This document shows, in pieces, positions 1 to 64,000 of a stretch of 64,000 bases of DNA. The translations under genes and the position numbers were made by a program. A model generated the notes under the pieces. That model did not search any database. It was not told the DNA's origin and was given only the letters and a program-made list of their open reading frames with translations. Each line of letters begins with the position of its first letter. Position 1 is the first letter of the stretch. Source of the stretch: a virus; IMG/VR virus record IMGVR_UViG_3300046170_000524. The stretch is one strand, 5' to 3'.

Positions 1-468
1 TATGTTTCCCGCGAAATCGACATTTCCATCGTTATACGCTCGAAATATGCGTGTCCAAGTCCCTATATTAACAGGAGTTGAACCTGTGAGTGTGCTCGTC
101 CAAGTTTTTTCTAAGAAATTTTCATCTAAACCTTGAATAACCACATCTTGAGTATCTGACCCATCGGATGACACAATTTCCATAATCTCTCCACTATCAC
201 TTGGAAAAATATATTCATTTGATCCATCCCAAATTGTTTCGGGGCTACTGACTGATAACCCACTATTTTTGATACTTGGATTGCTACCAAATTTATGAAC
301 AAAATCGCTTGCTTGAGCAGTTATTCCTCCCGCATAGGAACCGCCACTTGTCATTGGAACCCATCTTGATATAGTTTGATCCCAAACATAATTAAATGGT
401 ATAGTAAAATTCCTGTGAGGGACTACATCCCCTAAGTCATCAAATTTTGGTTGGTCTACCATAAACAT
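1..468 (-). CDS. Conserved phage protein, partial (runs off window start), possibly virion-associated
   Basis: Hand-translated open frame from ATG at 468: MFMVDQPKF...ETIWDGSNEYIFP...DTQDVVIQGLDENF...RIFRAYN; GTGTAA immediately upstream. Confidence 0.6.
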   Translation of the reverse strand, partial: MFMVDQPKFDDLGDVVPHRNFTIPFNYVWDQTISRWVPMTSGGSYAGGITAQASDFVHKFGSNPSIKNSGLSVSSPETIWDGSNEYIFPSDSGEIMEIVSSDGSDTQDVVIQGLDENFLEKTWTSTLTGSTPVNIGTWTRIFRAYNDGNVDFAGNI

Positions 469-698
469 ATTTACACTTAATTATTGACAGAGCTATTTTT
501 ATTTGCTATACTATATCAATGATTAATTATATAATAAATTTTTTAATAATATTAGCTATAATAGCATTTAGTTGTTTATTAATGATAGAATTATGACAAA
601 GAAAATTTCAAATAATCAAAACGGCAAAGGTTCTGCACCTCGCAATAATACCTCAAAAGATTTTAGAGATAATTATTCTAAAATAAATTGGAAAAAGC

Positions 699-727
699 TT
701 GACAACAAAAAGAAAAAATAGTATCAT
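699..727 (+). promoter_or_regulatory. sigma70-type promoter, leaderless start
   Basis: TTGACA-17-TATCAT, 6 nt, ATG at 734. Confidence 0.8.
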
Positions 728-733
728 GTTTAC

Positions 734-919
734 ATGAAATATGTAGGTTCACCTCTTAATGTTTGGACACGAAAGCAAGTTCGTGAGGGCTTGAATTCCG
801 CCCGATCCTTGTCGAAACAACTTCAACTACCTTGTCTGATCAACCAAAAAAGACTAGAAAGTAGTTCGACTACTGCTATATCGGAGTTAGTCATGGATAC
901 TCTCCATGCAAATATTTAA
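734..919 (+). CDS. Hypothetical protein
   Basis: 61 aa ORF starting at promoter +1. Confidence 0.5.
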   Translation: MKYVGSPLNVWTRKQVREGLNSARSLSKQLQLPCLINQKRLESSSTTAISELVMDTLHANI

Positions 920-927
920 AATAAACT

Positions 928-1188
928 ATGAAAATAAAATTAGGATTACGAGGAAGCTCTGACGCAGTAAATCATATTTTAATTAAATTAGATGACCTCA
1001 CTTTAATGACCACTGAAAACTTATTTCTTGCAGGAGAAGAAAGCAGAAATAAAACAGGAAAAAATATTGTTGAATTATTTAATTGTTTATCACAAGAACA
1101 CGAAATATCAATCAAAGAAAACATAGCAAATGAAGCCGAGCGAGAGCTAGGGTTAAAAAACGGAGAATTTCAAAAATGGGCGAAATAA
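928..1188 (+). CDS. Hypothetical protein
   Basis: 86 aa ORF in operon-like spacing. Confidence 0.6.
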   Translation: MKIKLGLRGSSDAVNHILIKLDDLTLMTTENLFLAGEESRNKTGKNIVELFNCLSQEHEISIKENIANEAERELGLKNGEFQKWAK

Positions 1189-1195
1189 AAGAATT

Positions 1196-1558
1196 ATGGA
1201 AATATTAAAAATACTGCAACTTTTAATTGGCGTGTCTATCTTATATGTTTGGTTAATCAGATCCCATCGACCTTCTAAATTTAGAGTTGGCAATGCTCTG
1301 AACTTAAGAGAAGAGGTTGCCGAAGCTGGCTTGCCGAACTACATTTATGATTTTTCGAGAATTGTAAAGCCTATTTTTGCTTTTTTCTTAATTTTGGGTA
1401 TACTATGGAATCCAATTACATTGCCCTGCATGGCATTTACTACTATATTTATGATCGGGGCAGTATTTATGCACTTTCAAGCAAAAGATAGTTTATTTAA
1501 AATGATTCCTGCCTTGACATTGTTATGTTTTTGCTCTATAATTCTTTTTAATAGTTAA
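1196..1558 (+). CDS. DoxX-like membrane protein
   Basis: Several hydrophobic helices; MIGAVFMHFQAKD...PALTLL resembles the DoxX C-terminal motif. Confidence 0.65.
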   Translation: MEILKILQLLIGVSILYVWLIRSHRPSKFRVGNALNLREEVAEAGLPNYIYDFSRIVKPIFAFFLILGILWNPITLPCMAFTTIFMIGAVFMHFQAKDSLFKMIPALTLLCFCSIILFNS

Positions 1559-1563
1559 ATAAT

Positions 1564-1680
1564 ATGGATCAAATAACAGAACTATGGAACTTGCCTTGGG
1601 GCGATGGTTTATTATTAACTTTTATGTTAATGGCACTTTACACTTACAAGGTTTGGATAGACAACAAATTTAAAAAATGA
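1564..1680 (+). CDS. Small single-TM protein
   Basis: Hand translation MDQITELWNLPWGDGLLLTFMLMALYTYKVWIDNKFKK; stop overlaps next ATG. Confidence 0.55.
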   Translation: MDQITELWNLPWGDGLLLTFMLMALYTYKVWIDNKFKK

Positions 1681-1994
1681 AAAAGATTAGCTTATTACTG
1701 ATTTTAGTATTGACAGGATGCAATCATTCTGCTATACTCAAACCTGAAGATACAAAAGTATCTCGCTCCGCAGATATGCAAGAAGAAATAGATTATATTC
1801 TTGCGTTAGACGAAGCATACAAAACAGAAGAAAAAATGTATTTAGAAGAAATAAGAAAAGCTCAAATAAATGACGATGAAATTGCATTTCAGTTTTTTAT
1901 TAGAGAATATGCTAAAGTAAAAAGATTAGATCTACCTGATTGGATAAAGAAAGAACCTAATTATGTACAAGGGGGAGTAAATATAAAATATTAA
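1677..1994 (+). CDS. Putative lipoprotein
   Basis: MKK + hydrophobic stretch + lipobox LTGC. Confidence 0.6.
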   Translation: MKKISLLLILVLTGCNHSAILKPEDTKVSRSADMQEEIDYILALDEAYKTEEKMYLEEIRKAQINDDEIAFQFFIREYAKVKRLDLPDWIKKEPNYVQGGVNIKY

Positions 1995-2168
1995 AATGAT
2001 CGAAGATAATACAAAAATAAATAATTATATATTAATAAACACAGAGCTAAAACCTTCTTATGCTAGAATTAGTTCTGCAAAACTTTCTGAATATGAAGTC
2101 AGCGTAAAAAACAGAGCATTTAGAATGAATCAAGCAAACAAAAAATATATTTTAGAAAAGGATTGGAA

Positions 2169-2501
2169 ATGAAAATATCAATTACAACAGATAATAAAGT
2201 ATTTAGCGTTGAAGATGAACTCGGATTCGATTGCTCAACTATTCATGATGCGGTAGAAATGTTCAAAGGCTTACTCGTTTGTGCAGGATTTCATCCTAGC
2301 AATGTAGACGATGCGTTCAATACGGAATATACATGGTTTACCAAAGATGAAAGAAACGATAATATGCAAGGTCATTTAAATGGTTCAAATAAATTAGTAA
2401 ACGATTGGTATAGAGAATGCGAAGAAGAAACCGATGAACTTGTTAAACAAAGAGTAGAGAAATTTCAAGATGATTTATATAAACAATCATTAAAAGATTA
2501 A
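2169..2501 (+). CDS. Hypothetical protein
   Basis: ORF; ATG at 2169. Confidence 0.6.
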   Translation: MKISITTDNKVFSVEDELGFDCSTIHDAVEMFKGLLVCAGFHPSNVDDAFNTEYTWFTKDERNDNMQGHLNGSNKLVNDWYRECEEETDELVKQRVEKFQDDLYKQSLKD

Positions 2502-2504
2502 TAT

Positions 2505-2786
2505 ATGGAAATAGAACTAAAAGAAACAGATAATGGAGAATTATTTTTTCGCATACCCGAAGAAACCTTAAATAGGCTAGGGTGGAAAGAAGGAGATGAT
2601 TTAAAATTCGAAGAGAGAAAAGGTGCAGTTTTAATTCGCAAAGTAAAATATGAAAGCGTTGAGCTAGAGTTTGATGATGAAGAACTTTTAAAATATATGA
2701 AATTCGCACACGAATCAGGAATCACATTCAATCAACTCTGTGAAGACGCAATCAAAGCAAAATTAGATGAAATTGATTCTGAGTAA
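2505..2786 (+). CDS. AbrB/MazE/SpoVT-like DNA-binding protein
   Basis: IPEETLNRLGWKEGDDLKF...VLIRK is the swapped-hairpin signature. Confidence 0.7.
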   Translation: MEIELKETDNGELFFRIPEETLNRLGWKEGDDLKFEERKGAVLIRKVKYESVELEFDDEELLKYMKFAHESGITFNQLCEDAIKAKLDEIDSE

Positions 2787-2938
2787 AATATTATTTTATT
2801 TCGGCGATTTAATTAGTAAATTTTTATACTTTAATTGTTTTACTTTTCTATACCCCCTATATAGCAAAATAATGATTTTAAGTTCAGACCTTGATAAAGA
2901 TGGAAAAACATGGAAGGTAGTTAATAAAAGAAAATTAC

Positions 2939-3664
2939 ATGAGTAGTTATTTCCCTCAAGACAAAGAACCTGAAATTCCTCCAGATACTTGCCCGTATAT
3001 TAATTTCATACAAGATGTTTTAGATCAAATAAAAGACAAGCATAAAACAAAAATAATAGAACAGCAAATACAACTAATAAATGACACACTTGAATACATT
3101 AGAGACTCAAATCTATCTTTAAGAGAGTGCGGAAAATATTGGAAAAGAAAATTTGAAAATAAAGGAAAAAGAAAATGAATGAGCAGATGACAGAAGAAAT
3201 TAATTATCGTAAAGGTTATGATAAGGGTTGGTCGGACGCACAAGAATATCTTGCCAAAAAATTTGAAAAAATATTAAGTAAAAATTCACATCAATCTTAT
3301 GACAAGGGTTATGAAGATGGTGCAAATCAAAAAGATAATAAACCTTGCGTGTGTGGATTTTGGAATAAAAAATAAAATGAAACCAATACATAATACTAAA
3401 AATTGCAATTACAGAAGGTTCTTGCACAAAAAATTAAAACACGGCAAAATAAGCGGTAAGTTTTATAAGTTTCTTTATAGAAATTATCCCTATCGTTTGA
3501 CTGCTAGAAATGTAGAATTTATTGTCAGAGAAGTTCTTGATGGTAAAGTCGCAGAAGATAAAGCGATTGCTTGGTTGCAAAAAGATGACAATGAACTTAG
3601 AAGACAAAGAGAAATGGCAAAATCAAATTGGGAGTGCAGAAAAAAAACTCAATTTAATTCTTGA
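2939..3664 (+). other. Three small hypothetical CDS (2939-3178, 3175-3375, 3377-3664)
   Basis: Consecutive tightly packed ORFs on the + strand. Confidence 0.6.
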
Positions 3665-3695
3665 CATGCAACAGCTAATATGCTATCATTGATCT

Positions 3696-3968
3696 ATGCC
3701 TTATATAGCAAAATCAGAAAAAGATAAAGTAGATAAAGGTTTATTAGCCTTACATCTATCAGAACTTACTAACGCAGGAGCATTAAATTATGCGATTCAT
3801 CAAGTAATTGCACAATATATTTCGCAAAATAAAGAAAGCTACCAAACATATAATGATATTGTTGGAGTATTGGATTGTGCAAAAATGGAATTGTATCGCA
3901 GACTAATATCAGACTACGAAGAAAAAAAAATGACTCAAAATAAAGATGTACCTCCATACGATAAATGA
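3696..3968 (+). CDS. Conserved phage hypothetical protein
   Basis: MPYI...GALNY...YNDIVGVLDCAKMELYRR, a motif common in phages; promoter TTGACA(3661)-17-TATCAT-6-ATG. Confidence 0.7.
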   Translation: MPYIAKSEKDKVDKGLLALHLSELTNAGALNYAIHQVIAQYISQNKESYQTYNDIVGVLDCAKMELYRRLISDYEEKKMTQNKDVPPYDK

Positions 3969-4085
3969 AAGAAAAATTAAATGCAGTTAAGGATTTATTT
4001 GGGCTGGTAGGAGTATGTTTTTTGTTGACAATTTTCCAAATATGGTTCATACTAACAGGTAGAGAATAAATTTAAATATAAATAA

Positions 4086-7046
4086 ATGAACGAATACTTA
4101 TACAATATGTTAAAAAGTTCCGCTGAAGCGGATGTAGCAAAAGCAAAGTTGAGCCTCGACCTACTCGGAAATCACGCAGTAGGAATTGGAGATCACTCAA
4201 CAGAAGATTACTACAAGAATGCAGAAGAAGCTCTCTCGCTTCTAGCTGATGCACAAGATAGATTAGATAATCTCACAAAATTTTATGGAGAGTTAGATGA
4301 TTAGCCCTCTATCTATGCAAGAAGGAGTGATTTTTGGCGGTCTTAAAGATTTTGACTTGACAAATATTGCAAAACTGCTATTATGGAAGTCTAACGCAAA
4401 AGAGTTTACTCTAAAAGTCACGAAGGATATTGATGATTATCACATAAACATTGAAATAAAAGAAATTAAGCATGAATAAATTAGAAGAAGCAATGGGCAG
4501 AATGAATCATATCGAGCAAGATATAGAAGCAATGATATATGCAATCGGAGATTCTACTCGTAGATTTACAGAAGATGAGTTATTAAATATGTTGATTGGA
4601 ATGAATCAATTGCATAAAACTCGCTATGAAATGATGTGGCAAGAATACGAAGTTAATAAAAAGAAATACAATTCGCAATACGAAGAAGCAATAGCACAAT
4701 CTATATAATATGAATTTGCAAATAGACAAAGAAGTTGAATTACTTATTGTTGATAAAGCCTTATCGCACATAAAAAAAGTTGAGGTTAATCCTGATTTTG
4801 AAACTGATGGAGATAATTTTGACTATTGGAATAGCGTTCCGTTAAATAATGGAAGGTTTATTGACTATAATATTCACGAAGCAAACTTTGGAGAAGATTC
4901 TGATGATTATGAGTGGTTCTGTTCTGCATACGATGTTGACGAACCAAATGAAGAAAACGAATATCATCAAATAAATACCGATGTAACAAAACTTTTACTC
5001 AAATACAAAGACGGAGAAATAAAATATTATGATTGATTTTATTACATTATTAGTTATGATTATGTTTTTAATTTTTGCAGTAGATATTCTTACTAGCAGA
5101 AGATGAAAAAAGTAAGATTTAATTTATTAGAGATAAAAGACTTTTTTACAAATAAAGGTATTGAATTACGACATACTAAAAAACAAATAAGGAAAAGAGT
5201 ATCTTATAAATTTTGGCGACCAATTGTTCAGCAAGTGAGTTCAAATATAAATACATCCGAGCGAAATAATGTCTTACAAAAAATATGGAGAGAAATGGAT
5301 GATAGGCATTGTTTTCATACTATGACTCAATCTATTTATGATTTAGAATCTCTTGCTTTATGTACAGAAGATTATGACAATGGATGTTGGAGAGAAGAGT
5401 AGAAGATATGTATCATTTCATATGTTTGAAACATTTAAACCTAATTTTCAAAATAATATAATGGTTCAAGGTCTTTGGCATGAAGTTGCAGGTCAAATAA
5501 GATATGAAGCACTTATGGCAGAAGAAGACGATGGAACTCAATTAAGTTATCTTTTTCCTGAATTTGATCCTGAATCTGATGAATTTGACGATTATCCTAT
5601 TGACAAATAAATAAATACATGATATACTAAATACTATGAACGAAATAATAATGCAAACTTTGGAGTCTTTTCAAGACTCTCAGATTAATTTACAAAGCGA
5701 ATCTGCTCGCAAAATATTAGCAAATAAGTTAGAAGAAAATTTATTTAAACATATAAATGAACTTGTTGAAGAAGCGGTAAGCGTTATAACTAATTTAGAT
5801 TAATGAATAAATATAATGTCAATGATAAAATCAGTGTGACGATGCAAGCAATTAATTTAATTTACTCTCAAATAGAAAAATTAGACCCTTCCATCGAACA
5901 ATTAGACGAAATAAATAAACGACATGAATTATTAATTGACCAAGAATTATTTTGGAGCAAACAAGATAATCCGAAAAGATTTTTATATGACTTACAAGAA
6001 TTCGGTCATTGGTTATATGAATATTTAGACCTTAAAAAATACGAAAACCTAGATATAGATTTATGAATATGAAAGATACAAATAATTGGCAAATAGTTTC
6101 CGCAAGCGAAGTAGAAGAATTTTTTTACCAAGATACGGACGAAGTAGTAAATGAAGGAGATGCGGTTGGAATCGAAATAGACAACGGAGATTCAGTAGAT
6201 TTAGTTTTATTTGGGAATCTTTATTGGAGCGATCAGAATTTATACTAATTATGTGTAAATATTTATATGGTTATACCTACATTCAGAGATTTATTAAAAG
6301 GAAAATCATATAAAACTATCTTTAATCAGATATATAAAACTTATCTTAAAAAAGAAAAAGATCACAAGGTAATAGAACTTTCCCTTGATATACATAATTT
6401 AATAAAAAAAATAAGACAATCTCAAGAAAAAAATAGTATAACTAAATCATTCATCCTTACTGAACTAGAAGATGGCGAATATGATGCAAATTTTATTGAA
6501 GAAAAAAGCGATGAGATATTGCCATTAGAAAATCTAAAAGTGGAAGATATAATAAATTTAGAAGTATTAGCTCCACCAAAGTTAAATGAAATAGAAATAC
6601 TAGGGCATATTATTTGGCATTATTATGGCAGAACAAAAGGAAAGATTATATGAGTTTCGCATAGAATATATTAGCGGAAATTCAGTAGGACACAATTACC
6701 ATTATTATATGGCTCATAATGCAGAAGAAGCATTAGAATATCAACACGAAATGATGGATGCCAAACATTGGAATATTAAATTAGTAAAACTAGAAAGAAA
6801 ATGTCCATTCTCAAATAAATGGATTGACGAAAGTGATATACTAAATAATGAACATGGATGAATCAATAGTTGAACACATTTATTATGAGCGAGGCAAAAA
6901 CGACTCAAAAAATAATTGCTACAAAAAAAGATTTGCAGCTATGGCAAGATGGGTACGACAAAGGATTTGCTGATGCTCACGAAAAATTTGCAAAACTATT
7001 CGATAAAAAACTTTCGGAAATCCTTGAAGATAAAGACTTTACATAA
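4086..7046 (+). other. Run of small hypothetical early CDS (4086-4304, 4297-4479, 4472-4708, 4710-5036, 5103-5402, 5374-5610, 5636-5803, 5803-6066, 6063-6248, 6267-6653, 6625-6861 and a frameshifted ORF ~6851-7046)
   Basis: Contiguous ORFs with overlapping or adjacent start/stop; no recognisable domains. Confidence 0.6.
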
Positions 7047-7087
7047 AAAGCTTGACAAGTAGTTTTCGATTCTGCAATACTTTAAGA

Positions 7088-7501
7088 ATGAGCGGAGAAG
7101 CACATTCAGTATTTTTTAGAAGAACAAATAAAACACAAGAGGATAATTGGGAACTTTGTGAAATTTTTGAGAGGTGGATAATGAATTCACCTGTTAAGAA
7201 GCACATGAAGTTTTATCCCGACCATCTAGGTCAAGTTGAGCTTTACGAAAAAGGTGGAGAAAATGTACCTAAATGGATGGAAAAAAAATTGCGATTCGAT
7301 GGAACTTTCGAGTTGATGATTTCAGCCTACGAATCTTGGTATGAAGATGCAGACATATACGAATCTTTTGATCGAGCAGATAGTTTTGTTTCTTTAGCTA
7401 AAAAATTCGCAGAGCAATACAACCTAGAGTATTATTATGGGGGAATTTACGAATTGGTAGATGAACTTCAAAAAAAAGGCTTGACAACATCCGAAAATTA
7501 A
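7088..7501 (+). CDS. Hypothetical protein
   Basis: ATG at 7088 follows promoter with TTGACA at 7052. Confidence 0.6.
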   Translation: MSGEAHSVFFRRTNKTQEDNWELCEIFERWIMNSPVKKHMKFYPDHLGQVELYEKGGENVPKWMEKKLRFDGTFELMISAYESWYEDADIYESFDRADSFVSLAKKFAEQYNLEYYYGGIYELVDELQKKGLTTSEN

Positions 7502-7515
7502 TTTAGTTTAATAGC

Positions 7516-7740
7516 ATGACAGATTTTATTGCAGACATGAACGCTTCGATTGCGAAGCATGAAAAAGAGTTAGCATCACAACCTCGCAAGGGTATGATGG
7601 TTTATTTAGATAAAAGCACTCCAATTTTAGTTCAATACGCTAGTGCGGAGAGTTTTAATCAAGCAAAATCAATGACCTCAAGGAAGGGTCAATCAAGTTG
7701 CTTGCGGAATGTTTTAGATGGCAACGGAAGATTGCAGTAA
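7516..7740 (+). CDS. Hypothetical protein
   Basis: TTGACA(7481)-17-TAGTTT-6-ATG. Confidence 0.6.
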   Translation: MTDFIADMNASIAKHEKELASQPRKGMMVYLDKSTPILVQYASAESFNQAKSMTSRKGQSSCLRNVLDGNGRLQ

Positions 7741-7810
7741 CTTTTTTCTTGACAACCTTTTTAACCTATATTATAATAGAGTCTTGTTTAACAGAAAACC
7801 TAATTGAAAA

Positions 7811-10103
7811 ATGATAATTGAAAAAACACAAAAAACTATTGTTCAGTCACACGATTTTGATTCAGTAAATTGTACGATTGATGCAGAAGATATGCGTTAT
7901 GTTGCCTCGCTCTTGCGAAACAACTACTCTAACACTCGCCTTGCGGTTATTCGTGAGATTAGTGCTAACGCACTAGATGCGAATACAGAAGCAAATTCTA
8001 AGCGTAAGATTGAAATTGTATTGCCAAGCAACATGAATCCAACTTTTTCGGTTCGTGATTTTGGCGGTGGATTAAGCCAAGAAGATGTTTTTGGTTTGTA
8101 TTCTAAGTATGGCAAATCAACCAAAAGAGAATCGAACAATTATATTGGTGCATTTGGTATCGGTAAAGTTCGCTCCTCTTTCTTATGGAGATAACTTCAC
8201 TTGCGTATCCTATCATGGTGGAAAGAAAACATCATACAATATTTTTGTAGATGAACATGATGATACCAAGATTGTAAAATTACATGAAGAGAAATCTTCT
8301 GAACCAACAGGACTATCTATCGAAGTTGCAGTTGCAGAGTCAGATATTTCTGCTTTCAGAGAAGATACTGCAAAGTTCTTCAGATTCTTTTCGGATGAAG
8401 AGATGCCAAAGTTTCTTGGTGTTGAAGATAATTTTATCAATAAGAAAGAATTCGCATTGTCAAGCAAAAACAATGAATGGTTTTTTCCTTCAAGATGATC
8501 GCTACGATTACATTATGGTTATGGTTCTTCTCATATCATAATGGGTAGAGTTGCGTATCCTCTTGATCCGCAATCTATTCTAGTTGAGAATTTTCATCAA
8601 AGACGATTCAGAGAAAGTTAGATATTATTCGCAACTTACTTAAACAAAGTAATTTTTATCTGCGATTACCTTTAGGTGCAGTAAAATTGCATCATAGTCG
8701 TGAAGCATTAGAATACAATAAGTCAACGCAAAAAACTCTTGTGGAAGCATTAGTTAAAACTTGCGAAGAAGTACAAGCAATCGCAAAAGAAAAATTAGCT
8801 AATTCCGAAGACTTATGGGAAGCAATGAGAAACTATGCTAGAATTGTAAATTCAATGCCTCATCAAATGCGTTCTATTTTCGAGAATTCTTTCACATGGA
8901 ATGGGTTGCAAATTAATTCATCTTCTTTTTACAGAGGTCATCAAGACCATGAGGATTGCATTATTACGCAAACAGATCGAGAATCAGACAAAGATGCGAG
9001 AGATGGATTTAGGGTTCGTTCGCAGAAAACAAGTCGTGTTCATTGTCAAGATAATTCTTTATTTCTCATTCAAGATATTGAGTCTTCTCATGGCAACAAC
9101 TTGACGAGCAAGAACTCTATTCGCAGAAGATTCTGAACTAGAAACTATATTCTTTATCTATCCAAAAACTAATGCAATTAAACAAAGAATTTTGTATGAT
9201 GATTGGTGTTTTGACATGATAGACGAAAAGCATATTAGATATACTTCTCAAGTAGAAAAGCAAAAGCCATTGCGTAGTGGAGTACGCAAAAGTAATGGTA
9301 GTCGTGCAGACATTCAGCTATTTGAAATGAGAGATAAGGATTACATATATCGTAATGCAGACTATTGGAAAAGTGTTGATGAAGATATTTCTAAACTACA
9401 AGGCAAGAAAAAATCTGATGGATTAGTTGATGGAAAATTTATTTATGTTCCTATCAAAAATTACAAGATTGACATTGAAGGAGATGCTATTGATCTTGAT
9501 ATAATGCAGAAAAGAATGTTGTTCATTAGACAACACGCAGAAGAGAATTCGCAAGAAAAATCTTTTCGATTATTCGGTGTTCGCAGTGGAGATGTATCTA
9601 AATTAGATTCTGATTCTTGGGTTAGTATCACAGATTTTTATGTGCAATTCGCAAAGAATTACCTCAAGCAAAACCTCAAGCAAGCGAAGAAAGCGTACAA
9701 AGTAAGACTTGTAAATGATGATGGAAAGAAGCATGAGATAGCGAACCTTCAATATGATATTGGCAAGATTTTTAATAGTGCGTCTCTTCGCTTAACAGAG
9801 CATTTTGACAACAACCATATACTATGTCATGTACATGATGATATAAAGTCAATCGTGCATAATAACGCTAGTAGCGTGTGCGTGAAGTTGGTTAATTATC
9901 TATCAAGCAATCACAAAGATTGGCTACAATTCAATCTTGATAGTGGCTTTACTGCAAAGCAATTCTATAAAGATATTAATTCAATTAAAACAAAATATCC
10001 AATGCTAAAGTATGCTTGCAAAAGTGTAAATACCTATGGATCAAACGACAAGGAGACAAATGAAGATATTATCAACTATATTAAAGATTGTGACAGAATT
10101 TAA
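7811..10103 (+). CDS. rIIA: rIIA-like protein (N-terminal GHKL/Hsp90-type ATPase), broken by about five +1 indels that are probably sequencing errors
   Basis: YSN...AVIREISANALDA, VRDFGGGLS, YGKSTKRESNNYIGAFGIGK(F)APLSY; frames rejoin after removing single bases near 8166, 8485, 8592, 8612 and 9105; adjacent to rIIB. Confidence 0.85.
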
Positions 10104-10141
10104 CTTGACAACTATTCAATTATAAACTATAATTATTTACT

Positions 10142-11227
10142 ATGAAGAAAGTACCATATACATTAAGCGAAAATTCACTAACGATCTTTTGGGATGGCAA
10201 GCCATATACGCTTCGCAAAGATCATCCTAATTTCACTCTTGCTCGTAAAGCAATTTATGATGCTAGATACGAAGACCTTGGAGATTTAATTGACATTAAG
10301 AAGTCGGTAGAGAATTTTGTCGAAGGAGACATTGAAGTGCGTGACGAAGTAGTTTACTACAAAGGTCATAGACTACATGGTGTTGTTGTCGATAAACTTA
10401 TCGAAATGCTTCGTAACGGCATGAAGGATTCTGCTCCGCTTGTAAATTTCATTAAGCGATTGCAAGCTAATCCAAGTGCTAATTCTGTTAATGAACTCTA
10501 TACATTCTTGAGCTACAAATCATTGCCAAGTGATGAAGATGGTATGGTTTTAGGTTACAAGGGTGTTCAAGGTGACTATTGGTCACAAACAGGTAATGCG
10601 GATACTCTTGTATTACAAGGCAAGACTAATGGTAATCATCAAATCTTCAACGGAGTCGGAGAGACTATCGAAGTCGCTCGTAGATGTGTTGACGATAACA
10701 AGGACAATCATTGTTCTTTTGGTCTTCATGTTGGTTCATACGATTATGCTAATAATTGGGCAGGGCAAGATGGTAAATTACTTGTCGTTAAATTTGATCC
10801 ATGTGATGCGGTATCAGTTCCAACTGATTGTGACTTTCAGAAGTTGCGTGTTTCAAAGTACGAGGTAGTGGCAGACATTACCGATACTAGAGTAGAGCTA
10901 AATAGACCTGTCTACGAGGCTAATAAGCCTATCTATGGAAGCGTAGAAGATTCTGATTCAGATGAAGATGAGGGTTGTAGTGGAGATTGTGGTAGTTGCG
11001 ATTGTTATGATGAAGATGAAATGTCTTCAGATGCTTTAGCTATAAGAAATTATATAGAGAATAAACATGAGGATGGTGATTATCCAAGTCTAAAACAGAT
11101 TCAAAGCAGAATGAAAGGTTCTGAATTAACTTGTGGGGAAATACTTGACATTGTTACTGATCTAGGGTACTATGTTTGTGAAGAATTTGGTAGACCAAGA
11201 TCAATGTGGAGAGTAGAACCAATTTAA
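10142..11227 (+). CDS. rIIB: rIIB-like protein
   Basis: GYKGV, RRCVDDN...CSFGLHVGS, VKFDP.DAVSVP.D...KLRVSKYEVV motifs; consensus promoter TTGACA(10105)-17-TATAAT. Confidence 0.85.
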   Translation: MKKVPYTLSENSLTIFWDGKPYTLRKDHPNFTLARKAIYDARYEDLGDLIDIKKSVENFVEGDIEVRDEVVYYKGHRLHGVVVDKLIEMLRNGMKDSAPLVNFIKRLQANPSANSVNELYTFLSYKSLPSDEDGMVLGYKGVQGDYWSQTGNADTLVLQGKTNGNHQIFNGVGETIEVARRCVDDNKDNHCSFGLHVGSYDYANNWAGQDGKLLVVKFDPCDAVSVPTDCDFQKLRVSKYEVVADITDTRVELNRPVYEANKPIYGSVEDSDSDEDEGCSGDCGSCDCYDEDEMSSDALAIRNYIENKHEDGDYPSLKQIQSRMKGSELTCGEILDIVTDLGYYVCEEFGRPRSMWRVEPI

Positions 11228-11244
11228 TTAAAAGAAAAATTATT

Positions 11245-11496
11245 ATGAATAACACTACAACAAATACAAAGTTGCTTGATGTAATATCTCAAGCGAATGA
11301 AGCTCAAGTCGATTCAGTATGGGCAATCTTGAAATACAAAGAGATTGGTATTTACCGCAAGATTGCTTGTATGTGCGAAGTTCTCGGACTTGATCTTCAA
11401 GAAATTCTGAATGATTTACCACAAGATGAAGAAGGCAGAATCTTGGATTATAAGACTCGTCACATGATCCATGATACTCTTATTGGAGTCTCGTAA
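11245..11496 (+). CDS. Hypothetical protein
   Basis: ORF, TAATG overlap with the next gene. Confidence 0.6.
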   Translation: MNNTTTNTKLLDVISQANEAQVDSVWAILKYKEIGIYRKIACMCEVLGLDLQEILNDLPQDEEGRILDYKTRHMIHDTLIGVS

Positions 11497-11903
11497 TGAG
11501 TTTCACCAAGGCAAAGGCATTAAGCCTTTACTTGGGACTTAATAGAAATACTGAAGAATTCAGAAAGCAAATAATCGTTCAAGGGTTCAACGAGATAGAT
11601 CAAGGTAGTTATAAGTCAATTTACTCAAAAAATAAGTTGGGTTATGTTATCAAGATCGCTCGTTCCCTTAACGATGAATTTGCAAAGTTGCCAAGTAAAC
11701 TAAAAAATTTTTACATTAAACCATATTATATTGACGAAAGAATTGTGATACAACAAAGAGCAGATACAGAAAATTCAGAAGAAGCAAGAAACGATATAGC
11801 TGACTTAATTGGACAAGATTCTTGTTGCGATTACGATATTTGGGAAGGAAATTGTGGGTATCTAAATGGAGAACCTGTTATTTTCGATTTTGCCGAGATA
11901 TAA
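11496..11903 (+). CDS. Minimal protein-kinase-like protein
   Basis: GSYKSIY (Gly-loop-like), VIK (catalytic Lys), D.W..NCGYLNGEPVIFDF (catalytic loop and DFG-like). Confidence 0.45.
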   Translation: MSFTKAKALSLYLGLNRNTEEFRKQIIVQGFNEIDQGSYKSIYSKNKLGYVIKIARSLNDEFAKLPSKLKNFYIKPYYIDERIVIQQRADTENSEEARNDIADLIGQDSCCDYDIWEGNCGYLNGEPVIFDFAEI

Positions 11904-11979
11904 AACATTGATAAACAAAGACTTAAATTAAAAGAAAAAAACTCTTGACATTCCTTGCGAATCTGTCATACTTATAATC

Positions 11980-22637: not shown

Positions 22638-23036
22638 ATGATTAAGACAAAGCCTCACGACAAAAAGTATGAGATTAATTTTAATCAACCTGTCTACGCT
22701 TACAAAAACCTTCACAAAGATTGTTGGAGTATTCGTCAAGATGGATTGGTTAAGGCTCACACAAAAGAACTTTCCATGCACAGTTGCGTGTTTAAAGTCA
22801 GTAAGCATGGAAGAGCAAGAGTGCTAAAAGAAAAACGCAAAAATGTTCATGCAGGTATTGAAGGTTACATTGAACCTTGGTTTGTTGGTAAATGGATTGA
22901 CTCGCATCCAACAGCAAGACCCGTTACTTACAATCCTTACAAGTACGAGAATTTTGTTGACAAGGACACAGAACAAATGGTAGACTATGCTATTGCCGTA
23001 AGACTAGAACCCAAACAAGTATTAGCAGTATTATGA
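22638..23036 (+). CDS. Conserved phage hypothetical protein
   Basis: YKNLH...WS...H...FKVS..GR.RV..EKRKNVHA motif; leaderless ATGATTAAGA start. Confidence 0.75.
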   Translation: MIKTKPHDKKYEINFNQPVYAYKNLHKDCWSIRQDGLVKAHTKELSMHSCVFKVSKHGRARVLKEKRKNVHAGIEGYIEPWFVGKWIDSHPTARPVTYNPYKYENFVDKDTEQMVDYAIAVRLEPKQVLAVL

Positions 23037-24269
23037 CACAAGCAAAAATTAGAGAAGAAATTCTAAGCATAGTTCGAGGAGAACTTGCATGGGCAGATCC
23101 AATGTCCAAAGTATGCTTAGATCAGCACGAATTGCATCCAAAAAAGTTTCCGATTGGCTCAACTTTTCAATCAGCCGAAGAAGTCTTAGACGACATAATT
23201 CATGGCTTGACATCTTTACGAGATGAGATTAGAATAGAATCTTCATTTCAATCCGCACAACTCTAACAAAAGGTAAATTATGGGATTAGATCAAGAAGCA
23301 TACTCACGAGGCAAAGACGAAGAAAGTTCTTTCTCTCATTATTGGCGAAAGCATAATCGTCTCCAAGGATGGATGGAAAACCTTTGGGAAGAAAAAGGTA
23401 GACCAAATTCTCGCACAGAAAATGATCCAATGGGAGACTTTAATTGTGTTGAGCTAGAATTAACAAGAGAAGACATTGATTTGCTAGAGGAAGCAGTAAA
23501 TGATTTTGCATTACCTGAAACACAAGGATTTTTCTTTGGAGATGATTCTTACTTCTACAAAGATGACAATGGAGAATCTCTTCCTGAGAACGATTACTAC
23601 CACAAAGAGCAAGATTTGCAATTCATCGAAGATGCAAAAAAAGCTCTTGACAAAGGTGAGAAAGTTTACTATTCTAGTTGGTATTGATTATGGAAGAACT
23701 ACAAAACACAATTAACGATCTGCAAGCTAGACTAGCAATAGTTGGCGGAGGCAGGATCATTATTACTAGCGACCATGTTTCGATTCGTCTCGGAAGGGAA
23801 CATGAATACTTTGAGGTTCAAGAACAAAGTTCTTTTGACTCGCCAAACGAAGTCGATGTGGAAATGCACAAACAAATGTACAATTACTAAAATGGAAAAC
23901 GAAAATTACATTAATGCGGTTTGCGAAGGCGAGCCATTAGAAACGCCATCCTACAATCAGGATTCAGAAACTTGGAGTTTATGGTTTGAGGAATCAGAAA
24001 CCCCTTACCATCCATATTTTCAAAAGGATTTAATCGAGGTTCATTTTGAATCTCAAGCGGAAGCAGAGAGTGCTTACAACCATTATTCACAAATTAACCA
24101 AGGTTAATCATGTCGAATTCAGCTCAATCATTGCAGAAGAAAGTTCGTGAAATAGGTTTTAATTTAGCTATGATCGAAAAGCGTGGGCTTCGGGGCAAGG
24201 ATCATCTTGCTCGCAGGCTTGCACACAATCTCTTGCTTAATCAGCTTTACGAGTTAGAGAAAAAGGTTT
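23033..24269 (+). other. Small hypothetical CDS (23033-23266, 23280-23687, 23690-23890, 23892-24107, ~24109-24270)
   Basis: 23280-23687 carries the widespread phage motif MGLD...YWRKHN..GW...FNC...GFFFG...YYSSW. Confidence 0.65.
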
Positions 24270-24278
24270 AGTAGGTTT

Positions 24279-24316
24279 GGGTTCGGTGGGTTAATCCTGC
24301 CGAACCCTTCTACTTT
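24279..24316 (+). terminator. Intrinsic terminator-like hairpin
   Basis: GGGTTCGG/CCGAACCC stem then TTCTACTTT. Confidence 0.65.
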
Positions 24317-24397
24317 ATTGCACAATTTTACTCAGGCCCCCCGCAAAAGAATAAGTCAATTATTTAGTAGAATGTTTTTTGCATTTGGGGGTTGACA
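24312..24397 (+). repeat. GC-core cassette element P2
   Basis: ATTGCACAAT, GGCCCCCC, TAGTAGAA, TTGACA. Confidence 0.7.
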
Positions 24398-24562
24398 ATA
24401 CCGGATTTTCTGTCATACTAGTAAACATAAAGGCGATAATCACAAACAAAAAAAATTAGTCGAAACAAAAAAAACTTAATTGAAGAAAAAAAAGCTTGAC
24501 AGATTAGACCAAATTTAGTACAATTAACTCATCAAAGACAATAACTCACAAAGCTAAAAATT

Positions 24563-25315
24563 ATGACAAAAGAAATTAATCTCTCCGTATGTGCAACCAA
24601 AGAATCTTCCTTTAAGGATGTTGAGAATGTAGTGACCCCTCAAGCCACTGACTCTTGGCGACCAATTGGTCACGCTGACCTTGTTAATCGAGTGCAAAAA
24701 CAAATGAAAGGTAATGGTTGGGAAATCGTTAAAACTTACCACTCTCTTCACCGCTTCGGTCAACGCTACTTCGGACTTTTTCATGTTAAGAATACAGGAG
24801 TTGACAACGATGAGCGTGGCACAATCGTTGGGCTTCGTAATTCTCACGACAAATGCTTTCCTGCAGGACTTTGCATGGGCAATGCTCCATTTGTTTGCTC
24901 AAACTTGATTTTTACCAATGAAGTTGTGCTTGCTCGTAGGCATACCAAGAACATCTTGAATGATCTTTCACAAGTAATCGCTCGCACTCTCGGCAAGATG
25001 ACTGAGACATGGGCAAGCGATGAGCAACGCATCAAAGCCTACAAAGAGCATGAACTCGGCAATGAGCAAGCTCATGATCTTGTCATCCGTGCTTACCAAA
25101 ACGGAGCTATTCCAAAAGCAAAGATTGCCGATGTTGTTGAGCAATGGCACAAGCCTGAACATGATGACTTTTCACCTCGCACCATGCACTCATTGTACAA
25201 TGGATTCACTCACATTCTAAAGGGTGGAATTACCGCCTTGCCAAATCGTTCACTTGCATTGCATGGTGTTCTTGACTCGGAAGTCGGTTTGACTTCTCAA
25301 GTTGCAGTTTCTTAA
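24563..25315 (+). CDS. DUF932-family protein
   Basis: RYFGLF, GLRNSHDK, G...FVCSNL motifs. Confidence 0.75.
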   Translation: MTKEINLSVCATKESSFKDVENVVTPQATDSWRPIGHADLVNRVQKQMKGNGWEIVKTYHSLHRFGQRYFGLFHVKNTGVDNDERGTIVGLRNSHDKCFPAGLCMGNAPFVCSNLIFTNEVVLARRHTKNILNDLSQVIARTLGKMTETWASDEQRIKAYKEHELGNEQAHDLVIRAYQNGAIPKAKIADVVEQWHKPEHDDFSPRTMHSLYNGFTHILKGGITALPNRSLALHGVLDSEVGLTSQVAVS

Positions 25316-25359
25316 TCATAACCTAACCTAATCTAAAAATCATTAAAACTAATAATACT

Positions 25360-25590
25360 ATGAAAAAACAGCCAAAACTACAAAATGTCGTTGATTCTCT
25401 CAAAGGTCGTTTCACTTCTCTTCTTGTCAAGAGAGGCGAGCAAAGAAGGGTGTATTCCGCCAAAATCACAGGAGTGACTTCTCGTCATGTGATGTTCAAG
25501 GATACCAACGGAGGCAATCGTCGAGTCAATCGTCGTCATGTGCTTCGAGCCACTTGTGCTGACAAAACTTTTAAGAGGTCGGTGAGTTAG
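25360..25590 (+). CDS. Small basic hypothetical protein
   Basis: 76 aa, Arg/Lys rich. Confidence 0.6.
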   Translation: MKKQPKLQNVVDSLKGRFTSLLVKRGEQRRVYSAKITGVTSRHVMFKDTNGGNRRVNRRHVLRATCADKTFKRSVS

Positions 25591-25616
25591 TGATTCGCTC
25601 GTAAAGAGCAAAGATT

Positions 25617-25641
25617 AAGCCTCCCGAAAGGGAGGCTTTTT
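25617..25641 (+). terminator. Intrinsic terminator
   Basis: GCCTCCC-GAAA-GGGAGGC-TTTTT. Confidence 0.9.
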
Positions 25642-25647
25642 CTTTTA

Positions 25648-25722
25648 TAAAGTTAACCTATTCAATCCGGGCCCCCCGGCAGTAGAATCGTGCAAAAACT
25701 TAGTTGAATTTTGGACTTGACT
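25648..25722 (+). repeat. GC-core cassette element P3
   Basis: TAAAGTT...GGGCCCCCC...GTGCAA...TAGTTGAA...TTGACT. Confidence 0.8.
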
Positions 25723-25750
25723 TTAGGCAAGAATTTTTCATAATGAAACC

Positions 25751-26461
25751 ATGATTAAGACAAAAGCACCATTCACAGACCTTTACTCTTCATTTAAAAA
25801 AATTGCCGAACTTGGTTATGTTCAGAGTATGAGACCAGGATCAACAGGAGTTGGATATACTCTTGAAACATTATTGGGCATTAAAGAGAATAGCGATTCT
25901 TCACCTGATCTTGGGACGCACGAGTTAAAGACGACAAGAAAAAAGAGTAAAACTTTGCAGACTTTATTTACTTATGCAACAACAAAAAATTGGAAATTAT
26001 CCAAACGAGAAGTTGTTTATCGTTATGGAACTATCTCAAGAAAAGGAGATACTTTTAACGCTTACAATAGCATAGGAAAAGAACCTAATAAAAATGGTTT
26101 TTACTATGAAACAACAGAAGACTATTTAGTCGTTAAAAATAGGGATGTAGAAATTCTAAGGTGGACATGGGAAGAATTAGGGCATAAGTTTGAAAACAAA
26201 TTTCCTGCTTGCATTAAAGTCTTTGCGAATTCTAAACTAGTAAACAGAAACGAATACTTTCATTTTAATGAAGTCCATCATTACAAAAATGCAGACAAAT
26301 CAAAGTTCAGGAATATGTTCGTGCTCGACAAAATTTCAATTGATTTAAGATTAAAGGTTAGTTCGAGAGATCTTGTAAGAGTTATCGACAAAGGTACAGC
26401 TTTTAGGATTAAAGAGCAAAACATGGAAGATTTATTTGAAAAAGAAGTTATTTTTTCTTGA
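25751..26461 (+). CDS. MvaI/BcnI-family restriction-endonuclease-like protein
   Basis: GSTGVGYTLETLLGIKEN...PDL...ELKT.R...TLFT signature. Confidence 0.7.
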   Translation: MIKTKAPFTDLYSSFKKIAELGYVQSMRPGSTGVGYTLETLLGIKENSDSSPDLGTHELKTTRKKSKTLQTLFTYATTKNWKLSKREVVYRYGTISRKGDTFNAYNSIGKEPNKNGFYYETTEDYLVVKNRDVEILRWTWEELGHKFENKFPACIKVFANSKLVNRNEYFHFNEVHHYKNADKSKFRNMFVLDKISIDLRLKVSSRDLVRVIDKGTAFRIKEQNMEDLFEKEVIFS

Positions 26462-26491
26462 CTTTCACTACCCATCTGTCATAATGAAACC

Positions 26492-27232
26492 ATGATTAAG
26501 ACAACAATTCTCACTCAAGGAAACGCAAAGATAGTCAAAGGCGAGGAGCTTGGCTATGTAACAAAAGGCATTCATTTCGCTCCTGCTAGTCTCTCAGGTA
26601 ATGAAGTTTGCCAATGGCGAAGCAAAGGTTGCACAGCATCTTGCCTTAACACAGCAGGTCGTGGACAAATGAATTCAATTCAGGCATCAAGAGTAGCAAA
26701 GACAAAACTATTTTTTGACAAGAAAAAAGAATTCATGTACAAGTTGTGCAAAGAAATTGCTTCTTCAATCAAGACTTCAACCAAGAAAGGAATGAAATCA
26801 GTTTTCCGCCTCAATCTAACTAGCGACATTGCTTGGGAAGATGTTTACATGAAAGACCCAGATTACAACATCTTTGAATACTTCTGTGGAGAACAATTCT
26901 ACGATTACACAAAGTCATTCAAGAGAATGTGTGCTTTTCTTGGTAAACCTTTTACTAAAGATGAACAAAAATTTCCATCTAATTACCATCTAACTTTTTC
27001 TCGCTCAGAAAACAATGACAAGAAATGTGAAATGGTTCTTGCTATGGGTGGTAATGTTGCCGTTGTGTTTCGCAACCAACTTCCGCAAACTTGGAAAGGT
27101 TACAAAGTTGTCAATGGTGACGAAAACGATTTGCGTTTTCTCGACAAGCAAGGTGTTGTTGTTGGCTTAATCGAGAAAGGTTTAGCAAAGAAAGATGAAA
27201 CAGGATTTGTACAGGAAGGAGTAAACTCATGA
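26492..27232 (+). CDS. GP88-family phage protein
   Basis: C...S.GC...CLN.AGRG, RLNLTSD, QFYDYTK, LTFS.SE.N, GDENDLRFLD. Confidence 0.8.
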   Translation: MIKTTILTQGNAKIVKGEELGYVTKGIHFAPASLSGNEVCQWRSKGCTASCLNTAGRGQMNSIQASRVAKTKLFFDKKKEFMYKLCKEIASSIKTSTKKGMKSVFRLNLTSDIAWEDVYMKDPDYNIFEYFCGEQFYDYTKSFKRMCAFLGKPFTKDEQKFPSNYHLTFSRSENNDKKCEMVLAMGGNVAVVFRNQLPQTWKGYKVVNGDENDLRFLDKQGVVVGLIEKGLAKKDETGFVQEGVNS

Positions 27233-27396
27233 GTGATACTTATTACGATTCAGCCGAAGAAATTAAACTCTCACAAAGCGAAGCATTTAATGTGCTTGCT
27301 CAACATGGTTGCCAAGAGCTTGATGAATTTTTTCAAGACATGGGCGACAAAGAAGAGTATGATGCACAAAAAGTGTTGGAATGGTTAGGCTACTAA
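27229..27396 (+). CDS. Small acidic hypothetical protein
   Basis: Hand translation ending EEYDAQKVLEWLGY; its stop codon is the first 3 nt of element P4. Confidence 0.6.
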   Translation: MSDTYYDSAEEIKLSQSEAFNVLAQHGCQELDEFFQDMGDKEEYDAQKVLEWLGY

Positions 27397-27470
27397 AAAG
27401 TTAACCAATCCTGCCGCGGGGGGGCTGCGATAGAATAGTGCAAAAACTTAGTAGAATATTAGTCTTGACT
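27394..27470 (+). repeat. GC-core cassette element P4 (core reads G7 instead of C6)
   Basis: TAAAAAGTT...CGGGGGGGC...GTGCAA...TAGTAGAA...TTGACT. Confidence 0.75.
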
Positions 27471-27499
27471 TCGCTAGAGGTTCTGTCATAATGATACTT

Positions 27500-27600
27500 A
27501 CCGACACGATTTAACCAAGCTGCAAATTGGTGGTAATGAAGAGAAGCATGATTGCAGTCACCGCTCCACTCTTGAGGGTTCAATTCCCTCCGTGTTCGGT
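27500..27600 (+). ncRNA. tRNA-like small RNA (acceptor-like stem plus T-arm)
   Basis: Starts at +1 of TTGACT-16-CATAAT; ACCGA-CACG pairs with CGTG-T-TCGGT; T-arm GAGGG-TTCAATT-CCCTC; no canonical D/anticodon arms. Confidence 0.55.
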
Positions 27601-27645
27601 ATGATTTTTTCTTGACTTTCACCATCAATCTGTCACAATTAAACT

Positions 27646-28716
27646 ATGATTAAGATTAGAAAAACCATTCTCTTCACCAAGTCTAGACCTCACAAGCTTA
27701 AGACTAAAGTGATTCATCGTAAACTCAAACACAAGGAGATTTTAAAAAATGTTCATTAAAGAAAATTCTGAAGAAATTCCTAACTCAAAAGAGGCTATGA
27801 GTCTTTGCATGGCATACCTCTGGGAAAATGTCATTGAACCAAGTAGCAAGGAAGGCGTCATTAGTCTAAAAAATTATGACATGATTAAAGAGATTGGTCA
27901 TGCTTTAACCATCATTGGAGAAAAAGCTCATGCCTACGAGAAAATGATTGACAACAACGAGCAATTTCCTTACAATCCTAATTAATGAAACACTTGCTAA
28001 CTAAATCAAATGACGGATGCTTCATTATTGTAAGCTCAGAAGAAAAGACAGACAAAAATGATCTGTTCATCTCTGAAGACACATTCAAAAAGAACATTAA
28101 CACTAAAACATTCGTAAAACACTCAACGCTAACCCATAATTCACAACCAATCTACATTTACCATGAAGACCTTTGATGACTTAAAATTCGCACCTCACCC
28201 TCACGCAAAAGATTTGGGAGTGACGGCAAGTTTAACCCTTGACAATGGCTATGCTTTCAGCGTTGTTGCTAATACTGATGGTGGTGATCTGTTTTACGGC
28301 AATCACCCAAACACTTTTGAGGTTGCAGTCTTCAATCAACGAGGTGACTTTGTTCCACTCTCTGTTTCGGACGATGTGCTTGGTTGGCAAGCTCCACACC
28401 AAGTGACTTCGCTGATGCATCAATTTGAGATTGACGGAATCAAGCACGAAAAATTACTTCACGATCTTCGGAATGACTTCAACGAAAAAGTAGTAAAAAA
28501 ACACAAAGAAAGGGCAGGATTATGAATAGTTACCAAATACTAAAGAACGGCGAGCCAATGGGCATTCAAGGAACTTTTGACTACATTGTCAACGCAATAC
28601 GAAACCTTGAATCAAATCTTGATCGAGCAACTGAACATTCACCTTTTACTGTTGCACTCGTAAATACTCAAGCTAAAATAACAAAAAATTTAGTGGAAAC
28701 AACAAATACTAAATAA
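27646..28716 (+). other. Small hypothetical CDS (27646-27759, 27749-27985, 27985-28176, 28163-28525, 28522-28716)
   Basis: First is leaderless (TTGACT-16-CACAAT-6-ATGATTAAGA); the rest have overlapping start/stop. Confidence 0.6.
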
Positions 28717-28769
28717 TAAATAACAAATACTAAATAAAAGAATAGGTCAATCATATAAAAATTATATTA

Positions 28770-28832
28770 TAAAAGTATTTAATTAACCGATTCTATCAGG
28801 GCCCCCCTGCAGTGGGATAAGATAACTTTTTA
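28770..28832 (+). repeat. GC-core element P5 at the convergence point of the two early arms
   Basis: GGGCCCCCC without downstream promoter; preceded by CAAATACTAAATAA x2 (28703, 28724). Confidence 0.6.
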
Positions 28833-28837
28833 AGAGG

Positions 28838-29023
28838 TTACTCCCATTGGGAGTGAAATCCCCAATCAATGTCGGGCTGGTCTTCAAATTGTATGAGTGA
28901 GATCTGGTCTTCCAGCTCGCCAATTTCATTGCGTATTGCAATTCTTTGAGAGTCGGTCAAGATGCACTCTTTAAGAACTTTGTGAAGTTCGAGGATTTCT
29001 TTTTGCATTTCGTTTTTGGTCAT
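28838..29023 (-). CDS. Hypothetical protein
   Basis: 61 aa helical hairpin-like. Confidence 0.6.
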   Translation of the reverse strand: MTKNEMQKEILELHKVLKECILTDSQRIAIRNEIGELEDQISLIQFEDQPDIDWGFHSQWE

Positions 29024-29063
29024 AAAAGTAATTTAGCAAAGTAAAAAAGTAATTGCAAGCTTT

Positions 29064-29291
29064 TTATTCATCCATTAACCACTCGTCAAGTGCGTAAATG
29101 TCAAGCTCTTCATCTTTAAAGCTCGCTCCGTCAGGAGTAGCAAACATTCCTGCATTTTCAAGGCAACTTGCAAGATCCTTAAAGCTCACAAATCTACGAG
29201 AGAGCTTGTAAAGGAATTCGTCATTATCTAACCAAAGAGCGACATTCCAAGTTGCCCAATTTTTCCATCCGTTGTATGTTGTATCTGTCAT
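29064..29291 (-). CDS. Conserved phage hypothetical protein
   Basis: YNGWKNWATWNVALWLDND motif; TTGACT-17-TACATT-6-ATG. Confidence 0.75.
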   Translation of the reverse strand: MTDTTYNGWKNWATWNVALWLDNDEFLYKLSRRFVSFKDLASCLENAGMFATPDGASFKDEELDIYALDEWLMDE

Positions 29292-29320
29292 GATAGTAAT
29301 GTAGTCAAATTTTTCGCAAA

Positions 29321-29397
29321 AGTCAAGAAAAACTTTCAACTATTTTATTGCACAATTCGCTCGCAGGGGGGCCCGAGCCGGATAGTGCAACTTTTTA
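29321..29397 (-). repeat. GC-core cassette element R1
   Basis: Same block order as P3 on the minus strand; hairpin partly degenerate. Confidence 0.85.
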
Positions 29398-29434
29398 ACG
29401 CTAAAGGTCAGGTCACTAAAAGTGACCTATTGAC

Positions 29435-29506
29435 CTAAAGCATGAACCAAAGAAAGAATAATGGAGAGAGGATTATGCAACCTAGTTCTAGTAAAAGTAA
29501 TTCCAT
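29435..29506 (-). CDS. 23 aa hydrophobic micropeptide
   Basis: MELLLLELGCIILSPLFFLWFML. Confidence 0.45.
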   Translation of the reverse strand: MELLLLELGCIILSPLFFLWFML

Positions 29507-29507
29507 T

Positions 29508-29582
29508 TTAGAAAACTGAATCGGTTATTCCACGAAAAATGCCAATGACGAACGCTATTGAGAGAAGTAGTGCTAATTCCAT
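29508..29582 (-). CDS. 24 aa single-TM micropeptide
   Basis: MELALLLSIAFVIGIFRGITDSVF; own promoter TTGACT-17-TACAAT-6-ATG; paralog of 22336-22413. Confidence 0.65.
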   Translation of the reverse strand: MELALLLSIAFVIGIFRGITDSVF

Positions 29583-29619
29583 AATTTAATTGTAGCAAAA
29601 AAAGGCTTGTTAGTCAAGC

Positions 29620-29913
29620 CTATTCTCCGAAGATTTCACGCATTGACGGACTCACGGATTTCATGTCGTGAAGATTTTCGTCATTGTCAAAGTCATCATC
29701 TTCTTCGGCTTTGTCATCAAAAGAAGCAAGCTCTTGAACTTCATCTTGAACATCTTCTTTTTTTGCGTTAAGTAAGCCATATTCGAGAACGAGATCTTCA
29801 GCAAGCTTTTCGACCTTTAATTCTTCAATGAAGTTTTGAAGTACAGGACTTACTTCGGCATTATTATTTTCCGCAATTCTACGGATGTTTTCTAGTCTTT
29901 GTGATTCTGTCAT
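29620..29913 (-). CDS. Highly acidic small protein
   Basis: 97 aa with about 28 D/E. Confidence 0.65.
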   Translation of the reverse strand: MTESQRLENIRRIAENNNAEVSPVLQNFIEELKVEKLAEDLVLEYGLLNAKKEDVQDEVQELASFDDKAEEDDDFDNDENLHDMKSVSPSMREIFGE

Positions 29914-29923
29914 AGTAATTAGA

Positions 29924-30360
29924 TTAAACGAATTTTTCAGGTTTTGCAAGCAAAAACTTCATGAAAGTTTCTTGTGCTTTTTGATTGTCTTGAATCTCGT
30001 CAAGCTCAATTTGGGCATTGATGACCATTTGCATGGATTCAATGTTGCCAAGATCGGCAAGAGGTGTTTGGATTCGAATGATTTCTTTGAGTTCTTTTAT
30101 TTTGTCCATGGTAGTAATCTAGTTGATTTTTTAATTTATTGCAAGCTAAAAACGATTTATTTTTGAATTTCTTTAAACATTTTTTGAAGAGCTTCAACCT
30201 TTTCAATGAGTCCTTGCGTTGTCATTTCTTCAGTCAAAGTCCTTGCGGATTCTTTTTTTTCTGTGTTCATGTAATGCAAAAACTCAATAGACCCTTTGAT
30301 TTGAGCGAGCTTAATTCCGAAGTCGAGTTCTTGGAGGAGTGTTTCTTTTGTCTTAATCAT
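29924..30360 (-). other. Two small hypothetical CDS (29924-30109, 30157-30360)
   Basis: ORF track; 30360 starts ATGATTAAGA 6 nt after a -10 box. Confidence 0.65.
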
Positions 30361-30389
30361 AAGTAAAAACTACCACAGAAACCGGCAAA

Positions 30390-30466
30390 ACACAAGCCTA
30401 AAATTCAACTATTTTATTGCACAATCCGCTCGCGGGGGGCCCGAGTTGGATCGGGCAACTTTTTAG
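30390..30466 (-). repeat. GC-core cassette element R2
   Basis: Contains a 33 bp core identical in R2/R3/R4: GGGGGGCCCGAGTTGGATCGGGCAACTTTTTAG (+ strand). Confidence 0.9.
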
Positions 30467-31080
30467 ACGATTTGGGTTAGTCTATTTATTTTTGCTGTGA
30501 GAGTGATTTGCCTTGCCTCATTCTGCCATTTTTGTGAACTATTACTGAACCTTTTATTTCTAGATAGATTCATCACAGAAAAAGCTCCTTCGTGCAGTCT
30601 ATTCACTACCTTGCACAATTCTCTTGTTTCTTTGATTGGATTTGATTTGTCTTTGACAAAGTCAGAGGTTTGAAGCCAAACATTTTTCATTTTCAAGATT
30701 TCAACATTTGTTCTAATTCTGTAAAATTTTACATCAACTAAATTCTCAGGCGTTCCATCCCAAAAGCCGACAACCAAAACCAAACCTTTTTTAATTGTTT
30801 TTAATTTTCTTGCAATGTCTCCGAGTTGAATTTCTTTGCTTTTTATATTGTAGTATTTTACTTCCCAATCTCCGATCAATTTTTTAGGAACTCCGCCTTG
30901 GCGAACAATTTCTTCAGGAAAGTCAACTTCTGCGTTGTGCTGTTCATGAGTAGGAAAGCCAAAGTAATCAGAGATGAAGCGTTCAAACGCTTTGCCGTGC
31001 TTTCCTCTTTGTTTGTTGTGTACGCTGATATTACGAACATATTGTTTGATTTTTGGGAATGATTTTTGTGCAAGTTTCAT
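30463..31080 (-). CDS. PD-(D/E)xK restriction-endonuclease-like protein
   Basis: HGKAFE...EVD...WEVK...IQLGD...VVGFW pattern. Confidence 0.5.
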   Translation of the reverse strand: MKLAQKSFPKIKQYVRNISVHNKQRGKHGKAFERFISDYFGFPTHEQHNAEVDFPEEIVRQGGVPKKLIGDWEVKYYNIKSKEIQLGDIARKLKTIKKGLVLVVGFWDGTPENLVDVKFYRIRTNVEILKMKNVWLQTSDFVKDKSNPIKETRELCKVVNRLHEGAFSVMNLSRNKRFSNSSQKWQNEARQITLTAKINRLTQIV

Positions 31081-31132
31081 AATTTTATTTTTTAAGCAAT
31101 TAGATTTGAGTTTATATAAATTTTTTTTTCTG

Positions 31133-31333
31133 TCAAGCGTTTCTTTCTACTGATTTCCAACCATAAGCTAAAACTTTGTCATTATAGCGAGCTTGTGGAA
31201 GCATAGCCTTGAGGTCAGAAATTTTTGCATTGATCCAATCAATTTCGCTTTGATCCATTTTACCTTGCCACATTGCAAGTTGGTTTTTTTCTATTGCGAT
31301 TTCGTTTTTTATTTGTTCTGTTGTCTTAATCAT
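31133..31333 (-). CDS. Hypothetical protein
   Basis: 66 aa, ATGATTAAGA start. Confidence 0.65.
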   Translation of the reverse strand: MIKTTEQIKNEIAIEKNQLAMWQGKMDQSEIDWINAKISDLKAMLPQARYNDKVLAYGWKSVERNA

Positions 31334-31489
31334 ATTTACAATCTATTATATATTTTAGCAAAAGTCAAACTTTATTTTACTTTTTTTTGAGTTTTTTTAA
31401 GTTTGAAGGCGAGGAGGATTTTTTCTCTTTCTGTGAGTGGTTGTCTATCTTTTTGATTCATACCTAAACATCGCACAGAAACCCCGAAA

Positions 31490-31567
31490 AGTCAAGAAAA
31501 ACTTTCAACTATTTTATTGCACAATTTGCTCGCAGGGGGGCCCGAGTTGGATCGGGCAACTTTTTAG
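31490..31567 (-). repeat. GC-core cassette element R3
   Basis: 33 bp identical core plus TTCAACTATTTTATTGCACAAT. Confidence 0.9.
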
Positions 31568-31571
31568 TTGG

Positions 31572-31880
31572 TTAAAACACAAGAAGATCTGGCTCAGCAG
31601 TATTAGAAGCGAACCAGTCGGATGGGTTAATTTCTTGACCATTTAGCACAGGCTCGAATTTGTACTGATAGACGCCCGCGTTAGCTATGCCGTTGACGCG
31701 TTCGCGTGTGGTGGGTGTATTCCATCCCGCAAGCGACCACCTAACAAGCCCGTCAGGATCGCGTTTGACAATTGCGTTACCATGTAGCCAAACGGTTTTG
31801 CCGTCTGTCTCGGTGTTGCCGACTTTTAAAGATGTGCCTTGCTCGAAGGCTGCTTTTATTTGTGCTGTTACTTTTCGCAT
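31572..31880 (-). CDS. Conserved phage hypothetical protein
   Basis: MRKVT...AF...GNT...LHGNAI...GW.T.TT.ER.N motif common in phages. Confidence 0.7.
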   Translation of the reverse strand: MRKVTAQIKAAFEQGTSLKVGNTETDGKTVWLHGNAIVKRDPDGLVRWSLAGWNTPTTRERVNGIANAGVYQYKFEPVLNGQEINPSDWFASNTAEPDLLVF

Positions 31881-31882
31881 AA

Positions 31883-32528
31883 TTATTTTGTTTGGTTTTG
31901 TCTTTGTTTGTGAAGGATTGCTTGCAATTGTTTTCTTGCTTCTTGTATTGCGTGCAACGCATCCAAGACGGCTTCGCCTTGCGTGAATGTTTTCATTTCT
32001 GCATTGGCAAGGAAGTTTAGGTTCCCTTCGGCTTTAGAAAGAGCGAGTCCGAGTTCTAGTTCAATGAATCTTTTTTGTTCTGTCATAGCATTAAACGCTT
32101 TCTATTGATGAGATGATGCGAGCTCCTGTTTTGATTGGCTCGCGTGTTTGTGCTTTTAATTGTTTTGCGATTCTTACCGCTTCGGCACGAGATTTTGCGT
32201 TGTCAATTAGCTTTCCGTTAAACGAGATGTTGAACCATTGTGAGAAGTTTGGGTTTTGTATTATCTTAATCATGATATTAATCTATGAAAATTTTTGTGC
32301 AATTGCAAGAAAAAAAGAAAGTTTTTTAAGTTTTTTTTACGCTATCCATTCGACAAGTTCAAACTTTCTAGGCAGTCCAAACTTGGCGAGATCTTTGTTT
32401 AAGTCTTCAATTGATGCGTGATGCTCGCATTTCATCATGACATTTTCGCTGATTAACTCGCCGGTTTTGCGGTCAATTATATTTACTTTGGCAATGAAGC
32501 CGTTTACTTTATTATTTGTCTTAATCAT
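31883..32528 (-). other. Three small hypothetical CDS (31883-32086, 32091-32273, 32337-32528)
   Basis: Two start with ATGATTAAGA; 32091-32273 is paralogous to 32741-32899. Confidence 0.65.
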
Positions 32529-32559
32529 ATACCTACAAGGTAGCACATCAGGTCAGAAA

Positions 32560-32647
32560 TTGCAAGCAAAAAGTGAAAAAAGATTCTCTTATTTTATTGC
32601 ACAATTCAACCGCCGGGGGGCCCGAGTTGGATCGGGCAACTTTTTAG
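32560..32647 (-). repeat. GC-core cassette element R4
   Basis: 33 bp identical core; stop codon of 32644-32721 lies inside it. Confidence 0.9.
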
Positions 32648-33145
32648 TCAGTTAGTAGATCGCTAAACATAAAGTAGAATACGAGAGACATATTGGCGAA
32701 AAAGATAATTTCTAAGATCATAATTTTTTAGTTGTTTAGGTTACTTATTACTTGACAGGATAGGCGAGCGAGTTTTCTTGCTTAATTGCTTTGCTATTTC
32801 TAAAGCTTTCGAGTAACTCTTTGCGTTGTCAACGAGCTTGCCGTTGTAAAGAACATTGAACCAATTTTGAAAGTTTGGGTTTCTGAATACATTAATCATA
32901 ATTATTTATTCTAAAGGTTTACTAGCAAAGGTCAAGCCTTATTGCCAAATTGTTTCCACATCGTCGTGGATTTGAGAGAAAGAAATGTCTTGCTCTTCCG
33001 CAAGTATTCTGTCAAGGTATGGAGCTCGACCTGTTTTGCGGTCGATGTTCGCGGAACGAACTCGTGGATATTCTTGGGATGGGTTATCCCAAACTTTAAC
33101 GCTGTAGTGGGTTGACCACTTTTTAATTCTTATTTTCTTAATCAT
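32644..33145 (-). other. Three small CDS (32644-32721 TM peptide, 32741-32899, 32939-33145)
   Basis: Hand translation plus ORF track. Confidence 0.6.
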
Positions 33146-33176
33146 ATGTAATTACATTAATGTATTTTTTTAAAAA

Positions 33177-33240
33177 TTGCAAGAAAAAAGCGAAAAAAGA
33201 TTCAACTATTTTATTGCACTATACCCCCAGCCCCGGTGTG
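33177..33240 (-). repeat. Cassette element R5 (partial, core inverted)
   Basis: TTCAACTATTTTATTGCAC shared; CCCCCAGCCCCGG instead of the G-run. Confidence 0.65.
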
Positions 33241-33461
33241 ACCCTACCCATTAAATGGATTCATTTTTTAATCGAACTGTTCAAGAACAGCCGGGGGTGG
33301 GTTTTCTCAATATACAACACAATACATTTAATTATAACATATGTTAAGGTCAAAAAAAATCGGCACCATATAATAAATCATCCAAAACAATACAAAATAA
33401 TATAATCGGCGCCTATATAAAACACTTAAAAAGTGTACATTATAGAATATAATATATAAAC

Positions 33462-34196
33462 ATGCCTCGACGCAAGAAACAAACTGAAATCGTGAATGAA
33501 GACGAAATCGAAAGAATTCGCAAATCATTAACAAAAACTAATATAAAACTCAAAAAAATTAGTTTAACTGAAAAACAACGAGAACTATTAAAAATAATCT
33601 TTGACAGTAATTCAAAAATAATATTTATTAGTGGTCCCGCGGGAACAAGTAAAACATATGTCGCGATTTACGGAGCTTTACAGCTTTACAACATGAACAA
33701 TGAGCGCGGAATTACTTATGTTCGAACCATTGCAGAAAGTGGCGAAAAGAGTCTTGGAGCATTACCTGGTGAAATGGCGGAAAAAATCAATCCATACATG
33801 ATGCCAATGAATGAAAAGCTAGATGAATTATTAATTCCTGGTCAAGCAAGCATAGTAAAAGACAAAGAAATAATAAAAGGCATGCCGATTAACTATTTAC
33901 GTGGCGCGAGTTGGCGAAATGAAATAGTAATCGCGGATGAATCTCAAAATTTCACATTTAAAGAATTAACTACGTTAATGACGCGATTAGGAGAAGGAAG
34001 TAAATTATTAATTTGCGGTGATCCTATGCAAAGCGATATTAATGGTAAAAGTGGATTCGCAGATATGTATTCATTATTTAACGATATCGAAAGTAAAGAG
34101 CAAGGTATTCACACTTTCTATTTCGGCGCAGAAGATATTAAACGCAGTGAAATATTAAAATATGTAATAAATAAAATACAAAACAACAAAAAATAA
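33462..34196 (+). CDS. phoH: PhoH-family ATPase
   Basis: GPAGTSKT Walker A, G.LPG, YLRG, IADESQN, CGDPMQSD. Confidence 0.92.
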   Translation: MPRRKKQTEIVNEDEIERIRKSLTKTNIKLKKISLTEKQRELLKIIFDSNSKIIFISGPAGTSKTYVAIYGALQLYNMNNERGITYVRTIAESGEKSLGALPGEMAEKINPYMMPMNEKLDELLIPGQASIVKDKEIIKGMPINYLRGASWRNEIVIADESQNFTFKELTTLMTRLGEGSKLLICGDPMQSDINGKSGFADMYSLFNDIESKEQGIHTFYFGAEDIKRSEILKYVINKIQNNKK

Positions 34197-34199
34197 ATT

Positions 34200-35483
34200 A
34201 TGCCCGATTTTACACCAGATTATGAATTCAGCTTGTCAGAAGTCGTAGACTTCATGAATGACCATAATGGTGTTGATATCGGAGCAAATAATATTAGCTT
34301 AAAAAGTTTATTTGCTATCGCTCAAGAAAACGGTATAATTTTACCTAATGGAGATTATACTGCACCTCATAAAATGAGCGAATTTCTTGGAATGAATTAT
34401 AGCACTGTTCCTCCTGGATCTCCAATTCTTCGACTACTCGATCAAGATGGAAATGAAATCACCTGGACCCAGGATGAAATTATTCTTGATGTTGGTGATG
34501 AAGTGCCTCCTTATATTTTTGGAATTGGACCTAATGATATCACTTTAAATTTTGAACCTCCTGCGCCCCCAGAGCCAGTTATATCTAAAGCGCAGATATC
34601 GATTAATAATGGTAGTCAGCGATATTTCATGCCTTATGAATATCAAAACGGAGTCGGGCATATGCATTTACCTGTCTTAGTAAAAGCAACATGCTCAACA
34701 CTTGGATTAAATAATGACTACCTTGGTATGATGTTTATTTTCCAATCTCAGACATTTGGTCACCATTGGTTTAGCTTAGGTTTAGACGGAATGGAGTATC
34801 ATCCACTTTCTCAGTCATGGAGTGCATATGGAGATGTGTATACATCAGCTGCGGACGGCCGAAGAGAACATACCTGCACTTACATTAGATTGGTCAAATA
34901 TACAGGTGAGGGTTGGTATAATATCGGGAGAGACAATACAACAGACCATGATACATCAGTTTTAAAACATCCACATTCTGGAGTTTCAATATATACAGAT
35001 GCATGTACTACAGCGTGGTCTCCGCAAGGACAAAGCATTCCAGATGGTCACTTCACTCAGGAAACACTAGGGGACATTCCAGGGGGTTGGACAAATGGAA
35101 TATGTGTTGCTAGAAATCTTGGGTTTGACGCTTTATATGGCCCCGCATCACCATACGGTCGTGGGGCAGGTTATCCACGGATTGGCGCTAGTTATGTCGC
35201 GAGCGCAAATAGTATTAATTGGAGTGATTTATTTGAAGGAGATTTTCAAATAAATAACTTTATAGAATATGGTTCAGACCCGTCATATAGAGCTGTAGCG
35301 TCACTCGGTGACGCACAAAATATAAATTCTGGATGGCTTGATGGTTGTGCTGGCCCGAAAGCTTCTAGCTGGGATTACTGGACTACCGCGGGAATGACCG
35401 TTAATCAGCAAGCTTGGAGTTCATCCGGGGGAAATAAAGGTTGGTCGCAAGTACATAAATTTATCGATAACCCACCACAGTAA
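34200..35483 (+). CDS. Putative virion structural/tail-associated protein
   Basis: N-terminal SL...APHKMSEF motif, G/W/S-rich beta-type C-terminus. Confidence 0.5.
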   Translation: MPDFTPDYEFSLSEVVDFMNDHNGVDIGANNISLKSLFAIAQENGIILPNGDYTAPHKMSEFLGMNYSTVPPGSPILRLLDQDGNEITWTQDEIILDVGDEVPPYIFGIGPNDITLNFEPPAPPEPVISKAQISINNGSQRYFMPYEYQNGVGHMHLPVLVKATCSTLGLNNDYLGMMFIFQSQTFGHHWFSLGLDGMEYHPLSQSWSAYGDVYTSAADGRREHTCTYIRLVKYTGEGWYNIGRDNTTDHDTSVLKHPHSGVSIYTDACTTAWSPQGQSIPDGHFTQETLGDIPGGWTNGICVARNLGFDALYGPASPYGRGAGYPRIGASYVASANSINWSDLFEGDFQINNFIEYGSDPSYRAVASLGDAQNINSGWLDGCAGPKASSWDYWTTAGMTVNQQAWSSSGGNKGWSQVHKFIDNPPQ

Positions 35484-35521
35484 ATCTATTCTTTGTTTTA
35501 AATTCGCAAAAATATAAAATT

Positions 35522-36574
35522 ATGGCATATATAGTAAAAGCTCAATACGGTCGATATATTATAAATGATGAGTCTTATTCATCTATCTTTGTAACAACGG
35601 GGAATACAATAACTTTCGACGTTTCTCATCCTAGTAACACAGATCATCCATTAAAAATATCCACAACTAAAGACGGAACCCATGGAGTTGATGAAAATGG
35701 GAACCAAGGCACAGAACTGGACGACGCTACAGCTATAGTTAATAACGGAGATCCTGGCGATCCTAATGCACAAATTATGTTTACTCCTGCACTGGATGGT
35801 ATTTTTTACTATTATTGTGAGCATCACGCTAATATGGGCTCAAGCATTACGTCAGTACAAACAAAGTTCACAGATCTTGGAGCTACCGCATACGACGCAC
35901 AAGATGGTGACATAACAAACAGAATAACAAAAAAAATATACAAAAAAGATGGAAATAATGTATTTCAGTTAGTAGCGTCCATCGATGACCCTCATGGTAA
36001 TCCATGGGAAGTTTTAGATATTGATATAACTGAGCAAGCATCTTATAAAATAGAATATAATGCAAAAGGTCTTGATAATATTGATGCATCTAATCAACCA
36101 TTAGAAAGATATATAAATATCATTACATCCGGGTCGGGGTCAGGCTCGAATCCTGTTTCAAATGAATGGGCTGTCAGTAATACTAAATGGGAAGGAACTA
36201 TAGAAGAGTGGTGCGGTTACAATTTTACTTCTGATACGGAAGTTACACTGCAAATTGCCGGATTTATAGACTTTGGTGTTGGTAGTGGAACGTGGGAGAT
36301 GAAATTTTACGGTACATATGAAGTCTCAGCAGACGGTATTGTATCCATGTCAAATTGGGACGGACCCCATGATGTAGTGAACGTTGGCGGGACTTTTAAC
36401 CCTGAAGCGCCACATTTCACTTTTACTTTAAAAATTGCTGATGATACTGGAACTTTATTAAACGAAACCACAGGAGATCAGTGGAATAGCACGCAAGATT
36501 TAATTTGGGAAAATACAGCTTTTACGAAGGGTCTTAACATAGAACATTGGAGAGACAGATACATGAATTCATAA
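35522..36574 (+). CDS. Putative structural protein with cupredoxin-like and DUF5011 Ig-like domains
   Basis: HPL...YYYCEHHANMG; FTDLGATAYDAQDGDIT. Confidence 0.6.
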   Translation: MAYIVKAQYGRYIINDESYSSIFVTTGNTITFDVSHPSNTDHPLKISTTKDGTHGVDENGNQGTELDDATAIVNNGDPGDPNAQIMFTPALDGIFYYYCEHHANMGSSITSVQTKFTDLGATAYDAQDGDITNRITKKIYKKDGNNVFQLVASIDDPHGNPWEVLDIDITEQASYKIEYNAKGLDNIDASNQPLERYINIITSGSGSGSNPVSNEWAVSNTKWEGTIEEWCGYNFTSDTEVTLQIAGFIDFGVGSGTWEMKFYGTYEVSADGIVSMSNWDGPHDVVNVGGTFNPEAPHFTFTLKIADDTGTLLNETTGDQWNSTQDLIWENTAFTKGLNIEHWRDRYMNS

Positions 36575-36577
36575 ATA

Positions 36578-36892
36578 ATGCAACTAAAAATACAATCTTG
36601 TCTATCAGAACCTCCGAGTGAAATATCTTGTTTTCGCGATGTTACATTATATGCAAAAACTTATATTTTTGAAGATGTATTACTTGAATGCGAACCTGGT
36701 ACGCGATCAATATATTGGCATTGGTTAAAAAGTCAAGGTGCGCATGATTTTATTTCAGAATTAATTCTTTCAAGCCAAAAAGAACCCGGGTATAGTATTG
36801 GAACTACCCCGGGTTATAATATTGTTACAGACCGTATCGCCTGCTATAATCTAAGCGAAATTATTAACTCGCTGCAGCAGTTTCTTCGCTAA
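36578..36892 (+). CDS. Hypothetical protein
   Basis: 104 aa ORF. Confidence 0.55.
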   Translation: MQLKIQSCLSEPPSEISCFRDVTLYAKTYIFEDVLLECEPGTRSIYWHWLKSQGAHDFISELILSSQKEPGYSIGTTPGYNIVTDRIACYNLSEIINSLQQFLR

Positions 36893-37169
36893 CCTGTTCA
36901 ACAGCTTCATTCGCGGCATTTTCAGTTTTTGATTTTTCTACCGCGGTGAGAAGTTCAGAAACTTGTTCGTCGGTCATATCCTTCACTTGTTCGCGACCTT
37001 GCGCTAAGGCTTGATTTTGAACTAGTTGAAGTACTGCATTAAGGGAAACTTGAGAAAGCGCTTCTGCAAGCGTTGCTCGGCCAAGAAATTCATTAGCCAA
37101 TGCTACCACTGCATCTTCGCGTTCTTGCGATACTTTTTCGTCTGTGTTTTGAGTATTTTGATCTGTCAT
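36864..37169 (-). CDS. Hypothetical helical acidic protein
   Basis: 101 aa, A/E/Q rich. Confidence 0.6.
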   Translation of the reverse strand: MTDQNTQNTDEKVSQEREDAVVALANEFLGRATLAEALSQVSLNAVLQLVQNQALAQGREQVKDMTDEQVSELLTAVEKSKTENAANEAVEQVSEETAAAS

Positions 37170-37205
37170 GTTTTATATTATATGATTTTAATTTTTTTTA
37201 AAGTA

Positions 37206-37400
37206 TTAATCTGTATTTTGATATGTTGGGTTTTGATTGTTGTATATTCTTTGAGTAAATAAATTATGAAATAATACTTGTTGTTGTAATCTATTTATTT
37301 CTTTATTTTGATTATTTACCAATTCATTCTGATCCCATGCAAACCACATTATAAAAAATAAAGCTAATAGTAAGCTCACGATAGTTAAATGATCATTCAT
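37206..37400 (-). CDS. Small membrane-anchored coiled-coil protein
   Basis: N-terminal TM followed by an N/Q-rich helix. Confidence 0.5.
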   Translation of the reverse strand: MNDHLTIVSLLLALFFIMWFAWDQNELVNNQNKEINRLQQQVLFHNLFTQRIYNNQNPTYQNTD

Positions 37401-37562
37401 TAAGTTATAATAATAGTATAGTTTTTTGTTTCAATTATAATATTTATTTATTTGAAAAAGATATAATTTAAACAATAATATATTATAAAATGCAGAGAGT
37501 TTCTGCAGTAATCTATATAAAATTTTTAGTGTAAAAATATTAGATAAACATAAACAATTTAA

Positions 37563-39380
37563 ATGAGCGCAGATTATTATCAAGAAAAAGGTGCAGTAGC
37601 TACAGACGCCGCCGATACTGACATCACGGAGTATATCACCAAAACTATAGAAAAATACAATGAAGAAACAGGGGAATGGGACATTATTGGTCAAATTAAT
37701 GACGCTCATCAAAATCAAGAGTTGTGGAGCGAAGAAGATGAGCTTCCGGAAGGAGTAAATGTTGGAGATGTTAAAATTGAGGGGTGGACCGTGCCGCACA
37801 TTGATACTACACAACCTGGAGCTCAATACAGAATAAGATATAATGTAAAAGATGTAGCGAATCAGCCCGCAGAAGAGGTTACTAGATTAATAACTATAGA
37901 TCGACCATCCTCAATGTACTTAAATTATATTGGATTAAGAGATGATGGGATAGCGCAGGTGCCCACCAATTATACTTTAGGTGGTAGCTATTACTTTTTA
38001 AAAGCAGGAGGTCAGGCGTGGTTTGGAGAAGGTGATACTTGGCATTATAATATTTCTTACAAAGACATAGAAAGCGAGACGTCGGACGCATCACTTGCGG
38101 ACGTTAAAAAAGAAAACAATGCATCGTACCAGATCATTAACGATTTCGGAGGTTACCTTGAATATCAGGATATAACGTTGAGCGATTATGTTTATTCTGA
38201 TTTCAAATATAAATGGAGCAGGGTAAATGACGTACTTTTTATCGCATACGACGTCTTTAGAGGAATGCTTGCATATCGAACCGGAATCTTGCATTTCAAC
38301 GGATATGACACTGGGGTTCAATCCTATGGTAATTTAGATGATCAAACGAATAATAATTATTATAGTTGGTTGAGTGAAAATATAGAAAATATCCGAGACT
38401 TACGTCATTTCCCTGCGAAGTATGCATTCATATCAATATGCCTTATGGGTAATGGAGACTTGGTTAGTGCAGACTGGACAAACCCTGAAAAAATGCAAAA
38501 TCCTCCAATCATCAAAAGCAAGATAAGATCTATAGTCGCCGCAGATATTTCAAGGAACTCGTCTAGTGCATCTGACTTTGTAGAAAACAATAAAGATGCC
38601 GCATTTATATGTGAAGATTTTAGCAGAGATCTATGGTGGATTTATTACGATGCTTCGCATAGTTCATGGGGTTCAATAAAATTCAACTTAAATATTAAAG
38701 CTCATGAGATACAAGCTATAACTATTCACGAACAAAATGATCTTTGTCGCATAGTATTAAAAAGTGATACTACAAAAATGTACAACTACACATCTGATAG
38801 ATCTACCTATCAAACAAAATCTAATTTGACTGATGAAGATTTAGTTGCCCATGATTTTTTAGATAGTGAGTCAAATATACTAGCAATTTACTGCAGCCTT
38901 GACTTCGTTCTGATTACGGAAGATGGAATACATATTGAAAATCATAGTGTTAATCAGTATGGTCAGCAGCCCCTGCCATACAGTGCGTCTATCTTGGATG
39001 ACGATAAAGAAGAATTGCCTGGATCTGCAGAAATATCATGGGCAGAGCTTTTTACAATGTATGAATTTGATAAAGTAATTCCTGGAATGGACCACCTTTT
39101 GAATGTGATGAGATACGTTCTCAAGCAAGAATATTTAAACGAATGGCAAACAGCGAACGCGCATATATTTCCTGCTATATATATCTTATGCCCAAGCCCC
39201 GTGACTTTGATAGATGCTCGGCCAGATGGGAACCCCAACGGAGTAAATTATTTACAGGGTCGCCCACAAAGATCTTTCGCTCAAGAAACTTTAGAAAGAT
39301 TGATACTTGAAGAGCTTACAGTTCAAAGCGGAGAAAAAGTGCTTGATATGAATCCTGGAATTAGGAAGTGGAATGAATAA
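37563..39380 (+). CDS. Putative structural protein with N-terminal DUF5011-like Ig domain
   Basis: YYQEKGAVATDAAD.DIT...Y.I.YNVKD.A...AEEVTR.ITI. Confidence 0.55.
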   Translation: MSADYYQEKGAVATDAADTDITEYITKTIEKYNEETGEWDIIGQINDAHQNQELWSEEDELPEGVNVGDVKIEGWTVPHIDTTQPGAQYRIRYNVKDVANQPAEEVTRLITIDRPSSMYLNYIGLRDDGIAQVPTNYTLGGSYYFLKAGGQAWFGEGDTWHYNISYKDIESETSDASLADVKKENNASYQIINDFGGYLEYQDITLSDYVYSDFKYKWSRVNDVLFIAYDVFRGMLAYRTGILHFNGYDTGVQSYGNLDDQTNNNYYSWLSENIENIRDLRHFPAKYAFISICLMGNGDLVSADWTNPEKMQNPPIIKSKIRSIVAADISRNSSSASDFVENNKDAAFICEDFSRDLWWIYYDASHSSWGSIKFNLNIKAHEIQAITIHEQNDLCRIVLKSDTTKMYNYTSDRSTYQTKSNLTDEDLVAHDFLDSESNILAIYCSLDFVLITEDGIHIENHSVNQYGQQPLPYSASILDDDKEELPGSAEISWAELFTMYEFDKVIPGMDHLLNVMRYVLKQEYLNEWQTANAHIFPAIYILCPSPVTLIDARPDGNPNGVNYLQGRPQRSFAQETLERLILEELTVQSGEKVLDMNPGIRKWNE

Positions 39381-39435
39381 TAATCGCGAAAATAATTAAA
39401 CGTTGTAAAAAGTATACTTCGTGTAACTACTTAAT

Positions 39436-39942
39436 ATGGCAAATTTTAGAATAGATCAACTTCAATCTTTAAGTCCGGCAAACTTTGATCCTTCGAGCGA
39501 TGTTTTAATTGTTCAAAAACCTAATGGAGGAACATTCAAAATGACTCCTGGAAACGTAGTAACGAATACGGTCTCTGTCGGCCTGAAGTTTTTAAGTAAA
39601 AGCTACTTTGTGGAATCTTTCGGCGGAACTGCAGGAAGTTGGCAGAATAGTTCTTTTAGCGTTGATTCAGCGAATGTACCAGATACAGCATCTGCAGCGT
39701 TCTTATCTATAGATAATAGCGGAGACGATGATCCGGCTTTTGGTTTTAGATTTTTTACATCATCTAATTACTCAATCAATAATATGCATGAATTAAAATA
39801 CCTTAATTTAAGTAGTAGTGACCAACAGTCGGTTACAACTTGTTTTGTTCCAATAGTTAATGGAGTAATATACTATAGTTTATATAATATTCCGCATAGC
39901 GCAAATAGTAAACTGGATGTTTATATGCATGCGTATATGTAA
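39436..39942 (+). CDS. Putative tail-fibre-associated protein
   Basis: MANFRIDQL N-terminus typical of fibre anchors; S/N rich. Confidence 0.45.
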   Translation: MANFRIDQLQSLSPANFDPSSDVLIVQKPNGGTFKMTPGNVVTNTVSVGLKFLSKSYFVESFGGTAGSWQNSSFSVDSANVPDTASAAFLSIDNSGDDDPAFGFRFFTSSNYSINNMHELKYLNLSSSDQQSVTTCFVPIVNGVIYYSLYNIPHSANSKLDVYMHAYM

Positions 39943-40137
39943 TTATTTATTTTTTTTACTTTTAATTCTTTTTATTTCGTCTGGTAAAATTTTAACAACT
40001 TTATCTGTTTGATTTTCCATCATTAGTTCTGCTGGGGTTGAGCCGTTTAATTTTGCATTTTCTGTTTTTAGCCAGCAGGTAGATTGATAAGAATTTAAAT
40101 TTTTACTTAATGTTTCAAGAATTGACTTTTGTGACAT
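39943..40137 (-). CDS. Stand-alone Xre/MbcA/ParS C-terminal (DUF2384)-like domain
   Basis: WLKTENAKLNGSTPAELM...V..IL. Confidence 0.55.
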   Translation of the reverse strand: MSQKSILETLSKNLNSYQSTCWLKTENAKLNGSTPAELMMENQTDKVVKILPDEIKRIKSKKNK

Positions 40138-40193
40138 GTAATATATTACACGTTTTTTATATTTTTTTAACTAGAAGGTGTAACATATAACCT

Positions 40194-40628
40194 ATGGGGC
40201 CAATATTAAATACTATTATAGGAGCCGGAATAAAACTAGCATGTAATTTAATTAATGCGTGGCTAGAACAAAAAAGACAAGATCAATTAGCTTTAGCTGC
40301 AAGGGACGAAAAAATGTTAAACGCTTTAATCGCAAGTCAGGAGGCTAATGCGAAAGATCCTTTTGTAAAAGTAACAAGAAGAATTTTATTTATGAGTATT
40401 ACGTTTACAATGTGTTTTTTGATGATTTATTATGCAATGAATCCACATATATCATACGATTTAATTGTTCCAAAAGGAGATAACGCTAAGTGGGGTTTTT
40501 TTGGTTGGGTTTTTGGAGGAAAAGACTGGGAACTGGTGACTATGACCGGAGGATTGATGCTTGCATCGTTTATGGATTTATGTTTCATGGTGATTGGTTT
40601 TTATGCAATACCCAGTAAGCGCAGATGA
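40194..40628 (+). CDS. Holin-like membrane protein (3TM-holin type)
   Basis: Amphipathic N-terminus, DPFVKVTRRIL, two TM helices, basic C-terminus. Confidence 0.5.
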   Translation: MGPILNTIIGAGIKLACNLINAWLEQKRQDQLALAARDEKMLNALIASQEANAKDPFVKVTRRILFMSITFTMCFLMIYYAMNPHISYDLIVPKGDNAKWGFFGWVFGGKDWELVTMTGGLMLASFMDLCFMVIGFYAIPSKRR

Positions 40629-40852
40629 GATTTTTATTATTTATAATCTTGTTTTTTAATGGATGCGCAAGCAAGGTAGCAAAAAGTTTAAGTAAAAAGC
40701 CAGATACTGGTTCTATTAAAGATAAATCAGATGTATTTAATATCGCTGAAAGCACTGAAACCTATAATCATCAAGATCCGTTAATTTGGTTCGGGATTAT
40801 TATATTAATCGTTTTGCTATCAGCAATTATACCTTTAATTTTTAAAAAATGA
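40625..40852 (+). CDS. Small lipoprotein with C-terminal TM (u-spanin-like topology)
   Basis: Lipobox-like FNGC; C-terminal hydrophobic helix ending FKK. Confidence 0.4.
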   Translation: MRFLLFIILFFNGCASKVAKSLSKKPDTGSIKDKSDVFNIAESTETYNHQDPLIWFGIIILIVLLSAIIPLIFKK

Positions 40853-41439
40853 ATAGTGGACTTGATATTATAAGCGTGCTAACAGGTGTTGTTTCTGCGG
40901 CGACAGCTGTTATTGGAATGTGGTTGAAAATAAAATACGATGAAAAGAAAAGTAAGGAATTAAATTATGACCCTTCGGCGCATGGAAATATTATTTCTGC
41001 ACTTAATTTTGTTATGGAAAAAACAGAGGCTGATAGGGTTTACATTATGGAATTTCATAATGGGGAACATTACTTTTCTGGGAGGAGTCAACAAAAACTA
41101 AGCTGTACATACGAAGTGATTAGCGAAGGAATAAGCTCTGAATGCCAAACTATGCAAAACATAAGAGTTTCGAATCTTCACGGATTAACAAAATCGATTG
41201 CCGCCGAAAAAACTTTTATATGTAAAGATGTAGAAAATTATGGAGAGGATATAGGCTTTAAATCTTTCTTGCAAGAAAAAGGTGTTAAAAGTTTATTTGC
41301 TCGACCTATTAAAACTTTAAATGGAAAAATACTGGGAACTATTTGCCTTGAGTACGTCAAAGAGAAAAGAGAATGGGGAGTTGATGCAGAGGAGTTTACA
41401 AAAAAACAGAGTGTAGTTATTGCAGGTTATTTGATATAA
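40849..41439 (+). CDS. N-terminal TM plus GAF-domain protein
   Basis: ADRVYIMEFHNG...TYEV...LFARPIKTLNGKILGTICLEY GAF pattern. Confidence 0.6.
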   Translation: MNSGLDIISVLTGVVSAATAVIGMWLKIKYDEKKSKELNYDPSAHGNIISALNFVMEKTEADRVYIMEFHNGEHYFSGRSQQKLSCTYEVISEGISSECQTMQNIRVSNLHGLTKSIAAEKTFICKDVENYGEDIGFKSFLQEKGVKSLFARPIKTLNGKILGTICLEYVKEKREWGVDAEEFTKKQSVVIAGYLI

Positions 41440-41466
41440 TTAATTTTTTAGCTATAATATATTATT

Positions 41467-41814
41467 ATGGCTTTTTCGTACTGTCCTCATTGTGGATTTA
41501 AAAATATGTACTCTATGCAGGCACCAAAATTTTGTGGTGGATGTGGAGAGGGTTTAAGTATATTATCTGCAGCAAAAACAAAAGCTGCTGACTCACGCAG
41601 ATCAACTAAAAAAATAGTTGAAACTATAGATGACCCTGATGGTGTGGATATTTATGAGGTTCCGAATATTTCAAAATTATCATATAGTGTCGAAAGTGAT
41701 AAAAATAAATTTAACTTAAAGGACTTGATTCCGCTAGAAGTTTTAGAAAAGTTTCAGGAAGAAGATGAGCCTATAAAGAAAACAAAAAAACGTGGTAAAC
41801 CAAGAAAATCCTAA
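41467..41814 (+). CDS. Zinc-ribbon protein
   Basis: CPHCG...FCGGCG. Confidence 0.7.
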   Translation: MAFSYCPHCGFKNMYSMQAPKFCGGCGEGLSILSAAKTKAADSRRSTKKIVETIDDPDGVDIYEVPNISKLSYSVESDKNKFNLKDLIPLEVLEKFQEEDEPIKKTKKRGKPRKS

Positions 41815-42535
41815 GTTTACCTACGAAGATAAATCTGACGAAATTGATTTAGAAGTCAGAAAAAGAAAGGGTAAGTGGTTTTTAGATTCTTTGGCTTGGT
41901 TTGATTTTGAAGATGTTGAGCAAATTATAAAAGCGCATATCCATAAAAAATGGCATCAATGGGACCAGTCTAGGTCTTTAAAACCATGGATAAATAAAAT
42001 AATTACAAATCAGATGAAAAATATTTTGCGAAATAACTATAGTAATTTTGTTAGGCCTTGCTTGAATTGCCCATTTAATCAATCTTGCGCCGCAAAAGAC
42101 GGTGGAGAATCTTCTCTTTGCGGTTTCACAAAAAGCGGATTGCAGGATTCTACTTGTCCGTTGTATGCAAAATGGGAGAGAACTAAAAAACCAGCGTATG
42201 GAATAAAAATGGCTCTCGCTCTTGAAAATCATAGCTACGAAGTATCGGCTATGCAAGATCAAAATTTTGATTTAATGGAAGCTCAGAAAAAATTAAATGA
42301 GCACATGAAGAATGAATTATCTCAAAAGCAATATCAAGTCTACGACCTGCTTTTTGTTCAACATTTAGATGAAGAAGATGTAGCAAGAAAAATGGGTTAT
42401 AAGACTACCGAAAAAGGAAGAAAGGCAGGGTATAAACAAATTAAAAATCTCAAAAAAATATTCAAGCAAAAAGCTCAAGACATACTAAAAAGAGAAGATA
42501 TTATTTCTGTTGGATCAACAATATTATGGAGTTAG
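41792..42535 (+). CDS. Phage RNA polymerase sigma factor (sigma70/ECF-like) with Cys-rich insert
   Basis: Region 2 DVEQ...KKWHQWDQSRSLKPWINKIITNQMKNILR; region 4 LSQKQYQVY.L...EDVARKMG; CLNC...C...C...C between. Confidence 0.7.
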   Translation: MVNQENPKFTYEDKSDEIDLEVRKRKGKWFLDSLAWFDFEDVEQIIKAHIHKKWHQWDQSRSLKPWINKIITNQMKNILRNNYSNFVRPCLNCPFNQSCAAKDGGESSLCGFTKSGLQDSTCPLYAKWERTKKPAYGIKMALALENHSYEVSAMQDQNFDLMEAQKKLNEHMKNELSQKQYQVYDLLFVQHLDEEDVARKMGYKTTEKGRKAGYKQIKNLKKIFKQKAQDILKREDIISVGSTILWS

Positions 42536-43578
42536 ACGAAGACCAAAAAAACATAATCAGAGATAATTCTGCGGAAATCACAGACCTAACGGAATTAACA
42601 AGATTGGTTTTTCCTGATGCCAAAAAAATAGATGGAAGAAGCAAGCAAGGCAGAGCTGTGAGGGAGTTTTTATTAAGTAATAAAATTGATTACCAAACAA
42701 AACATTTTCAACCAAAAGATGATATTCAGTTAACTGAAGAGCAGAAAGATTTTGTAGACAAATCTATCCAAGATGGGATGACTTGCGCACAAACAGCTAC
42801 AGTTCTTTTTCCTGAAGTCAGAGTTACTCAAGCAACTAAGGAATATCAAGCCGTATTTGAATACGTCGACTCTAACGAAAAAATTAAGACGCCAGCATCG
42901 GAAGACGCTATAAATCGACGTTATTTTCCACCTAAAGCGGCGAGTAAAATAATAAAAAAAATAAACGACTCAGCTCAGACAAATGTTAATGAAGACAAAC
43001 TAACAATGAGTGAAAGGAAAAGTGTTGAATCTCTGGGAGCGTTTCTTGCTTCTCCTAGGTTTATTCAGGTTATAAATACTTATGACGCGCAGGCAGATAG
43101 AGATTTATTTGAAGCTGAATTTGTTCGAGCAACATGGGATAAACCAGATCTTACGAGTGATGAAATTAATTTATACATTAATGTTTGCATGGATTATATA
43201 CATTTAAAAAACATTCAAAGCGCAATTAATAAACTAAATAGAATGTTCGACGAAGCAGAAGATCAGCAAGATTTAACTGTAAGATTGGCAGAATTGCTAA
43301 AGACAAAAAGCGAAGAATATAATCAATGCGAAAAAAGAATGGAATCTCTGATCCAGAAATTGCAGGGAGATCGATCAAAAAGAATATCTTCAAAACAACA
43401 ACAAAATGCTAATATCTTGGCTTTGGTTCAGCTATTTCAAGAAGAAGAAGAAAGGGGCGTGATGTTGAAAATAGCAGAGCTACAGAAACAGGCGGCAAGT
43501 AAGGAGGCTGACAGATTAGAATCCATGCCGGATTGGAAGGCAAGAGTACTCGGAATTTCAAAAGAAGATGTCGTCTAA
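42526..43578 (+). CDS. Hypothetical protein (C-terminal coiled coil; possible terminase small subunit)
   Basis: 350 aa helical ORF two genes upstream of TerL; role inferred from position. Confidence 0.4.
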   Translation: MELDEDQKNIIRDNSAEITDLTELTRLVFPDAKKIDGRSKQGRAVREFLLSNKIDYQTKHFQPKDDIQLTEEQKDFVDKSIQDGMTCAQTATVLFPEVRVTQATKEYQAVFEYVDSNEKIKTPASEDAINRRYFPPKAASKIIKKINDSAQTNVNEDKLTMSERKSVESLGAFLASPRFIQVINTYDAQADRDLFEAEFVRATWDKPDLTSDEINLYINVCMDYIHLKNIQSAINKLNRMFDEAEDQQDLTVRLAELLKTKSEEYNQCEKRMESLIQKLQGDRSKRISSKQQQNANILALVQLFQEEEERGVMLKIAELQKQAASKEADRLESMPDWKARVLGISKEDVV

Positions 43579-44506
43579 TATTTGTAAGATTTGCTCTCTT
43601 GAGTTTGAGAGCGAAAAGAAACTTCATATGCACTTGAGGTCTCACAAGATTACTTTGGCGGAATATTACTTAAAGTATTACCCCAGGTATAATTTATATT
43701 TACAATCTATAGGCAAAGAAGAGCTTCTCCCTTTTAAAAACAAAGAGCAATATTTTTCTAAAGATTTCTCCACAAGAGAACAACTTTTAAAATGGTGTGA
43801 AAGTGAGTCTGCAGAAATTGTTAAGCCATATATATTAAGATTGCTAAAAAAAAGAATAGAGGGGAAAGATTTAAACTTCGCTCCCTCTCATCTAGAGTTG
43901 GCGGTGAATGAAATGCCAACTATCGAGCTTTATCAAAAACATTTTGGGTCATATTCATCCGCTTGCAATGAAGTTGGAGCGAAGCCAATGTTTGGATCTA
44001 AATTACCAAATGAGTGGACTAAGGATGTAGACCCTACGATAAAAATATTTATTGATACAAGAGAACAGCAGCCTTTGACTTTTCCTAATTCGGAATTATT
44101 AAAATTGGATTTCGGAGATTACGCAGTTGGAGGAAAACATTATGACTATACTTATGTAGACCGCAAAGGCGAGCAAGATTTTAAGTCAACATTAAGCAAA
44201 AATAACCTGGAAAGATTTAAATATGAGTTGGAGAGAACCAAGAATTTAGATTCATATTTATTTATTGTAACGGAAGGTAGTATATCTAGTATAGAAAAAA
44301 ATAATCGTTGGGCGCCTCATATGTCTAACATGAAATACATTTACCATAACATGAGAGTATTAGCTCATGAATTCGCAGGTAGCTGCCAATTTATTTTCAC
44401 TGGGAGCAGAGAAGAATCAGAAAGAATTATTCCAAAGATATTAACGTTAGGAAAAAAGCTTTGGGGCGTTGATTTGCAGTATTACATAGATAATAATTTA
44501 ATATAA
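43568..44506 (+). CDS. C2H2 zinc finger plus ERCC4/XPF-type nuclease
   Basis: CKIC...HLRSH; IDTREQ, GDY, DRKGEQDF. Confidence 0.75.
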   Translation: MSSNICKICSLEFESEKKLHMHLRSHKITLAEYYLKYYPRYNLYLQSIGKEELLPFKNKEQYFSKDFSTREQLLKWCESESAEIVKPYILRLLKKRIEGKDLNFAPSHLELAVNEMPTIELYQKHFGSYSSACNEVGAKPMFGSKLPNEWTKDVDPTIKIFIDTREQQPLTFPNSELLKLDFGDYAVGGKHYDYTYVDRKGEQDFKSTLSKNNLERFKYELERTKNLDSYLFIVTEGSISSIEKNNRWAPHMSNMKYIYHNMRVLAHEFAGSCQFIFTGSREESERIIPKILTLGKKLWGVDLQYYIDNNLI

Positions 44507-46377
44507 TGGCGTGGGAAACAGGAAATCAATTATCTAGAAATTCAGAAATGAGCTTCAACGAGCAACTTGAAGAAATTAAAGGTTTCATCGAAGAGAAGGA
44601 AGCTAAAATTTTATTGTATAAATTTCTTAGAGAAAATATCACATTTACCGCTGACTTAGTTAGCGGCGTTCAGCTATTCCCTTTTCAGCACATGGCGATT
44701 AAAGCTATGTTCAGCACAGATTACTTTATGGGAGTTTGGTCTCGAGGAATGAGTAAATCTTTTACTACTGCAATATACGCTTATCTAGATGCAATATTAA
44801 ATCAAGGTGTTGAGATTGGTATATTATCTAAGTCTTTTCGTCAAGCAAAAATGATCTTTAAAAAAATTGAAGACATTGCTTCAAAACCTGGTGCGACTTA
44901 TCTAGCGCAATGCATATCTCATAAATCAAAAAGCAATGACGAATGGTTGCTTGAAATAGGTAGCAGTAGAATACGCGCATTACCTCTCGGAGATGGAGAA
45001 AAGTTACGGGGATTTCGTTTTCACAGAATTATTATTGATGAGTTTGCTTTGATGCCCGAAAGGATTTATAATGAGGTCATCATACCTTTTCTTAGTGTTG
45101 TTGAGAATCCAACTCAGCGAGAAGAGCTTTACAATCTAGAGACAAATTTAATCCAAAAAGGAGAAATGTCTGAAGACGATAGGCATGTTTGGAGAAACAA
45201 TAAATTAATTGCACTAAGCTCTGCAAGTTATAAATTCGAATACATGTATAAAGCTTACGAGCAATTCGAAGAGTTAATAATGGCTGGCAGCACAAAACAA
45301 AGTGACGCTCATAGAGTAATAATGCAGTTTAGTTATGATTGCGCCCCAAAACAGTTGTACGATCAAAATCTTCTAGATCAAGCTAAATCCACAATGAGTC
45401 AAAGCCAGTTCGATCGGGAGTTTGGTTCTATATTCACAGATGATAGTAGTGGGTATTTTAAAACCTCTAAAATGGCATCTTGCACACTTAAAGATGGGGA
45501 AAACCCTCATATAGAAGTTTGTGGAGAAGTTGGTGCAAAATATATATTGGCATTTGATCCAAGTTGGGCGGAGAGTGAGAGCAGTGACGACTTTGCGATG
45601 ATGGTATTCAAATTAAATGATGATAAAAAAATTGGCACTGTAGTTCATAGCTATGCATTATCTGGAACAAACTTAAAACAACATATATTTTATTTTTATT
45701 ATTTGCTAACTCATTTTAATATTGTATCTATTGTAGGAGATTATAATGGAGGAGTTCAGTTTATAAATGCATGCAATGAAAGTTCATTATTTAAAAAGAA
45801 TAAATTAAATATTGGATGTATGAATACAAACTTTGATGATATAGAACATTATCAACAAAAATTAATAGAAGGAAAAAAGGAATACAATTTACAGGATAAG
45901 ACGATTTGTTATCTGCGCAAACCTACAAGCCAATGGATTAGATTAGCAAATGAATTACTTCAAGCAAATTTTGATCACCATAGAATATATTTCGCGAGCA
46001 GGGCAATAGATGATGCATATAACGAACAAAGAAATAAAAAAATACCTATACAAGATATTAAATTCTTAAGAACTTCTCAAAGCTTAGAGAGGCAAACTAA
46101 CGCTGCAAAAATGATTGATTTCGTAGAGCATCAATTTGACATGATGAACTTAATTAAAACGCAATGCTCCCTTATTCAAATATCGACTTCTGCAGGAGGA
46201 ACACAAACTTTCGATTTGCCATCGAGCTTAAAAAGACAAACAGGTCCAGAGAAAGCCAGAAAAGATTCTTATTCTGCATTAGTTCTTGGAAATTGGATGA
46301 TTAAGCTTTATTATGATATGATGAATGTTAAGGCGGAAAATGTGAATTATACTTTTACTCCCATGTTTATAAACTAG
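44506..46377 (+). CDS. terL: Terminase large subunit
   Basis: SRGMSKS Walker A, RGFRFHRIIIDE Walker B, LAFDP...DDFA and KDSYSAL RNase H-like motifs. Confidence 0.9.
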   Translation: MAWETGNQLSRNSEMSFNEQLEEIKGFIEEKEAKILLYKFLRENITFTADLVSGVQLFPFQHMAIKAMFSTDYFMGVWSRGMSKSFTTAIYAYLDAILNQGVEIGILSKSFRQAKMIFKKIEDIASKPGATYLAQCISHKSKSNDEWLLEIGSSRIRALPLGDGEKLRGFRFHRIIIDEFALMPERIYNEVIIPFLSVVENPTQREELYNLETNLIQKGEMSEDDRHVWRNNKLIALSSASYKFEYMYKAYEQFEELIMAGSTKQSDAHRVIMQFSYDCAPKQLYDQNLLDQAKSTMSQSQFDREFGSIFTDDSSGYFKTSKMASCTLKDGENPHIEVCGEVGAKYILAFDPSWAESESSDDFAMMVFKLNDDKKIGTVVHSYALSGTNLKQHIFYFYYLLTHFNIVSIVGDYNGGVQFINACNESSLFKKNKLNIGCMNTNFDDIEHYQQKLIEGKKEYNLQDKTICYLRKPTSQWIRLANELLQANFDHHRIYFASRAIDDAYNEQRNKKIPIQDIKFLRTSQSLERQTNAAKMIDFVEHQFDMMNLIKTQCSLIQISTSAGGTQTFDLPSSLKRQTGPEKARKDSYSALVLGNWMIKLYYDMMNVKAENVNYTFTPMFIN

Positions 46378-46394
46378 GTGTACCTTTTACGTAA

Positions 46395-48002
46395 ATGTCT
46401 AAAAAATATAAATATACAACAACTTTTGATAGTGTAGTTTTTGCTTCTAGTGATATTGAAGAATCTAATATAAGCAAAGCTTCACTTGAGTCACTTAGGC
46501 CCCTAATTCCAAAAGACATTAATTTAGATAGAAACATTGATCTTCTTGGTGTTGCGTTTAATGCGGCTGTAGTTAATAAATTTAATAAAAATGGAGATGG
46601 TATTGATAGCGAGGCGGCTGTAGCCATTAAGGATTATTTCGTTCATAAGCCAACAAACATTGAGCACGATAGAGACAAAATAGTTGGACATATTGTTTCT
46701 GCAGGTTTTTCAAGATATGATGACTCATCCAAACTTATGTCAGAAGAGGAGGCTTTGATTGAAGATAATGCGTACAATATTGCTCTCGCTGCTGTGATTT
46801 ATAAAACAGCAAGTAAAGAGTTTGCAGATCTAGTTGTAAACTCAACCGATGAAGAGAGTGATTATCACGCAACCGTTTCAGCTAGTTGGGAAGTTGGATT
46901 TAATGAATATGTAATTTCTGTTGGCGGAGACGATCTATATGGATCTACTATTATATCAGACCCTCAAGAAATTAAAGCTTACTCTCCTTATTTAAAATCT
47001 TTAGGCGGAAAAGGAGTATTGAAAGACGGCAGAAAGGTTAATCGATTAATTATTGGAGACATTTACCCTCTTGGCATTGGATTCACATCTAACCCTGCTG
47101 CAGACGTAAAAGGTCTTATTGCAGAAAAGGGTGATGCACCTGAAGTTAAGCAAAACAGAAATGAACCAATTAATCAATTAATCACAAAAACCGAAAAAAC
47201 TTCCCATTCCGCAGAAGAAAATGTACTAAACAAAGAAACCAATCATAATACCATTATGGACAAAGATACAATCATAAATGAATTCCGAGCAGCTTTAGAC
47301 GAAAAGCTTGGCAACCAAGATTTCTCTGAAGAAAGCGTCGCCAGCATCTCCAAGGTGTTTATCGAGGCTATCCGCGAGAAAGGCGAACAGTATGTCGCTG
47401 ATCTTGAAAAAGCTAAAGCTGAAAAAGAAGAAGCTGTTCAGGCTCAAAATTCTCTTCAAGAGAAAATGGGAGAAGTAGAGCAGCAATTACAATCCACTCA
47501 AGAAAAACTTGCAGTCCTCGAAGAAGAGAATTCTGCTCGTGAAGCAGAAGTTCGTTTTAATTCTCGCATGGAGGCGCTAAACGAAATTTATGAACTTGAC
47601 GAAGACGATTCTAAAATCGTAGCTTCTGAGCTTGCAAGCTTAGACGAAACTGAAGAAAGTTTTGCCGGGTATCAAGAAAAATTAGCTAAAGTTTGGAAAC
47701 ATAAAAATAAAGAATTTATCGCCGCTGAACAAAAAGCGTTTGAAAATCGCGTGACTCAAGAAGTTGAAAAACGTTTATCTCAAACCGCGGAAGCTTCAGA
47801 TAATAGCGAAAAAGTTGAGGTTTCAGAAGCGTCAGAAACTGAAGAGGAAGTAGAAGAAAGTGATGAAGTCGCTGAAGCTCTTGATTCTCTTGAGGTTGAA
47901 GAAGCAGCTGTTATCAATAACAACGAAAGTTCTTCAGAGGGAGATTCTCTTCGCGATCGTTTCGCAAAGACCTTTAAAGAATCTGTTAAAATTTCATATT
48001 AA
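46395..48002 (+). CDS. Prohead protease fused to acidic coiled-coil scaffold
   Basis: NKNGD, KPTNIEH, SASWEV protease-like motifs; long E/A/K-rich C-terminal half; position between TerL and MCP. Confidence 0.65.
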   Translation: MSKKYKYTTTFDSVVFASSDIEESNISKASLESLRPLIPKDINLDRNIDLLGVAFNAAVVNKFNKNGDGIDSEAAVAIKDYFVHKPTNIEHDRDKIVGHIVSAGFSRYDDSSKLMSEEEALIEDNAYNIALAAVIYKTASKEFADLVVNSTDEESDYHATVSASWEVGFNEYVISVGGDDLYGSTIISDPQEIKAYSPYLKSLGGKGVLKDGRKVNRLIIGDIYPLGIGFTSNPAADVKGLIAEKGDAPEVKQNRNEPINQLITKTEKTSHSAEENVLNKETNHNTIMDKDTIINEFRAALDEKLGNQDFSEESVASISKVFIEAIREKGEQYVADLEKAKAEKEEAVQAQNSLQEKMGEVEQQLQSTQEKLAVLEEENSAREAEVRFNSRMEALNEIYELDEDDSKIVASELASLDETEESFAGYQEKLAKVWKHKNKEFIAAEQKAFENRVTQEVEKRLSQTAEASDNSEKVEVSEASETEEEVEESDEVAEALDSLEVEEAAVINNNESSSEGDSLRDRFAKTFKESVKISY

Positions 48003-48021
48003 TAATATAGGAAAATAAATT

Positions 48022-48642
48022 ATGGCAAAAAGAATACTACCATACCGAGACTACAGTGAGCATGATGTCCTTAATATGTTCGCACTTGAAATTGGCAGCG
48101 GAGACGATTTATCTACATTCGTCTCTAATGGCGGTGGAAAGTTCGACGCAGGCGTTGTTGTTTCTGTAAGCGCGGGAGCTCTACCTGGTGAGGTTTCCGA
48201 ATTGCGTGCATCAACTCCAGATAATCTTCGTGATTATCTTGGCGCTAGTTTTAGTGGTGCGCATATTGGATTCAACGGATACCCCGCTAACGGTATGACC
48301 GTTGCTCCTGCTGCAGCTGGCAGTCGTGGACTTGGAATCACTCTTCGTGAAACCTTGGCTTTCGACGAGAATGGAGAAAAATTACTCTATTACAAACAAA
48401 AACTTGATGAAGCCCAAGCAGTGCTTCCCGGTCAAACAGTTCCTGTTTTGACTCGAGGATTAGTTCTTCTTGCTGCTAGTGCAATTAGTGGAACTCCATC
48501 TGTTGGAGACGATCTTGAGGTTAAATCTGGCGGTAAATTAGGAACACAAGCTTCTGGTTCAGTAGTAGGTTCTGTAATCGCTATTGGAGAAGAAAGCAAT
48601 GATTCATCTGCAAAGAAATATCTCTGCAAAGTCAGCTTCTAA
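48022..48642 (+). CDS. Capsid decoration/cement-like protein
   Basis: G/A/V-rich beta protein immediately before MCP. Confidence 0.55.
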   Translation: MAKRILPYRDYSEHDVLNMFALEIGSGDDLSTFVSNGGGKFDAGVVVSVSAGALPGEVSELRASTPDNLRDYLGASFSGAHIGFNGYPANGMTVAPAAAGSRGLGITLRETLAFDENGEKLLYYKQKLDEAQAVLPGQTVPVLTRGLVLLAASAISGTPSVGDDLEVKSGGKLGTQASGSVVGSVIAIGEESNDSSAKKYLCKVSF

Positions 48643-48660
48643 GAAAGGAATTAAAGAATA

Positions 48661-49779
48661 ATGAAAATTACTTTAGAAAGAACACCCGAGCAAGTCGAGC
48701 TTATTAAAGCTATGGCTTCGAAAAATAGAGATGTCGCTTATGAAGCTCAAACCGCTCTTGCTGAATTTATCGGTCCAGTATTAGCGGAAGTTGTTAATGC
48801 TGCTCCTACAGTCAGCAATATGTTTAATTCTCTTCAATTTAATTCTGATGAGAGTCCAAGTATTCCTTTGGATCTTTATCATGATATTACTGACGAAGAT
48901 TACATTCAAGTTTGGAGTCAATCCGTTCCCGGAGGCCTTCCAACCAATCAAGTCGCTCCTTCACAAAGTGAGCTTAAGTTTACGACTTATACTCTCGACA
49001 GTGCATTGAGTTTCGATAAGCGTTACGCTTCTCGTTCAAGGCTTGACGTTGTAAGTAAAACATTTACTCGCATGGCGCAAGAAATTCTTCTTAAACAAGA
49101 AAAAACTTCTGCCACCATGATTATGACCGCATTGGCCAACGCCGAAACAAATAGCGAAAAGCATGTTATTCGTTCTGCTCAAGCAAATCGTTTCTTACTT
49201 TCTGACCTTAATAAATTATTTACTAAGGCAAAAAGAATCAACGCAGCTTGGACTGGCGGAACTCCTGCTGAGCGTCGTGGACGCGGAATCACAGATCTTC
49301 TTGTTTCTCCTGAAATCGTAGAGGAAATTCGTGGCTTAGCTTATAATCCGATCAACACTAAAGGTGACAACACTGATATCGCTGGTACAGACAGCATGCG
49401 TGACGCTATCTTTAACAGCGCTGGTATTCCTGAATTCTATGGCGTATCTATCCAAGAGTATAACGAAATGGGTGATGGGCAAAAATGGAATTCTGTTTTT
49501 GATACAGCTGCTGGAAACACCGATTATGGAGATCATTATGCAGTAAGCGCTAGCAAGAGTAGTTTTGACGGCGCAAGCGAACAAATCCTTGTTGGAGTTG
49601 ATCTTAGTCGTGAATCTATGATTCGCGCAGTAGCAACTGATTCCGAGTCTGGAGACGAGTTCTCTCTCGTTGCAGATGACCAATTCGTAACACGTCAATC
49701 AAAAATTGGTTACTACGGCTCTCTTGAAGAAGGTCGTATGATCATCGATGACCGCGTGTTGATGGGTCTTATCGTTTAA
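48661..49779 (+). CDS. Major capsid protein
   Basis: 372 aa, SD upstream, highly-expressed codon bias, strong terminator after, HK97-like position. Confidence 0.75.
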   Translation: MKITLERTPEQVELIKAMASKNRDVAYEAQTALAEFIGPVLAEVVNAAPTVSNMFNSLQFNSDESPSIPLDLYHDITDEDYIQVWSQSVPGGLPTNQVAPSQSELKFTTYTLDSALSFDKRYASRSRLDVVSKTFTRMAQEILLKQEKTSATMIMTALANAETNSEKHVIRSAQANRFLLSDLNKLFTKAKRINAAWTGGTPAERRGRGITDLLVSPEIVEEIRGLAYNPINTKGDNTDIAGTDSMRDAIFNSAGIPEFYGVSIQEYNEMGDGQKWNSVFDTAAGNTDYGDHYAVSASKSSFDGASEQILVGVDLSRESMIRAVATDSESGDEFSLVADDQFVTRQSKIGYYGSLEEGRMIIDDRVLMGLIV

Positions 49780-49807
49780 TTCTAAACGAATTAGCGTTTT
49801 ATAAAAG

Positions 49808-49838
49808 ATCCACCTCAGGCAACTGGGGTGGATTTTTT
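49808..49838 (+). terminator. Intrinsic terminator
   Basis: ATCCACCTCAG-GCAA-CTGGGGTGGAT plus T-run. Confidence 0.9.
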
Positions 49839-49893
49839 ATTTAAATTCTTTATAATAATGTGTACAAATATATCAAGGTAAAAGGTTATCACT

Positions 49894-51318
49894 ATGGCAA
49901 ATAAAAAACAATCGAGTAAAGCTAAATCTTCCAAGAAAAAATTAGCAGATTTAGAGCAAACAAATGGCAAGGTATATGAAGATAAAGTGGCTCGCGCAAA
50001 AGAGCTTGAAGATCTTCTAGGAATACCTAAGATTAACCCTTTCAAAACTAATGACAAAAGAGTCTTTCAGGAAATGCTTCAAGATATGAATTTAACAGAC
50101 CTACAAGCCTTTGCCGTTAAGGTTGGAGTTTTTCCTTCTGGCAATAAAACCGTATTGAAAAATAAAATTAAGAGAGCATTTGATTCAAGCTTGTATGGAA
50201 AAGGCAGTGTTCAAATTATGGGTGAACCAATGAAGCTTGACCCTAAAAATCCTACTCATAAAGAAGTCATTGATTATTTAAACAATTAACATGTCCCACG
50301 ATTTATTTCCAGATACAAATCTAGGTAAACTAGCAGTTAATATTTACGATCAAGATATTGGCGATCAAGAGCATGGAGAAGCAAGGAATAAAGAAATCAC
50401 ATTAATATCTGGCTGGATAGAAGGGCATTTAGGCGAATTAAATAACTTAATCTATACTTCTTTTAGTGGAGATAATCCAGAAGGCTTTAATTTGGAGGAA
50501 CAATCGATTATAAGAGAAATGTATATATCTGATTATAATCGAAAAGCTCAGAGAAAAGTTTTAAATGGATCAATGAACGGTTCTGATTTCCTTGTGATAA
50601 AAGAAGGTGACTCAATGATACAAAAACCTAATCAGAATTTAATAGCTAAAAGCTATCAAGACGCATATGATTCATCTCAAGACAGATTGAAAGATTTGAT
50701 TTATTCTTATAATCTATACAGCGCGAAGCCAAATCAAGTTTATGGTGCGGACGCTCCATCTACTGGGCAAAATCCTTCCTTAGATTCATATTATAAATAA
50801 AAGGTGTAACAAAATATATGGACAATATATCCGAAAGCAATAATTCTAATAAAATAGTTAAATCCCAATTATTTCATATCTGGAAAAAATCAAGATTAAT
50901 GTATGATATGGTTAAGGACGAAACTGTATTAGAAGACTGGGTTAAGAAAAGTATTTTTGAAGCTTACGAAAACATAGACCAAGCTCTACAATACGCTGAG
51001 TACGAAAAAATATTTCCAAATCAGAAAGAGCAGGGGGAAGTCGGCGATAAAGAGAAAAATAATTATCTTAGTAATCAAGATAAGCGTTATCCGACTCCCG
51101 CTTCTCAAGAAACTGGGGATCAATTTATGACAAGATGCATTCTCGACGCAAATATGAAAAAAAGATACCCTGTTCAGGGAGATAGGTTTGCGGCGTGCAT
51201 GTCTATTTTTAATGATAAGAAAGATGAAGGATCCACAAATCCTGGAGAGAAATTTGAAGACCCGATGGAAGTTAAGGATAAGGAAGAAATTAATCCTGTT
51301 AAACCTTTGCTTCCGTAA
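49894..51318 (+). other. Three head-associated hypothetical CDS (49894-50289, 50291-50800, 50818-51318)
   Basis: Follow MCP; 49894 and 50818 are preceded by GTGTA. Confidence 0.6.
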
Positions 51319-53776
51319 TATTATATATAATATCTTCTTTGCTAAAGCTAAATTTGATATTTTGATTATCTTTAAGGTCTTTACTTAAGAGGAGTTTAGA
51401 GAGCTTGTTTTCTATGTGTTTTTGAATTAATCTCTTAACTGGTCTCGCCCCCATCTTTTCTAATGCTGCAGATTCTGCTATAAAAGATGATACTTTAGGA
51501 GTGATTGATATTTTTATATTTCTATCTTTTAATTTATCTGAAAGCTTATCTGCTTCTAGTTTTACGATTTTAGATATATCTTTTGCGTCAAAATTTTTGA
51601 ATAAAATTATTTCATTCAAGCGATTTAAGAACTCTGGCCTAAAAAATGTCTTTAATTCATTTTTTAGTTTATCCATAGCTTCTGTTTCTCCTATTGGCGC
51701 ACCAAAACCTATTGAGGGTTTACTAATTTTTTCGCTGCCTATATTACCGGTTAAAATAATTGTGCAATTAGAGAAGTTAATTTTTCTGCCTGAATTGTCT
51801 GTAACAAAACCTTCTTCGAGGATTTGCAACAAAATGTTTAAAACCTCTGGGTGAGCTTTCTCTACCTCATCAAATAATACAACGCTATAAGGATTTCTTC
51901 TAACTTTTTCAGTTAATTCTCCACCCTCTTCATATCCAACATATCCTGGAGACGCACCAATAAGGCGACTGGACGAAATTTTCTCGGAAAACTCGCTCAT
52001 ATCCAATTGAATTAATTTATCTTTGCTTCCGTATATAAATTCAGCAATGCATTTAGCTGTATATGTTTTCCCTGTGCCGCTCGCGCCCACAAGCAAAAAA
52101 CTCCCTACAGGTTTACTTGGGTCTTGTAATCCGGACTTCGATCTTAATATACATTCTGAAATTTCTTTTATAGCTTGTTGTTGGCCAACAATTTTTTTAT
52201 TTAACTGTTTAAAAAGTCCAAGCATTTTTTCGGAATCTTTTCTGGAGACTTCTGACATGGGAATTCCTGTTCTGGCAGAAATAACTTCATATATATCTTT
52301 TTTTCTAACTGAAATTTTAGATTTTATAGTTTTTGTTGCCCACTCAGAAATAACTTCGTCATATCTTTCAAGTAGATCTAATTGTTTATCCTCTAGTTCA
52401 ATAGATCTTGCGCCAGTTAAGTGAACCTTTGATTCTTGCAGGGCTAAATTTTCCAATTCTTTTTCAATGTCTTTGGCTTCCTGGGGTCTTTCAATGTTTT
52501 TAATTTTGACTTTTGAGCCGACTTGATCTAAGATATCAATTGCTTTGTCTGGAAATTGTTTATCTACAATATATCTCGCTGAGAGGTTTACAACCAGATC
52601 TAACACTTCATCTGGGTAATAAATACTATGGAATTGCTCGTATTTAGTTTTTATACCATAAATTATTTGTTTAGCTTCTTCTTTTGTCGGCTCAATAACC
52701 TTTACACCCTGAAATCTTCTATCTAGAGCTCCGTCTTTTAATATAGATTTTTTATATTCTTCTTGCGTGGTTGCTCCAATGCATTTTAATTCTCCTCTAG
52801 CCAATAATGGCTTTAATAAATTTGCTGCATCCATACTTCCTTCGGCGCTACCTGCGCCAACTAAAGTATGTATTTCGTCAATAAATAATATTATATCTTT
52901 ATTTTTCTTAGCCTCCTCGATAATGCCCTTTAACCTCTCTTCAAATTGACCTCTATATTTTGTTCCCGCTATTAAAGATCCCAAATCTAGGGAATAAATT
53001 ATTTTATTGAGCAAGAAATCGCAGCAAGATCCATTCGTGATTTCTTGAGCTAAACCTTCAACTATAGCGGTTTTACCTACTCCTGGGTCACCCAAAAGAA
53101 CTGGGTTATTTTTAGTTCTTCTACATAAGATTTCGCATACTTCAGATATTTCTTTATTCTTACCTATGATATTGTCAAATTTACCTTGAGATGCTAAGTT
53201 GTTTAAATTAGTAGCAAATTTTTCTAAGTTTTGTAATTTTGAATCTTTTGCAGGAGCTGGTTGTGTGAAGTACTTTTCTCTGCTTTTAGTGTTGGGTTTA
53301 TGTTCCTTGGATAAATGAAGATATTCTCTTACTTCGGCAATAATATCATTTTCTGTAGCATTAAATGATTCGAAATATTCTGGTATATTTGACTCTTCGT
53401 ATTTAAGCAAAGCTAAAAGTATATGTTCAATTCCAACATATTCGTGACCGAGTTTTTCGCTGATTGAAGCGGCGACCTTTAATACAAGATGAAAGTGCTC
53501 ATCATAAACAGGGGAATTTTCTTCTGGATCTACATTGAGCTGATCTTGGTCGGACATTACAAAAAGAGAGTCTTCAATTTTTTCTTTTAATTGCATTTGA
53601 TCAATTTGCAGCAAAAATAAAATTTCACTTAAAATTCCAGCATTTAAATTAACCATTCCGAAAAATAAATGATCTAATGTGATATACTCGTTAAAATATT
53701 TTTTAGCAACCTTTTTAGCTTCATTTATGGCTTGTTGTGCGCGAGGCGTAAAGTTAGGTTTTGGAGTCATTTTCAT
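51299..53776 (-). CDS. ClpA/ClpC-type AAA+ ATPase (Clp N-domain, two NBDs, IGF loop)
   Basis: GDPGVGKT, LFIDEIH, RRFQ, GASGTGKT, LFDEVEKAH, SIGFG, RPEFLNR. Confidence 0.92.
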   Translation of the reverse strand: MKMTPKPNFTPRAQQAINEAKKVAKKYFNEYITLDHLFFGMVNLNAGILSEILFLLQIDQMQLKEKIEDSLFVMSDQDQLNVDPEENSPVYDEHFHLVLKVAASISEKLGHEYVGIEHILLALLKYEESNIPEYFESFNATENDIIAEVREYLHLSKEHKPNTKSREKYFTQPAPAKDSKLQNLEKFATNLNNLASQGKFDNIIGKNKEISEVCEILCRRTKNNPVLLGDPGVGKTAIVEGLAQEITNGSCCDFLLNKIIYSLDLGSLIAGTKYRGQFEERLKGIIEEAKKNKDIILFIDEIHTLVGAGSAEGSMDAANLLKPLLARGELKCIGATTQEEYKKSILKDGALDRRFQGVKVIEPTKEEAKQIIYGIKTKYEQFHSIYYPDEVLDLVVNLSARYIVDKQFPDKAIDILDQVGSKVKIKNIERPQEAKDIEKELENLALQESKVHLTGARSIELEDKQLDLLERYDEVISEWATKTIKSKISVRKKDIYEVISARTGIPMSEVSRKDSEKMLGLFKQLNKKIVGQQQAIKEISECILRSKSGLQDPSKPVGSFLLVGASGTGKTYTAKCIAEFIYGSKDKLIQLDMSEFSEKISSSRLIGASPGYVGYEEGGELTEKVRRNPYSVVLFDEVEKAHPEVLNILLQILEEGFVTDNSGRKINFSNCTIILTGNIGSEKISKPSIGFGAPIGETEAMDKLKNELKTFFRPEFLNRLNEIILFKNFDAKDISKIVKLEADKLSDKLKDRNIKISITPKVSSFIAESAALEKMGARPVKRLIQKHIENKLSKLLLSKDLKDNQNIKFSFSKEDIIYNITEAKV

Positions 53777-53792
53777 GTAATTACACTGTAAA

Positions 53793-56351
53793 TTATTTAA
53801 TATCAGACATTTTCATATATATCTTTTCATCCATTATATTCAATGAATCTAAAAAAACTATATCTTCACCTTTTCTTCCGTATACTACTATTATGTTCTT
53901 TTTTGATGGAGTTTTCTTTTTTGATTCAAAATATCTGTCATAAAAATTACCTCTTCTTGAGTTTAAGAGCATGGCATCATATTTACCATGTTCATCTGTA
54001 ATTGATAGTTTCATATATTTATTTCCATTACGAGAAGTTCTTTTGATGCAATCTTCTACAACTCCGATAAATTTACCTTTGTCATCTGAATTCATAAGAT
54101 TTAAGTCCCTTGAATCTTTTAATGCCTCATAGGAGTCCATAAAGCATGATTTTAGTGAAGAGCTGTGACTGTATCCAAGCAACTCTGTTTCAAAATACCA
54201 ATTAGCAAAACCTTGATACATTTTATTTTTATCGTAAATTGACTTATATATGTCATATTTTTTCTTAAATGTTTTAAATCTAGACTCTTTCATCAAAGGC
54301 TTCCCGTCATCTCCAACTAGGTCGCCTTTTTTGGCATCTGCTATGCAGTTTAGAAGTTTATATTCATATTTATCACCAAGAGAAATAAAATTGCGTTTCT
54401 CTCTATCAGTGAGGAGGTTAAATGCTTGAGCTTCAAGTACCATTAGCGATCTATTTTTACCTTTACTTTCTAGAGCTCCAGCTTGTATTAACGCGCTCAA
54501 AATACCAATGTTTAATCCTGCTTGCTTTGCTGCGAGAAAGATGTCGTATTTTGTCGGAGTTTCACTAGAACGAAAATCTCTAAGAGACTGAAGGGATTTC
54601 TCGCTTACGCCCTTGATGCTATTTAGTCCAAATCTAATATTTTTACCTTCAATAGAAAAATCCATTCCAGACTTAGCTAAGTCGGGGGATAATAATTTAA
54701 TTCCGAAATTAGATAGTTCTTGGCATACTTTAGCTATTTCTTCTTGTGGAGAAGGCTCGTATTTGGTCATTTTTAATAAAGATATAAAAAACTGCTGTGG
54801 ATAGTTAAATTTTAGATAAGTGGTCCATGCTGATAGAGTTGCGTATGCAAGAGAGTGCGATTTGTTAAAAGAATAGTTCGCGCTATCTTCTGCTACACTC
54901 CACAAAATGTGGGATATTTCTCTAGGCAGATCGTTTTGCTCTACTTTGTCTTCAATCTTCTTTTTCCATGCAGGCATTTGATCAACTTTTTTCTTACCAA
55001 CGATCCTTCTGAGCTGTTCCGCTTCATCAAGAGTGAACCCAACTTTAACCGCCATTTGCATTAATTGCTCTTGATAGAGTGGAATTCCTCCTGTATAGTC
55101 TAAAACGTCACTAAAAAATTCATGGATGACCTGAGCCTCTTCTGTTTCAGAATATGTGGCATAGTTATCTAAAAATTCTAATGCACCTGGCCTTCCAATT
55201 GCCACAACTGCACTAAGCTGCTCTAGGTCTTTTGGCTTGATTTTCTTGCAGACCCTATAGTTTGTGTCAGACTCAAGCTGAAAAAGCCCGTGAGGCGCCT
55301 TCAGGCCTTGCAGAGGTTTATATACGTCTGCGTCATTTAGGTCTACAGCGGAAATATCCATGTCTAAGTTGCGACACACATCATAAATCACACTTAATGT
55401 TCTTAAACCTAAGATATCAAACTTTACCATAAGCTCTGCAACCCAATTCATGTCGTACCCTGTCACTAAAGCTCCATCATTTGATTTTTGAATTGGGCAA
55501 ATATCAGTAATTTTTTGGAAAGAAATTGCGATTCCGCTAGGGTGTACGCCAGTGTTTTTATTTAAACCTTCTAGCTTAAGAGCGATCTCAAAGACTTCTG
55601 CGTTATTAGCTGCCCAATCTGCAAATTTTTCACTCTCTTCTATTGCAGATGAAATTGGCATAACAACTCCAAACTTTTTTGGAATGGTGTCGCTAACCTC
55701 ATTAACTTCTTGCTCAGAAAATTCTCCAGCAATTTTTCCGCATTCCTTTATACAGAGCTTTCCGCTAAGAGTGTTTAGCGTTAATATTTTAGCTGTACGA
55801 GCAGGATGTTTTTTTTCTATGTATTCTATAACCTCAGCCCTTCTTTCATAAGCAATATCATTATCCACGTCAGCCAAAAGGCTGCCATCAAGATATGTTG
55901 TTCCGTTTTTTTCTATTTTTCTTGCCCTACTTTTAGAAACAAAACGCTCGAAAAATAAGCTGTATTTAACTGGATCAACATTAGTTACGCCAATTAAGTA
56001 TAAAACTAGGGAGCCCGCAGCAGATCCTCTGCCTGGGCCCGTAGGTATATCATTTTCGTGGCAATAATTTATTATATCCCAGTTTAATAAAATATAATCT
56101 ATAAACCCTAGCTCATCTAAGATTTTAAGCTCTGATTTTGCTCTATCAAAATATTCTTTCTTATTTTTAAATTTATCTATACCTCTATCATAAACTCCTT
56201 TATGGCATAGCTTACGTAGAAAGTCGAAGTTTGAAATATCTTCTGATGCATCAAGCATTTCATAGTATTTCTTTTCGATTTTAATTTCTGGTAATTTTAC
56301 GCCTGGAGGTGCACAATCTTCGTAATCTGTAAACTGTTCTGTAAAACTCAT
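53793..56351 (-). CDS. dnaE: DNA polymerase III alpha subunit core (no PHP domain)
   Basis: GPGRGSAAGSL, DVDND, HPSG, KFDILGL, FNKSHS, RFGLNSIKG; start TAATG-coupled at 56351. Confidence 0.92.
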   Translation of the reverse strand: MSFTEQFTDYEDCAPPGVKLPEIKIEKKYYEMLDASEDISNFDFLRKLCHKGVYDRGIDKFKNKKEYFDRAKSELKILDELGFIDYILLNWDIINYCHENDIPTGPGRGSAAGSLVLYLIGVTNVDPVKYSLFFERFVSKSRARKIEKNGTTYLDGSLLADVDNDIAYERRAEVIEYIEKKHPARTAKILTLNTLSGKLCIKECGKIAGEFSEQEVNEVSDTIPKKFGVVMPISSAIEESEKFADWAANNAEVFEIALKLEGLNKNTGVHPSGIAISFQKITDICPIQKSNDGALVTGYDMNWVAELMVKFDILGLRTLSVIYDVCRNLDMDISAVDLNDADVYKPLQGLKAPHGLFQLESDTNYRVCKKIKPKDLEQLSAVVAIGRPGALEFLDNYATYSETEEAQVIHEFFSDVLDYTGGIPLYQEQLMQMAVKVGFTLDEAEQLRRIVGKKKVDQMPAWKKKIEDKVEQNDLPREISHILWSVAEDSANYSFNKSHSLAYATLSAWTTYLKFNYPQQFFISLLKMTKYEPSPQEEIAKVCQELSNFGIKLLSPDLAKSGMDFSIEGKNIRFGLNSIKGVSEKSLQSLRDFRSSETPTKYDIFLAAKQAGLNIGILSALIQAGALESKGKNRSLMVLEAQAFNLLTDREKRNFISLGDKYEYKLLNCIADAKKGDLVGDDGKPLMKESRFKTFKKKYDIYKSIYDKNKMYQGFANWYFETELLGYSHSSSLKSCFMDSYEALKDSRDLNLMNSDDKGKFIGVVEDCIKRTSRNGNKYMKLSITDEHGKYDAMLLNSRRGNFYDRYFESKKKTPSKKNIIVVYGRKGEDIVFLDSLNIMDEKIYMKMSDIK

Positions 56352-56995
56352 TATACTTCTATCTCCCATATCATTTTTTTGAATACTTCGTAGTTAACTC
56401 TAATGTCATATAAAGCATCATGCAATTTTTTCTCATCAAAGTCAACATCAAAATCTTTGCAGCATTGCTTTAGATTACAACTTAAGCCTCTCTCGATAAG
56501 GTGGTTAAGTCGATATTGCCACGCTAAAAAATTATCGTCTTTGTCTAATCTAATTCTTTTCTTTAGAGCTTTTGCTAGGCAAAGAGTGTCTACTAGGTGT
56601 TCTGTGTAGCTAAAATCAGCCTCTGCATTTTCATCAATTAATTTTCGATGAACATTATGCATGTAAACATCAAAACCTAATAGATTATGGCCAACCTTGA
56701 GATATGAGTCGTCATACAAATATTTCTCAAAGTGATCTAATGCGGCTTTGGGGCATGTAGCTTTTTTCTTATACTTTGCCTCGGTAAAGCCAGTAATTTT
56801 TGCGGCATCAGGGGATACATTTAATTCTTCCCACTTAAGCCAATAATCTTTCTGTTCAACAATTTTGTTGTTTTCTATGACAAGAAATGCTAATTGCCAT
56901 GGTTTATTATTTGAAACAAGATTTAAATTACATGTTTCATAATCGAACAGTAAATACTTTTTATTCTTTTGAAATCTAAGCAGTGATTCTTTCAT
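56351..56995 (-). CDS. DEDDh 3'-5' exonuclease (DnaQ-like)
   Basis: FDYETC, GHNLLGFD, HDALYD. Confidence 0.85.
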   Translation of the reverse strand: MKESLLRFQKNKKYLLFDYETCNLNLVSNNKPWQLAFLVIENNKIVEQKDYWLKWEELNVSPDAAKITGFTEAKYKKKATCPKAALDHFEKYLYDDSYLKVGHNLLGFDVYMHNVHRKLIDENAEADFSYTEHLVDTLCLAKALKKRIRLDKDDNFLAWQYRLNHLIERGLSCNLKQCCKDFDVDFDEKKLHDALYDIRVNYEVFKKMIWEIEV

Positions 56996-57531
56996 TGAAT
57001 GTCTTTTCTTTGTGTGTTGTTATAATCGATAAATAATTCTTCATCTTTAAGAATTTCTTTATTTGTAGTAAATCGAAAACAAAAATCTTTATAATCTATA
57101 TTATAATCTATATTATTTTTTTGTGAGTGATTGTATATCATGCCATATCCCAATACAGTGGCTGTTGAAAAAATTTTATTTAAATCCTTATAACCTAGGG
57201 AATTAAGCTCTTCAATGAACGTATTTGCAATTTCTTCGTCATCTATATTAAGTAAAAATTTACTCCTAAAGTCGAGTTTTTGATTCTGTTCTGCGCTTAT
57301 TTTTTTATCATAAAACATAGAGAAAATGTATCTTTTAAGCTCCGCGTCCTGCACTTCAATTGGGCAACCAGATACGATAAAGTGACACTCTTCGATAACT
57401 TTTCCTGCCTCTATATTTTGATCTGCAAAAACTCCTCTACCCATTTTTTCTGTATTTCTTACAGAAATACATTCTGGCTTAACTAGATTGCTTTTCATTT
57501 TTTTTCTTCCAGCTTTCGAAGCAAAATTCAT
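56992..57531 (-). CDS. SET-domain lysine methyltransferase-like protein (start may be 57498)
   Basis: GRGVFA..I..G, YNHS..NN, I..DEELFIDY. Confidence 0.8.
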   Translation of the reverse strand: MNFASKAGRKKMKSNLVKPECISVRNTEKMGRGVFADQNIEAGKVIEECHFIVSGCPIEVQDAELKRYIFSMFYDKKISAEQNQKLDFRSKFLLNIDDEEIANTFIEELNSLGYKDLNKIFSTATVLGYGMIYNHSQKNNIDYNIDYKDFCFRFTTNKEILKDEELFIDYNNTQRKDIQ

Positions 57532-58252
57532 TGCTGCCGAAGTGATCTAAGTTTGGTTTTGATAATGTTTTATTACCGAAGCTTCTACCAGTGATGCACT
57601 TATATGTTTGTAGAGCCTTTACGTCTTTTTTGTTTTTATAATATATACTTTTTGTATGTTGTGTTTTTAAATTATTACCAGCTGCATACTCTTGAACTTT
57701 TTTAGCCACAAAATTATCAAATGGAAGAGAATTATTCTCTATAAACAATGTTGGCTTACAAAAATCAAAGTTTGGTGTGCAATTGCAAAATTTAATTAAA
57801 TTATTAAATATAAATGAATCATAAAATGGTACAGCCAGTAGTAAGTCTTTATTTTTCCAGTATTTTTTTAAAGTCTTGCGATCCACACAATTGAAGTTCT
57901 CTGTATTAGCTTCGCTTGATATACTATTTAACAATTTGCATCCATTTGCGTTTTTGGCAAAGATTATGATCTTATGCGAGGATTGTTGACTTTCTTCTTT
58001 AGGGTTGATTTTAGAATCTTCTTTCATGTTTATTCTTAAACCAAAAATTAATTTTAATCCAAGATTGTCTGCTTGTTTTTTAGCTTGTAGGAATCCAGTT
58101 AATGAATCTTCTACAAGAACTACTTCTTTTAATTTATTTTCTGTAGCAATTGTAAAAACACTGTCCGACTTACCTTCTTTATGTGTAATTGGATCTTCAA
58201 GCGTTAATATACTTTTGCCTATAGAAAAGTGACTTTTAAATAAAGGAATCAT
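57479..58252 (-). CDS. PHP domain of DnaE encoded as a separate gene
   Basis: KSHFSIGKSIL, GLKLIFG, IIIFAKNANGCKLL; leaderless promoter TTGACA(58287)-17-TAGAAT-6-ATG. Confidence 0.75.
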   Translation of the reverse strand: MIPLFKSHFSIGKSILTLEDPITHKEGKSDSVFTIATENKLKEVVLVEDSLTGFLQAKKQADNLGLKLIFGLRINMKEDSKINPKEESQQSSHKIIIFAKNANGCKLLNSISSEANTENFNCVDRKTLKKYWKNKDLLLAVPFYDSFIFNNLIKFCNCTPNFDFCKPTLFIENNSLPFDNFVAKKVQEYAAGNNLKTQHTKSIYYKNKKDVKALQTYKCITGRSFGNKTLSKPNLDHFGSNEFCFESWKKKNEKQSS

Positions 58253-58361
58253 GCTAATATTCTATAGTAAATATAGTTCAATGTCAAGAAAGAAAAGTTG
58301 TTAACAGCTATATATTCCTATTGACAATTACCCCCTCAAATGTTAATATTTTAAACACAAT

Positions 58362-60797
58362 ATGGATATAAAAGTAAAAAAACGAAACGGACGTCTTCAA
58401 GACTTTAATGTCGAGAAAATTAATGCTAATGTTGAACGCGCATGTAACGATATCGCTGATGTATCAGTAAGTGAAATCGTGCTAGATGCTCAACTTCAAT
58501 TATACGACAAGATCACAACCAGGGAAATTGATACAGCTCTTATATTAAGTGCTCGAGAAAAGATCGAAAAGGAACCTAACTATAGTTACGCCGCAGGTAG
58601 ATTACTACTAAATACAGTATATAAAGAAGTTTTTAAAGAAGGTGTTGATAGTGACGCGTTCAGGCTTCAATACAGGAAGAGCTTTATTCAAGGAATAAAA
58701 AAGCTCGTTAAGGGTGGTAAGCTTAATACTGGAATGTTGGAATATGATTTAGGGAAGCTTTCTGAAGCTATTCGTATTCGTAGAGATAACTCTTTTAAAT
58801 ATTTGGGTATACAAATTTTAACAGATAGGTATTTTATTAGAGAAGACGATAAAATCATGGAGGCCCCTCAGTCTTTTTGGATGAGAGTCGCAATGGGCTT
58901 AGCGCTAAACGAAGAAAATAAAGAGGATTGGGCTATTAAATATTATGATATGTTTAGTCAATTTTTATACACCTCTTCAACTCCTACTCTTTTTAATAGT
59001 GGGACTGTCAGATCTCAATTAAGCTCATGTTATTTAAACACTTTTGATGACAGTATTGATGGTATTTTTGACGGTGCTTGGCAAGAGGCTCGTAAGAGTA
59101 AATATGCTGGAGGCCTAGGTCTTGATGTAACCCCTTTTAGGTCAACAGGTTCATATATTAAGGGAACTAACGGTGTTTCTAGCGGGCTTGTTCCGTGGCT
59201 TAAGATATACAATGATCTTCTTGTCGCAGTGAATCAAGGAGGCAAGCGTCCAGGAGCTGGATGCGCTTACTTAGAGCCTTGGCATTTAGATTTTGAAGAC
59301 TTTTTAAACTTAAGGAGAAACACTGGGGATGACAGGTTGAGGTGTCATGATATGAACACTGCTTCTTGGATTCCTGATGAATTTATGCGTAGAGTTCAGA
59401 ATGAAGATGTTTGGTACTTTTTTGATCCAAAAGAATCTGGCCTGCACGATTTGTTTGGGGCGGAGTTCGATAAAAAGTACAATGAACTATGTAATCAGGC
59501 AGAAGAAGGCTTAATTAAAAATTACAGAATAACCCCTGCAAAAGAGTTGTGGAAAAAAAATGCTCAAGGTTTTATTTGAAACTTCTCACCCATGGAATAC
59601 TTTCAAAGATCCGTGCAATATTAGATATACAAATCAACATGAAGGTATTGTTCATAGTAGTAATTTATGTACAGAAATCACTCTTCACACTAAATCTTCT
59701 AAATACGAAAAGGGAGAAAAGACTAATATTGGAGAGACTGCAGTATGTAATCTTGGGTCAGTCAACCTTCTTAATCATTTAGATGAAAACAATACCTTGG
59801 ATTATGATAAATTAAAAAATACGATACATACTGCTATTAGAGCTTTAGATAGCGTTGTAGATCTTAATTTTTATCCAACTAAGGAAGCGGAGGCTAGCAA
59901 TTTAAGGCATCGCCCTATTGGTTTAGGCATGATGGCATTGCATGATATTTGTCATAGAATGAATATTAATATTGATAGTGATGAGGCTGTAGAGTTCAAT
60001 GATAAATTATTTGAATTTTATTCTTATCACGCAATATATGCTAGTTCTCTATTAGCTAAAGAAAAAGGTAGATACGAAACTTTTGATGGGTCTCTGTGGA
60101 GCAAAAATATTTTACCTATTGACTCTAATAATAGATTAATGAATTACCGTACAAAATCCAAGGAGTCTGAAAGAGGTGAGGGGGAAAGCATGAAAGACGA
60201 ATGGCTTGAATTAAGGGCTCATATATCTGAATTTGGTATGCGTAATAGTAATGTTATGGCTATTGCGCCAACAGCTACCATCGGCTATATTAATGGAGTA
60301 GAGCAAAGTATAGAACCTAATTTTTCTGTGTTGTTTGTTTATGAAAACAAAAGCGGCAATTTCTTTATTACAAATGAACACTTTATTAATGACATGAAAA
60401 ATGCTGGTTTATGGAATAGCGAAATCGCTAAGCTCGTAAAAAGCGTTGATGGGGACCTATCTTTACTAAATGGAGATATTCCATCTGAATTAAAAGAGAA
60501 ATATAAAACAGCGTTTGATCGCGATATGTTTAAACTAATTGAATGTAATGCGGCTCGCCAAAAATGGATAGACCAAGCGGTAAGCTTTAATTTATACAAT
60601 AAATCTACTTCCTTAAAGTATTTAAATGATGTTTATATGTCTTGCTGGGAAGCTGGATTAAAACAACTTATTATCTTCGTAATCGCGCTGCATCCAAAGT
60701 AGAAAAAGCTCATAATGATGAAAGTAAAAAAGAAGAACCATCCGCTTGCAGTATAGAAGCGATGAAGAATGGTGGTACTTGTGAAAGCTGTCAATAG
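58362..60797 (+). CDS. nrdA: Class Ia ribonucleotide reductase alpha subunit with ATP cone; two homopolymer frameshifts (~59555, ~60662)
   Basis: VKKRNG ATP cone, TPTLFNSG, SSC, QGGKRPG, SNLCTEI, CNLGS, APTAT; rejoined C-terminus LKTTYYLR...CESCQ. Confidence 0.92.
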
Positions 60798-61066
60798 TGA
60801 ATCGACATCAACATTTAAAAGCTTTTAAAGAAGCTATTGTTAGATGTAAATTAATTAGAAGAGATCTAAGAAGAATTAATTCTAATATAGATTCTATAAA
60901 TTATAGAAAAAATAGAGATTACGCTGAAACAGCTTATGTTCAAACATTGGAAGAGATAATAGATAGAGGTAAAAAGTATCTTTCTCTAAACCCAGAGGCA
61001 GATGAATCAATAAGAGTTGCGATAGATATTGAAAAATATCAGCATCTTTTAGATAAATTAGAGTAA
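60797..61066 (+). CDS. Hypothetical protein
   Basis: 89 aa ORF between nrdA and nrdB. Confidence 0.5.
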   Translation: MNRHQHLKAFKEAIVRCKLIRRDLRRINSNIDSINYRKNRDYAETAYVQTLEEIIDRGKKYLSLNPEADESIRVAIDIEKYQHLLDKLE

Positions 61067-61109
61067 ACTTAATCTTGACTTAGGACGTTATTTATTATAC
61101 AATAAAACT

Positions 61110-62123
61110 ATGAATGATAAAACAGGAGAATTACTAACAAAAAATATCGCGGGGGTAAATAGAATTTTACCTCATAAACATAAATATGCGTGGGATTTAT
61201 TTTTAAAGAGTTGTGCCAATAATTGGATGCCTACTGAAATTAGTATGCAAAACGACATTAAACAATGGAAAAACGATGAAATTACAGAAGACGAAAAATT
61301 ACTCGTTAAACGCTGCCTTGGATTCTTTGCGGGATCTGAGTCTTTGGTTGGTAATAACCTGCTGCTTTCGGCTTTTAGATTTATTACTGATGCTGAATGC
61401 CGTCAGTATATACTTCGTCAGGCTTTTGAAGAAAGCCTTCACAATCTTACAGTAGTATACGTTTGTGATAGTTTAGATTTGGATATAGAAGAAGTTTTTG
61501 CCGCTTACGAAACAATACCAAGCATTAAAGCAAAAGATGACTTTTTGATGACTATCACTAATGATATTAGTCGCCAAGACTTTAACGCTCACACTACAGA
61601 AGGCAAGCAAGAAATTTTACGTAATTTTTTAACCTATTGGATTGTTTGTGAAGGAACTTTCTTTTTCAGCGGGTTTGCAATGCTATTGGCTTTAGGTCGC
61701 CAAAATAAACTTCAAGGAATTTCTGACCAAATTAAATACACTCTTCGCGATGAAAGTTCTCATATTGCATTTGGCACGTATTTAATTAATACTTTGATCG
61801 AGCAAAATCCCGAAATATGGACAGAAGAAATACAGCAAGAATTTGTTGAACATATGAAAAAAGCTGTTGAGCTTGAAATAGCTTATGCGCACGATGTTCT
61901 TCCTACGGGAATACTTGGACTAAATGCAGAAATGTTTGTTGAATATATGCACTATATTGGAAATCGTAGATTAGAGGGTATTGGTCTAGAGTATCGCTTC
62001 CCTAGCGACAAAAACCCTTTCCCTTGGCTTAGTGAGGTTGTTGATGTCCAGGCAATGGGGAATTTCTTCGAAAGAAGAGTTAGGGAGTATCAACAGAGCG
62101 GCTCTTTAGAAGACGATTTCTAA
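61110..62123 (+). CDS. nrdB: Ribonucleotide reductase beta subunit
   Basis: W.P.EI, EESLH..Y, EG..FFSGF, RDESSH, FFERRVREY. Confidence 0.93.
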   Translation: MNDKTGELLTKNIAGVNRILPHKHKYAWDLFLKSCANNWMPTEISMQNDIKQWKNDEITEDEKLLVKRCLGFFAGSESLVGNNLLLSAFRFITDAECRQYILRQAFEESLHNLTVVYVCDSLDLDIEEVFAAYETIPSIKAKDDFLMTITNDISRQDFNAHTTEGKQEILRNFLTYWIVCEGTFFFSGFAMLLALGRQNKLQGISDQIKYTLRDESSHIAFGTYLINTLIEQNPEIWTEEIQQEFVEHMKKAVELEIAYAHDVLPTGILGLNAEMFVEYMHYIGNRRLEGIGLEYRFPSDKNPFPWLSEVVDVQAMGNFFERRVREYQQSGSLEDDF

Positions 62124-63188
62124 TAAAGAAGATTCGACCGTTACTCCTGGGCCAAAAGTTGCTGAAAAAATATTTTTTTCATTGTTCGAACAATTTTCTA
62201 ATACTTCTTTTAATACAAATAAAATAGTAGGGCTACTCATATTTCCGTATTGTTTGAGGATATTTCTAGAATGTTTTAAATCTGCATCTGGTTTGAATTT
62301 TTGAAACGAATCAAGTATCGCTCTTCCTCCAGGATGAATTGCCCAGCAGTCTATAGAGCTTTCTATTTCTGGCATATACTTAAGAGCTTGATTTATATTT
62401 TCGGATATAAAATTTGGAAGATCTGGGTTTAAGGTTAAATCGAAGCCATTATCTCCAACCTTCCACGCTAAATTTTTTCCATCATCATTTATTACATGAG
62501 AATTAAATGATTTCATTTCTAAAAATGGTTGTTCTTTTGTTAATTTTTTATTAGAAGAAACTATGCAGGCCGCACAACCATCAGAAAAAATAGAGTTTCC
62601 TATAATATAGTTTACATCATCTGTTAGTTTCATGTGCAGAGTACACATCTCAATGCAGACAACTAAAACCTTAGCATCTTTATTGCTCTTGCAAAATTCT
62701 GATGCGGTTTTTAAGGCTGGAAATGCAGCTTGACATCCCATGAAACCAATATTTACCCTTTCTATATTTTTATTTAAATTAAATTCATTTATGATCTCTA
62801 TGTCTAAGCCTGGATTATAGAAACCCGTACATGAAACAGTTATAATGTGGGTAATTTCTTGTAGGTTTATTTTTTTTGAAATTTTTGATATTGCATTAAA
62901 AGCAAGCGGGCCACTGTTTTTTTTATATATATTATTTCTTTCTGAAGTAGAAGGATTATGCAAAGTATTGTTTTCATTTCTATGGAAAAGTTCTGTTTCA
63001 GTAGTTGAAAACTTTAAGTCTTTTACTACAGAGTATCTATTTTTAATGCCAGATTTTTTGATTGCTTGTTTAATTAAAAGCTTATACCTTCTATCATCTT
63101 GAAAGTGAGTGATAAAATTGTAAATTTCTTCTTGGCTGCTTTTGCATTGAGGATTTGAGGTCTCTATGCAGTTTATATATGTTCCCAT
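62106..63188 (-). CDS. Type III polyketide synthase (chalcone synthase family)
   Basis: VSCTG, FMGC (catalytic Cys), FSDG, HPGG (His), GNMSS (Asn), FGPG. Confidence 0.9.
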   Translation of the reverse strand: MGTYINCIETSNPQCKSSQEEIYNFITHFQDDRRYKLLIKQAIKKSGIKNRYSVVKDLKFSTTETELFHRNENNTLHNPSTSERNNIYKKNSGPLAFNAISKISKKINLQEITHIITVSCTGFYNPGLDIEIINEFNLNKNIERVNIGFMGCQAAFPALKTASEFCKSNKDAKVLVVCIEMCTLHMKLTDDVNYIIGNSIFSDGCAACIVSSNKKLTKEQPFLEMKSFNSHVINDDGKNLAWKVGDNGFDLTLNPDLPNFISENINQALKYMPEIESSIDCWAIHPGGRAILDSFQKFKPDADLKHSRNILKQYGNMSSPTILFVLKEVLENCSNNEKNIFSATFGPGVTVESSLLEIVF

Positions 63189-63225
63189 AAAATATATTAT
63201 GGGAATTTAAAATGAATTCAACAAA

Positions 63226-64000
63226 TTAGCCCAAAATATCTAATAAGGGCTCACCTTTATGGGCTATAGTAAAAGGCCTGCCTGATGGAGAATATTGGTA
63301 GTCATTTAGTGGAAGCCCTAAAGTATGCGCAATCGTTGCATTTAAGTCTTCTGGCTTGATTGGCTTACCTTTTGTGGGAGTACGGCCTGTTTTGTCAGTT
63401 TCCCCATAAGTCATTCCACCTTTAACTCCTCCCCCCGCCAAAAAAGCGGTAAAACAATAAGGCCAGTGATCTCTTCCGTCTCTTCCATTGATATTTGGAG
63501 TTCTTCCAAATTCAGAAGTTAAAACCACTAAGGTGTCAGAAAGCATACCTCTTCGGTTTAAATCAATTAACAGGCCGCTTAAAGCTTGATCGATGTCAGT
63601 ACAATTTGCTGCAACTCTATCAAAGTTATTATCATGCGTATCCCATCCACCTCTTGTTACTTCAACGTATCTTACGCCATGCTCTACGAGCCTTCTTGCT
63701 AATAAGCATCCTTTTGCAAAATTAGTTTGACCATAAAGATTGCTTGTGGACTCAGGCTCTTTTGTAATGTCAAAAGCATTTAAGTCATTACTATTCATTA
63801 ATTTAATTGCGTCTTTGTATAGAGTCAGAGTAAGCTCTTACTTGTTTTCTGCGGGAACTGGGTGGAAAAATTCTCATTTAGATGCCTCTGCGATAGATAT
63901 TCTGCTTTGAAAATGCTCGTGATCTAGAGTATGATGCCATTTTGCTATTGGCTAGTCCTGCGGCTTGGATTATTGATTGGTAAGGCGCCGTATTTAGATT
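63226..64000 (-). CDS. DUF1501-family protein, partial; 5' part frameshifted
   Basis: CLLARRLVEHGVRYVEV..GGWDTH, TSEFGRTP, GRDHWP, LAGGGVKGG. Confidence 0.85.

What the first reader, a model, noticed from the sequence alone, without database searches (positions are those of the whole stretch)
62106..63188. Phage-encoded type III polyketide synthase
The Cys-His-Asn triad is intact in a 360 aa chalcone-synthase-family enzyme whose 3' end overlaps nrdB by 18 bp, and its composition matches the phage genes. Bacterial homologues make alkylresorcinols or alkylpyrones from acyl-CoAs. A secondary-metabolite synthase is a very unusual viral auxiliary gene, and could alter membrane properties or act as a signal.
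Basis: partly seen in the sequence, partly recalled or inferred. Interest (0 to 1): 0.7.

Follow-up and report, generated by a model that had tools for sequence, protein, structure and literature searches.

The report
Marine phage type III polyketide synthase
A large uncultured marine phage carries an intact, selectively maintained plant-type (type III) polyketide synthase with its own phage-style promoter; it probably makes phenolic lipids from the host's fatty-acid pool during infection, an ability I found described for no lytic phage.

Summary
Window 62106-63188 (-) is an intact 360-aa type III polyketide synthase (PKS) with Cys152/His285/Asn316. Its 3' end overlaps the convergent nrdB by 18 bp, and its composition is phage-like.

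It is not a chimera. Two independent assemblies, a 122-kb IMG/VR contig and a 32.7-kb GenBank metagenome contig, each about 89% identical, show the same DUF1501-PKS-nrdB order. Terminase lies on one side and tail genes on the other.

Thirteen relatives without the PKS have a GC-rich terminator hairpin at this junction, so the PKS is a 1.1-kb accessory insertion. It is under purifying selection (dN/dS 0.08-0.09 at dS about 0.5). It sits behind a conserved TTGAAT-16-TAATAT-5-ATG promoter, the same layout used by the phage's nrdB, DnaE and ligase genes.

The four-member phage clade branches deeply (44% identity or less to any cellular protein), and the donor is unresolved. Cellular relatives lie in srsABC/hidABC-type operons (PKS, methyltransferase, FAD monooxygenase). 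The phage has the PKS alone.

The tunnel residues (Thr121/Cys182/Met186) and the "aldol-switch" Trp242 predict long-chain alkylresorcinols, with pyrone by-products, made from host acyl and malonyl thioesters. A membrane-protective role is inference.

Other notes of this scan, which I did not check, report different PKS cassettes in T4-like marine phages.

The parts
62106..63188 (-). Type III polyketide synthase CDS, 360 aa, intact
   Evidence: AlphaFold2 model pLDDT 86. Foldseek TM-score 0.84-0.87 to PKS18, M. marinum type III PKS and Ectocarpus PKS1. dN/dS 0.075-0.09 against two other phage genomes.
62733..62735 (-). Codon of catalytic Cys152 (His285 at 62334-62336, Asn316 at 62241-62243)
62463..62465 (-). 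Codon of Trp242, the position of ArsB Trp281 / PKS18 Leu266 (resorcinol versus pyrone switch)
   Evidence: HMMER alignment to PKS18, with the ArsB/PKS18 equivalence stated in PMC7064976. Trp is invariant in all 80 cellular relatives.
62631..62645 (-). Cys182, His185 and Met186. Together with Thr121 (62826-62828), Cys182 and Met186 fill the three PKS18 acyl-tunnel positions Thr144/Cys205/Ala209
63189..63225 (-). 37-nt spacer between the DUF1501 stop and the PKS start. It holds a sigma-70-like promoter: -35 TTGAAT at 63221-63216, 16-nt spacer, -10 TAATAT at 63199-63194, then 5 nt to the ATG. No Shine-Dalgarno sequence.
   Evidence: Sequence. The spacer is 35-36 of 37 identical among three genomes whose synonymous divergence is about 0.5. 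The same promoter-to-ATG layout sits at 13 ORF starts in the window, against 0.14 expected.
62106..62123 (.). 18-bp antisense overlap: the last PKS codons (LEIVF-stop) are the reverse complement of the last nrdB codons (LEDDF-stop)
61110..62123 (+). nrdB (ribonucleotide reductase small subunit), convergent neighbour with its own TTGACT-17-TACAAT promoter abutting the ATG
63226..64000 (-). DUF1501 gene immediately upstream on the same strand. In this window it is broken by five 1-nt insertions (63822-63961); it is intact (430 aa) in L001.

Best explanation
This is a functional type III polyketide synthase carried as a flexible accessory gene by an uncultured marine tailed-phage lineage. The lineage has a genome of roughly 190-200 kb and a DnaE-type replicase.

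Shown:
- The gene was inserted at the convergent nrdB/DUF1501 junction in place of the ancestral bidirectional terminator.
- It has taken on phage base composition.
- It carries a conserved sigma-70-type promoter placed 5 nt before its ATG, the layout this phage uses for nrdB, DnaE and DNA ligase.
- It is under purifying selection.

Inferred:
- It is transcribed by host RNA polymerase as a nearly leaderless early or middle message.
- The enzyme loads a long-chain fatty acyl thioester from the host (CoA or ACP) on Cys152 and extends it with three host malonyl-CoA units.
- It closes the ring by aldol condensation to give 5-alkylresorcinols, with tri- or tetraketide alkylpyrones as by-products.
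- Because the phage has no methyltransferase or monooxygenase partner, the free phenolic lipid is the end product.

Most speculative step: the amphiphile enters the infected cell's membrane and stabilises or protects it (against premature or external lysis, or oxidative stress) until the phage's own lysis.
For: Real and phage-borne:
- The same DUF1501-PKS-nrdB-nrdA order occurs in the window, in L001 (122-kb IMG/VR contig, CheckV completeness 86%) and in L162 (MDTB01102988.1), at about 89% nucleotide identity.
- Terminase lies at window 44506-46377. Tail-J-like, tail-assembly and minor-tail genes lie on the other side of the PKS in the L001 contig.
- The window's exact protein is on 12 contigs of up to 194 kb.

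Insertion:
- 13 PKS-less relatives carry a 52-98-nt spacer with a GC-rich hairpin and T-run at this site. The three PKS genomes carry exactly 1102 nt instead.

Selection and expression signals:
- dN/dS is 0.075-0.09 at dS about 0.5.
- 53 of 59 columns that are at least 95% conserved in 80 cellular homologues are kept in all four phage-clade proteins, and the six changes are conservative.
- The 37-nt upstream spacer is 95-97% identical.
- The promoter layout is shared with 12 other gene starts.

Chemistry:
- The best solved relatives by sequence and fold are the long-chain acyl enzymes PKS18, M. marinum type III PKS and Ectocarpus PKS1.
- Tunnel positions are Thr/Cys/Met, and Trp sits at the ArsB-281 position.
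- 63 of 80 cellular relatives have a SAM methyltransferase directly downstream, 59 of 80 have a flavin monooxygenase and 16 have a UbiA prenyltransferase. This is the srsABC/hidABC-type phenolic-lipid context (PMC10896814).

Stand-alone feasibility and effect:
- A marine type III PKS expressed alone in E. coli made C13/C15 alkylresorcinols from the host acyl pool. The cells became more resistant to phage endolysins and to H2O2 (PMC13730376).
- The L001 contig has no match to AMP-binding, PP-binding, FAD_binding_3 or the partner methyltransferase.
Against: - No expression, product or phenotype data exist.
- The Trp rule is imperfect: DquA has the Trp yet makes only pyrones (PMC9827899).
- The phage clade has its own substitutions near the cavity: Gln153 for Tyr, Leu240 for an invariant Met, Leu251 for Met at the CHS Phe265 site, and Asp256 for Tyr. 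Chain length or product could therefore differ from the cellular relatives.
- The gene is rare. Only 1 of 80 nrdB-related IMG/VR loci carries it, and the backbone is mosaic, so it is dispensable.
- Several members of the 69-72% identity clusters are truncated or split, e.g. 162 aa ending just after the catalytic Cys, and a 224-aa plus 110-aa pair on one 32-kb contig. These may be decay or sequencing error.
- The L001 contig is only 86% complete, so missing partner genes are not proven absent.
Confidence: 0.6

Rival explanations
1. Different chemistry and role. The enzyme makes a small or diffusible polyketide (pyrone, phloroglucinol-type or another aromatic) that acts as a signal, an antimicrobial against competitors or other phages, or a pigment, rather than a membrane lipid.
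For: Type III PKSs are promiscuous. The clade-specific cavity changes (Gln153, Leu240, Leu251, Asp256) and the long stem branch of 1.5 substitutions per site allow neofunctionalisation. The only other annotated phage type III PKS (ZL12) is RppA-like. DquA shows that the Trp rule can fail.
Against: The tunnel positions, the Trp and 53 of 59 family-conserved positions are retained. The nearest structures are long-chain acyl enzymes. The cellular relatives sit in phenolic-lipid operons.
Confidence: 0.2
2. Neutral or decaying passenger. The gene was captured from a cell at a variable site downstream of nrdB and gives the phage no benefit.
For: The gene is rare among relatives. The junction is a variable spot that holds other small ORFs in other relatives. 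Truncated or split copies exist in clusters 3 and 4.
Against: dN/dS is 0.08-0.09 over dS of about 0.5. The upstream promoter spacer is conserved. Composition is fully ameliorated. The clade spans 67-92% identity with the active site intact, and at least 45 contig observations are on record.
Confidence: 0.08
3. Metabolic sink or FabH-like role. The enzyme mainly drains malonyl-CoA or acyl thioesters, or primes fatty-acid synthesis, to redirect host lipid metabolism. The product itself would be irrelevant.
For: The thiolase fold and the Cys-His-Asn triad are shared with KAS III. There are weak FabH-model matches.
Against: FabH models score 30-42 bits against cut-offs of 249-304, while both chalcone-synthase domains pass their cut-offs. 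The gatekeeper Phe201 and the FGPG loop typical of type III PKSs are conserved.
Confidence: 0.05
4. Assembly chimera, or a host gene beside a prophage end.
For: The window carries frameshifts in nrdA and DUF1501 nearby. One 1.7-kb contig carrying the gene was binned in a 'Flavobacteriia' MAG.
Against: Three independent assemblies share the junction. Phage structural genes lie on both sides. The spacer and promoter are conserved. PKS-less relatives show a precise empty site.
Confidence: 0.02

Closest known systems
Bacterial Srs/Hid-type alkylresorcinol synthases (S. griseus SrsA, cyanobacterial HidC, planctomycetal type III PKSs; PMC10896814) and stand-alone marine ArsMB (PMC13730376)
   Same: Same Pfam domains, catalytic triad, second active-site Cys (Cys120), tunnel-type residues and Trp at the aldol-switch position. 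The 80 nearest cellular homologues (34-42% identity) mostly lie in PKS-methyltransferase-flavin monooxygenase operons.
   Different: The phage gene has no methyltransferase or monooxygenase partner. It forms a separate clade on a 1.5-substitution-per-site stem, with 44% identity or less to any cellular protein. It has clade-specific cavity substitutions. It sits in a phage genome behind a phage-style promoter.
M. tuberculosis PKS18 (PDB 1TED), long-chain alkylpyrone synthase
   Same: Best solved relative by sequence (E = 3e-44), with TM-score 0.86. Thr and Cys are kept at tunnel positions 144 and 205.
   Different: PKS18 has Leu266 where the phage enzyme has Trp242, Ala209 where it has Met186, and Leu348 where it has Ser318. 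The cyclisation outcome and tunnel shape probably differ.
Streptomyces plasmid-phage ZL12 (pZL12.100) type III PKS; type III PKSs in actinobacterial plasmid prophages (PMC10023795)
   Same: A type III PKS annotated inside a phage record. It is the only hit among 50,697 GenBank phage records.
   Different: Identity is 24%. The ZL12 enzyme is RppA-like (naphthalene type) and lies next to a transcriptional regulator in a temperate plasmid-prophage of a high-GC actinomycete. It belongs to a different subfamily and has no evident common origin.
Type III PKS cassettes with ACP, AcpS, reductase, oxygenases and desaturases in marine T4-like phages
   Same: Marine lytic-type phages that carry a type III PKS predicted to make a lipid-like polyketide.
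   Different: Those are multi-gene cassettes with their own carrier protein. This one is a single gene in an unrelated phage lineage. The sequence look-up listed none of those cassettes among its look-alikes. My motif scans of IMG/VR found only this lineage and one 5.6-kb fragment.

Membership tests
Type III polyketide synthase (chalcone synthase superfamily) | Chal_sti_synt_N and Chal_sti_synt_C domains above Pfam gathering scores | tested here: met
   76.2 and 74.6 bits against a cut-off of 27.
Type III polyketide synthase (chalcone synthase superfamily) | Cys-His-Asn catalytic triad | tested here: met
   Cys152/His285/Asn316 align with PKS18 Cys175/His313/Asn346 and are invariant in 84 sequences.
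Type III polyketide synthase (chalcone synthase superfamily) | Gatekeeper Phe (CHS Phe215) and the C-terminal FGPG loop, which separate the family from KAS III (FabH) | tested here: met
   Phe201 and Phe345-Gly-Pro-Gly348 are conserved. FabH models score far below their cut-offs.
Type III polyketide synthase (chalcone synthase superfamily) | Thiolase-type fold of solved type III PKSs | tested here: met
   AlphaFold2 pLDDT 86 and pTM 0.90. Foldseek TM-score 0.84-0.87 to 1TED, 7D41 and 4B0N. The dimer was not modelled.
Type III polyketide synthase (chalcone synthase superfamily) | Iterative decarboxylative condensation and cyclisation activity | not testable with these tools
   Needs an enzyme assay.
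Long-chain phenolic-lipid synthases (ArsB, SrsA, HidC, BpsA, CepA type) | Acyl-binding tunnel residues at PKS18 positions 144/205/209 (Thr/Cys/small or hydrophobic) | tested here: met
   Thr121/Cys182/Met186. BpsA has Thr/Cys/Phe and CepA has Thr/Cys/Leu. Tunnel geometry was not measured.
Long-chain phenolic-lipid synthases (ArsB, SrsA, HidC, BpsA, CepA type) | Trp at the ArsB-281 position, favouring aldol (resorcinol) closure | tested here: met
   Trp242 corresponds to PKS18 Leu266, and PMC7064976 states that this site is ArsB Trp281. The rule has a known exception, DquA.
srsABC/hidABC-type operon | PKS co-located with a methyltransferase and a FAD-dependent oxidoreductase | tested here: not met
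   These partners are present in 63 and 59 of 80 cellular relatives. They are absent beside the phage gene and gave no match in the 122-kb L001 contig.
Phage auxiliary (moron-type) gene | Embedded in a phage genome, absent from close relatives at a precise site, with its own promoter | tested here: met

The most novel reading that the evidence does not exclude
A lytic marine phage makes its own natural product. Free long-chain alkylresorcinols, built from host fatty acyl and malonyl thioesters early in infection, load the infected cell's membrane. There they would act as 'virocell armour': a membrane stabiliser and antioxidant that delays premature or external lysis, or blocks superinfection. 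This may work together with the ClpB and Hsp20 chaperone genes a few kilobases away. It would be a new class of phage auxiliary metabolism (polyketide or phenolic-lipid synthesis).
Probability: 0.3. Interest if true: 0.8.

Novelty: new variant of a known kind. Interest (0 to 1): 0.6.

Why it matters
Known phage auxiliary genes mostly boost nucleotide, photosynthetic, carbon, sulfur or phosphate metabolism. A secondary-metabolite synthase that needs only ubiquitous host substrates would extend this to small-molecule and lipid natural products made by the infected cell.

The case is unusually testable. It is one 1.1-kb gene with no partners. There is a published precedent that a stand-alone marine type III PKS makes alkylresorcinols in E. 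coli and changes sensitivity to endolysin and peroxide. Natural PKS-plus and PKS-minus phage genomes with a precisely defined empty site are available for comparison.

Tried and rejected
- **Whole-genome file.** None is held for this window.
- **The look-up of encoding contigs.** I therefore could not fetch the contigs, of up to 188-256 kb, that carry the 69%-identity cluster (P0003 group), and its genomic context is unknown. The only hint is that its C-terminus, LLEVVF, is exactly the antisense reading of an nrdB LEDDF-stop end. That suggests the same junction, by inference only.
- **PHROGs.** No family matches the PKS.
- **Donor.** The tree does not resolve it. A clade of phage plus Verrucomicrobiaceae is not rejected (AU p = 0.37), so neither a host-phylum origin nor any other is shown.
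- **Host.** Not determined. DUF1501 is multicopy in a Prosthecobacter MAG. It gave no match in the Opitutales, Bacteroidota and Balneola MAGs that I probed.
- **Sulfated alkylresorcinols via the phage's reported sulfation operon.** The PKS-bearing L001 contig has no Sulfotransfer_1 or Sulfotransfer_3 match. The idea is not supported, but the contig is incomplete.
- **Shared leaderless 'ATGATTAAGA' tag and GTGTA late motif.** The PKS has neither.
- **Consensus promoter scan.** It missed the PKS promoter because the match is 8 of 12, below the scan's threshold of 9.
- **Terminase.** It has no close cultured relative, at 26% identity or less.
Full report
**1. Observation**

The minus-strand ORF 62106..63188 encodes 360 aa from an ATG. 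It matches both chalcone/stilbene-synthase Pfam domains well above their cut-offs (76 and 75 bits against 27). The FabH models of NCBIfam fall far below theirs.

HMMER alignment to M. tuberculosis PKS18 (1TED, E = 3e-44) places Cys152, His285 and Asn316 on the catalytic Cys175/His313/Asn346. nrdB (61110..62123, +) converges on the PKS. The last 18 bases are shared, so LEIVF-stop of the PKS is the antisense of LEDDF-stop of nrdB.

PKS GC (30.7%), GC3 (23.5%) and codon usage fall within the spread of 36 other window genes. The genes for the nearest cellular homologues have a median GC of 60%.

**2. Is it really in a phage?**

The window holds a large terminase (44506-46377), a tail-fibre-like gene, a DnaE-type polymerase, a DNA ligase and ribonucleotide reductase genes.

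Two independent assemblies carry the same DUF1501-PKS-nrdB-orf89-nrdA order. L001 is IMGVR_UViG_3300021425_004462 (122 kb, CheckV completeness 86%), and L162 is GenBank metagenome contig MDTB01102988.1 (32.7 kb). Each is about 89% identical in DNA to the window.

In the 122-kb contig the far side of the PKS holds a tail-J-like protein (phrog_31, E = 1e-114), a tail-assembly domain and a minor tail protein. Phage hallmark genes therefore lie on both sides.

The window's exact protein is on record on 12 contigs, the longest 194 kb. Its 90% cluster has 17 sequence variants from JGI, ENA, NCBI and Logan. A chimera or a host flank is excluded for practical purposes.

The window has 1-nt indels in nrdA (two homopolymer sites) and in DUF1501 (five within 140 nt) relative to L001, where both genes are intact. 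The PKS has none.

**3. An accessory insertion at a defined site**

Among the 80 best nrdB-related IMG/VR loci (of 325), only the L001 contig carries the PKS.

In 13 relatives with the convergent nrdB/DUF1501 arrangement, the two stops are separated by 52-98 nt. That spacer contains a GC-rich hairpin followed by a T-run, which is a bidirectional terminator. In the three PKS genomes the interval is exactly 1102 nt and the hairpin is gone. Other relatives carry unrelated small ORFs at this spot, so it is a variable site.

The backbone is mosaic. The window's nrdA 3' part is 95.7% identical to the PKS-less L002 and L003 but only 85-86.5% identical to the PKS-bearing L001 and L162. The cassette therefore comes and goes, or recombines, among close relatives.

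**4. Signs of function**

- Pairwise dN/dS for the PKS is 0.075-0.09 at dS about 0.5. For comparison, nrdB is 0.03.
- Of 59 alignment columns that are at least 95% conserved in 80 cellular homologues, 53 are identical in all four phage-clade proteins. The other six are conservative changes.
- The 37-nt spacer between the DUF1501 stop and the PKS ATG is 35-36 of 37 identical among the three genomes, far above synonymous-site conservation.
- The spacer reads TTGAAT, 16 nt, TAATAT, 5 nt, ATG, with no Shine-Dalgarno sequence.
- The pattern TTGAnn-N15-18-TAnnnT-N4-7-ATG occurs 20 times in the window, against 7.1 +/- 2.6 in simulated sequence. It sits at the start of 13 ORFs of at least 60 aa, against 0.14 expected. 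These include nrdB, the DnaE PHP gene and DNA ligase.

The PKS therefore carries the promoter layout of this phage's replication-class genes. I infer transcription by host sigma-70 polymerase into a nearly leaderless early or middle message.

Against constant function, some members of the 69-72% clusters are truncated or split. This could be decay or sequencing error.

**5. Origin**

The nearest proteins form a small clade: 92% identity, then 67%, 69% and a partial at 72%. All other hits are at or below 44%.

In a maximum-likelihood tree with 80 GTDB homologues, the four phage-clade sequences are monophyletic (support 100). They sit on a stem of 1.5 substitutions per site, and the sister group is unresolved. 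Joining them to the Verrucomicrobiaceae is not rejected (AU p = 0.37). The donor is unknown. The capture is old or was followed by fast evolution.

**6. What it probably makes**

Sequence and fold searches both put the long-chain-acyl enzymes first: PKS18, M. marinum type III PKS and Ectocarpus PKS1.

PMC7064976 names three PKS18 tunnel-volume positions, Thr144/Cys205/Ala209. The PKS18 alignment maps them to Thr121/Cys182/Met186 in the phage enzyme. BpsA has Thr/Cys/Phe and CepA has Thr/Cys/Leu at these positions.

The residue equivalent to ArsB Trp281, ArsC Gly284 and PKS18 Leu266 is the proposed resorcinol-versus-pyrone switch. It is Trp242 here, and Trp is invariant in all 80 cellular relatives. 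The rule is imperfect, because DquA has the Trp yet makes pyrones.

The cellular relatives lie in phenolic-lipid operons. A SAM methyltransferase is directly downstream in 63 of 80, a FAD_binding_3 monooxygenase is present in 59 of 80, and a UbiA prenyltransferase is upstream in 16. These match the srsABC/hidABC type described in PMC10896814.

The phage has none of these partners. The 122-kb contig also has no acyl-CoA ligase or carrier protein match. The best-supported product is therefore an untailored 5-alkylresorcinol, plus pyrone derailment products, made entirely from host acyl and malonyl thioesters.

Clade-specific substitutions near the cavity (Gln153, Leu240, Leu251 at the CHS Phe265 site, Asp256) leave room for a shifted chain length or product.

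**7. What it may do for the phage (inference)**

A stand-alone marine type III PKS (ArsMB) expressed in E. coli made C13/C15 alkylresorcinols from the host pool. The compounds stayed cell-associated, and the cells became more resistant to three phage endolysins and to H2O2 (PMC13730376).

Phenolic lipids also harden Azotobacter cyst membranes and alter beta-lactam sensitivity in Streptomyces (as summarised in PMC7064976).

The PKS lies in a stretch rich in host-type maintenance and envelope genes: ClpB, Hsp20, GDP-mannose dehydratase with GDP-fucose synthase, an OMP-like protein, and the PSD1-DUF1501 pair.

The most likely role is remodelling or protecting the infected cell's membrane before lysis. 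Signalling, antibiosis or a pure metabolic drain remain possible.

**8. Comparison with what is known**

- In 50,697 GenBank phage records the only hit is the RppA-like enzyme of Streptomyces plasmid-phage ZL12, at 24% identity.
- The literature I could search mentions type III PKSs only in actinobacterial plasmid prophages (PMC10023795). It holds no marine or lytic-phage case.
- Three motif scans of 2.9 million IMG/VR contigs found only this lineage plus one 5.6-kb fragment. These scans see only this subfamily.
- Other notes of this scan (e1-5363034, e1-5390348; unchecked by me) report type III PKSs inside ACP/desaturase cassettes of marine T4-like phages. Those are multi-gene systems in another phage lineage, and the sequence look-up listed none of them among its look-alikes.

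**9. Verdict**

This is a real, intact, selectively maintained phage-borne type III PKS. As an enzyme it belongs to a known family. As a single-gene, stand-alone viral clade behind a phage promoter it is a new variant. The predicted chemistry is moderately supported, and the biological role is open.

Noticed in passing
window 56992-57531 (-): A 179-aa SET-domain (lysine methyltransferase type) ORF (Pfam E = 1e-12) occupies a roughly 500-bp insertion between the PHP-domain gene and the exonuclease gene of the polymerase cluster. The insertion is absent from L001 and L162.
   Followed up: partly
window 53793-58252 (-); L001 14902-18894: The DnaE/PolC-like replicase is encoded as three separate genes in all three genomes: a PHP domain (257-269 aa), a DnaQ/RNase_T-type exonuclease (214-228 aa) and the polymerase core (858 aa). 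This looks like a real split rather than a frameshift artefact.
   Followed up: partly
window 59560 and 60663 (nrdA); 63822-63961 (DUF1501): nrdA is broken by two 1-nt homopolymer indels. DUF1501 is broken by five clustered single-base insertions within 140 nt. Both genes are intact in L001, so these are probably assembly or sequencing errors. The tight cluster of five insertions is odd.
   Followed up: partly
window, 13 gene starts (e.g. 16249, 17746, 41467, 58252, 61110, 63188): Sigma-70-like promoters (TTGAnn-N15-18-TAnnnT) end 4-7 nt before the ATG. There are 13 such sites at ORFs of at least 60 aa, against 0.14 expected. This implies leaderless or near-leaderless messages for replication-class genes.
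   Followed up: yes
L002-L026, interval between the nrdB and DUF1501 stops: A conserved GC-rich bidirectional terminator hairpin (AAGCCCCC-loop-GGGGGCTTTTTT or AGGCCTCC-TTCG-GGAGGCTTTTTT) marks the empty site. Some relatives (L071, L012) carry other small ORFs there, so the site is an insertion hot spot.
   Followed up: partly
window 51299-53776 (-); L001 4760-5212, 681-2665: The phage encodes a full-length ClpB-type disaggregase (825 aa). Its relative L001 also encodes an Hsp20, a GDP-mannose 4,6-dehydratase and a GDP-fucose synthase near the PKS. Together these form an island of host-type maintenance and envelope genes.
   Followed up: no
proteins P0141/P0145 (one 32,133-bp contig) and P0143 (227,954-bp contig): In the 69-72% identity sister clusters some PKS copies are split (224 aa plus 110 aa) or truncated just after the catalytic Cys. 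I could not fetch the DNA to tell decay from error.
   Followed up: no
L170 (IMGVR_UViG_3300026116_000298, 5167-5598): A 5.6-kb IMG/VR contig ends in a partial type III PKS that is 37% identical to the query. Whether it is viral is unknown.
   Followed up: no
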